The notes beneath the pieces were generated by a model. That model was given only the letters and a program-made list of their open reading frames with translations. It was not told the origin of the DNA and ran no database searches. The position numbers were made by a program, and so were the translations under genes. A stretch of 64,000 bases of DNA from assembly GCA_973895155.1 (NCBI GenBank), contig OZ316895.1:618435-682434 (forward strand), read 5' to 3'. The stretch is from Marsupella aquatica. Its lineage: Eukaryota; Plantae; Marchantiophyta. Numbering within the stretch: position 1 is the stretch's first letter; each line of letters begins with the position of its first letter. Below, piece by piece: positions 1 through 64,000 of the stretch.

Positions 1-648
1 GGGCAGCACCTAAGAGTGGGACCCGAGGTATTGTACTAAATGAGTTTCCCAGGTTACAGTCCACCCAAATCACAAGATTCAACCTCAAGACTCCCATGGA
101 TTCAGCATTTATTGGCACTGCCAAAAAATACTTCTACTAAGCTGAAACGCTATTTAAGTAACAAATACTTTGTTTCAAAGCTATCTATAGAAGTTGTAGG
201 GGTCTTTCTGAGCATCCTGTCAAGGTTCTGATTTCTGGCATTTTCAAAATCTGGTTTTTGTGTGAAGAATATAAAAGCGATGAAATGATGTCACTCAGAG
301 TTTTTTGGGTAGAAATTCCCTGTGGCACCAAACAATGTCCAAAATGCATTCAGAATGGATGGATTTTTGCAATATATGTCCCAGTTAAATCTAACTAATA
401 ACTGGCAATCAAGGTGCAAAAGAGGTGCATGCTAGGGAGTTGATAGCCTAAATATCCTCTGTTGGATGGATCAGCTTTGGGTATTAATTCAAGGCAAAAA
501 CATATTAATTGGCAATCCAAAGCTACTTTCTAGAGCCTAGGGTCTAAAGTGAAGTCTCTAGACAATGATATTGGGGTGGGGGCAAGTTTGGGTGTTTTAG
601 GCGAGGTGGAGAAGGCAACGGGCAAAACCTGACACTCAGGCTAGTTTT

Positions 649-1354
649 TGTTGAGCATAGACAACAATTGCAACAACAAGCCCATGAACCTGTTGAACTA
701 TGATGTCTTCCTTCATGACGATACACTCATGACTCATACCATGCACATGTAGTCAACACTGTAATTCATACGTGGTTCACCTCTTCTCCAAGGCTACGTC
801 CACACGAACACAGTCACCAACTTTGCTTCAAGAGTTTTGAACACACAAGCTCTCTCTCTTCCTCAAGTTGCTCCATTACAATGAACAAGCACCACATACC
901 AGCAGCTTACACACTAGCCCTGGTATATGCAAGGTCACACACGACTAACCCTCGGACTAACCTAACCTTAGCCAAGTCCCTAACTGAGGTTAACCTAATT
1001 GACGTAACCTATGAGTCACAAGACTAAGAGCACTCCTTAACATAACAATCCAACGCACAAGAGTCGACACAGAGAGATATGTGATTCACCTCCACATGAG
1101 GCTAGGTCCACAGGAACACACAAGAGCTTTAGTGCACTCTAGGCCAACCGGCCATACCAAGCATCCACAACACAAGTTCTCCCTATCTCTCAACTAGCTC
1201 CGTAATAATGAGCCTGAGTTCCCACTCTCCAAGCAAACACCGCTTGGGTATAGAGTGTGCACAGCATGACTAACCTAACCAAGTTTGCAACTAAGGTTAG
1301 TCTTAATTATTATACAGTCGTTACTCTAGTAAGACCTAAGAGTAAATCCTAACA
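649..1354 (-). mobile_element. Solo LTR of the copia family seen at 19799-26259 (outer parts 649-690 and 1048-1354), interrupted by a second solo LTR
   Basis: Starts TGTTGAGCATAGAC like the LTRs at 19799 and 25875 and ends ...AGTAAATCCTAACA. Flanks GTTTT/ATTTT form a 4/5 TSD. The LTR consensus CCCATGAACC|ATCCAACGCAC is split by the inner insert. Confidence 0.8.
691..1042 (-). mobile_element. Related solo LTR nested inside the outer solo LTR
   Basis: TGTTGAAC...CCTTAACA termini. Carries the family motif ATACGTGGTTCACCTC...AGGCTACGTCCAC. Flanked by a degenerate 5-bp duplication GAACC/TAACA. Confidence 0.7.
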
Positions 1355-3524
1355 ATTTTAGCAAATATTGAAATGTGTTTCGATAAAGTAGACCTATTTT
1401 TGGGTCCAATTTCTGAAAATATTTTGACAAAAAGTATTCTTCCCATAAAGTAGCTTAGCCAGGCATGCATGGGCGATCCAACGCTCCTATCCTCCCAATC
1501 AAAAAGTAACATGAAAAAATTCTGGAAAGGTTTTTAAGAGTAGGTTGCATCACTCATGCAACACCACTTGACTTTGGTAGACTTTAGTCCATAATTATCT
1601 AGGCGGCTCACTCCTCATCACTTCTGTCCTAACTAAGTCTGTAGTCTTGGGCCGAGGGGTTTCTTTTATTATTAGGTTCAGCTGGGGCACCTACCTAATC
1701 CCGCCAACTCATTAAGTCCAATGTGTAGTTTAACTTAGTGTTCATTCTCCCATTTTTATTTCAGTGTTCATTGTCGTCCATGAATCATATTCAAGACCAA
1801 ATCTATACACCGAAAAAATAAGGAAACTACTGTCAGGGAATGCTGGTTGGTTGGTTCCCATGGGTTTGATATTCGTTTCCATGCTGGCACTAGTCCCAAA
1901 AGCAGTTATTTGTCAAAGTGGGACAAGCCGCATTCCCCCAATGCTCAGTCAATATTACTTTTTCTTATGGCATGGAAAATGTTCCTCCCTAGTATATTTG
2001 TAGGGCACTTGGCCCACCACAAACCCAGTCAATATTCCGTTTGGTCGATCCCGGTTTTCCGGCCCACCCCACAAAACAGTCAATGTTCCTTTGATCGATC
2101 ATGGTGATTCTTTGAGATGTCTGCAGTTCTAAATTTGTTTACGGCGCTTGAGCACCAGTCTTTTGCCATCAACAAAATACAAATCATTAGGGACGTCAGT
2201 GGGTTCTTTAGAGGGCGTCATCTCTGCTAAAAGAACGGACCGCATTGCTCTACTCAGAAGCCTGAGTAAAACTCTAGAGTACCACTTGTTTGCCATCGAC
2301 AAAATCAATACCATGAGGGACGTCAGTGAGTTCTTTAGAGGGGGTTCTAAAAAGCGTTCTTCGTCTCTGCTGAAAGAAGGGACCATATTGTTCTACACAA
2401 AACCCAAAAACAAAAAACAAATTCACAGATGCTTAAGTTGATATCAATCATATTTTTTCTCATATGTTGGATGCTCTTATATTGGATATATGGAGGAGGG
2501 TCCTGCAACGCTCGACTACTATAAACAGAAGATCTGCTCTCCAAAGATGGATAATTCTGCTTCATGGCTGTCTAAACACGGGGAATATTATTTTAGGGTC
2601 AAATTCGCTCCATGGATTTACTACATACACCCTGAAACAATCTGGGCCATTGACGTTGCAGGCTTACAAATATTCAGATTTTGACACATCATTAAAGTGG
2701 GGTGAATTTAAGAATGTATTAAAACGTTGGGTTGGATTTAACATTCCCTCGTTTCAAGGTGCGTAAATGAATCGACATTTCCTGTTCTCGAGCAACGAAG
2801 TATTTTTTTATTGTGGGAATACAGTACCTGGAGAACAGAAGTGAACACACATTGGAAATTGGCTCTTTGTCATTTCTACTGGATAGAGATTAGCACATGT
2901 GTCCATTAGAAAGCAGGGCTTTTCTGTACAGCTCGAAGGCCTCCCAGAACCTAACCTAAGTAGAATTCGTGCAAATCTAATAACATCTCCGGAGCTCCCC
3001 GGTGGTTATAAAAATTAAATTTGTATTGTTTCCTTGAAGTCTTCTTATATTCAACTACCAACACATTTCGTGTTATTTCCTCTATGTCTAGTTGAGATTT
3101 CTGTGTGGACACATAACAATAGCTTAAAACAGCTGGGGTCGACCATGGGCAAGGAGACACAAGTAGATAGAGCCTGTGTATTGTAAACAAGGAATCACTC
3201 TTGTAGAAATAAAAGAAATTGTAATGTGAATAGGCAGACCTTGATGTACAGAGACTGATACAGCAGTGCACTTAGATAGGGACCTTACTGTAAGACCGGC
3301 ATTGTCTTCCAGTCCTAACTGGAACAGAAACATTCTTCGGTTTCCGACATAAAATCTTCACATCAAGTTCCCAGAGTGGAGGGTTTTCAGTGCAAGGTCT
3401 ACATTATCCACAATTATTTACACGGAAAAATAAAGCCAAAAACTTGCCTGTTGGCTGTGTCAAGAAAACTTCCCTTTAGGTACTTGCAATAGACGTGAAT
3501 TCAATATCTAACATCATCACCATT

Positions 3525-6500
3525 TTATTGAAGACTTCTTGCAGCCATAGCATCCTGCAGCTTTCTCTCGAACACCTTGTTCTCTGCAAGTATTGCCTCT
3601 AGATCTGTCTGAACACTAGCTGTATCTAAGGGGCGCTTCTCTAGATCCTCCAGTTTTGCTTGCAGCTCTGAGATTTCCCTACCTATTTTGTCCATTTCCA
3701 AAACTTTCCCAACAATATTCTCAAAGCTTCCATGAACACTACTAAGTAGCCGGTAAGCTTGCTTGCAGACTGGATCTCGTTTTGCATCCCTGTAATCCCC
3801 AATAGAAGAACAACTTCAGCCCTGTTCAAAGTGACTGGTACACACCACCAGGCACGAGACCACTTTGACACCGACCTCAAGTCTATACTGCAAATGTACA
3901 TTGAGCATAAAAGCAATTTTGCAAATGAGCCAGAGAAAAAGCAAACAGGAAATAGAAATAAAGAAACTAGAGTAAAGAGATACCTGAACACTGTCTCGTC
4001 TACAAGGGCATGAAGGCGACGTAGCTTGTCCTGGGACATATTGCTCTCACGCTGGAGCTCACGCGTATCATGGATAATACGAGCAATATCAGCATCTTGC
4101 TTCTTACTGTTCCGGATGAGTTCAGTAATCCGCCGCACATATGTAGCTCGTGAAGCTCCTTTAGCCGTGTTGCCTAGTTCTGCTGACAGTTGAGCCTCTT
4201 CAGCCTCCCTGGTGATAGAAGAGGATCAAACAGGTTTAATGCTTGCTATGATTGCAGAGCTGTTCCATAAAGATTTTGGTGTTCCCAGTAAACCAACCTT
4301 GGACAATCCACAAAACGAAAAGCACCTCGTGGACTGATTTGGGGAGTGATTTAAGAAGAGATCCAAGCCGTCTGAATATTACCTAGTGATTCAAGCAGCT
4401 TTCATACAAAAATTGGAAGGGCATACCGATCAACAAGAGGAAAACGATTAGCTAGCGTACTACTATTACAAAAAATTCAACAGCAAGTTTCCCCCTATTC
4501 GTCGACACAATTCTGAACAACATACCTAGCCCACATTTTCGCAGTCATATCTTTCACCTCTTGTCGCATTTCTCGCATTCTTCTCAATTTATTCTGAATA
4601 TCTGAATTTCTTGCCTCTGCATTTTTGTCAGAATCTGCAACTCTTTCCTCCAAACGATTTCTCACTGCATCCCTGAATCAAATCAACCACTCTCAACAGT
4701 CAGAGCGTTCTTACTGCAATAAACAGATGACTATTTCAGTTTCAAGTGGACCATGCAAAATAGGGACTCTAATATGTCAAACTTAACCAAGCTTTATTAA
4801 CACAGCGCATTCAATAGAGTAAGCACTAAATCAGGTCTTAACTTCACCATTACATCACAATTACATCACCATCCAACTCCATGCAACATATCTTGCAGTT
4901 ACCAAAAAGCATCACTGTTTTTTCGGTAATTCACAAGCTCTATCACATGCATACCATTCTGTTTGAAGAGCCTGGAGACGATCATATCCTTCTTGCACGT
5001 TCACCTCTAGCTCTTCCAATACTGCTTCCGGCGAGCGTGAGTCGTCCACGGCCAAATCAACTGCAGCTTTCAGTAAGAGGTGTCTCTGGTCTAACGATTC
5101 AGCCTTGTCAACGGCACCCGCTATTTTCTGCTTCAGCTCTGCTCCTTTTGCCTCCACTGCAGCTACTTCTCCCACCATCTGTGTACATGCGTACAAGCCA
5201 AAGTTAAAAGTACCCAAACCTGCTGAGGTTATTCCTTGAAACTAACCTACTGAGGGTATTGAACACAATACTGCAAGAATAGGAACATTTTATCTGAGCC
5301 TCACACAAGCACAAAATTTTGATACTTCATCTGTCCTACAAAGCCCTTAGCATAAATGCTCATTTCATGGGGCTAATTTTATAGAGGAACTCGTGTGAGC
5401 TGACATTATAATATCTACTGGGTTTCCTCTTGCTTTGCCAGTACACAAATATACGATGAGGCAGAGAGATTAATAGGAATCTGTGAATTTCCTCTTGCTT
5501 TAGCAGTACACAAATCTACGATGATGCAAAGAGATTAATAGGAATCTGAATTTCCTCTTGCTTTAGCAGTACACAAAAATACGATGATGCAGAGAGATTA
5601 ATAGGAATCTGTGAATTCAATGGACACAACATAAAGAAGAGAGGAAGAGGTTCCAAAACCAATCGATTCAAGGACACCTCCTTTAAATTACACGTGAACC
5701 GAACATGAGATGGATTGTAAAGGACTCCTACAGCTAAGAGACAGCTGTTTACATCGTGAGGACATGACCGATTTTGAGCTCTGCTTCACAACAGTATCAT
5801 TGTTGGTGAAACGACCGGAACATTCAGAATGGAATCCACCCACTGTTTTACACACCTTCTCAGCTTGTATTGAAAGAGTTGAAAGGTCCTCTTCGAGTTT
5901 CGAGATCTCAGCCTGTTGCTGGACAGCTGATGCTTCTGGTTGCTTTTTCTGCTCCTCTACATCTAAGGAAGAGGATCTTTCCACTCCGTCTATTGCAGGA
6001 GCGCCGTCCACACTATCAGGACTTTCGATAGTTTCTTTGGTTACAACCAAGACTCCACCGCTGATAATTTTCTTCCTCGGCACTTGATTTGAAAGTGATG
6101 TTTTGTCTACTTGTCGTGCAAGGTGAACAAGCTGTGCATCTGCCAACCTAGCGGATTTCTCAGCGCTTCGAGAGTTGAGCTCAAGTATTGAAGGAACCAG
6201 AGTTGCCCTTGGCTTGGCTTGGATTGTTATCAGAGGTGGTTTCTTCTTATTGGTGCCCCTGGCTGAGAAAAGTCTCAGTGGACAAGTCCGAAAAGGTACA
6301 CCCCATGAAATGACTTCCTCTTCACCACCACTGGATTCAAAGAGCTTTGAGGCAGAATCTGGCTTTTTAAGTCCAACCCTACTCTCCTTCCCATCCGCCG
6401 ACAACGTTGAATTGTTTGCCTCATCCCAGCTGAGAGACAGAGCATGGCGCACAGCTCCACTGATCTTTGAGCCACCGAAGTCATCGACCCCAATTCGGCC

Positions 6501-7882
6501 TGCGCGTCCTCTGCGTCCTGAACTCCGCCCCTTCCCTGAAGCCGTTGGAGTCTGTGAAAGCTGGTCCAGAAGAAACCGCAAGAGTCGATGCGTATCTGCT
6601 TCCGAAGGATAGAGAAACTGCATGCATCACTATCAGCACCCATCTGTCGTCATCACTCTCTGCTCCGGCTCCTGGCCTGCACGACCCACACCCTATCATA
6701 CTTGATACCTAAGCTTCCCAACCTCATCTTTAAATTAAACTGACAACATTTCCAAATTCTATAATCTAGAGCTTTGGACTTCCATGCAACCGGCTTTGGC
6801 ATGCGACTCCTTGAGGACCTAGTTAATGTTCTTTGACTGGAATCAGATACTGCAGCTAAGAATAGACTGCATCTAGGCTCGTCCGGTGTAGCGAATCAGC
6901 CTTCCAAGAAGTGAGAAACAACATGAAAAAGGGATAGAAAAAAGAAGGTAGGACTCGAATTTTAACTTGCCACGGCCCGGATTGCAATGTGCTTTAAGGG
7001 CACTAAACAATGGTGGAGGCCATGGAGGGACACAAGATAAGCTGCCAAGGATGGAAAACACAGTCTTAATTTGGACAACTGACTTGCTGTATATCATAAA
7101 AACGAGCCCGTTGCCCCATCTGTACAGAATAGATAGGTAACAGCGGTGCCCGCGTGCAGTTAAATGTTTGCATAAGCCCCATTTCATATTCATGAGACAA
7201 ATAGAACTTTGATGGAGAATGAATGAGCGAATGTGATGGGCATGAACGAATGAAGACGACTGGAAAAATTGTTTTCGAGGCAAGGCCCCTTGTGACAGCA
7301 CCCTTTCGGACATCCCCATCCCCTTGCTTCAATTTGAGGACCTTAAGTCAATGCACATCAGATTTCTTCTTTCTACAAGGCGCATTCCCTTGTGACTAAT
7401 GGACACCGACGGGAACACTAAGCCGTATGCAACACAGGTTGAGAAAACCAACATGTACGAAGATTTATGTCGCCAAATTACAAAAACAAGTAGATCAAGA
7501 GACATCAACACCCGACCTAATCCTGGACAAGCTTACTTCATAAGAATGAGTTTCAAATCACCTACCCAAAAGGTATGACAGACAGAAGGAGGAGGGGGAG
7601 AGAGATAAGAGCACTAGCCTGATGGAAGCTCAATTCGCCACGGTAACCCAGCTGTTGGAAGGCGACAACGAGGTCCGCACAGACCCGAAACCGGTCGGCT
7701 CGCTGCTGCGGAAACTCAGTGGGTATGCCGGCTGCCACTCCTCCTCGCAATAGTGTCAATGCGTGGGCATAAATGGGCACCAACTGCTTGGGACGAAGGT
7801 CACCCACGCTGTGAACATCTTCGGGTAGCTCAACCCCTGCTCGCTGCAGAGCCAGCAACACAATCCCTTGCGCATCATCCAT
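3525..7882 (-). CDS. CCDC22: Coiled-coil domain-containing protein 22 homolog (CCC/Commander complex subunit); 6 exons: 7882-7619, 6617-5856, 5178-4955, 4672-4526, 4208-3984, 3789-3525
   Basis: N-terminal MDDAQGIVLLAL...LGYRGELSFHQ|FLYPSEAD...LLRFLL and C-terminal RATYVRRITELIRNSKKQDADIARII...DETVFRDAKRD...AYRLL match CCDC22/DUF812 motifs. Splice phases are consistent. Intron 1 needs a GC donor. Confidence 0.9.
5423..5615. repeat. Intronic tandem repeat, 3 x ~64 bp
   Basis: Unit TTTCCTCTTGCTTT..CAGTACACAAA..TACGATGA.GCA.AGAGATTAATAGGAATCT(GT)GAA occurs three times in CCDC22 intron 2. Confidence 0.9.
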
Positions 7883-7940
7883 CGCTTCCCAACCCTCTTC
7901 TCTTCTCTTCTCTGCTCTGCGCGCCCAACACCTCAATTGC

Positions 7941-8275
7941 GAATTTGTCCTCCGTGCATCTCTCTTGTCCGAGCTTCTAAGAGCTGTCTCCGAATTCTTC
8001 CAATTGCCCTCCTCGAATTTGTCCTTCGTGCATCTCTGTTTTCCGAGCTTCTAAAGCCCTGTCTCTGAATTCCTCTGATTGCCCTCCTCAGCCTTTTCGT
8101 CGTGTGACCTCGTGATGTGATATCTGTCCGTCACTCTCTTTCTTTCTTTCTTTGCCTTGAAAGCCAAAAGTCACCCATCCAAGAGATCTCTTTCTTTCGG
8201 TGCCTTGAAAGCCGAATCTGACCCATCCAAGAGATTTATTTCTTTGCCTTGAAAGCCCAAAGTGACCCATCCAAG
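7941..8275. repeat. Short tandem repeats upstream of CCDC22 (2 x ~75 bp, then 3 x ~47 bp)
   Basis: GAATTTGTCCT.CGTGCATCTCT...CCGAGCTTCTAA...ATTGCCCTCCTC twice; TGCCTTGAAAGCC...ACCCATCCAAGA three times. Confidence 0.8.
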
Positions 8276-8289
8276 ACAGTATAGATGCT

Positions 8290-8782
8290 CTACTTTGGAG
8301 TAGGCAACCCTGTGGAGAGAGATCATGAGTCCTACTTTGAAGTATGCACCACTTTGGAGCTCTAGGCTTTTCAGTTTTCAGCTTCAGCTAGGTAGGGCTT
8401 TAGTTTGTTGTTTGCGTTTTAGTGTTTTTTTTTGTTTTTGTGAGATTCCCCTTGGTTTGTTGGGTCTATGTGGTCTTCTTGGGGTCTTTCCTTTCCCTTT
8501 AATGGTTTTTTGTGGCCTTTGGGATCATGTTTCTTGGTTTGGAGTCCCTGTCTTTTTGGCAGTGTTATATATATACTGTGAAGGGAAAATACTAAGTTCG
8601 GACAAGACCCAGAACATGTGGTTATATATATACTGTGAAGGGACAATACTAAGTTCGGACAAGACCCAGAGCATGTGGTTATATATATACTGTGAAGGGA
8701 CAATACTAAGTTCGGACAGGACCCAGACCAGGAGGGAGAGAAGGTTGAACCAGGGCCCCAAAGCCGGCCAGCTAGGGGCTGA
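8290..8782 (-). mobile_element. Headless copy of the SINE-like family, with an internal 3 x ~59-bp tandem repeat (~8562-8730)
   Basis: Shares CTACTTTGGAGTA(T/G)GCA and GACCCAGACCAGGAGGGAGAGA...GCTAGGGGCTGAG with 19117-19225. Unit TTATATATATACTGTGAAGGGA.AATACTAAGTTCGGACA.GACCCAGA occurs three times. Confidence 0.6.
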
Positions 8783-9793
8783 GTCTGCCAGTTTGTCTTC
8801 GAATTAAGATGATGTTGATTTTTGGAGGAAAATCATGGGTATTATATTTAAAAATGTACTTTTTACATTTACATAAGTTTGATACTCTTTAAGGACTCCC
8901 ATGAGGGACGCCTTGCAAAATCCCCATGGCAGGATGATAGGTCCTCTCACAAGTGAACCAATCTAATGAAGTGGTTACATCATTGTGTGCTTTGTTTCAA
9001 CCTAGCCAAAAATCCCAAAGCACACTCAAAACAAGTACCTTGGGGGCGAAGGTTCGACTTTATAAGGGTTTGCCTTTGTGAAGACCAGTCAATCGAACAA
9101 AAGCAAGTATGGAATTGTGCCAACATGTTTATCGATTTTCGTCTTTCCTTTTCAAGCGCATGAATTCGTCCACCAACAAAAACACCAGTACTAAGTTGTA
9201 CGAGTAAAAATTTGAACATGAGGTTTCCTCTAACCCTCTTCTACTTCAAGATCCTTGGCAAAAGGATCATAAATATGCAGTGATTGACATGCAGAAGGAG
9301 AGATTGGAATCTTCTTCTCTCCTTCTGCAGCTCGTAATGATACAAAATTAGCAACTTGCACCTGCCAATAAATTGCTGCTCTTTCCTTAACGTGACTTCC
9401 TGGTACGGCTTACCTTCGATTTTGATCCGACTTCATTGTTCTCTGGCCCCTCAGGTTGTTTTTCCTAAGCTACACTCTCAGGGCCCTATCCAGGTACCAG
9501 ATTCTCTGATATCTAATGCTACTTGGTTTCATCCCGCATGAAGTTTTTGCCTAATGGGTAACAAATATAAACTGGCATTAGCAAGGGACCTTTACAAGGT
9601 TAAGAGATGTCCTTGAGGTCCCCCAATTTCATTGAATAAGATTTGTGGAACTAAAAAAACAATCACATTCCAGATTGACCTCCATCGTATGAAAGCTGTG
9701 ATGGAGATCCATACTCCAGATGTGCAAAGAATACAGTCGACTCCCGTGATCTACTTGGGACTCTCCCTCCATTGGTGTACAGTGACTCTCTGA

Positions 9794-12700
9794 TTACACT
9801 TCCTCTCCCTGGAAAAACACCATCAACATAATGTTCAACGTCAAGTACTTGAAGCAAAACTCACACAGGTTCCAATACCAATTTCCTTGGGTAAGAGGCC
9901 CGAAAATCTGCATGCTTGTGTGCCTCATGGCAATCTTAGGACCACGAAACAGTAGAGCATTCACAACTGATCAAGAGAGGTTTTCACTCAGACAATCTGC
10001 CACAAAAATATCATTCAAGATTTGAAGTGGACAGTGTCCCACCTGCGGGAGGCTCATCAAAGCAAGGACGGCTTTCTTTGGGGTCAGTTCATTCTCCAGA
10101 ATACGTGCAACTGCCGTGAGTATGGGCATTTGAACACGATACTTTCGAGCTAAGGCAATAACTGCTCCAGCAGTTGCAACACCCTCGGCCACCTATATAG
10201 TTCAATACGAGCATACGAATTTGCATGTCAAAACCAGGTACACGCTTACAGGGCGACAGCACAACTTCTTCTTCTGGCGTGTGTGGTTTTAATAACACAC
10301 ATACCGTGGTGCTGAAAATGCGATTGAAGGGACTAAAAATACTTTAAGCATCCTCAAAAATAGAGACCCATCGAATTTGAGTAACCCTTCCCATTTCTAA
10401 CAAACAAGTTGCATGCCTCTGAGGAACCACGTGTTTGGGAGGACTAAACCTGGCTCATGGATGAAAGTATGTCCTCAAGCTTTTCACCGGCACCAAGCCT
10501 CACTCCCACTGATCTATTCCTTGAGAGTTTCACAAAACACGTGAGCATTATGTCACCAGTGCCGGAAAGGCCAGCCAAGGTTGCCGGCTTTGCTCCCATC
10601 TGAACAGACATGGCATGCGAGTTGGGTTAAATTCTGATGCTCGACCCACTTGATAGCGTAATCTAAAGCTCTGTACATCAAGCTCTCTCTTGCCTCAGGT
10701 CAAATGACATTGACGCAGTAAATTTGTCATCTGGATTTGAGCCAGGATTTCACGTAGTGACTCAAATATGTGAGATAGGACTAAATAAGACTAAACCAGC
10801 TCCGTGTTTCTATTAATACCCAGCTTTCAAAGTTACGAATGGGGGCAATGGACACCTTTTCTGCAAGCCATCGAATCTCAGCACATCCTTGCGCAACAAG
10901 TGCGGCCATGCAGTTGTTACCAAGGTTCATACCCTCCACGATTCCTGCTGCAATTGCAAGTACATTCTTTAAGGCCCCAGCCATTTCCACTCCTATTACG
11001 TCACTGCATGTCATCAAGCACACGGCAATGTATAAGGGCCTTTTGACTCCACCAACAACTCGTAGCCCCCTTACTTTTCAAGGCCCAAAACAACCAAAAG
11101 TGAGTTCATTCGTAGTGACACCACCCGGAAAATGCTGTGTACTACTGCCATGCCTTGAATCTCAAGCTTCATCAGTAACAGACTTCAATATATATGATTA
11201 ACCTGAGTCTCAATGTTCGAAAGGCTCGTTTTACAAAACTGATATACCTGGAAGTGTTGACTCTTAAATGTCGAGAAGCAAGGAGCTGTTGTGCAGCCTT
11301 GGCCAACTCTTTATCTTTGGACGCAGCGACCAAAGCTGGTAAGAAAGTTACCATGATGCAACTCTTAGGTTCTCTTCCTTGTTCCATGACGATTAATCCC
11401 CACCAATGAAACTCTTCACAAACTGTATCATATAGATGCCAGTTACAACAAAATGACCAGAATTTCAAAATCATTACGGGCAACAGCTACGAACTTGTCA
11501 AGACTCTGACGACGTTCACGATAAATAATATACTCCATACCAGTTGGTAACTCGTCCATAAGTTCAATCGAAAATGATGGCCCTGATAGCACAGCGACAG
11601 GTTGTCGTGGATTTCCAAGAGCACGAGGAATGACCTGCGACATCATTTCCAGTGTTGCGAGCTCCAAGCCTTTACTCACAGAGAGAAATGGCAATGTTGG
11701 GGGTACATGCTCCGATATGCTCCTCAGAAAGGCTGCACTATACTGCATAAGTAAAGACATATCAGCAAGACCTTCATCCTGAAATTAACCAAGGTATTTC
11801 TACAACATCTGGCATGAAGCTGAAAAACAACTTGCAAAGTACATAGGCAAAGAGACTAAAGTTTAGCATCTATCGTAAAAGCGTTCTATGCAAAATCTTA
11901 TTTGAAAATGCTTTTCAAATCCGAATAAATGCAAGTCAAGCAAGTTCAGGGTAAGTTGCCTGTACAGGTACTGCATGGATGCAGTACTCCGCCCCCTCAA
12001 GGGCTGCTTTAGCATCGGTTGTGGCCCCAACATTGATTGGCAGCTGATGATGAGGGAAGTATTTCCTACGAAGTCAACAGCCCCATATTTTAGACAAACT
12101 ACGTATTGACATGTCCTGATCATCCTTGCAGTTTGCTGATCGAACAGATGAAACGTCTCCGAACTCATACACGTAACAAGGTTTAGTCTTGTTTTAGAAT
12201 GTTGTCCAATGTAAATCAGTAACGCAATCAGTGGAGCACACGGTGGAGCCTCACGAGTTTATGTGCCCTTCATTGATAGAATCACAGACAACCTCATCCC
12301 TGAGTAAAAGTGTGACCTCCATTTCAACTTTGTTCCGTGCTAACAAGACAGCCATAGCCGTTCCAAAAGAACCTCCTCCAAGAACAACAACCTGCGAATT
12401 TCAATTGCGGCTGTTAAATATTGCTCTCTATACCGACTAGCTGAATGATGATAACTATGTAAAAATTACTTTAATTTTCTCATTGGGAACATCTGGCAAT
12501 TGAACCACAAAAGAGAGAATACAACCAAGTTCATAGAAATAGATTGGAGCGTATTCCAAGTAAGGTGTCATCCATATAACCATGAAGATAACTTGAGTCG
12601 CAACTGATATAATCTCAGCCCATAGAGGATCTTAGAGCTACGAAGCGTATACTGCCTAATGCAAAATTATGCTTGGAACATCACGATCTTTGGCTGATAT

Positions 12701-13439
12701 CAACTTCTGTCTACGAGCAACTCCTTGCTTCCAAGCGACGGTGCTCCTCCAAGGCCAAGGGGTAAGGTTACATAGTCAAGGGGTTCCTTTGAGGAGAGGG
12801 TTCCAGATTTTAAGCCAGTGAAGGATCCCAACAAAGACAATGAACAAACCTTTCTTGTAGAAGTAAATTTTCAGTTGAAGAGACTGATCGTTGTATCTCT
12901 ATGATCCATGAATGCACTACTAATTCTACAGCACAAGAGAAACGAAAAGAAAAACAGAGACTTCGGAGTGTCGCCAATCATAAACTGAGTGCAGCGACCG
13001 CCATTTCAAAACATTGATCGAAAGAACGATAGCTCACGAGATATGAAAAGTACCTTCTTGGTGCGTTGCAGAGCATTGCCCTGGCGCCGGGCCTGGAGCA
13101 ACTGCCATGATTTGGACCATCGGACAAGCTTCTCCCAAGCTGTCCTAACTATTAAGCTCTCCTCCTTGGTTCTGGTGAATGTCACGGAGGAGGTCGCAGG
13201 GGCAGAACTTTGTACCCCGCAATTGGCACTACTGACATTCCCACCAAGCTGCCTAGATTCTTGCTGCAATGGTGATGCAGCAGTACTACCGGACCCTCGA
13301 CTTTTCGTGTCAATGCAATCAATACTCAGTCGAAAATTCAAAGCCTGCTTGGTCAAGAGTGGTCCTAGTCTAACTGTGGACAATTGACGTTTTTCTCTTC
13401 TCGTTTTCAACTGGCCCTTATTACAACGATCAACAGTAC
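9794..13439 (-). CDS. GLY1: NAD-dependent glycerol-3-phosphate dehydrogenase, plastid GLY1/SFD1 type. Exons: ~13439-13054, 12391-12255, ~12066-11960, 11742-11541, 11335-11248, 11003-10856, 10599-10450, 10192-10043, 9808-9794. Start codon not located.
   Basis: AWEKLVRWS; Rossmann motif [14 protein letters not shown]; HAVPVQ; SKGLE; LSGPSF; [12 protein letters not shown]; [12 protein letters not shown]...SRN; VAEGV; C-terminus LPQ|GEEV*. Confidence 0.9.
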
Positions 13440-16400
13440 CTGTCACAAGCAGTGCAAATTGTCCACCACTTTAGAGGAAATGGTTTTGTGCGGAGAAATT
13501 TAATTCAAAGCCATAGCCTGTTGCGACGAAGTGAAGCTGCTCGAATCAGAGGCTGGGCTAGACAATCCAGAGAAGCAAAGTGCAGATGGCGATCACATAG
13601 AAGCTCAACCATCGAGCTGAGCCACCAAAATCAAGAGCAAGCGACCTAAAGCCATTTTTACAGGGCACGCTGCACAAATCTTCAAATGCAATGTTGGTAC
13701 CTAAATTCAACACAGTAATTAAGAGGCCATGAACGAGATCAGTTTTTGAGCAGGATCCGAGGACAGCTACTGAATAGGAAAGAACCACCAGTGAAAGCCC
13801 TTTTTTGTCCCCAGTTTTGGTCCATTGCTGAGTCCGCCCATGCTACCCACACTAAGGTATCACTTCCAGGATGATATGGTCCAACCCGGAATGGAGAGCA
13901 AAAAATAAAGGTACGGGGGAGCAAGTTCCAACTCACTTGGGGAGAATGATGCGCAGGTAGCAGCAGCGCAAAGTTGTTGCATTGCCATGACCATAAAAAG
14001 AGAAATTCAAGCCTTTGCCTGCGAACGATTCGCAAGTTTCTCAACACACAAGACAGTTGCCGGCTACAACGGGATCCTCCCTCTTTACCGAGGCGCTCTC
14101 ACAGTCACCAACTGGGCTGCAGACGAAAACGGCAATGGCTAGTAATTTCTCTGAGGATTCAATATCCTTAGCACCTGCCTCAGCTCAGCTACTCAATCCA
14201 TCATCCAACCAGCCAATCATTCAAATCCGTCCCTCCTCTGTTCTGTTCGGACGTACGGACCAACAACTGCAACAGCCTGCTGCGCCATCTGCATGAATTC
14301 TGATGAGGTCAATTCCGCAGCCTCCAGAGTCTAAAAAATCCAGCCTAAATTCCAAGGAAGAGTGGCCCAGCTAGTGGAAACGATGCGGGGGAGCATAGAC
14401 CCATAAAACGTGGAAAATTATACAACAGAAGAAGGGGTGGAAATGAACGGGATCCATCTCAACCGAACCATCTCTCGATACTGCAATCTATGCATACAAG
14501 AGAGGACTGTACAGCGAGAGGATGGAGAATGAAGCGACGAGAGCGAAAGAGAAGAATATGCTCAGACAAATTGCAGAGGATGTACCATGAAGTCGCCCAC
14601 TTCAAGCCTTCGAGAGGAGAGCAGTATCTAGCAGTGTCATTGAGGAGGAATGAACTGGTTCAACCATCCTCATTCTCACCATTCCCAGCGCAAAATAGAA
14701 TCCACTCCTGCCCCGTGCGTCAACGTGGCATCCTCCTCCTCCCCATCTCATTCCTGAAGTCGTCCATTCGTTCATTATCTGTCGACGAGCTTTAATTTCA
14801 ATCTCCTGCGAGAAACGTCTGTCTACCTCATGGGATATGCACGATCCAGAGAGACAAAGAGGATGATTCAGCTGTTATTACACAGCTATAGTCATTATGT
14901 GCTACTGCTGCTGATCATAGGACCGCTAAATAACTGTGAGCTACTTACTTTCTGAAAACTGAAACGCCTTCTACATTGCTGGACAGTCTGCCGAATCTGC
15001 CCATTGACACTGCTTACTACTCACTCCACCTCTGGATGGACAACACTGTTTTTTGTGCTTGGATTCTGATCCAAATGGATCTTGCTCACTGGTCGAATGA
15101 TTTCCCTGTCTGTTGTTACCCCTCACCAATTTGGCCCTTCTTGTATACCTTATGGAGAGGTCAACTGAATATATCTTCTCCCAAGGGCACGTGGGTTTGG
15201 TACCCCCCCTTACATAGGCCTCTATTAAACTTGGCATGAAGCTCTTTTGGTGAGTCAAGATTTGTGTCATTATCTTCTTTGTGTCACAAATAGCAGGCCC
15301 TACAGTTCCTCTGTCCAGTCAGATTCTATCCGATGGTCGAAAAGTGGGTGATGCTCTGATTTCTTTGGCCTTGTCTCGCTTTTGTAAATCACCCACTTGT
15401 TCTGTGTTATTTCTCACTTGTGAAGTGAAGTGTGGTTTTCAAAGTGGCTCACGCCTGTGCTTTGTGTCAAACTAGCAATTTACCTGTGTATGCACACAGG
15501 AAAGACTCCCATGCTTTGTATTTCCCATCAATATCATGCCCATATTTCCCATTACTCATAATGCTTATGAGTAAGGAAGGGCATGGGAAATTAAGTATTA
15601 AGTTTTAATATCAAAATTTACTCTAATTTCCATAACTTAAAATATTCTGGTCTATGGTTTCACTCAGCGGAGTAGATTAGGAATGGTAGACTTTGATTAC
15701 GGATTATAGTATAAATAGACTAGCCTAATGTTTGTGCACTGCATAGTATTATCGATAGTAAATGATGCTGAACAAAAGTATTGTCGAGCATACATGAGAT
15801 GGCCAGGCAACCGGACATTGCGGGGAGTTGGCAAGTCGGCGTGGCGACTGGATTTCAAAGAATGTTCAAGTTTTAGGGAGACTGACCAGCTAGGCTTTGT
15901 AAGGGTGGCCACCTTTAGGTCCATCTATTGGTTAGGAAAAGTTGTGACCATAATCAAACAACCAGGGAGGCTTTGTCACTAGTAATGAGAGAGCGGGATG
16001 ACATATTATAGTCTTTAGTGGGCAGATGAAACAATCGTATGAAGCTAGACGTGTTACATTCTGTGTCTCTTGTATCTCTTGGTTTTGCTTGCTCAAAAGA
16101 AAATCTTGCATGGGATGGTTTTCTCTAGCTCTCTCAGTGCTCTGATGCTCTCAATTCAAAACACAAATAGTAAGACTATTATAGGACTTTCATCACTGTC
16201 CTCAAAGGGCTGGCTTTGCCCCAGCTTCCACATCAAAACTCCCTTATCCAATGCATTTTTTGACAACTGGAAGCCTGCAGCAACTAAAATTGTCTTTCCC
16301 CATGATACCAATTGAAATATAGGTGCCTCGTCTGAAATATAGACAGTAGGGGAAACACTGTATACACTTATAGAAGTTTAGGGCTATGAATTTAGGGCAG

Positions 16401-17028
16401 CAAGTGTTGAAGCACATCTATATGGCTAATTAGGCAAGGCCACAACTTCTGGCCAAAATTATGATGAGGCTCATTCCTGGTCAAGGTGCTCGTTCTCTCA
16501 TTCTCTTGTTCATTCGTCGTGCTACTGGTTTTTTTCACTGAGTGTTGCCCGGTGCTCTATACTCTTTTGACAGCTTGGTGCTCTAAGTTGTTTCTTATAT
16601 TTTAGAGTGTTTATTACCCCACAAGTTGTGTGTGATATGGTACCCCCCCTAAGAGTGAGACGCCCAAGATCCTCTCAAGAGATCATGGCATACTCAAGTG
16701 GGCTAGCCTTGGTGTTGCGCTCAAGGCTGCACTGATTGGTATTTCAGCCTTGACTGTGCTCATGGTGCTGTCAGTTTGGTGTTTGTGTTGAGAGACTGAA
16801 CTGCACTCTCTACAATTGATGTTGTAAACTGTGAGGAACCTCAACAATTGTCACTGCAATTTGACCAATAGGTTACAATCCAATACTTGGATTCAAAATT
16901 TGAAGCTACAATAGCCCAGCTCATTCCACTCAATATAGTTCAACATGTTGAACTGAGCTACAATAGCCCAGCTCATTCTCACTTTTTCCACATTCCACTC
17001 ATTAAGGTGCCAGTCTGCTTTGCGAGTT

Positions 17029-17455
17029 GGAATAAAAATTACTAGTAATAGTGAAAATTGGATTCCATAGGTAAGTGGTAATTCTTGAAGGGGCAGTTGT
17101 GATTTAAGGCATTCGGCTCGGTCTCTGGGTGGACAATCCTGTTCAATTCCCTGACAGAGTTTTGAGGAACTCTTACCATGATGCATGCAGGACGAGTAGC
17201 AGGGAAGCAAAATAATCTGTTGTAATATGTGAAAGTCCTCTCGTGGCTCTTGCATTAAGCGGAAAGCCACAACAAGGATTCCAGAACTCACAAAGTTCAA
17301 CCCATAGCAATTTGGGATAAAAATTACTATTAATAGTGAAATTTGGATTCCACAGGTAACTGGTAATTCTTGAAGGGGCAGCTATGGTTTAAGACACTCA
17401 ACTTGGTCTCTGGGTCAACAATCCTGTTCAGTTCTCTGACAGAGTTTTGAGGAAG
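17029..17455. repeat. Direct duplication of ~140 bp (17029-17169 and 17315-17455)
   Basis: ATAAAAATTACTA.TAATAGTGAAA.TTGGATTCCA.AGGTAA.TGGTAATTCTTGAAGGGGCAG...CTGACAGAGTTTTGAGGAA is present twice. Confidence 0.85.
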
Positions 17456-18321
17456 TCAAGCTTGAAGATAAGTGGTTGGGTCTCTTAAGGATAGAACCAC
17501 CTCCCCCCCCCCCCCCACTGCCCCCCAAATAGAAAAATAGCCAACACAGCTGTACCCAAAAAGCCATTTCAATAGGCTATATGTTGGAAACATATAGGAA
17601 ATATTTCTTACACAATGTTTTTCAATAGGCTATATGTTGGAAAAACATTGTGTAAGAAAACATTTCCTGCCATTGCTGGGATTTGGGTTAAATATACACT
17701 TGCATTGTCCTGAAAAGGGGAACAAAAACAAAGAAGAACATAAGGTTTTTTTCCATTAAAAAGGGGTATGAAAGTCATTCTTTAGGGCAATTTTTCTGAT
17801 AAATGTCTTACGGTAGGAAAATGATGGTTTTGGGTTATGCAATATTAAAATTGAGAGAAAAATATTACCATGATTTACTTAGCAATGTAGGAAATTTATA
17901 TACATTTACTATTTAGAACTTACCCTAAAGGATTATCACCACCCTATTTTAAGGATTTTCACCCCTTCTGCTGAAACTAACTTCCTTCAGCCTTTTTTGC
18001 CCCTTTGAGTAAAACATATGTATGGTTAAGGGTGAAAACAAGATGACAAATTACTAGAAATGGTGGAAAGCAATTGAGACAAAAAGTGATGGGGAATTCT
18101 GAAGTAAATCGCTTTTTTGGAAATCGTGGTAACTCGCTGGTAATATTGTTACAAAATTCCACAATAGCTCTTTCAAAAATAAAAAGCTTACATGCAAGCT
18201 TACATGCATTTAGGCCAAATTCAAGGAATGGCAAATTTTTCTTATTTATGCAACTGCGGACAGTCGGAAACTTTTGGCACCCTCCCCCTCTTTCCATGAG
18301 ACTTTAAACCCCAGGCTTTAA

Positions 18322-18664
18322 TGTCGAGCATAGAGGACAATCGCAACGGTAAGCACATGACACATCCAACGATCAAGTAGTCGACACAAGAGATACGTGG
18401 TTCATCTCCTCGAGGCTACGTCCACGAGAACACACAAGAGAGTTTTACTGAACTCTAAGCCCGTCGGCTAAACCAAGTCTCCACAGTGTAAGCTCTCCTC
18501 ATCTCTCAAGTGGCTCTGTAACAATGAGCCTAAGTTCCACTTATTCAAGCAAACACCGCTTGGCATATAGTGTACATCCTAGTTAACCTAACCACGTCTC
18601 CAACTATAGTTAGTCTAAATACGGTTACATGTCGTAACCCTAAACCTTGAGTAAATACCTAACA
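18322..18664 (-). mobile_element. Solo LTR (343 bp) of the copia family
   Basis: TGTCGAGCATAG...AGTAAATACCTAACA, with a perfect 5-bp TSD TTTAA at 18317-18321 and 18665-18669. Confidence 0.92.
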
Positions 18665-19275
18665 TTTAAACCTAACTCTTTTTTTATTAAATAAATCCAA
18701 GCACACATTTCTCAAGTAAAGAAGTTGAACCCTAAACTGTCCAAAGAACTGGATAACCTTGGCAAAGTAGATTACACACCACCTTGTTTCTTTCCGTTTC
18801 TTTTCAATTTCCTTCTAATCTCAGGAAGACTTACATGAAGTAGAAAATGGTTCTACACACCCTCTCCAAGAAAACAACCTAGAGTCAAATGAGCACAATA
18901 CACAGAAGCCCAGAGCACAACACTCGAGGGAAACCATAACATTTCATAGATTGGTCACATCCATTGTTACTTGAGTTGCCTTCAAACCCATATTTTGTGA
19001 CACCCGGTTGCAATTATCCGAGATTGTTGGAAGTCCACAAATCCAACTTTCTGGTCAAGTTTTATTTATTTTCCTGGAAAGCCAAAAGTAGACCCATCCA
19101 ACATAGGATAGACGTTCTACTTTGGAGTATGCAACACTGTAGGGTAGTCCGCAAGGGGGAACCGACGATACCCAAGGATCCGACAGGGACCCAGACCAGG
19201 AGGGAGAGAGGAGCTAGGGGCTGAGGAGAAACCAGGACTCCCACCACTACACCCCACCAACACATACACACACAT

Positions 19276-19619
19276 TGTTGAGCATAGACGACATTCGTAA
19301 CGGCAAGCCCATGAACCATCCAACACACAATAGTCGACACAGAGAGATACGTGGTTCACCTCCACATGAGGCTACTTCCACGGGAACACACAAGAGCTTT
19401 ACTGCACTCTAGGCCGACCGGCCATACCAAGCATCCACAGCACAAGCTCTCCCTATCTCTCAACTAGCTCCGTAACAATGAGCCTAAGTTCCACCAGGGT
19501 CTGGCATCAGCCCTGGCTATATGCACAATAGCACTACCGTTAACATTAGCTAAGTCCTAACCCGAGTTAGACTAACTGTGGTTAGCTCAAGAGTCACAAG
19601 ACTAGAGCAATATCTAACA
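19276..19619 (-). mobile_element. Solo LTR (344 bp) of the copia family, inside the SINE
   Basis: TGTTGAGCATAGACG...TATCTAACA, with a perfect TSD CACAT at 19271-19275 and 19620-19624. Confidence 0.92.
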
Positions 19620-20453
19620 CACATACCCTCCACACGGAAGGGGTGTGGAGGGGGCATTGAACCTAGCACCTCTCAATTCTAGGCTCATCCCCCACTACTA
19701 CACCCCACCCACACATACACACACATACCCTCTACACCCCTTGCGTGTGGAGAGGGATTGAACCTGGCACCTCTTGGTTCTAGGCTCATCCCCTGGCCTG
19801 TTGAGCATAGACGACGATCGCAACGGCAAGCCCATGAACCATCCAACGCACAATAGTCGACACAAGAGATACGTGGTTCACCTCCTTGAGGCTACGTCCA
19901 CGGGAACACACAAGAGAGCTTTACTGAACTCTAAGCCCGTCGGCTATACCGAGTCTCCACAGTGTAAGCTCTCCCTATCTCTCAAGTGGCTCCATAACAA
20001 TGAGCCTTGGTTCTACCTCTCCAAGCACACATGCCTCTTATGATATAGTGTGCAACTTAGTTGTACCTAACCACATAGTTGTACCTAATCACGTAGTTGT
20101 ACCTAACCACATAGTTGTACCTAATCACGTAGTTGTACCTAACCACGTAGTTGTACCAACCCACGTTGTTGTACCAACCACGTCATACCTAACCTAGACG
20201 TAAGAGTAAATACCCAACAATCTTCCCCTTGACTCTGGTCTAGGGGAGAGTAATACTGCCAATGTATATGATCCCTCAGCGGGAAGTTCTGGACAGAAAC
20301 CAAACCGGTTTCCCTCTCTAACTAGAGCAAACCAGAACTAAGCCGTAGCCTAATACATAGGAATGAGGAAGAGCATATATCAGTAATTACAATGAATGTT
20401 TAAGAAAACTCTACTTGTGATGCAATTGCAAAACCTGCAATACGTCACGGTGT

Positions 20454-23400
20454 CTAGAGAAACTCTCCAAAGGAATCACTTTGGTAAAATGCGTCAGCCG
20501 GGTTGAGTTTACCATCAATCTTGACTAGCTCAAACAAATTATCAGACACAGCCTGCCTGATAAAATGGTACCTGACGTCAATGTGCTTCACTCTGCTGTC
20601 CATCACCTGGTTCACAGCAAGGTGGAGCGCACTTTGACTATCACAATGGAGCTTCACATTCCCCTGTGGCAATCCCATTTCAGTGATAAGTCTATCCAAC
20701 CAAATCGCTTCCTTTGCTGCTTCCGCAGCTGCAACATACTCCGCTTCTGTAGTAGACTGAGCAATACACTTCTGCAAAGTAGACCTCCAACTTATGCATC
20801 CACCGCCAAGTGTGAACACGTATCCTGTTGTTGATCTCCTTCGGTCTAAATCTTGTCCATAGTCAGAATCTACATAGCCAATCAATGATCTAGCATTCTT
20901 TGCATTCGCATCAAATAAAAGACCATGATCCACGGTACCCTTCAAGTACCTGATAATCCACTTCACTGCTTCCCAGTGTACCTTCCCTGGATTCGACATG
21001 TACCTACTCACCTTGCCCATAGCCATGGCAAGATCAGGTCTAGTGCAAGTCATCAAATACATGAGACTCCCCACTGCCTTGTCATATGGAACCTTTGACA
21101 TCAACCCCTTCTCTGTGTCATCCGTAGGACAGAACGCTGATGATAACTTGAAGTGTGGAGCCAACGGGGTACTTACTGGCTTGCTATTCTCCATGTTGAA
21201 CCTTGCAATTACCTTCCTCGCATAACTGCTCTGCGTCAACCATAGCTTGCCAGCCTCCAAGTCCCTAGTGATCTCCATACCCAAAATCCTCTTAGCTGGC
21301 CCTAAGTCCTTCATCTTAAACTCTGCACTAAGCAGTGCCTTGAGCTTAACAATCTCAGACCTATCCTTGGCTGCAATTAGCATGTCATCCACATAAAGTA
21401 CTAAAACAATGAACCCAAAGACAACATTCTTCACCGGTTTCAAATACACACAAGGGTCAAATACACTTCTGTGAAAACCTTGTGACCGAATCCAATCGTC
21501 AAACCGCTTGTTCCACTGTCTTGGTGACTGCTTCAACCCATACAAGGATTTCAGCAATCTGCAAACCAATTCCTCCTGTCCTCTCTTCACAAAACCTAGC
21601 GGTTGTCTCATGAAGATCACCTCTTCCAATGTGCCATAGAGGAAAGCTGTGACAACATCCATCTGATCTAGGAGCAGACCAAACATTACAACAAGTACAC
21701 ACAATAGTCGTATTGTAGAGTACTTAGCAACTGGTAAGAAGACCTCATTGTAATCCACACCTTTCTCTTGTGTGAATCCCTTTGCTACCAATCTAGCCTT
21801 GTAGACCTTCGATCCACCTCCTATGGAATTATCCTTCAGCTTGTAAATCCACTTGCTGTCCACCACTTGCTGACCCTTAGGCAGCTTAACAAGCTCCCAA
21901 GTTTTGTTGTCCTTTAGTGACTGCATCTCCGTTTGCATTGCTGCAGTCCACTTCTGCTTCTCTTTTGAAGCACTTGCCTCATGAAATGAAGAAGGTTCTC
22001 CTTCTTCCAAAATTAACGCATCACCCTCATCATCAGCTGTAAAATCATCCTCTTGCAGTTGAGATGAATCAACCCACTGTCCATACCTTGATGGAGCGCG
22101 TACAGTGCGACCAGATGTTCTTCTAGCCGATGACTCCGGTTGATCTGCGTGTGCTGGTACAATTTGAAGCTCAACAGCATCCACTTGTTGCTCACCAGCA
22201 TCAACAAACTCCTCTGGTTCCTCTGGCATAGGAACCAGCTCCATAATTGGAGCAACTCCTTCTCTCCGGTCATGCACCTCATAACCAATCTCCCCCTCAA
22301 CGAGATCCGGGATAGGAGATTTTCCTTTGTCAGTACGGGAGACCTGAGTATTCTCCCCCTCCTTCAATAATCTGGATTCATTGAAGGAAACATCCCTACT
22401 GACAACGAGCTTACAGGCAATAGGATCCCATAGCCTATAGGCTTTCACACCACTCTGGTACCCAAGAAAAACACATTTCCTGGAGGTAGGATCCAACTTG
22501 GTCCTATTCTGCTTTGGTGTGAGAGCATATGCATCACTTCCAAAAATTACCAAGCCATGATAGTCTGCTTGCCGCTTATAGCGCATCTCAAACGGCGTTT
22601 TGAAATTGATAGCACTAGAAGGAGAAAGATTTACCAAATAAGCTGCGGTATTGACAGCTTCTGCCCAAAATTCTTGTGGTAAACCTGATTGGCTCAACAT
22701 ACTCCGTGACCGCTCCAACAGTGTCCGATTGAGCCTCTCAGCGACACCATTCTGCTGCGGAGTATAAACTGTGGTGAGATGGCGAGTTATCCCCTGTTCT
22801 GAACAGTACTCTTCAAATTCCATTGAAGTGTACTCCCCGCCGTTGTCTGACCTCAGACTCTTCACCCTTGTATCCAAACACTTGATCGTGTTTCCAGTCT
22901 GATTCTCCACCTGGGCCTTCCACTTCTTAAAAATGGACAAGACATCAGACTTATGCGTCATGAAATAAATCCACACAAATCTTGAGTAATCATCAATAAA
23001 TGATACATAGTACAACTTTCCAGAGTGTGAGGGAGTCGGGGATGGACCCCACACGTCACTATGTATGTACTCAAGAACCGCTTTGGAACGATGAGTTCCA
23101 ACACCAAAAGCACGATGATGCTGCTTTCCAAGAATGCAATGCTCACAAAACTCTAATTTACAAGATTGCAAATCAGAAATGAGTCCATTCTTCCGTAAGA
23201 TAGCCAAACCCTTCTCACTCATGTGGTCTAGCCGTGAATGCCACAGTTGAGTCATCTCCTCGTGAGACTTGGTTACATTGGCCTCTCCACATACAGTATT
23301 GCCCTGTAACACATACAAATTCTTTTGTCTACTCCCCTTCAAAATCACTGTCTCTCCCGACCTGACTTGAAGTTCACCATCAATAACGCTCCATTGATGA

Positions 23401-23684
23401 CCATTTGAATCCAACACACCGAGTGAAATCAGATTCTTACGCATGCCAGGTACATACCTGACTCCGGACACTGTGCGCACAGCGCCATCAAACATTTGAA
23501 TCTTCACAGACCCAATTCCCTCAATTTGACAGGAGTGATCATTTCCCATCAGAACTGAACCGTTTGAAACAGAGTAAGAACTGAAAAACTCACGAATGTA
23601 ACAAATATGAAAAGAGCAAGCACAATCAAGAATCCACACATCATCTGCTCTCCTAGATGACGTGCACAGGGCATACCCCCGGCT
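20454..23684 (-). pseudogene. Copia pol (protease, integrase, reverse transcriptase, RNase H) with point lesions and a 1-bp frameshift near the C-terminus
   Basis: WILDCACSFH (PR), WHSRL.H, CEHC, SDVWGP, RSDNGGEY, PQQNGVAER, YKARLVAKGF, LYVDDMLI, GYVDSD. NPADAF|TK is broken by an extra T near 20487. Confidence 0.92.
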
Positions 23685-24719
23685 TCATAAAACATACTCA
23701 TCATTGAGTAAATCAGCTTCTCCATCAGCCCTAGCCACATTTGCCGATGAAGTTTCCGCTGCCTTTCCCTTACAGTCTCGCTTGAAGTGTCCAACTTGGT
23801 TGCACTTCCAACATGTCACCTGCCTCCTCTGAGGGGATTTACCCTTGGACTTAGATCTGGATTTAGATCTAAACTGGGTTCTACGGTCCCCAGTTGGTCG
23901 CTGCATACTCCTCCCACGGTTAACATTGAGGGCAGCACCAGATGATGAAGGCTGTGACGTGATGTGCATCTTCTGCTAAAGATCATCACTAAGCAGAGAA
24001 CTTACCACGTCATTGTATGAAATGGTATCCCTATCACGATGCAACAACACTCGTGATAGGGACTGGTAAGATGGAGGCAATGAACTAAGAAGCTGCAGAG
24101 CCTTCGTCTCATCATTCAAAGTCTCCCCAAGGTTTTCCAAGTCAACGACCATGTCGTTGAAAGCATCCACATGGTCTTGCAACTTCGTACCAGATTCCTT
24201 CATCCTGAAACTCATCAGTTTGTAGGAAGTGTAGAGCCGGTTCGACAACTCCTTGCGGTGATACTTGCTCTGCAATTCCGCAAACAAGGACATGCAATCC
24301 TTATGTGCACCTAACTGCTTGATGATGGGAGGCATGAGATAGAGTGTAACACACCACACTCCCTGCTCCTGCATGCGGTCCCATTGTTTCTCATCAACAT
24401 CGTCTTCACGAGGGCTCAGCAGTTGGCCCATCCCTGACGCATAAAGCACTCCCTTCACCTGCTTCTCCCATAGCAAGTAGTCAGAGCGCCCATCATACTT
24501 TGTCACTTCATACTTGGGTCCCCCAAGCTTGAAAGTCCCCATCTTCTTCTTTACCGTGAGCTCCGGTAGTAGTACTGCTTCCTCCACCACACGCCGCACC
24601 GGTGATGGTATCGGTGTCACGTGCTCTTCCTCCTGCTCCTCTCTCTGCCCCTGAAACCTCCGCGGTGATCCTCGTGCTTCAAGTTCCACGTCTTCGAAAA
24701 ACTCCTCCGAATCACTCAT
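23685..24719 (-). pseudogene. Copia gag (UBN2-type, with CCHC zinc knuckle); in-frame TAG at 23976-23978 and terminal TGA at 23685-23687
   Basis: KYDGRSDYLLW, LLSSLPPSY, CWKCNQVGHFKRDC. The two ORFs and pol are all in one reading frame. Confidence 0.9.
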
Positions 24720-26515
24720 ATGAGAAAGTCACAAAAAATGTTGTTTTTCACAACTTCTCAAAAAACTCGAAACTCAACACCGCCGCGTAGCCCACAAAGC
24801 TAGGAGTCCAATACTGAAAACCAAAATCAAAATCAAAATTTGACGGAAAAGTTATTCAAATTTCGGTCGAGGTGGGTAAAACCTTGGGAAACTCCCCCGT
24901 TTTGACCACCTCAGGGAATAACCGAAATACCAAGTACAACCCATTGTCGGAATTGCGATGTGATTGGTGCGCTGCATTGCCAACTTCAATGGCTACGACC
25001 TCGCCGAAAAATAACCAAAAAAGTTACCGTTCGGCAAGATGAAATCTTTGTCGGACGGTCAAAAAATAGCTCTCTGGTTTTTTGGAATATTCTATGACCC
25101 TTGTACAGGCCCTGTGGGAATTTTGGAAGAACAATCGAGGGGCTGACATGTGTCCTCGAACCCCCAAAACCCCCTACCACCCTTCGTCGTCGAAATCTGG
25201 TCGCGCGCGCAGAAAATACACACGGCAGAATGTACCCCTCGACACCAAACGCAAGATATCTCACTCGGGTTTTGACGAAATCAAGATCCGATTTCAGATT
25301 TGGAAACTAGACTCCGAGGCGATGAAGATCGATATAAGAAGCACCCAAAACGAGGAAAGAACGAGGGAGAAAAAAATTGGTAAAGATGACAGATTTCTCT
25401 CAATTGCCATAGCCAATTTCGAATCAGTTTTTCAAAGAGAAAAAAATGGTACCTTGTCAACAACGAATGTTGATCAATTGCACTTGGTGCCGTCACCAAG
25501 TCCAACAAGGTAATTGATTTTGCTTAGCCTTCCTCTTTGCATCAAAGAGCCAATCCCGGACTCAAAAACAATCGTCTTGCCTCAATCTCTCCGTTGAGTC
25601 AAAACACTTGACGCTTCTCCCTCCGAGTCGATTGCCAACTTTCTTCACAAAATCCAGAACGACGAAAACTTAGATCTCTCTGCACCACGAGCTCCGTTCA
25701 ACGATTTCTTCACACCGTTAGAAAGCTCTTGCCCTGATCTATCCGTTGAGCCCATAAACTCCAAGTTCCATGCGATGGAACTCTGGAAAATCCACCAACA
25801 CTCAACGCTGGAAAAACCGTCATGAAATCCCGTCACGAACACACGTCACCTCCCAAGCATGCTCTGATACCAATTGTTGAGCATAGACGACGATCGCAAC
25901 GGCAAGCCCATGAACCATCCAACGCACAATAGTCGACACAAGAGATACGTGGTTCACCTCCTTGAGGCTACGTCCATGGGAACACACAAGAGAGCTTTAC
26001 TGAACTCTAAGCCCGTCGGCTATACTGAGTCTCCACAGTGTAAGCTCTCCCTATCTCTCAAGTGGCTCCATAACAATGAGCCTTGGTTCTACCTCTCCAA
26101 GCACACATGCCTCTTATGATATAGTGTGCAACTTAGTTGTACCTAACCACATAGTTGTACCTAATCACGTAGTTGTACCTAACCACGTAGTTGTACCAAC
26201 CCACGTTGTTGTACCAACCACGTCATACCTAACCTAGACGTAAGAGTAAATACCCAACATGGCCAACTGACCAAAGCCAGCTGGTTCTTTCTTGCTAGGT
26301 AGACGATAGAGACCCAGGCCAGCACGAGAGTAGATTTCTTGGATGGACAAATTATGGTTTGTTTGCTCGAATTTGGTGTTAGAGATTTCTCCGCTCAGTA
26401 GGGTGTTAGCCTTCACAGCTCCTTTGTTGGTTACTTTTTTTATCTTTGTTCCTTTGTGTGCTTTTGGTTGGGGACCCCTTGGCTTGTTTTTCTTGGGGCC
26501 CTTTCCCCTCCTTTA

Positions 26516-26837
26516 GGGCTAGGTTCCATGGGGCTGGGAGTAAGGAGTACGGATGCTGTCAGGATTTTTAAGCCAATAAGATTGCAGCTTTTCCAGGGAC
26601 TGAGGCGTGTATAAATACTGTATCAAGGAGTATGATTTTCCCTCACACTCCCTCTTAAACTTCAGGGGTACCCCCTGCCCCTGTGTAAGAACAGTACAGG
26701 GCATTCTCATTGGCTCCCGAGTCAAAATTCATACTTTTAAAATACTATATACACCTTGGCATACGGTGTATTTGGGCCCTAGTTAATGTCAGAGGGAGTG
26801 ACCGTACTCCCTACCCCTGGCCCATGGAACCTGGCCC
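26516..26837. mobile_element. Tourist-like (PIF/Harbinger) MITE, 322 bp
   Basis: ~36-bp TIR GGGCTAGGTTCCATGGG...GGAGTACGG / CCGTACTCC...CCCATGGAACCTGGCCC, with TTA TSD on both sides. Confidence 0.88.
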
Positions 26838-27759
26838 TTACTCTCATTCATGGGGTTATTTTGTCATTGGGATCATGTCTCGGGTTCAGCTTTTTTTGCC
26901 CTTGGGCACTCTGATATATTTCTGGTACTACCCTAGTCATCGTTTTATCAGCTTTTACACGCCTGTGGCGAAACACCATTGCCAAGGTGGGGATCACTCG
27001 CACAAGCTTCTCACCCAAGGACAAGTTCAATTGACATTGGACAATTGCCTATCTGTGATACCTCATGTAAGGTACGTTACACGGCGTTATGCCCCGGATG
27101 AAATCTGATATCGTTCTCAATGAAAGTTCAGCCGCATGCAGTTTGTAGTAATTGTAGCTCGCAGAAAGCAGAAACTCTGGGAGAGTGATAAGTCTTCTTG
27201 TTTATTAACTTACTTTCTGAGACGATATCAGGGTAAGTTGCAGCTTCTTTAGAGTTTCTTCACTGACCAGCACAAAATGGTACCTACTCGCAAACATTAG
27301 TTCCTCCAAGGGAATGGACCTCTGGCAAATCCTTCAAATCATTGCTCTCGTGATTAATGCGGAAGAGTGCCTGGTACTTTTGGGAACACAGGGCCAGTGA
27401 ACATTTTTCAAATCCAACTGAACAATTGCTTCTGCAAAAGTAATTATCAATGACTTGTTGAAAAAATGTTAGTAATACTTGTGCAAGCAATCTGCTTGCC
27501 GAAGTTGCAACGTATTACTCCACTCCTTTCCGAAATTGCAACGTGGAGCATACCCATTCCAACAATTTCCTTAACTACCACTATTGGCATCAGTTTCTGG
27601 AAGATAAGTCATTTTCACAATGACACAGCTATATCGAGGAAAGGACTTGCATATTAAAAATTAATCTATGCAAGTGGTGGCTATCTGAAATCCGCCACCC
27701 CATTCAGCTCCATGTCTCCATCCTGCCCACTTGAAGCTTGAAAAAGACATAGCTGAAGC

Positions 27760-33667
<5,908 letters not shown>

Positions 33668-35011
33668 TCAAAAGCCTTCGATGTGGAAGGCATAATCATT
33701 GCCAATGATCAAAAGTGATCACAGGCTTTGCGTACAAAACATCTTGAGCAAGGCAACTCCGAGAAGGCTACGTCGACTCTATCGGTGCAGGTGGATGTGG
33801 GCCGTCTCTGACTGCGTGACAGGGCTTCCCACATCCTGGGAGAGTGCACAAGAACAGGGTATTTGCTTTACCCCAGGACCAAACATGTAACTCTATATAA
33901 GGCCATAGAGGAGATTCATAAAGTCTCCTAATCCCGGCCGTTCCTTGTTCGAGTATGAGGATAACATTGAACGTCAGGGAATCTGCAAATATCCTACAGA
34001 GTGAAGGCCGTTGGAAAGTTCTTCCTCTTGTTGTGACAGTTAATAATTGCTACATAAACGAGGCATGCGACAGGCAAGTCATAACTCGAGTACTGTAGTG
34101 GGGCTTGGTGCAGTGGTTGAATTTTGCACGTCTGAGATTTTTTAATATGGGTTTTATCGCATTTCAGGAGTAATACGAATCCTGTGACTGAGTAGTGTGC
34201 CTGAGCTTTCGCATCTCGGAGCTTTTCACACGAGTTTTTCCTTGCCTCGTTTCAAGATTTCTTCCACAGGCGAGTCGTAACTCAATTACAGTTATGGGGT
34301 GTGGCTGAATCTTTTCTTGCCTCGTTTCGAGATTACTACCGGAGTTGTATATCACCACATTTGTAGAACTCGTATACAGATTTTAGTCAGAATTAGGCGG
34401 TCTTTGCTAAACGTCAGATGATTCACTACTGTATGCCTCCAATTAGCATACTACAGACTTTGTGGAGGTAATGTGTGGCGTGCCTCCACTGTATTCTACT
34501 CTAATGGGATGTAAACCTCAAACCTACATACACAGTACGCTTTCCATCTGTCCATCTATGACTAGAAAACCCACAGCAGGTGTTTCTCGTTTCTTTTTCT
34601 GAATAGTAACAAGCCAAGTCGGACTGCTGGGGAGCGTCTTTTTCTGGGCAGTTCTACTGTACAACGGAGACTCCAAACTGCCTAGAAAGAGAGTTTAGAG
34701 AAAAGAAGGTTCCCCAGCGACAACGCGTCCGAGCCTCTAAACTCCACTCGAATTTTAGAAAACTTGGGAAGAGAATTACTCCACAAATGCCACAAATGGA
34801 TGGCTTACAATTCACAAGGTCTAAACCAGAGAGGTTTCAGTCCATAATTTCTTGTATTGTCATGTAATCAAATGCAATGCGGTTGATTAAAACAAAATTA
34901 CAAACGTCGAGACGCTGCTCTGTATCGTCGATGTGTGCTCAGTACAGGCAAGATGCGGAACTTCCGGTGCAACCATGTTACGGCTTCCTGATACAACACA
35001 GGACGTACAAC

Positions 35012-35179
35012 GTTGGTGAACTGATGCTGCGTTTCATGCTTGGAGATATGGAGTTCCCCCAATTTAACGGTCGTGCTCTAACAACACAGGATGTCTTTCC
35101 CCTTAAGTTGGTGAACTGTTGGTGCGTTTTTCATGCTTGGAGATGTGACTTTTCCCCAATTTAACGGTCGAGCTCTAAC
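35012..35179. repeat. Direct repeat, 2 x ~70 bp (period ~96)
   Basis: GTTGGTGAACTG...TGCGTTT(TT)CATGCTTGGAGAT...CCCCAATTTAACGGTCG.GCTCTAAC twice. Confidence 0.8.
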
Positions 35180-36541
35180 CTGCGAGGGAAAGCCGGCACG
35201 CAGTTTGGGGCCCATCCACAATAATGGTGTGACTTCGAGAACGCAACTTGTCTTGCCTCCCGCAACAGGACTATGATGAGATCCAATCATACCGGACATT
35301 AACGATAGCGTTGGTCTGCGACCTTAACTGCTACGGAAGTAGACATGGAACGGCAATTCTCTCCTTTTCGAAAGGTACCTCCGGCCCTTCGACTGCACTT
35401 ACATTCTGTCCTTCAAGCATGGCTTACCTTAGGCCGTGCGCCCTTGACAACCCGGTCCAGACGCTCAGACACTGTCTTGCGGTGAAAATTCATTCTGCTC
35501 GATCAATTATTGAAATCTCGACTGAATTTCTTTAACCATTGTCGATCACTAGCGTCACACATCCTTCGTGATTTCAAGGCCTATCTGTCCGTCCAATGAC
35601 GGTACGACATCAAATGCAATACTCCGCCTCCCACGCAGCAAGGTAGCTGAGAGACCCGTGGTGCACTCCTCTTGTCTGAACCCCAAACCCCTAAACACAT
35701 TCCTGATTGGGACTTCTGTCAACTCTCTCCCAGACAGCTTTTTAGATCAAATGATTGACACGGGAAAAGTGTGGAAAGCAACCATAGCGCCCCATGGTTC
35801 GACATTCATTACCTTAGGGAACACGACGAACTAGAAACACGGACATACTCAAACAGTATACATGAATGCGAATTTGCAACCGAGACAATCTGGATTAGGC
35901 AAAGGTTGACAAATACATCAGCCGGCAATTAAGCTTGTTCTTGGCATTGAAGCTCGTAGTTTCAATGGGATATTTTATCATTTGACTGTCATTCCTCGGA
36001 CAATTCGATATATTTCAAGAATTTTCAGACAAAGCAGAAAGGGGAACCGCAAAGCCAGTGCGATTACTTTGCACTGACATTATTTGACCTCTTGTTGACA
36101 TGAATTTGAGAGTGGTTGGAAACTCCCAGAGGTGATATGGACAAAACTTTGACAAACCTACCTGCAGTAAAAGATTGGCACCTAACTTATTATGTTCGGA
36201 TCCCAACCCTTCATATCAGAGGAGAGGCTGCTGATCTCAAACAGATCCCAAGCCCGGCCTTCAGAGTGGCTCATCTACCGTAAGGGTAGGGACATGACAC
36301 AATGTGTGTTACCTGTTAGGCAATACAGAATCAAAAAGACCTACGCAACTGATCCAAAGGTCGTCTCAAGGTTCTCAACATCTATTCGCCGTTAGTGGAA
36401 GGTGCCGCAGCCCACAGTGGTAGACTTCGTTTTTAATTGAACAACTCAGGAAACTACGCCGGACTCCGGTATTTGACTCGAGTGGTATTTGGCTCGAGTG
36501 TGTTTAATGCATCATTGTTGTCACAACTATTTCACAAAATG

Positions 36542-39500
36542 TCAAACAAGCGATTTGACAAACTGATGGAACCCCCAAACTTCAATCGCTGATATATCAA
36601 AGTCCTCGGAGCTGCAAACAATAAGAGCAAGTTGACAGAGAGAATCATGGTAAAGTAGATACTATCAGTGGCGGATCAGAGAAATAAAATATAAAGGTGG
36701 GCAAAAGGTGACTTCCGAATCGGATATAATAAATAAAATAGAAACAAGATAAAATCGTATATCGAAACGACTTCTGGCGGAACAACTTGGCATGAAGAGA
36801 TGAAGTGCCCGAAAGACTATGGAGGGTACACGCATAAATCCAAGATGTATGTCAGGGACCATACCTGGCCAGTGGAGGGCTGCCAAACGTCTCGCATGCT
36901 CCACTATACCCAGTTAGGAGATCGGAGTTAAGCATTATGCTGTAGTGGTCCCTGCAGATACAACAGACCTTCAGTGGAATTAGTCCTGTGAACGTCCACG
37001 ACAATCTTTGCACCTTCAATAAATCCTTCGGACACAAGGAGATCCACAAGGAACAATTGAGAAGTCCCGAGTTGGAAGAAATTTACCCGCCACCAATGGC
37101 AAGTACATCCAAATTGGAAAACATAAACATGCTGTTTGTCCTTGTCCACTTGTACGCTTTCATGTCGGGCACTAGCTGCACAATTTCACAGCATCAGAGG
37201 TAACAGTCAACTTGTACCTTCAGAATGTCAACTGCTCAGAGCGAAATTTCCAGCGAATTCTGAAGCTGTCCTAATCAAGATAATAAATGACTGACAGCTC
37301 TTATACCTGAAATACGAAGCACTCTCCAATTCCATAACTTCGACCTACCACCTTCCATTCCTCGGAAGCGTAACATCCAAAGATCTAACAGCAAGGTCAC
37401 CATACAACAATCAGGACTCAATAAGATGAAACATAAGCCAAGATCAAACATTAGGCAGCTTTTCATGACGAAAGAAGTCTTAGCCTAATTGAAAACAAAG
37501 CCAGTTGAGTGCAGGCTCTATAACTCACTCTCTTGCGAGAATCCCGAACAACTAGGATGGTTGGACCATTCATGTGCACCTTCCGGTACAAAGTGTTCAG
37601 GCTGTAACAGAAAAGACATTAAATTTCAAATCCAGTTTAAGTTGGTGTGCAGAACAATTAGCTTCTGCTGAGATACCAATAGTTGTTTGCTGATAATGGC
37701 ATTCGTGTCCATAGAACACCAAATAAATGTCTACAAACACCGTCACAATTTCTGTTTGATAAAATTGGTGTCCAAAACAATATTTATGATGACTAACAGA
37801 TGGTTAAGGGATAAGAGTCATTGGAATATCCCATCGAAACAATTTGTGTTTGAAGTGGTACACAAACAAACAGGACTTACCTGATACCGTCCCTTTCTGT
37901 ACTGTACAGTAAAGTCCAGTCGTAACTGCGGAATCTCACAGGCAAGACTCCTGCTATCTGTCGGCAAGAAATTAGAGTAATTTTCAAGTGAGACAAAAAA
38001 ATAATTTAATACAACTGGGAAACCATCTATAATACGTGAAGTTGCACACAAGACCATCATAATATCCCCTGCTGCAAGGGCCCCCCACCCCCCGAACAAT
38101 GCAGAGCAAGGGTTCAAATCTTACAGCCATTATGTGGTTATCCATGAGGATGGAAGATTCGCTATCACAATGGGGAGATATTTTCCCCTGAAGTGGGATA
38201 GACTGCATGTCGATGACGTGGTCAACGTGATAATAATTTTCCTCTTCTAGGGTGTCAGCTGCAGAATTTCTTTCATCACCAAAGTTTCTAGCTTGCAGAT
38301 TAGTATGATCCACTGCTTCACCGTCACTTCGCTTTTGAGGTACTAGTTGATGAATGCCTGAGTCTTGCAGATGCACAGAATTTTCCTTCAGATGACCCCC
38401 ACATGCATCAAGGGCAGCTTTAGCAGCTTCGTTCATAGCCATGCTGCTGTGGGAAGCAGATGCCCAAGCATCTAATTTGTTTTGAATGAACTTATACCTG
38501 CATCATTTAGTCGTTCTTTCAGTCTACTGTCAACATCAACACCGAACTTAGCCGAGTTTTAAAGACTTTCTACCACTCGCGTGTTGGCATTTGATACGTT
38601 TTTTTTTCAACTCTTGTTACACTTAATGCTTTGTCCTCTTGTCTCTTACCTTCACCCAATTAAAGTCCCATGATTTTTTTCCGACTCTTCTCTTGACGGT
38701 TATTGGATGAACAACCAGTGCCAAATCTATTTCAAGTAACAAGTATGCATCACAACGCAAAATCATCCATTACGTCTTTCTTTTCCTCGACATCAGGACT
38801 CTCTAATCACGATGCAAGTATTCCATAGATCCAGAATACCCATTTGGTGTCGGTTTGAAAGTTGTACCCAGAGGCAGTGGTCACAAACTTAAGACGTTTT
38901 AATGGGCCGCCTGCTTTCCCTTCCTTCCAGACCACTTCCCAGGTGTGCACCTCGTTCACATAATAATTGTTATGGGTTGGCGAAGAGTCAGAGAATTCCT
39001 CCCTCCAATTTTCCTCTTCTCTTCTAAGTGTACTTTGGTAGTCATCAATGTGAGATCTCGCGTCACCGTTAAGGGAATCACCAGTTGCCTGACTATGCTT
39101 CATGTAATCTGCAAGCCTGCCCGAGAAGTTCTTGTGCAAAAGCTCAGGGGGAATAGTGTTTGCTCGCAGGTCTTCAGGGCTAACGTTCAAGTTCTCTTTA
39201 GACGATTTTCGTCCACCAAGAAGTCCCTTGAGAATATCTGACACACCTTGATGACGGCTCGCTGGCTTGGAGGACTCTGGTACTACCCCTGGGCCTAGAC
39301 AGTGGACCCCCACAAATTGAGCCGCCGTGATCTGTGGCCCATGCAGACCAAAATCAATAACATCAGGCAGATCTACGAGGGCTGCCTGGAGCTGCGGTCA
39401 TGAGAATAAAATTCAGTCAGTAAAATCACAGCGAGAAGTCAAAAGGCTACATTGAGTAGTCTCTCAATTAGTCGCGAAGGAAGAAATGAACACAAAATTT

Positions 39501-39748
39501 GAGTTAGAAGTCGGGCAAGGAGAGAGACACATGGATTTTATTATACTCCAAAACATGGGTGGAACATTGGGTACATGTTATTTGAAGGAGGCCCTGCAAG
39601 GTTTTACCGTTCAAAGGGAAAGAAAGATGAGAAATTCATGAGAAGGGGAACATACCAAGTTAGGGCCCTGAATCAGGAATACTGGAGGTGCTGAAGCGGC
39701 CATCGGGATGCTCAATCTAGTAGCCTTCTCATTACCTTCAAATCCCAT
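36542..39748 (-). CDS. TLDc-domain (OXR1/oxidation-resistance family) protein with a long unassigned N-terminal region; about 9 coding exons (first ATG 39748, alternative 39703; stop 36542-36544)
   Basis: Spliced translation gives LPVRFRSYDWTLLYSTERDGIS|LNTLYRKV..GPTILVVRD|IFGCYASEEW..SYGIGECFVFQ|..YKWTRTNSMFMF..LAIGGG|DHYSIMLNSDLLTGYSGACETFGSPPLA|SSEDFDISAIEVWGF, the canonical TLDc motif series. These small exons are missed by the ORF track. Confidence 0.85.
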
Positions 39749-41037
39749 GATCCCGGTAAGAGAACTTTCTTTTCCTAATAACGTCCTTAGAGATCCTACG
39801 TAAGCCCTAGCCGATCAGCTACAGTAGCCGTTAAGGCTCGCTCTCCTTCAGCTTCGATCTACCACCCACATTCCTCAATCCATCCCTGGCAGTTACGGAT
39901 GCTACTCCACCCGTCTTTTTGTGCCTCTCGTCGAGCTGCTCTTCCCACTCGACGATCAGACAAGCCGTCGGTGAGAACCTCCTACTGTGATTCCTCCTAG
40001 GCTAATCTCTTCCGACTACCGAGAATTTGGAATTCGATTCCGACGTATAGCCTGAAATTTCTGAAAATAAGTGAGCCAAGTGCTCACGACAGCATTGCAA
40101 TGGTGGCTTGATGGATTCGTCAGCTTCCACCTCCTGCTCCTTGTTGTTGCTACCTTTCGATTCCAGTTGGAATCTAGCTGACTACTGTAGCTACTGTAGT
40201 CCAACAACACTGCTCTGTTTCTCCCCTGCAAATCTCTCCCACATCACCCACCTTCCAATTGATCCTGAATCTAAGTCAAAACCTCGAACCTACAACTCCT
40301 CTTGTGGGCGTCGCCACGCTTGCCCCCTTGCTCTTCCTCATCTTCCAAAAGATCCCGAATCCGAATACAAATCCCGTCTTTCGGCTCACCCTTCCTAACT
40401 AACAACGAGATCCAATATCGAGGTTAGCGGAATTGTAGCTCACGAAGTCCCAATGCAAAGACCACACCACTACCACAATCAAACATCTCCGATCCTTCAG
40501 CCTCGTGCTTTTTGCCGCTCACCAAGACATCACAGACAATTCCATTGAATCTGTGGCATTGAGATCCTTACATTCTTCATTTGGATGTGACATTGACCCA
40601 GAATCCAAACGGCGATGAAGCTGACACTCACCATCCCGGCAATGCAGAAGAGGAAGAGCAGAAACGAAGCCCAGAAGGAGCTGAGCTACATGCAGGTAGA
40701 GAGAGGGGTCAAGTTCGTCTCTCACTCCTTCAGCTCGTGCAATCGCTGTGGTGGTGATGGTGGTGGCCGCGGCTAGTCGACAGAGGGCAAGCACAGCTGT
40801 AGTTTGGGTGGGCGCTGAACAAATAGACAACGCGAAAGCAAAAGAAAGAATTGGAAAGCGAAAGAATTGGAAAGCGAAGTAAGGTTTAAACCACCAGTTC
40901 CCATATGAAGTAGTTCAGGAAACCTCTAGTCATCATTTCACAATCGTGCGACATTGAAGCCCAGTTGAAACCCAAAATTGCCAAAATGCTGGGATGGACT
41001 TTGGTGATCCGGGTGGAGCCAGCGAATCCCTCTTTGC

Positions 41038-41180
41038 TGCTCATTTTGTACGTCTTATTGAAAAGACCATTCGAGGTGGTTTCATAGAAACTAAAAAATC
41101 AGATTCTGCTCAATTTGTACGTCTTATTGGAAAGACCATTCGAGGTGGGTTCTAACTAAACAAACTAAAAAATCAGATTC
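41038..41180. repeat. Tandem duplication, 2 x ~70 bp
   Basis: TGCTCA.TTTGTACGTCTTATTG.AAAGACCATTCGAGGTGG...AAACTAAAAAATCAGATTC twice. Confidence 0.85.
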
Positions 41181-41422
41181 GATTTTATGTGAGCTACAAA
41201 GTTGATGTCAAAGGTAGCTTCTCAAAACTTCAGGAAACCCAAAGTGCAGATAGTGAGGGTGGCTTTACAAGATGTTGGGGACACATTCAACTTTTTTTTG
41301 GTACCCAAGATATGATAAAGGCCATTCAATGGGGAAAATTTGCATAAATGTAAACCTTTTCCTCATTTATTTTTTGCTTTTCTTTTTACTCTTTCTGGTT
41401 TTGAGGGGTTTACAATTTTTTA

Positions 41423-41769
41423 CACTGTTCTCACAGTAATTAGTGTTATGCAAGAATTAGTGTTAGTACAAAATTTGGTAAAAATGATTTTGAGTCCAAA
41501 TAACACTAATTTTTGTCAGTTTTCAAAATAGATGTTTTTCAGTTTAGTATAAATTGCTTGTAAAAAATGGATGATCTTTAGTCCAAAGTAACACTAATTG
41601 TTGTGTATTTTTTAAAATAGTTTTTTTCTTTGTATTTTGCCACTCTTAAGACCACAGGAACACTAATTCATCTGCGCAAAATTAGTGTGACTAACACTAA
41701 TTTGTGAGTAGACCCTGAAAATGGGCGCTCTCAAATTAGTGTTAGGCACACTAATTACGGTGAACAGTG
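41423..41769. mobile_element. MITE with TA target duplication (Tc1/mariner-like), 347 bp
   Basis: TIR CACTGTTC(T)CAC.GTAATTAGTGT / ACACTAATTACGGTGAACAGTG flanked by TA. Multiple internal AATTAGTGT/ACACTAATT motifs. Confidence 0.8.
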
Positions 41770-41897
41770 TAGATCTTTTGGTTTTGGGGAACATATTGAG
41801 CCTGGACAACCGAGGAGTTTAGTCTGCCCATCCCTATGGACTGCGTAAAGCCCTGAGTCAGTTTCTCCTTCGTACGATAGGCCTCGTGTAGAACATA

Positions 41898-43141
41898 TTA
41901 ATGAATAGCTCCCAATAACCCCTTAGCTTTGTAGACTTTGCCCAAGGATATTTCCATAATATCATAATTATCACGATTTCCATCCTTGACTCGCCTGACA
42001 AAGTAGGAACAATCTAGGCTAGTGATCATCCCATAACCTATATTCTCACTCACAATATATTCCCATAGCTTACAAGTGATTGCTCGGAGCGTTGGATCAT
42101 TTTGAGAGCACTCTGAGTGTAAGTTAAGGTTCCGCACTTTTGACAACTGGTCTAGTCTGTTGCACTCTACGACTAACACACTTTTCTTTCCCTCCTTCAT
42201 TGTAAGGTCCGGAATTATGCGCCTCTTGGTGTAATCCACGACAATATCTCCACCAGTATTGTGAATCACCGGAGTTGAACTGATTTTTTGCTGGGCAACT
42301 GTGCAAAACTTGAAGGGTGCGTATGAAACAAAACTTTTAAGGATAATGCCAAACATGCTCCTTACAACACCATTGTTGCTACCGTGGGATTTTGGCACAA
42401 GATCAAAATCGTTGGCATTTCTCTGCTCCGATGAGTCAAGTGACTCTACATCTTGGGGGGTTAACTTAGTATATATTTTGGGGTACCACGTGCAATCCTA
42501 GCCTAATATAAACACACCTATTTTATAATGGGAATATTCTAAAAACATTCTCTATTTTCAATATTAATGACCTATTTTACTTTATAAAAGATATATATTA
42601 GAGAATGTTCTACAATTATTGGTCTATAATATCTTCTTTTGCTTCCTACGCTTTTTTAAAATTTAGGTAATTTCTCTGAAAATACCTATTTTGGATCGCA
42701 CGTGGTTTCTAAGATTTTTGATAGTCAACCCCCCGAGCTCTACATCCTTTTGAGCGTCTGCAAATAATTAAGCTTTCCCATTCCCTTACTGTCCCGGGAG
42801 AGTACAACTCATCATCCAGACTCTTACTCCCAGATGAACTGTTGGAAACTGCAGGTTTCTCGGGCAATGTCTGATTAATCCACTCCTTCTAGGACATCAA
42901 TTGTTTCAATTGCAGCAACCACTGGTTTTCCTGCTCCAACAACTCGTTTTCTCGCTTCCACAACTCTTTTTCCTGCTCTAGGCAACAACTCTTTCAATCT
43001 CTTTGCCTTCAATCTGCTGCTTGTCTCTGGCAATAGTGGGTTCTCTAGTTGTTCAATAATACCGCCGATTGTGGTGGCGACTTCCTGCTTCTTCCTCTTG
43101 AGTTTGCGGATGTCGTTATTGACTAATGATAGTGTGTTCAT
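41898..43141 (-). pseudogene. Crinkler-like / PD-(D/E)xK restriction-endonuclease-fold pseudogene, split by a MITE and frameshifts
   Basis: Coiled N-terminal piece, then PGTVREWESL, then IPDLTMKEGKKSVLVVE...KLWEYIVSENIGYGMITSLDCSYFVRRV, which resembles CRN-associated REase domains. The sequence rejoins across the MITE once one TSD is removed. Family assignment is by motif recall only. Confidence 0.5.
42452..42737. mobile_element. MITE with 8-bp TSD (hAT-like), copy 1
   Basis: TIR CTTGGGGGGTTAACT / AGTCAACCCCCCGAG; TSD CTCTACAT at 42444-42451 and 42738-42745. Confidence 0.92.
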
Positions 43142-44613
43142 TTTGCCAATCTCCGTCTGATTGATGGCGCTCGATATTTTCCAAGTCTTCCTTTCACACC
43201 GTCACCCCAAGAATTCTAGCCCTAATCAACCACCCACCTTAGTCGTTGTGATCAAATTCATTTGGAAGTGCCAAAAAGCAACCTCAAAATACCCAATCGA
43301 TATGCCTCTTGCTGTGAACTGATAATTACATATCTGTGTACACGAATGGTAAAATAGTAAGTAAGTGTACATACCCTGTAAGTGTACAGGTCTCTTACAA
43401 AGAGACCAGCATCTTGAAGTAGGGACACACAAACAAGAACTAGAGGTTGTGCAAGGAAGAGAATTGACAATGCAACTTCGACATGATACAGGAATTTAAG
43501 CTTTGAAACTATCTCAAAACCCAGGAACAAAATTGGAATGATGGAGTTAAAGGCAAACAAAGAAGGTAATATGCCTTAAAAATTCATATGCTCAGGCAGG
43601 TTTTACGCAGCACCTGACTCAGTTGGATAGCTAGACCCTATCCTTCTTGTTCTCTTCTGAGTTGTATCAGTCACTACTGATCACAATAACTTCGTTTCTC
43701 ACAATCCCATCTTGCCGTGTTGTCATAGTTTAGTAATGTTGGAGTTGCAAGCTAGTTGAATGCATGAATTATGGTGTGGCCTTTCATTTATATTAGCTTG
43801 TCCTCTCAATCAAGCCATATACCAATGGTTCTAATTCAGAAATTCTCAAGGAGATAGTTACTTTATTTCTCAAAATACATGCAAGGGTACATGTGAAAGC
43901 ATCAACTGGACCATGTATGTATAGTTCTTTAAACTATTATATGTGGACAAGTTTTTTTTCTCGTGAGCGGCCTTTGAACTTTGGTGCAATGGTACAATTA
44001 AATCTTGTTGCACATTTGGTTGGCTTTGAAAAGTAATGTGGAACGTGACAAAAAGCAAGGAGAAGACACTTTACTGACCATTAATTTTCTCAACGCATTT
44101 TGGTGCCTTTGTAAGGTACGTCTCAACATCATCAAAGTCTCTGCAACACAAAACCAAATGAAAGTCCCTGCAACACAAAATCAAAACCGCTATGTCAGGC
44201 AGGGATGCAAAATACTCAACACATGCATGATGGAGAGTGGTTACCTCTACTTTCTTTGGACTGCGATGCATTGCAATGAGTGGGGGTGACAGCATACATG
44301 TACGTGCCATCAGACCAGAAGGTTGGCCAACAGTTGGATGGGAGGAAGCAGCATGTTTGTTCCCTCCCTTTACGGAATGGGTAGTGTAGGCCCCTAATGA
44401 TTCATAATATTCATCAGGTGTGATCTGGCCCGCAGTTTGCAAGTTCCTGCTACTCCTCATAGACTCCTGATCTAGTTTTGCAAAGCTAAATTAACGGCTA
44501 CTCGTATAGTACTATGAGTGTCGATTGATCGATATGTCTGCCGTAGATTGTGCCTCCTCCCACAAGGGTGAGGGATTCATGGCAATTGGACTCTACTATG
44601 GTGGACTGGTGGG

Positions 44614-44893
44614 CTCGGGGGTTTAACTTAGTGTATAATTTAGGGTACCACGGGCGATCCTAGCCTAATATAAACACACTTATTTTATAACAAGAATATT
44701 CCAAAAATATTCTCAATATTAATGACTTATTTTATTTTATAATATATATATATTAGAGAATATTCTACAAATATGGGTTTATAATACCTTCTTTTGCTTC
44801 CTACACTTTTTAAAAATTTAGTTAATTTCTATGAAAATTGTCTATTTTGGATTGCACGTGGTTCCTAAGATTTTTGATAGTCAACCCCCCAAG
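44614..44893. mobile_element. MITE with 8-bp TSD (hAT-like), copy 2
   Basis: Aligns with copy 1 end to end. TIR CTCGGGGGTTTAACT / AGTCAACCCCCCAAG; TSD CTGGTGGG at 44606-44613 and 44894-44901. Confidence 0.92.
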
Positions 44894-47211
44894 CTGGTGG
44901 GGCACACAATCACGAGAAGGGATTGTGACCTTCCAAAGTGTCCACATATCCACATTGATCATGAATTCACTTTTGAAAATATCGACAAGGAACACAGAGC
45001 AGCCATATAGGGAATTGTGGGCGTGTTGCACACTTTGTTGTCTCAATCAATTCATTTGCCTCCAAACCAAAATCCTCGCTAGCACGTAGATCAATTTATC
45101 CCTCCCAAGAAAGAAAGAACTCGCATGCACATAGGACATCAATATAACGCAATCGGTACTCGATTGCTGCTCGCTTCACTACATTGCCAACCACAACACA
45201 AAATTGTCCTGCGCAATAGGGCATCAATTCTACCCCAATCGCTACTCAAGTGTTGCTCTAATGATGAAGGCAAATAGTGCCAAAAAAGGCCATAGCAACA
45301 GAGTACAGGATTGAGACAATGAAACATTTAATTGTTGTAAATTAAGTGCTCTGAAACCTGAATTACATATGGAGATTCTGATGTATGCTGAATGGCAGAG
45401 CGCCTCATTTGTAGTAAATAGCAGAGCTCACCTGAGTGTTGACTTTACAGCTGATTTAACGTCTGTAACGTTGTTCTGATTCACCTTGCTGAGTACTCAC
45501 CATGACAAAGCTTGTGATTAGAATACAACACAAACTATGAAGAGTACCTGATTGTGAATAAGCACCAAAGGTTCAAGATACCTAGACTAGAGCATTAAGA
45601 ACTATAGTTTAGGCATTTACAAATGTTATAAGCTAACTTGAGTACATCCCGATGCCCTCATACTCACAAGAAGTGGATGAAAATGTTAAATTAGAAAAAT
45701 GTGTCCTTATACATTAAATCTGGTGGCAATGTTGGAGGTAAGGGTGGAGAAAATTTGCAATTGGGACCGACAAGAGTGGATTGACTGCACCCAACAACAT
45801 TAGGAACCCGCCCAAGATTTTCAACTTAGATTGACGACTGCTTCTTTTTGCTAGATCTGTTCATTTTGGAAGAAAGATTTGTGCAAAATTTTACATTCAG
45901 ATTTGTTTTCGGAAGAAAGCGCATCTGCATGTCGCTACAATCCCCACCATTCTCATAGAAGAAGTAAGCAAATTGGCATCCATGTTTTCCTATCAGTGAG
46001 CAACATCTCCACACTGCCCTGGTGCCACAGAATTGATGAGCAGAAGCTCAGGTCATGGATAATTCCTACTCTGCAAACAAAGCCACTAGAGAAACATGTG
46101 GAGATTAATTGCATAGCGAACACTGTATCTATGGTTAAACAAGACTACAATCTTGTGTTAGAGTTTTATCCAATCGTTTTGCTTTCTTGAAGGAGATCAC
46201 TTCATATCAAATTATCCTAACCAAATGACTGCTCACAACATAATACCAAGTTACAGCAGGGGCCGAGTAATGAGTGAAAGCTTCAACACCAATACAACTT
46301 TGCTACAAGCCCCTATAACAGAACCTCGTAAGATGAACTCGTCCTCTGGTCTGTATTAGGAAAGATTTATAGAGTGTAGAAACCATAAGAAACCTTAACT
46401 TGTTAACGTACAGCTGATCAATGCACTCTTCAATCAATTTCTTATCACCGGATCGATCTATCTAGGATGATTCATTCTCGGAGGCATCTAAAGCCATGGA
46501 TGACTAGGAATCGTTGCACAACTTTGGAAGACATTTAAAATCCACAACTACTGCTAGATTCTAATTCTTGCATGTGAGGATAATGGAGAAATTCTTGTAA
46601 CAAGGAAGAGATTACAAACGATTCGGCCGAGGATATGACAAAGAACTCACCAACAAGAAGACAGGAGCAACTTTCATCCGGAACCACTCCATCAAATTGT
46701 CCATCGTTCATCCAAAACAATTCCGGCACAATACCCGTTGTGTTTGTCAGACTGGATCCCATTTCACCTCTTGCAAATTGTTTGCACAGTGCTCATGAGC
46801 ACTCCAATACACTCCTGCAATCAAGAAGGAAGTGTATTGTGTCCCGCTCCCTCAACAAAACCACTACATGTAATGCTCGCCAAGACCACCGCCCCACTTA
46901 GCGTACCGTATACCGCTCTTGCACATTTAGCAGCCGTGAACCGCCCTGCATGGCTAGATGATGACTACAGGGTTGGTGTTTCTCTTTCCCAGCGGTAGAC
47001 GCCAACGCGGTTACGGTCATGGTAAGGGCCTTACAGTGTAAGGCAACCACCGTTTGAAGGAAGGATGAGGAAGATGAGACTTGCAATTTTGTGGGTAGTG
47101 GATGAGAGTTCTGATTATCAACTCGGCCCTGGTTATCCACTTTGTGGCCCTACTTTAAGCCTCTCTCCGTCCTGGTGCTGGTCCCTATCAGATCCCTGGG
47201 GGCTCACCCTA

Positions 47212-47387
47212 AAATGGGTTCTCTACAAAGAAAGTGTCACTATTGGGCTGGGGAAGGACTACTAAGTGTTCTTCCCCATTTCCATTCAAGACAAAAACCT
47301 GAAATGGGTTCCCTACAAAGAAAGTGTCACTATTGGGGTGGGGAGAGACTACTAAGTGTTCTTCCCCATTTCAGTTCAAGACAAAAA
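47212..47387. repeat. Tandem duplication, 2 x 90 bp
   Basis: AAATGGGTTC.CTACAAAGAAAGTGTCACTATTGGG.TGGGGA..GACTACTAAGTGTTCTTCCCCATTTC..TTCAAGACAAAAA twice. Confidence 0.9.
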
Positions 47388-50303
47388 ACAAACCACGCTA
47401 CTATCCCCTTGTTTGAAAGTGTCCTCCGTTTTAAAGTTCTTTTCAAACACAAATTCTTACAAACTAGGTTTTATTAGCTGCTTGGAGACAACCATTGACA
47501 TTTTGCGTGTTCAATATTGATGAGCATGCGGGGCATGCTATTCTTGTGGAGGTCTTTGTGAATGCAAAAAACTAAACAAAGCTCCTGACTAAGCTCAATT
47601 ACTAACATGTTTGAGACGGTTGGTAGGACCTTAAACTAGGCATTATTGTTATACAAAAAACAAAAATGACTTGCATGGACATTGGTCATGACAGGAAAAT
47701 AGTGTGCAACAAGCGGTTCCAAACAGGTGTATGACTTTATGTGCGGAGGCAACCCAGACTCGCAAAGGTTGATTTAATTCACTAAGGCAACAGTGAGAGC
47801 AACAGAAGTGGCATATCCCAACTGGAAACGCCACACAAGGAATTATCCCAAATCAGTACTAGCCTCTTTTGAATGTTTTAAATTCCTTAACCTTGGGCTA
47901 CTTTGCTACTTTTGTCATCTCGCTTGGCCTCATCAGGTGGGCGATCCTAAGAAGGGACACATGTCTTTTCCCAGCAATACAGCCAGTGACTTTAATCTTT
48001 CTTGCTTTCTTTGGAATATTAAGTCATGCAAAGAAAAACACTAGAGAAATGAAGATTTCCGGTCAACAAGTGTCAATGAATAAGTTAGTTTCGGATGGAG
48101 GCAGTAATTTGCGACTGCTGTCTATGGAGTGAAAGCCCTGGCCAAATAAAAATTAGTTCGTGGACCCCTTGGCTAATAAAATCAGGGGGAAGAGTCTATC
48201 TGAGCCGTCTCCATTTCTTATCTCTGGAAATCTTGTCCGTCCATCATAATGGTCAATCTATGGCTCAAAAGAAAGATCTCAAATAGATCTATGGATGGTT
48301 TCTGTCCGTTTTGCAAATGGGTTAATATTTTTCAAATGAAAAATTAAACAAATCCAAGCCTTCCTAGCCGTCGATTTTGTTGATTTTATGATCTTTGCCG
48401 TCCATTTTGTAATGCCTCTAGAAATCTTATTCATCCATGTTAGAAGGCGATCTAGGGTGCAAAAGAAAGATCTCAATGCGATCTACGACCGGGTATTTTT
48501 TGTTTTGAGAATGAGTAAATAGTTTTGAGTATAAAATTCGATGAACTTTCAAGATTCCAGCCATTCCTCCTCCCCGATCCTGGGTTTCTATGTGCTCTTC
48601 CCAACATTAATGACCGCACAATACGAGAGGTCCGTACATACCGAGAGTTGCGGTTTAACTAGGAAGTTATCAAGTTAGTTATTAGTCATTATTTATTATA
48701 TGAAAAATAATTTTTATAAATCTTTGAATTTAAATTTTAAAATTGGAAATGTAACTAAAACGGTTACATAGTGACTGTTTTAACCGTCTTGCTCTTTGCA
48801 TTTTCAATGTTTTTATTTTTCTTTTTACGGCATGGCGTCCCAAAATTTACACCCAAATTGACATAAACACGAATGAAAACTATAAGTTTGATTCACAAAA
48901 CCGACGAGTCTTGTTTGTTGCGGTTGTTGTTGACATGGCACGTTGTGATGCCATGAATTTTGGAAGGGACCTCTAGTGGGGTCCGTAAAGAATCCTGATT
49001 TCTACTTTGATCATGGATAGAAATTGTGAGATGCTATTGAACTCGAGTTCATTTTCATTGTCGACCATGACTTTGGTGTTGACGAGGCACAATCAATGGA
49101 TGATTCCCTGTTCCTCCCCAGAATGAGATCAGTCTCCCCTACGATAAGCAATGTGAGCAGGTGTGGAAAAGCTCTTGGTCAGAGGATTTTAATCAGAAAT
49201 CTCCAAAGCTATCTGGCCAGCATGATTTTGTAATATTAGTCCGGGCCACCCTCGGTGAAAGAGGACTCTCGTTTGTTAATTTTGATATGATTGGACTTGC
49301 ATATAAAACTCTTGCAACTTCTCAAATTTATGCCAACCATTACACTACTGGGAGCTTACAAAATTCATGAGTGTCTTACTCAATCAAGTACCCTAAACCC
49401 CCAAAACCCAAAATTTTGTTCTCCTCTTTAATACCCGAAACCTCTAGTCCATACCAAGTACATCTCAGTAATATATCACTATTGCACACATGATGGACGA
49501 GAGAGCCAGAAATTTAGACAGAGGGCATGTATTGTGTGAGCATTCCATTTGGACATCCTAGCAAGCCAATCTCGTTGCTGGCCTGCAAGCCTGGACTCTA
49601 CTTGGCCTGGGTTACAAATAATTATGGTGGGTGTCATGTATCGTGCAACCATTTGCTCTTCGTTGCATGGGGCGATGGCACGACCACAAAACATTAGTCT
49701 CGACTACGTCAGTCTTGCTGGGACTGCGTTGATTGTGGAAAGTTCACGATACCCTTTAACTGACCCTACAAGCAGGTCAAGTAGTTGGCTCACATGTCTA
49801 AGTTTGCCATGGCCAAGATTGAGAAGGAGCAACTCTAGTCTCTGTACCATCTGGACGACGTCGTTTGGAAACCTCTTGGCAGTTGAACAGCTCACCTTTG
49901 ATTTGACAAACTCTTTGCAATTGCCGGAATCTACAGATGATTTGCTGCCAATGGTGCTTTCTTACTCTACAGAGTGCACACTATGTGGACAATTTAGTTG
50001 TCAAGTCTTCCTTTGCTTTCCCTTGCCTTATATTCTCACGCAAATGGGTTTCCCTGGTCAATCTACCTCTGTTGCACAATCGTGCAGTGGAAGGCTAAAC
50101 CCTGAAACAATCTGACTGCGGGATGTTTTAAGTAGGAATATAAAAATGATGTTAGCGTCTCACAATCCCTTCATAGGCGAAAACCACTCCTCGTCAAAAC
50201 CGACGGATTGTTAACAAGATGGCCGGTGTGGACTGCAGACAACTTTAATCATTATAAAAATTAGAATGCGTCGCTTGCAACCAGGTATTTAAACTATCTT
50301 CTG

Positions 50304-53300
50304 CTATGCCCCTTTTTGAGCTGGGTCCTGAACTACGCGCTTTCCATTCCCAGGGCCCCCAATCACCCCAGTTGTTTTGAATTGAACCTGTCTAGCTCTG
50401 GCCCTCTCCTTTTCTTCTGGTGACTTCAATGAGTAACAGTATGGGCATGAGACCCCTTCCTCCCATAGGGCAGACGTTTTATCATCATCGTTAACTGGTT
50501 TCTTACAAGCATAACATAGAGAGTGTGTCCCTTGTTTCAACCCATGCTCTACAGAGACGCGTTTGTCAAAGACAAAGCATTCCCCTTCCCATAAACTCTC
50601 TGCCGGAGTCACCTGCTCGAGGTATTTCAAAATTCCTCCTTCCAGATGGTACACCTGCTTGCAATTCACAGGTAATCTTGTCATTACCATCACGCTGTAC
50701 AATGGTGCATGAGAATCTCTCCGCTTGGAAGACAGCTAAACAGAAGGTCCAATTGAACACAACCTTGCAGTAGGACACAGAACTGTTCCCTAAAGGAGAG
50801 GATGGACACATTGTAGGGAAAGAAATGTTACGGCTGCACTGCCGCAACTTCGAGAGTAGCTTTCATAAGGAATGTATAACTGCTACTTTTGGAATTCAAC
50901 ATCTCAGACACATACCTCGTTAAACCCTTTTTCCATAAGATACGATGTGGCCTTTTCACATCTGATACCGCCCGTACAATACATAGCAATTCGCGTACGT
51001 TGTGCTTCTGTAGGAACTAGGTCACCCATCTCTGGCATCGAGTGGCCATTGTCCTCTGAAGTATTCGCTATCAAATCTTCACCCTCCTTGGGCGATTGAT
51101 TTGTCGACAATCTGAACCTATTCTCCACCCAGGTAGGGAACTCCCTGAAAGCCTCAGTCTTCGGATCCTCTGCTCCTTTGAATCTCCCAATCCGTACTTC
51201 ATAATCATTCCTTACATCTACTACGACCTGCCAAAACAATTTTCGAGTGAGAGAATGCGACGACCAGTCGTCAACAACTCTGAACAATGCGGAGGCACAG
51301 TCAAACGATCACTCACTTCGAGACGTCGCTCACATCACATCACCTTTCGACCCCTGTCATTTTATATGGACCGACTACAGCATACCGGAAATACAATGGA
51401 TTTTTGCAAAGTCAGGAGGTAACACACCGTTCTAGAATCCGAAATCAAAGCGTTCCAGTCCTTGGGCTTCACATACGTCCCTACTTTCTCCGAGGGTTTT
51501 ACACCTGGAACGCCCAAAGGCACAACCTGTCAAAGCTACACATAGTCAGCAACAATCTTATCAATCAGAAAGAGAGACAGAGCTAACACAAGACAGTAAA
51601 ACATTCAAGATCTTCCCGTATCTTAAGGCAGTCCCCGTGATCGACTCAATCTTTTATAGTGAGAGTCCTCTACAATGATTCCCTTCAACAATTGCTCGAT
51701 AGTGGAACGACTTCAAGTCCAGATAAATGTCCCTTCCAATGTCAACAGTATTTCCCATGAGTAAGAATGACCACAGCTTAAGGAAGACCTCTTAGAGGAC
51801 AATATGGCATAGCTGATAGACCAATACACCCATCTGAAACGGGCACACTAGCTTGCAATGTTATGCATTGGTGAAGGGTTTAGGTCCTTCAGGCTTACTG
51901 GATTATATAGACGAAACACAGTTATCCAAACGAAATTATGCAAAAATTCTGGTTAAAGTGACATCGAGCGGACCGAAGTCAGAGAGAAAACTCCCTCGGA
52001 AATGTCCCTTCCAATGTCAACAGTGATTCTCATGAGTAAGAATGACCACAGCTTAAGGAAGGCCTCTTAGAGGAGAAATACTGCATAGCTGATAGACCAA
52101 TACACCCATCTAAAACGGGCACACTAGCTTGCAATATTATGCATAAGGTGGAGGATTTAGGGCCTTCAGGCTTACCGGATTATATACGCCAAACACAATT
52201 ATCCTATAGAACTTATGCAAAAATTCTGGTGACATCTAGCGGATGATAATCAGGGAAAGTTCGCTCGGAAATGTCCCTTCCAATGTCAACAGTGATTCCC
52301 ATGAGTAAGAATGACCACAGCTTAAGGAAGACCGCTTAGAGGACAATGTTGCATAGCTGATAGACCAATATGCCCATCTGAAACGGGCACACTAGCTTGC
52401 AATATTATGCATAGGGTGTAGGATTGAGGCCTTAAGGGCGTACCGGATTATATAAGCCAATCACAGTGATCCGATGGAGCCAAAATTCTGGTTATAATGA
52501 CATAGAGAGGATGATAGTCAGGGAGGAAACTCCCTCGGAAATGTCCCTTCCAATGTCAACAGTGATTCTCATGAGTAAGAATGACCACAGCTTAAGGAAG
52601 ACCTCTTAGAGGACAATGTTGCATAGCTGATAGACCAACATACCCATCTAAAACGGGCACACTAGCTTGCAATATTATGCATAGGCTGAAGGGTTTAGGG
52701 CCTTCAGGCTTACCGGATTATCTACGCCAAACACAGTTATCCAAAGGAAATTATGCAAAAATTCTGGTTATTTGTGAATCTAGAGGATGATCGTCAGGGA
52801 AAAAGTTCCCTCGGAAATGTCCCTTCCAATGTCAACAGTGATTCCCATGAGTAAGAATGACCACAGCTTAAGGAAGACCTCTTAGAGGACAATGTTGCAT
52901 AGCTGATAGACCAATATACCCATCTGAAACGGGGACACTAGCTTGCAATACTATGCATCCAGAATTATCCACCCCAACGCCATTGGAGTACACGGAACTT
53001 CTGGTTCTGAATTGAGACGTTTCTTCAAGTTAGGGTGACAAGCATTACCCAAACGATGAAACTTACCAACCGTTTGCTCTTTCGTCTGTATTTCAATTAG
53101 TTCACTTCTCGAATGCAAAGACAGGGAGAAAATAATTTAAAATCCTAACACTGAGCTGTATAAGTGCGCACTTTTTCCTTTCCTTCCTTTCTCTGGGCGG
53201 CGGTTACATTAGGAGCGGAGTTAAGAATCACGACTTTACCTCAGTTTTCAATTTCACTCGAACGTGACCCCAGCGGAATGGAGCATCGTCACCAGCACCC

Positions 53301-54431
53301 AATGGAGACTTCGATGTATGACCATGGTGCAGTTCTTCCTCTTCTTCAGTGGCAGGAGCTTCATTTTTCCGCAAGTCCTTGAATCGCACGTCTGTCAGCA
53401 GTGTGGCAAAGACTTTGTCTACAGACTCTCGGGTTCCACATATGCTACCATTGATCCCCTCTGGAGCTAGGATAATTCCACCCGAGACTCGCTGCACGCA
53501 CGAAGTGCCGCAATACCACGATTAGAAATCCTAGATGACAACTGCTTCGTTGCACTGCTTGTTCGCGTGAAGAGAGCTTCACGCAGCCTATTCATAATTA
53601 TTTCGACAAACAGTCGCGATGGGACTGGGACAGCAACCCCTCAACTTCGACGAAATAATACCAAAAACAAGAAGGTGCTATAATGTTCATAAACGATACA
53701 AAACAAAATACCGATAGTGCTTTCTACGACAGCAATCGAAGACTGTGTTCAGCTGAGCCATACAATTTCCCGATCAGGGGCTGAGGTTACAAGGTTCGGT
53801 AACATGTTCTACGGATAACGAGTCACATACATTTTGGCTTAGGAGTGCTAACTTTAATCCGCTTCCCTGCAATGCACAAGCTTGCAAGTGCCGCCGCAGT
53901 AGCACTTCAAAGCATTTCACTCCCAGCGACCAAAGTAATCGAGGATTCAAAGGCGAGCCATGAGCTGGAAGCTATTACACATTACCCATGAAAAGATGGA
54001 ATAGAGACAGTTCAGTGAGAGAAAGAGAGAAAGGAAGGCAAGCACCTCACATGTGCATCACACAGCTCTCGCAAAGGTGTTCGCATTTCCACGTAGTCGG
54101 GGAGATCCGCAAACTTGTAGAACGACACCACCACGAGAGAGGAGGGTCTTCTCGCCTTAACAGCGGCATCTTCCTCCCCCTCAACTGCCGGACTCTTGAA
54201 GTCGTTCTCTCCATCACTCCGAGTGGCGGAGGTGGTAGGAACAGCAGCAAAGGAAGTAGTACGCTGCTCATGCTGAAGCTTTTGGCCCATCCATGCAATC
54301 CAACTCCGCCCCTTCTTCTTAGTCTCGGAAAATAACAAGCCTCTTCCGTTGCTTCCACCCTCTGTTCGCAGTATCAAAGGGCTGGACAAGCGCGTCAGTC
54401 CCGTCGCAGAGAACGCACTGGCGGCCCGCAT
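50304..54431 (-). CDS. STR7: Rhodanese-like domain protein, STR7 / TrhO (YceA, UPF0176) family, with a probable organellar transit peptide; exons 54431-54051, 53491-53240, 51526-51428, 51227-50916, 50654-50304
   Basis: [12 protein letters not shown]; [16 protein letters not shown]; [26 protein letters not shown]; [18 protein letters not shown]; [13 protein letters not shown]; [13 protein letters not shown]; [12 protein letters not shown]; C-terminal CxxC...CPxC. Confidence 0.92.
51725..51868 (-). ncRNA. Candidate box H/ACA snoRNA, copy A
   Basis: Hairpin, hinge (ATATTG), hairpin, then ACA-TTT on the host-gene strand. See first finding. Confidence 0.6.
52000..52144 (-). ncRNA. Candidate box H/ACA snoRNA, copy B (degenerate hinge)
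   Basis: Same fold. Hinge reads GTATTT; ACA box intact. Confidence 0.5.
52269..52412 (-). ncRNA. Candidate box H/ACA snoRNA, copy C
   Basis: Same fold. One G-U pair of the upper stem is G-C here; hinge ACATTG. Confidence 0.62.
52539..52682 (-). ncRNA. Candidate box H/ACA snoRNA, copy D
   Basis: Same fold. U-A/U-G exchanges only; hinge ACATTG. Confidence 0.62.
52815..52958 (-). ncRNA. Candidate box H/ACA snoRNA, copy E
   Basis: Same fold with one mismatch in the upper stem; hinge ACATTG. Confidence 0.58.
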
Positions 54432-54849
54432 GGAGGCCCTCCCGTCGTTTCAGAACAAAACTAGAATCCAAAATCAGACTGCGTTCCTGGGTACCCGATC
54501 AAGAAGGTCGAAACGGATCTCAGGTCCCACGAGAAAACACCACAACAGTGTGTATCTAAAGTGAGACAGCGGAAAGTGCCCACAAGGGTCCGCCCATCTC
54601 GGATGCCCAAATATTTATCTCCAGCTCCATCGCCAATGCCGATTTCGTTGCCGAGTTCCTTCATAGAGCACACGCAGAGGTGAAGAAGTACGCGACTGAT
54701 GCCCTAAGGGAGGACCCGCAACGGCCCTCTCCCTGTGAAGGTCGAAGTTTGCAGGCGCAAGGACTTCCATGCGATCCTTTTTCTTTTCCCCCTTTTAGAA
54801 CCGAAAGTTGGCCCATGTCACATACGATCCCTTCAGGAACCTACGCCTC

Positions 54850-55298
54850 TTTAGGGTTAGCCCACAAGGGGTCATACCAGGGATCCTAGGGTAACCCCAC
54901 AATGGGGTTGCACCTAAACCAGGAGAGAGATGGAGAGGTACATAGATAGATGAACAAAAGCCCAGATCATACCAGGGTTGCTAGAGTAAATAATCCCTCA
55001 CAAGGGGATTGTACCTAAACCAGGAGAGAGAGAGAGAGGGGGAGCGTCGAAGGAAAGCCCTGACCATACCAGGGATCCTAGGGTAACCCCCACAAGCCAG
55101 GGGGTTGGACCTAAACAGAGAGAGAGAGAGAGAAAAAAAAAAAAAACTCACCAGCTAGGGCTAAAGAGAACCAGGACTCCCACCCATACACCTAATCCAC
55201 ATGCAAACACCTTCCACAACCCTTGCATGTGGAAAGGGGGATTGAACCTGGGACCTCTAGGTTTTAGGCTAATCCCCTAGCCAACTGACCAAAGCTAG
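54850..55298 (-). mobile_element. tRNA-derived SINE-like copy with intact head and about three internal tandem units
   Basis: Head GGGATTGAACCTGGGACCTCTAGG...CCCCTAGCCAACTGACCAAAGC matches the element at 19117-26283. Unit CATACCAGGG...CCC.CACAA..GGG.TTG.ACCTAAAC.AG(GA)n occurs three times. Confidence 0.7.
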
Positions 55299-55334
55299 TT
55301 ACTTTCCATGCAATCTTTGGCTTCATCTCCAAGG

Positions 55335-55337
<3 letters not shown>

Positions 55338-55372
<35 letters not shown>
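55338..55372. repeat. (GA)n microsatellite
   Basis: About 17 uninterrupted GA units. Confidence 0.95.
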
Positions 55373-55373
<1 letters not shown>

Positions 55374-56398
55374 ATCTAGTTAGGGTGTCTCAGACCTATG
55401 AGAGACTATAGTTATTAGAGCCCTCTTGCATGTGTTAAGGTCCTTAGTTTTCCTTCCCTCAATCCACAGTTGGCATATGCATATTTGACCTAGAATTATG
55501 TGGAGAAGCCCCCTCTTCAGGCTAGGCTTAGAGCATCTCCTACATGACGCTATTGGCATACGGGAATGGGGCTTTCTACATAACCCCGTAGAGGAATGTT
55601 GAAAAGACACCTCCAATGGGAGAACGGGGATGCTACTACACTTTTGGTGAATGGGTATTTGTTTCTTGTGGGAATGGGATTCTGGACACCATATCCTCGA
55701 CCATGTCATCTGCAGGGTTCCTAACTCATTGGAACAGATGTAGATTGTACTATCAGTGGATGAGCGTCAGGCCTCCGCGGAGGAAGGAGGCCACACAAAC
55801 TGTTTCCTGTTTTGTGGTCAAGCACAAAGAAGCTCTTCAACAGAAATGGTGCCCAACATTTTAGGCTTGTCGTACCCGTTGGGATTGCACTTTGATTTCA
55901 CTCAACCCATACTCCCAGCATACGAATGCAAGACTACCAGGTATTAATGTATACAATGAGAGAAACCCATTACCATAGGAGATGCTCTTATGGCATACAA
56001 AGTGGATAACCAACGACAAGGGGTGTGATGCTTTGCCAGGATCACGAAGTAATAATTAAGCCTAAGATGATGGCTAAATAAGGATAGATAGAGGGTATGA
56101 GGTAACAATAAAGACCGATGCCGATTTCTACGTGTTAGATGATAAGGGAAAGATCCAACGGTTGAGATCCGGCGGGATTTGGAGTTATGACCTAATCCAG
56201 GCTTGATCACAAGACCCCTAAGTGGCGGCTTCAGAGTGAAGAGACCAATACTCTGCCATTTCATGTTCTCGTGTACACGGTCTCGACATTGAGGAGCGAC
56301 TGTCAGTCGAGTGCATGTGGTGGATTGGGAGATTGCGCAAGTTCTTGGCATTCAGTGGAATGAACACGGTGAATTAGACAGGGAAGTTCTGGGGCTGT

Positions 56399-59277
56399 TT
56401 GCTTGAAGAAGCAAGGCAGCTGATACCTACGTATGAAGACGTTGAGCCGGAGTGCACGGCTAGAGAACGAGCAAAGCTTGCGCGATTGTGGGGAATTCAC
56501 AAAACGACATTTGTAGATACGGAGGAGGTGTTGGAAAAGTTCTCGTGGACACCCACCAGTGCGGAGCTTGACGAATTGCTGATTCGGGAGAATAAGGTTG
56601 TGGGGATTAGGGAGGCAATCAAGAACGCAGGGCAGCCACTTTGGGAATTGAAGGGTCACACTGCGAAGTGGACAAAGGAAGCTATTCTTGGGGAGTATTC
56701 AGGCGCTGAAGAGATGAAGTGCAAGGGAAGTTTGGCATCTGCAACTCCGGCAAATCAAACTAGGTCAGAGAGACCAATCAAGACGGAAGCCGGGCCAATT
56801 AGAGATTGGGCTATAGAGAATAAAACCATGACAGGGTGGGCGGACAGGTTACCTGCCGATTTACAATTATAGTTCGCTAGAGATGAGGATGAGGTCTTCA
56901 GTGCCATTCAGGATAATAAATATGCAGGATATATGAATGACACTGGGTTGGAGGGCTTTGTCAGGTTGTCCTGGAGGATGGTAGACATACCAGATGAGGA
57001 TCTGTTGGACTTTGTGGGATGCTGGGAGGCTTCTTCCAACACGACGCTGCTGTATGGAAAGGTGTTTGAACTAACACCTGCGCTTATCGAAGCCATCTTT
57101 GCTTTACCAGCAGGAAGGAGGACGAGGAGCCTCCAAGCAAACGATGCCACGGGAGGAGGTCGGCAACACAGACAACACGAGAATGGGAGCATTCCCTTAT
57201 CAAGGAGCCAGAGGTAGTAACATATGATGTGGTGAGAAATCCGTTGCGCCGGCCTACTCGTAATAATCCATATGCAGGCATCCAATTGGTCGAGAGGAAG
57301 ATGACTGTCGAAGAGAGAAAGAAATATGACGAGCGAATGGATTCGGAGACAGATGAGGAGGTAAGCCGAAGCCAGGAGAGGCCGGTATTAAGAGCTTCTA
57401 ACAGAGCCCAAGTGGAGGTCAACCAGCAAAAGCCCAACAATATTCGAAGGAAGAGATCGGGGTTTTGGAGAAGAGGCCGACATGCTAGGTAGTCAGGTTA
57501 ATGTGGATGACTACGACGACGATTATGTCGATCACGGGGAGAGGCCGGTGCCAGGAGTTAGAACGATGGGAAGGTTTTGTAGAAGACTTCCTGCAGTCTT
57601 CTATGGCAAGCCAGAAGACCAGAAAACACCAGAATCTCCTCCACCAGATGTGACGCCATTAGAATTTGACAAGATGAAGGAAGCTGAAGCCGGGCTACAA
57701 GAGAGGATTAAGGAGTGGGGGGCCCAGACTGCAGAACAGGAATGCCAGCTACCAGGAGGAGAGTGGCCGGAAGAAATAAGACGGCTTAGTGAGAAGCAGG
57801 CCGAACCTCTCACTGACTTCGATCAGCTGAGGGAGGAGGCTTGGGAGAGACGACCCCGATGGCAGATGCCAGTATCACTTGGGAGGTCAAACTACGCAAG
57901 AAATTGAGCTAAGGAGTATGGAGACATGTGTGGACTCTTAGCCTTAGAAATCTTCGGTAACGAGTTGGAATCCGGGCCATTTCTTAGAAAAGAAGTGGCT
58001 GATCAGACGAGACTGGAGGAGGCAATGACATTAGAGCGATTGAAGAAGGAGGAAGTGATCGCTCGGCTTCGCGGCATGCAAACAAAGGTGGCTAAATCAA
58101 GGGTGAATCAACAAGCACAGCAGGATCTCTTGGCTAAGCAGCAGGAATTAGAGATGGTGAACAACCAATTGGAAAACTACCAATTGGATAACCAGCAGAT
58201 TAAAGAGAATTGACAAAGGTGCAGCTGGAGTTAGCCGATGCGAGGGAGGAGGTACAGGGTCTTAATCGGCAAGTCGGTAGGCTTAGGAAGGCGGCTAAAG
58301 ACCAGACCACTTAGAGCGAGAAGGCCTTGGCCGCAGCCCAAGGGAAGCATGAAAAGCTACTTGATCGGCTGGATGTCGTGCGGGAGAAACATGAGGACGC
58401 CCTAAGTACAGCGGCCAATGATCACCTAAGCCGAGCCCAGCAAATACGGAAGGAGCTTCAGGGGGGATATAGAGAAGACAAAGAAGGCATGGAAGGAAAA
58501 GGTCACGAAGCTGGAAACCATCAATAACTCCTTGAAGGCAGCCGCTGATAAGCAAGAGTTGGAGAACGTGCAGATCTTAAATGAGGAGCTGAAGGCGGCA
58601 AGGCTGAGATATTACCGCTTAACGATGAAGTTGAAGACGTATCTCAGGAGTTGAAGGAGGCCAAGGATAAGATGATCGGGTTGTAGAGGCGTGCCGACAA
58701 TCAAACGGAGATATTGAAGAAGTATGCCGAAGCGGGATATGGGTCACCAACTGAAAGGCTGCCCGTCAGTAGTATGGTAGGCGGAAATACAATGAAGCCG
58801 AAGCCAAAGCCGAGCTCACTGTTGTCAAGCGTGACTGGGGGCAAAGCCATGCAGTTAGTGGCAGATTTGGCAAAGACGTTCATGGGGCCGGGCGATAATA
58901 AAGTTAAACCCCTTAAAGCCACTCCGGAGGAAGTTGAGAGCATGGTCGCTCACATTTGCCGTACTGTGGCCCTGAAGGCAGTTGTGGTAGAGGTAAGTAC
59001 TGCGGATCAACTTGGAGCTGCGGTGACAGGTTCAGACGATGGTACTGCTTCTATGGACGCCCAGAACGTGAAGCCGTGGGTTATCGAGACCGAGCGCATC
59101 GGGGAGCAGGCTTGGATTGAGGAAGTTAAGGCAAAAGCTCTCCAGGCCGTTGCCGAGGAGGATGAAGCCGAGGCCAAACCCGAAGCCGTAGTTAATGTGG
59201 CCGAGGGTAGTCAGCCGAAGCCGAGTATAGGGGAAGGTGCAGAGTTGGACGGCTCAGGATTACCACCGGTCATCTGA
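56399..59277 (+). pseudogene. Decayed intronless long ORF (acidic and coiled-coil segments), probably a retroelement accessory ORF
   Basis: Seven consecutive purine-rich + strand ORF fragments separated by stops and frameshifts, with no splice structure. A coiled-coil stretch spans ~57950-58700. No catalytic motif recognised. Confidence 0.45.
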
Positions 59278-59962
59278 CAATTAAGGCGGGCCAGTCGTCG
59301 GTTGGAAGGAGGACATGGCGGAAGGAGAAGGGCTTGGGCCAGGAGGGCGCGGCCGTTGTAGGATGTGGACAGGGCAAGTAGCGCTCTGTCGGCTTGAATA
59401 GTTCGATTCTGTTAGAGGTCCGGATCCATTGGGTTTCCGGCTTAGGCAGATTAGTTTTGTTTTTTGTTCAATAAAGAGGATTATTGCGGTGGCAAGGCGG
59501 GATTGCAGGGGTAGGCTTTCCGCGCTTCTTTCAGTCACGGTGCAAGGATAAAAACCCGGGCAGCGTGGCTGGGAGGGGTTGTTTTCTTAGTCAAGGCTTT
59601 AGTGTAAAATTTGTATTGTTGTGAGCACAGGAAGCTCTCGGCTAAATCTAGACCGCAGGATATCAATAAACTACCAGTTCCCTTGGATTTCTGAGCAATT
59701 GTTTGAATTGAGTTGACCTCGTTGCCTAGTTCACAAATTCTTGTCATCCAAGAAGTTGAGTGTTGTGATATCTGTTGCTTGATCGATTTAAGTCAGATAG
59801 GGTGAACTGTTGAGCAAAGTACAATTGCATTGTCTTGATTGGAGACTGCCCAATCAAACTCTGAGAGAAAAGTGAGGATTGAGAGTGTTTAGTCGGTGAA
59901 GTGTGGGTTGAGTCCGTCTGAAAAAGACCTTCAGCCGGCTTAAGAAATTAAGCCATAGAGGT

Positions 59963-60259
59963 CTCGGGGATCTCACTATATGAGGACCTTCCCATCATCT
60001 ACGACGTTTTTAGGCCTTGAACCCCCTAAAATGTAAGAAAAAATAATTATTTTTTAACCCCTATAAAGTTAGAATATTCTTGGAATATTCCCAAAATTGG
60101 ATTAAAAAGACCCTAATATTCTTATAAGTCTCAAAATTGAATTTAAAAGATCCTATTGTTTTTCTACAAAAATTCTTAAGTCTTCCCTTAGAACCAATAA
60201 AATGACCCTATTCTTCGTCGCACGTGATATGCCATTTTTGTGGAAGTGAAACCCCCGAG
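59963..60259. mobile_element. MITE related to the CTCGGGG-terminated 8-bp-TSD family
   Basis: CTCGGGGATCTCACT ... AGTGAAACCCCCGAG; TSD ATAGAGGT/GTAGAGGT (7/8); AT-rich interior with AGAATATTC motifs. Confidence 0.8.
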
Positions 60260-63200
60260 GTAGAGGTACATTCCGGGGGCGGAATACAAATATACCTGAA
60301 GAAGTTAAAGAGGAATTAGGTGTCTCAGTTGTGCACAATTCACAAGCCCAGTGAAAGAACCGGTCCGGTAAGTGTGGATCGAAGGAGAGGATCACGTTTC
60401 CAAGCCGAATAGCTGCCATACGGCAAGGGGACGGACATAAACAAGTGGTTTATGATCAGTTGAGGGTAGTTCTTGGGGTTAGAGGTCTTGGAAAACGCGC
60501 CACAAGGGGTCCAAACTTTCTGGCCCTTGAGGTGTAGTCCTTCAAAATCATAACAAAAGAGATTACACTGTCAAGAAATGGCAAAAACCAAAAAATCAAA
60601 ATAGATAGTTACAAGAAAAATACTTGTTTACACGTGGCAGGACAAGAGAATATAGATCCTACAATTTAGGCAGCCATATTAATGTTTTTTAGGACTATCT
60701 ACATGCAAGATGGCCCTTATGCCCAACTTGCATGTGAGCAGCCTTTCACATGCAGCCCTCAACATGATACTTGCCAACAAATCAATGAGGGAGAGAAACC
60801 AGCTTGAACCCCATCATGTGCCAAGCTTGAGGGCATAAATTTTGCATTTCCAAAGCCACCGTCAGGAAACTTTTGGGTCCCTGCAGGTCCCAACCCCAAA
60901 CTACAGAATAAAATAAACACAACATTTTGCAAAGAGGAGCGACAACTAGTTGCAATGCGCTGTGTAATCCTTAGTTTCAAACGATGAACAATACACACAT
61001 AGCATTTATACAGATCTTTTGGACAAGAGCAATCTACTTTTTGAAAGCATCTTTGGGAGATATGGGTTAGAAATAAGGGCAAATGACAGGCAAGTGGGCT
61101 CTAAGGCTTGTCTGGTGTGTGAAAGTCCTTAATGTTCTGGCCCTCAACATTCCTGAAGATGCCGCCTAAAGTCAGACTTTGTTTGTCCATAGGATCCTCT
61201 GTAACTTTTTGTCTCATTCTCAAATCAAAGGTCGGGCCTTGACTGGGGCCTTGAAGGGCTAGAAACTGCCCAGCCCTTGCCCTTGACTATTCTGAAATGT
61301 TGCAGTCAGAACTGCCTCAGCAGGGGGTTTAGGCATGAACGTCTCACTCAGTCAAAAGTTATGATCACTTCACTTGAAGCGCTAAAATTTTAGATCCATC
61401 ACATGCAAGACATGAGGCAAGACGGGCCTTGGAGCCAACCCGCATGTGAGCGACCCTATGTTTTATGGCCCTCAACTTCAAACATAGTGTTATATATTAA
61501 GTACTCATTGAGAATACAATGGTCATCTTTGTGACTCATAATCAAGCCCTCAACACAATATTTGTTGGATGCAAGATGAACGCTTTGTAGATCCACACAC
61601 CTAAGCAATATGTGGACAGTGGAGGAGGACTGTCCCTAGCTAGTACCTAGTCATTTGGGAAGACCATGATTAAAATTTATGTTGTACAATACCCTACCTT
61701 GGATACTCATTCATGTCCATTCCACACCCTCTATTACAGACACACTACATCTACCCACTAGCCAAGCTCTCTTTTGTTCTCTTGCACCAACATGGGGGGT
61801 AGCTAGCTACACTCTTTAGAGTATTTAGTATCACACAATCTATTTCCTATGAGGTTTTATTTAGGTGATGAAAACTAGAGTGAGTGACACTACTATGGTA
61901 TGATAGGAATTATGGTCATAAGTCAAAATTAATAGTCACACACTCTGAAGTTTCAAAAACTTAAAGGGCAAATTTCAAGATTTGCACATTAACAGAAAGT
62001 GAGGGCAATATTTGCTCGAATATTTGACAATGGTTCACAAACAACTCAAAGGCACAGTGGTCTGAGAAAACTTCAGAAATTCAGAACTTTTCTACTACTC
62101 AACAAGAAATTGCTGTTTTGGGTTGCCACAAAAGACAGGTCACTTAAAAAATTTGTATGTGCGAGGATGCTTGATGAGGACTTGTAACTATGTGTTTTTC
62201 CTATTAACACTGTTTGTCACCAGACTGCTCTAGGATTTTCAACAATGGCAACAGAAAGCTAACTGGGCAAAAATTTCATGCAACGAACCCTTGAAACATG
62301 AAAGTTGGATTCACCTAAGTAACCATAGACAAAATCCTTGGCATAACAAATACAATCAAACTGAGGCAGTATTGTAATTATTTACGTCTTACATGTACAT
62401 CTTTAGTGGCATTGTAGTTCAAAGCTGATATTCTGATACCAATTCCCCTTATTCAATTGGACCAGATTTGAATACTTGGTATCCAATTGAGCTCCTGCAT
62501 TTGGGTCGAGTCATGTGAAAGTCTTTCCTTGTTGCTTGACTCTGCTATTGATTGTCCCTTCCTTCTCCCTGTCCTCCCATGTATCTGAGCCTGGCACTCC
62601 TTGTGATCACCCCGTTTTGTACTCCTGTTCTCCCTTGCAGGCCCAACACTCTTCGTGGCTGTTCCTTTCTTCTATGACACTTCTCCTGGTTGCCTCGTTC
62701 TTGTCCCAATCCTCCCTTGCTGGCCTGACACACTTAGTTGGAGTCCGTTTCTCCTTGTTTGCACACTGATTGAGGACAACTTTCCTCTTAGAGCTTTTGC
62801 TTAGTTGAAATATATGAAATGTGTTCCAATTGAAATCAGACAAAAAAAGAATTAATTAATCATAAGGGGGTTAGTGACCAATCTAACATGGATAGAAATA
62901 TGAAGTAAAGACTTTCATAAGATAAATTAAAAATTAAATAATGACAATTGAAAAATGCTCATTCTAGTTGCTAGTCTCCTCTCAGGCAGTACTGTAACGA
63001 CACTGCATTCTTAATGCACATCCAAGTTTCGAATAGGTTCATTATGAAACTTTCTTAAAAAGAATACTATTTCTCCTTATGATTATGCATACTAATGTAT
63101 TGTCTTGTTAAGGGAATACTATGGACAATAATCTTACCAATAAAGTGTGATCAAAACCTATTTTTCAGGGCTACTATCTGGGTTACTATCTGGAGTGAAG

Positions 63201-63871
63201 ACTCTGGACAGTGACTCTAATAGCATAATTCAAATTACATCGAGAAAAACAACGAGGATCACTCAAAGTGCATATTAGAGAAACAAACATGAATGGGACA
63301 TAATAAGAATTTTCTGCAAATCTTGCAAAAGCTGCCCGTCTGAGTTTAATAATAACCCCTCAAAACTAAAACCAAGCTCTCCTTGGGCCTTTTAGCAATC
63401 AGGACCCTCACCCTATTCAACGGGAAGCTTTCGAGCACAAATTATTAAATTTATGTGCGCACCGTTGTGCCGCCATGCTACAAAAGTACAAATCGACATC
63501 TGAATTTCCAAGTAGTTATTATTATTACGGCAGTCGAATGATTGCTCCCGAGCGAAGGTATTTGAGTATTTCTGAGGTTTTGAGTATATTTCGGACGTTT
63601 CAGTGCTGAGTAATAATAATGAAGCACAAGAGTCTCTGTCTCTCTGTCTCTCTGAGTATTGTAGAGTCTCACGTCCGCGGCAACGACGTAATCGATGGGC
63701 CCGCCTCAGAGCTCGCCCTAGCACAAAAGCTATGGAAACTCCACAACTGGAGTGAGCGTTTCTTCGACGACAAAACTCTAATCCGAATCCATTGCTGTGG
63801 GTGAAAAGTTGGATGTCGTCCTACCACTCTATGGTGCGAGAGACGAGTGCATCTTCTCTCTGAACCTCACC

Positions 63872-64000
63872 TCAGATCTCCTGCTGCGTCACCTCAGCTT
63901 CACTACGGTCCTGTTGAACTCTCCTGTTGATGTTGATGCGGTGCGTTTCCTCCTCATCGGTGGGCTTTTGGAGCTCGATGTCGATGGACACATGAAGGGC
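63872..64000 (-). CDS. Probable 3' end of a gene running in from beyond the window (ALHVSIDIELQKPTDEEETHRININRRVQQDRSEAEVTQQEI*)
   Basis: Open frame from the window edge to TGA at 63872-63874 with coding-like composition. Product not identifiable. Confidence 0.45.
   Translation of the reverse strand, partial: ALHVSIDIELQKPTDEEETHRININRRVQQDRSEAEVTQQEI

Follow-up and report, generated by a model that had tools for sequence, protein, structure and literature searches.

The window analysed here, a 64,000-nt (64-kb) stretch of DNA from the liverwort Marsupella aquatica, carries a gene for a rhodanese-like protein whose second intron holds a tandem array of a short conserved module (Table 1). All five host exons align to a protein of Calypogeia fissa at 76-93% identity. 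The last exon shares 88% identity with that protein and ~70-77% with rhodanese-like protein 7 of other land plants, and the Pfam domains UPF0176_N and Rhodanese_C were recovered in 2 of the 4 host exon pieces scanned. Upstream of the start of the host gene, at 54873-55135, there are three copies of a ~96-101-nt unit together with GA runs.

Table 1 Features of the host gene and of the intronic array, in window coordinates
Feature	Position	Strand	Remarks
Host gene, rhodanese-like protein 7 (STR7; UPF0176/TrhO family)	50304..54431	-	five coding exons
Host intron 2, 1713 nt	51527..53239	-	GT-AG, phase 0; flanking exons join in frame
Module A, predicted H/ACA snoRNA copy	52815..52957	-	hinge ACAUUG; a single pair lost, within the hairpin 1 upper stem
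Spacer after A, 133 nt	52682..52814	-	faster-evolving; short hairpin at its start
Module B, predicted H/ACA snoRNA copy	52539..52681	-	hinge ACAUUG; every modelled pair intact
Spacer after B, 127 nt	52412..52538	-	
Module C, predicted H/ACA snoRNA copy	52269..52411	-	hinge ACAUUG; a single pair lost, within the small hairpin of the hinge
Pocket 1, 5' guide strand AUUGCAA, copy C	52397..52403	-	predicted partner 18S 1557-1563; identical in 5/5 copies
Pocket 1, 3' guide strand UCUAUC, copy C	52359..52364	-	predicted partner 18S 1548-1553; identical in 5/5 copies
Hinge box, copy C	52344..52349	-	judged by the ANANNR definition in the available part of PMC2685112
ACA box, followed by UUU, copy C	52272..52274	-	identical in 5/5 copies
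Spacer after C, 125 nt	52144..52268	-	
Module D	52000..52143	-	pockets and ACA intact; hinge box lost (GUAUUU)
Spacer after D, 132 nt	51868..51999	-	
Module E, predicted H/ACA snoRNA copy	51725..51867	-	hinge AUAUUG; two pairs lost; folds most weakly

Tandem Repeats Finder places the repeat at 51725-52958, with a period of 276 and 4.5 copies. On the minus strand, alignment resolves it into five modules, each 143-144 nt long, separated by four spacers of 125-133 nt, which confirms an earlier note on this DNA that had described an array bounded exactly by ~144-nt modules with more variable spacers between them. Pairwise identity is 92.5-96.6% for the modules and 75.8-87.7% for the spacers. When four modules (B-E) were compared with the four spacers, 14 of 143 ungapped module columns varied, as against 39 of 118 in the spacers (Fisher p = 4.7e-6), and gap columns numbered 1 and 15, respectively. 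The equal divergence of module and spacer that the earlier note had named as grounds for abandoning its reading was thus not found. Conservation drops sharply at the module edges (p = 5e-6), and the likeness of copy E to the other modules stops at ACA-UUU. A covariance model built from the five modules scores them at 169-179 bits, which is high by construction; a search of the 64-kb window with this model returned no sixth module, the next match reaching 13.2 bits. The flanks of the array bear no significant likeness to the spacers, the faint spacer-like words upstream of copy A being matched in score by 42-183 of 1000 shuffles. The array originated by tandem duplication of one module-plus-flank unit, with the modules kept by selection.

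The spacers themselves fold like shuffled sequences (z -0.14 to -0.88). A C/D snoRNA within them was considered, as CUGA occurs in 4/4, and was dropped when no box C could be seen by eye. Immediately after modules A, B and D comes a 6-bp hairpin (52796-52812, 52520-52536 and 51981-51997, minus strand); one of its pairs differs on both sides, being A-U in A and G-C in the other two. The hairpin is broken in C and missing after E. This hairpin may be a processing signal.

The array is also covered by contigs of a related organism, obtained from two sequencing runs. Of the 40 substitutions listed there (at least 40 in total), 36 fall within the array, with 33 in 517 nt of spacer versus 3 in 716 nt of module, and all 11 indels lie in spacers; these counts are biased by contigs that collapse and break in the near-identical modules, and by spacer contigs possibly lying on a paralogous spacer, and are therefore taken only as evidence of presence and of a consistent trend. 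Each of the three changes in modules leaves a pair intact or restores one.

The consensus fold of the five copies (143-144 nt) consists of hairpin 1, a hinge, hairpin 2 and ACA-UUU, with 98% of 205 cells paired. Hairpin 1 has a 6-bp lower stem, an internal loop and an upper stem of 13-14 bp that includes six G-U pairs, its loop reading UUCAG or UUUAG, and the hinge holds a small 4-bp hairpin. Each element previously described, namely the lower stem, the 14-bp upper stem with its six G-U pairs, the hinge hairpin, hairpin 2 and the terminal ACA-UUU, is present in the sequence. The H/ACA architecture had been called established, which is too strong; we grade it as predicted. Hairpin 1 of copy C folds more stably than its shuffles (z = -3.8), and hairpin 2 shows no excess of stability over shuffles (z = -0.33). 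Whole modules have z scores between -2.56 and +0.42. Four of the five copies, folded singly, pair their hinge with the 3' tail, so that the ACA is not left free.

Among the ten stem changes between copies, six keep the pair and four break it. Against an expectation of 21-40%, this proportion of pair-keeping changes gives p = 0.008-0.16, depending on the transition bias assumed, in a test that uses a structure derived from the same five sequences. None of the 41 modelled pairs displays two-sided covariation, with only 16 variable columns in the five copies, which is too little variation. The earlier statement that most differences keep pairing therefore holds as a count, and it overstated covariation, since four changes break a pair and none is two-sided. 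The absence of two-sided changes and the weak whole-module folding in 4/5 copies are what would be expected of a functionless tandem repeat or a decayed transposon homogenised by gene conversion. We regard this explanation as very unlikely given the abrupt change in conservation at the module edges, the lack of any additional copy within 64 kb, and the box motifs and correctly spaced match to rRNA described below.

ACA-UUU is found in 5/5 copies, the ACA standing three bases before the end of the conserved unit. The hinge box reads ACAUUG in A, B and C, AUAUUG in E and GUAUUU in D. No copy (0/5) has box H in the strict form ANANNA, as position 6 is never an A. An Arabidopsis H/ACA screen, in the portion of its text available, defined box H as ANANNR (PMC2685112), and because this is the rule of that screen, four of the five copies pass and D fails. 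Membership in the box H/ACA class is claimed on the ANANNR definition only, and copy D, which is probably impaired, is not counted as a working member. The hinge starting with ANA that had been reported for the array is thus found in A, B, C and E and is lost in D, a copy whose GUAUUU had gone unmentioned. The ANANNG hinge had been entered as a caveat; it is a real departure from ANANNA, and a small one, since ANANNR was used for Arabidopsis in the accessible part of PMC2685112.

A comparison with Rfam, proposed in the earlier note as a check, yielded no match at the gathering threshold in the 64 kb, and no snoRNA family of Rfam was matched even at E up to 10. The sub-threshold matches were to microRNA or cis-element families only. 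With microRNA families as the sole hints from Rfam, and with a hairpin 1 that is long and stable, a cluster of microRNA or siRNA hairpins is a conceivable reading of the array. The scores concerned are 18.1 and 15.3 bits, however, against cut-offs of 100 and 80. In addition, the conserved unit spans 143 nt and stops precisely at ACA-UUU, the stem runs unbroken for just 13-14 bp, and the pocket bases are conserved like the stem, all of which argues against microRNA or siRNA precursors and makes them highly improbable.

The internal loop of hairpin 1 (pocket 1) offers a candidate target. A possible fit to the 18S 3' major domain was first spotted by eye. For the scan, stand-in rRNA was taken from plant rDNA contaminating bacterial assemblies (64 loci), of which one, L024, was used and delimited with Rfam; the stand-in loci were picked by a pattern containing the target motif. 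Most of these 64 bacterial or archaeal representative contigs (L002-L065) carry plant or algal 18S rDNA, that is, assembly contamination, and L012 and L050 among them are chance matches.

Pocket 1 pairs with the stand-in plant 18S through 6 + 7 Watson-Crick pairs around U1554. The 18S segment GAUAGA (1548-1553) pairs with UCUAUC, and UUGCAAU (1557-1563) pairs with AUUGCAA, which leaves U1554, C1555 and A1556 unpaired and places a G opposite A1556 beside the upper stem. The two variable positions of the pocket fall just outside the paired bases. The distance from the target to the hinge box is 15 nt, within the 14-16 nt taken as criterion, and the match with the stand-in plant rRNA also agrees with a two-part pairing of eight or more pairs around the target uridine. 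According to the part of a yeast study available, 8 pairs suffice, more than 2 unpaired bases are tolerated and the 5'-most unpaired uridine is the one modified (PMC6049503).

Over all registers of pocket 1 tried, the best score is that of U1554 (28), the runner-up (27) requiring a register in which the upper stem is opened, and U1554 is the top site for 5/5 copies among 1168 uridines. With 13 Watson-Crick pairs it is the sole best of 1137 rRNA uridines (~150 nt of 25S left out). Thirteen or more Watson-Crick pairs in any of nine registers were reached by 3 of 3000 shuffles, a measure chosen after the match had been seen, and 1 of 3000 was both as good and located on a known pseudouridine; the top match of a shuffled pocket was a known site in 484/3000. 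In a fixed register, the score is significant, with 17 of 600 shuffles doing as well. When wobble pairs and one mismatch are allowed over nine registers, the score is not significant (115/400 shuffles score as well).

For pocket 2, the best rRNA matches have 8 Watson-Crick pairs, and none is at a known site. Candidates that appeared when wobble was allowed (22-28) were weak and in poor registers, and none was accepted; a one-sided fit near 25S U2265 was likewise not accepted. The pocket strands of hairpin 2 are invariant in the five copies, and this hairpin may be purely structural. The combination of a conserved hairpin 2 without an rRNA target, a wobble-tolerant 18S score that is not significant, and a loop 1 (UUYAG) loosely resembling the Cajal-body signal, whose CAB box consensus is ugAG, might indicate that the H/ACA-fold RNA has another main job, as a scaRNA for a spliceosomal snRNA or as an orphan, with the 18S match arising by chance or being secondary. 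We consider this unlikely, as 13 Watson-Crick pairs lie at the right distance from the hinge box, on a site that was afterwards found to be modified.

U1554 was predicted first, and its modification state was looked up afterwards. In the available part of a BID-seq study, the pseudouridine fraction at 18S:1554 is 0.98 in Arabidopsis (listed as 'bid-seq only') and 0.997 in soybean, and fractions of 0.99 and 1.0 are given for maize 1557 and rice 1556 (PMC12273003), two positions equated with 1554 by inference from offsets. The numbering is consistent, in that 92/92 Arabidopsis sites with a fraction of at least 0.2 within the range of the stand-in map to uridines. The reading of the array as an intronic H/ACA snoRNA cluster, put forward in the earlier note, is strengthened by these data, since pocket 1 fits U1554 at the right distance and the site is a pseudouridine in four angiosperms.

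Other sources describe this nucleotide differently, as far as their accessible portions extend. Mass spectrometry of tomato lists 18S 1535, 1538 and 1567, and 1554 is absent from the part available (PMC9483110). An Arabidopsis table enters U1550 (= 1554) solely under methylation and marks its guide 'nd' (PMC8351944), and RiboMethSeq called Um1554, 'snoRNA not found' (PMC8583080). A later review, which marks Um1554 as missing from two other plants, proposes that a stand-alone enzyme may be responsible (PMC11542601). In a second RiboMeth set the position was left uncalled, with scores of ~0.53 in wild type and 0.60-0.69 in fibrillarin mutants (PMC8053127), and the accessible sections of a tobacco structure paper contain no passage on the 1554 site (PMC10281867). 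The Arabidopsis 'Um1554' is the same nucleotide as the target predicted here, read in the available parts of two of these sources as a 2'-O-methylation without a C/D guide (PMC8583080, PMC11542601). A parallel is found in 25S, where the guide-less Um378 (PMC8583080) is pseudouridine 378 in the tomato mass spectrometry data available (PMC9483110), and where the accessible BID-seq value for Arabidopsis 25S:377 is 1.0 (PMC12273003). For this reason, orphan RiboMethSeq calls at uridines deserve re-checking.

Taken together, we interpret the array as five tandem intronic copies of an H/ACA snoRNA gene, with hairpin 1 as the predicted guide for 18S U1554, and assign this reading a probability of about 0.85. 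H/ACA RNAs assemble with CBF5, NOP10, NHP2 and GAR1. In the mechanism that we propose, the array would be co-transcribed with the host gene, the precursor would be cut within the spacers, the snoRNA would assemble with CBF5 and its partners, and hairpin 1 would guide pseudouridine formation at U1554. Plant snoRNAs are, according to the available part of PMC5122169, mostly released from polycistronic precursors through cleavage by enzymes of the RNase III type, with trimming afterwards. The array is in the transcribed orientation within its host intron, a placement that would suit a cis-acting intronic structure tuning host splicing or expression. Distances of 198 nt to the acceptor and 282 nt to the donor weigh against such a role, and a cis-acting structure would leave the ACA end and the 18S match unexplained; we hold this possibility to be exceedingly unlikely. 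As for the snoRNA cluster and its host, the earlier note had hinted at a connection with the tRNA-modifying homologue of the host protein, for which this analysis provides no support, and the host gene is likely merely a carrier.

Intronic clusters of H/ACA snoRNAs within the same gene are already known, and the liverwort array is probably a further such cluster with a new, predicted H/ACA snoRNA. The accessible part of PMC2875012 describes, for Arabidopsis, snoR155a/b/c (RPL23A intron 2), snoR100a/b/c (At5g08180), snoR79a/b/c (At1g31860), snoR90a/b, snoR87-2a/b and snoR110-2a/b. As in the liverwort array, one intron of a protein-coding gene contains several copies of the same H/ACA guide; the Arabidopsis guides, as listed there, are 95-200 nt long and their hosts include non-ribosomal genes. 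The liverwort array has five copies, whereas the Arabidopsis clusters listed have two or three, and none of the cluster RNAs listed in that part of PMC2875012 targets 18S U1550/1554. The liverwort array also has no sequence match to any Rfam family. Among single guides, Arabidopsis snoR152a/b target U1531 (i.e. 1535) and snoR138/154 target U1479, as given in the accessible part of PMC8351944 (Supplementary Table 3). The liverwort module resembles them as a predicted two-hairpin guide of ~150 nt with one working pocket directed at the 18S 3' major domain, and differs from them in its predicted target (U1554).

Intronic snoRNA clusters also occur in rice and Drosophila, and intronic snoRNA gene clusters of Chlamydomonas were reportedly described by Chen et al. 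in 2008. The likeness to these three is by description only, as snoRNA genes inside introns. Among the papers listed by a literature search on intronic snoRNAs of Marchantia, none concerned the subject by its title. Three metagenome loci that matched a two-motif pattern of the module proved to be one unrelated inverted-repeat element (at most 11.3 bits with the module model), so no homologue was found beyond the source and the related organism. These loci (L066:2030-2194, L067:2950-3050 and L068:1292-1440) form one MITE-like family with long terminal inverted repeats on animal-like metagenome contigs, matching no Rfam family at threshold. Scans of viral contigs for rDNA gave 0, 1 and 0 loci, and searches of plasmids and phages gave none. 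The available part of a plant structured-RNA screen mentions neither the host gene nor liverworts (PMC12218528).

With the gene class and its layout known, the array does not change the understanding of snoRNAs. Its significance lies in a link between a predicted liverwort RNA gene that had no annotation and an rRNA modification that is near-complete and has no guide in the sources searchable. The accessible parts of the Arabidopsis tables in PMC8351944, PMC2685112 and PMC2875012 give no guide for 18S 1550/1554. A search of full texts for 18S pseudouridine 1554 by number found none, within a scope outside which subscription rice catalogues and snoRNA databases may list a guide. We judge it somewhat more likely than not that this is the first guide identified for plant 18S pseudouridine 1554. 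If the prediction is correct, both the modification and its guide would already have existed in the ancestor that liverworts and flowering plants share, the Arabidopsis 'Um1554' would be a mis-read pseudouridine for which a stand-alone methyltransferase is unneeded, and an Arabidopsis H/ACA RNA, orphan or unannotated, would carry the same two guide strands. These strands and their spacing could serve directly as a query pattern for finding the missing guide of angiosperms. The five-copy array would further display the birth and decay of snoRNA copies within one intron.

Two other features of the window lie apart from the array. The same 18-nt unit forms two tandem arrays 6 kb apart, at 20058-20183 (7.1 copies) and 26134-26223 (5.1 copies), which may mark the ends of a mobile element. 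At 56001-60000, a 4-kb region with a GC content near 50%, the GC skew changes sign to +0.25, which suggests an inserted element.
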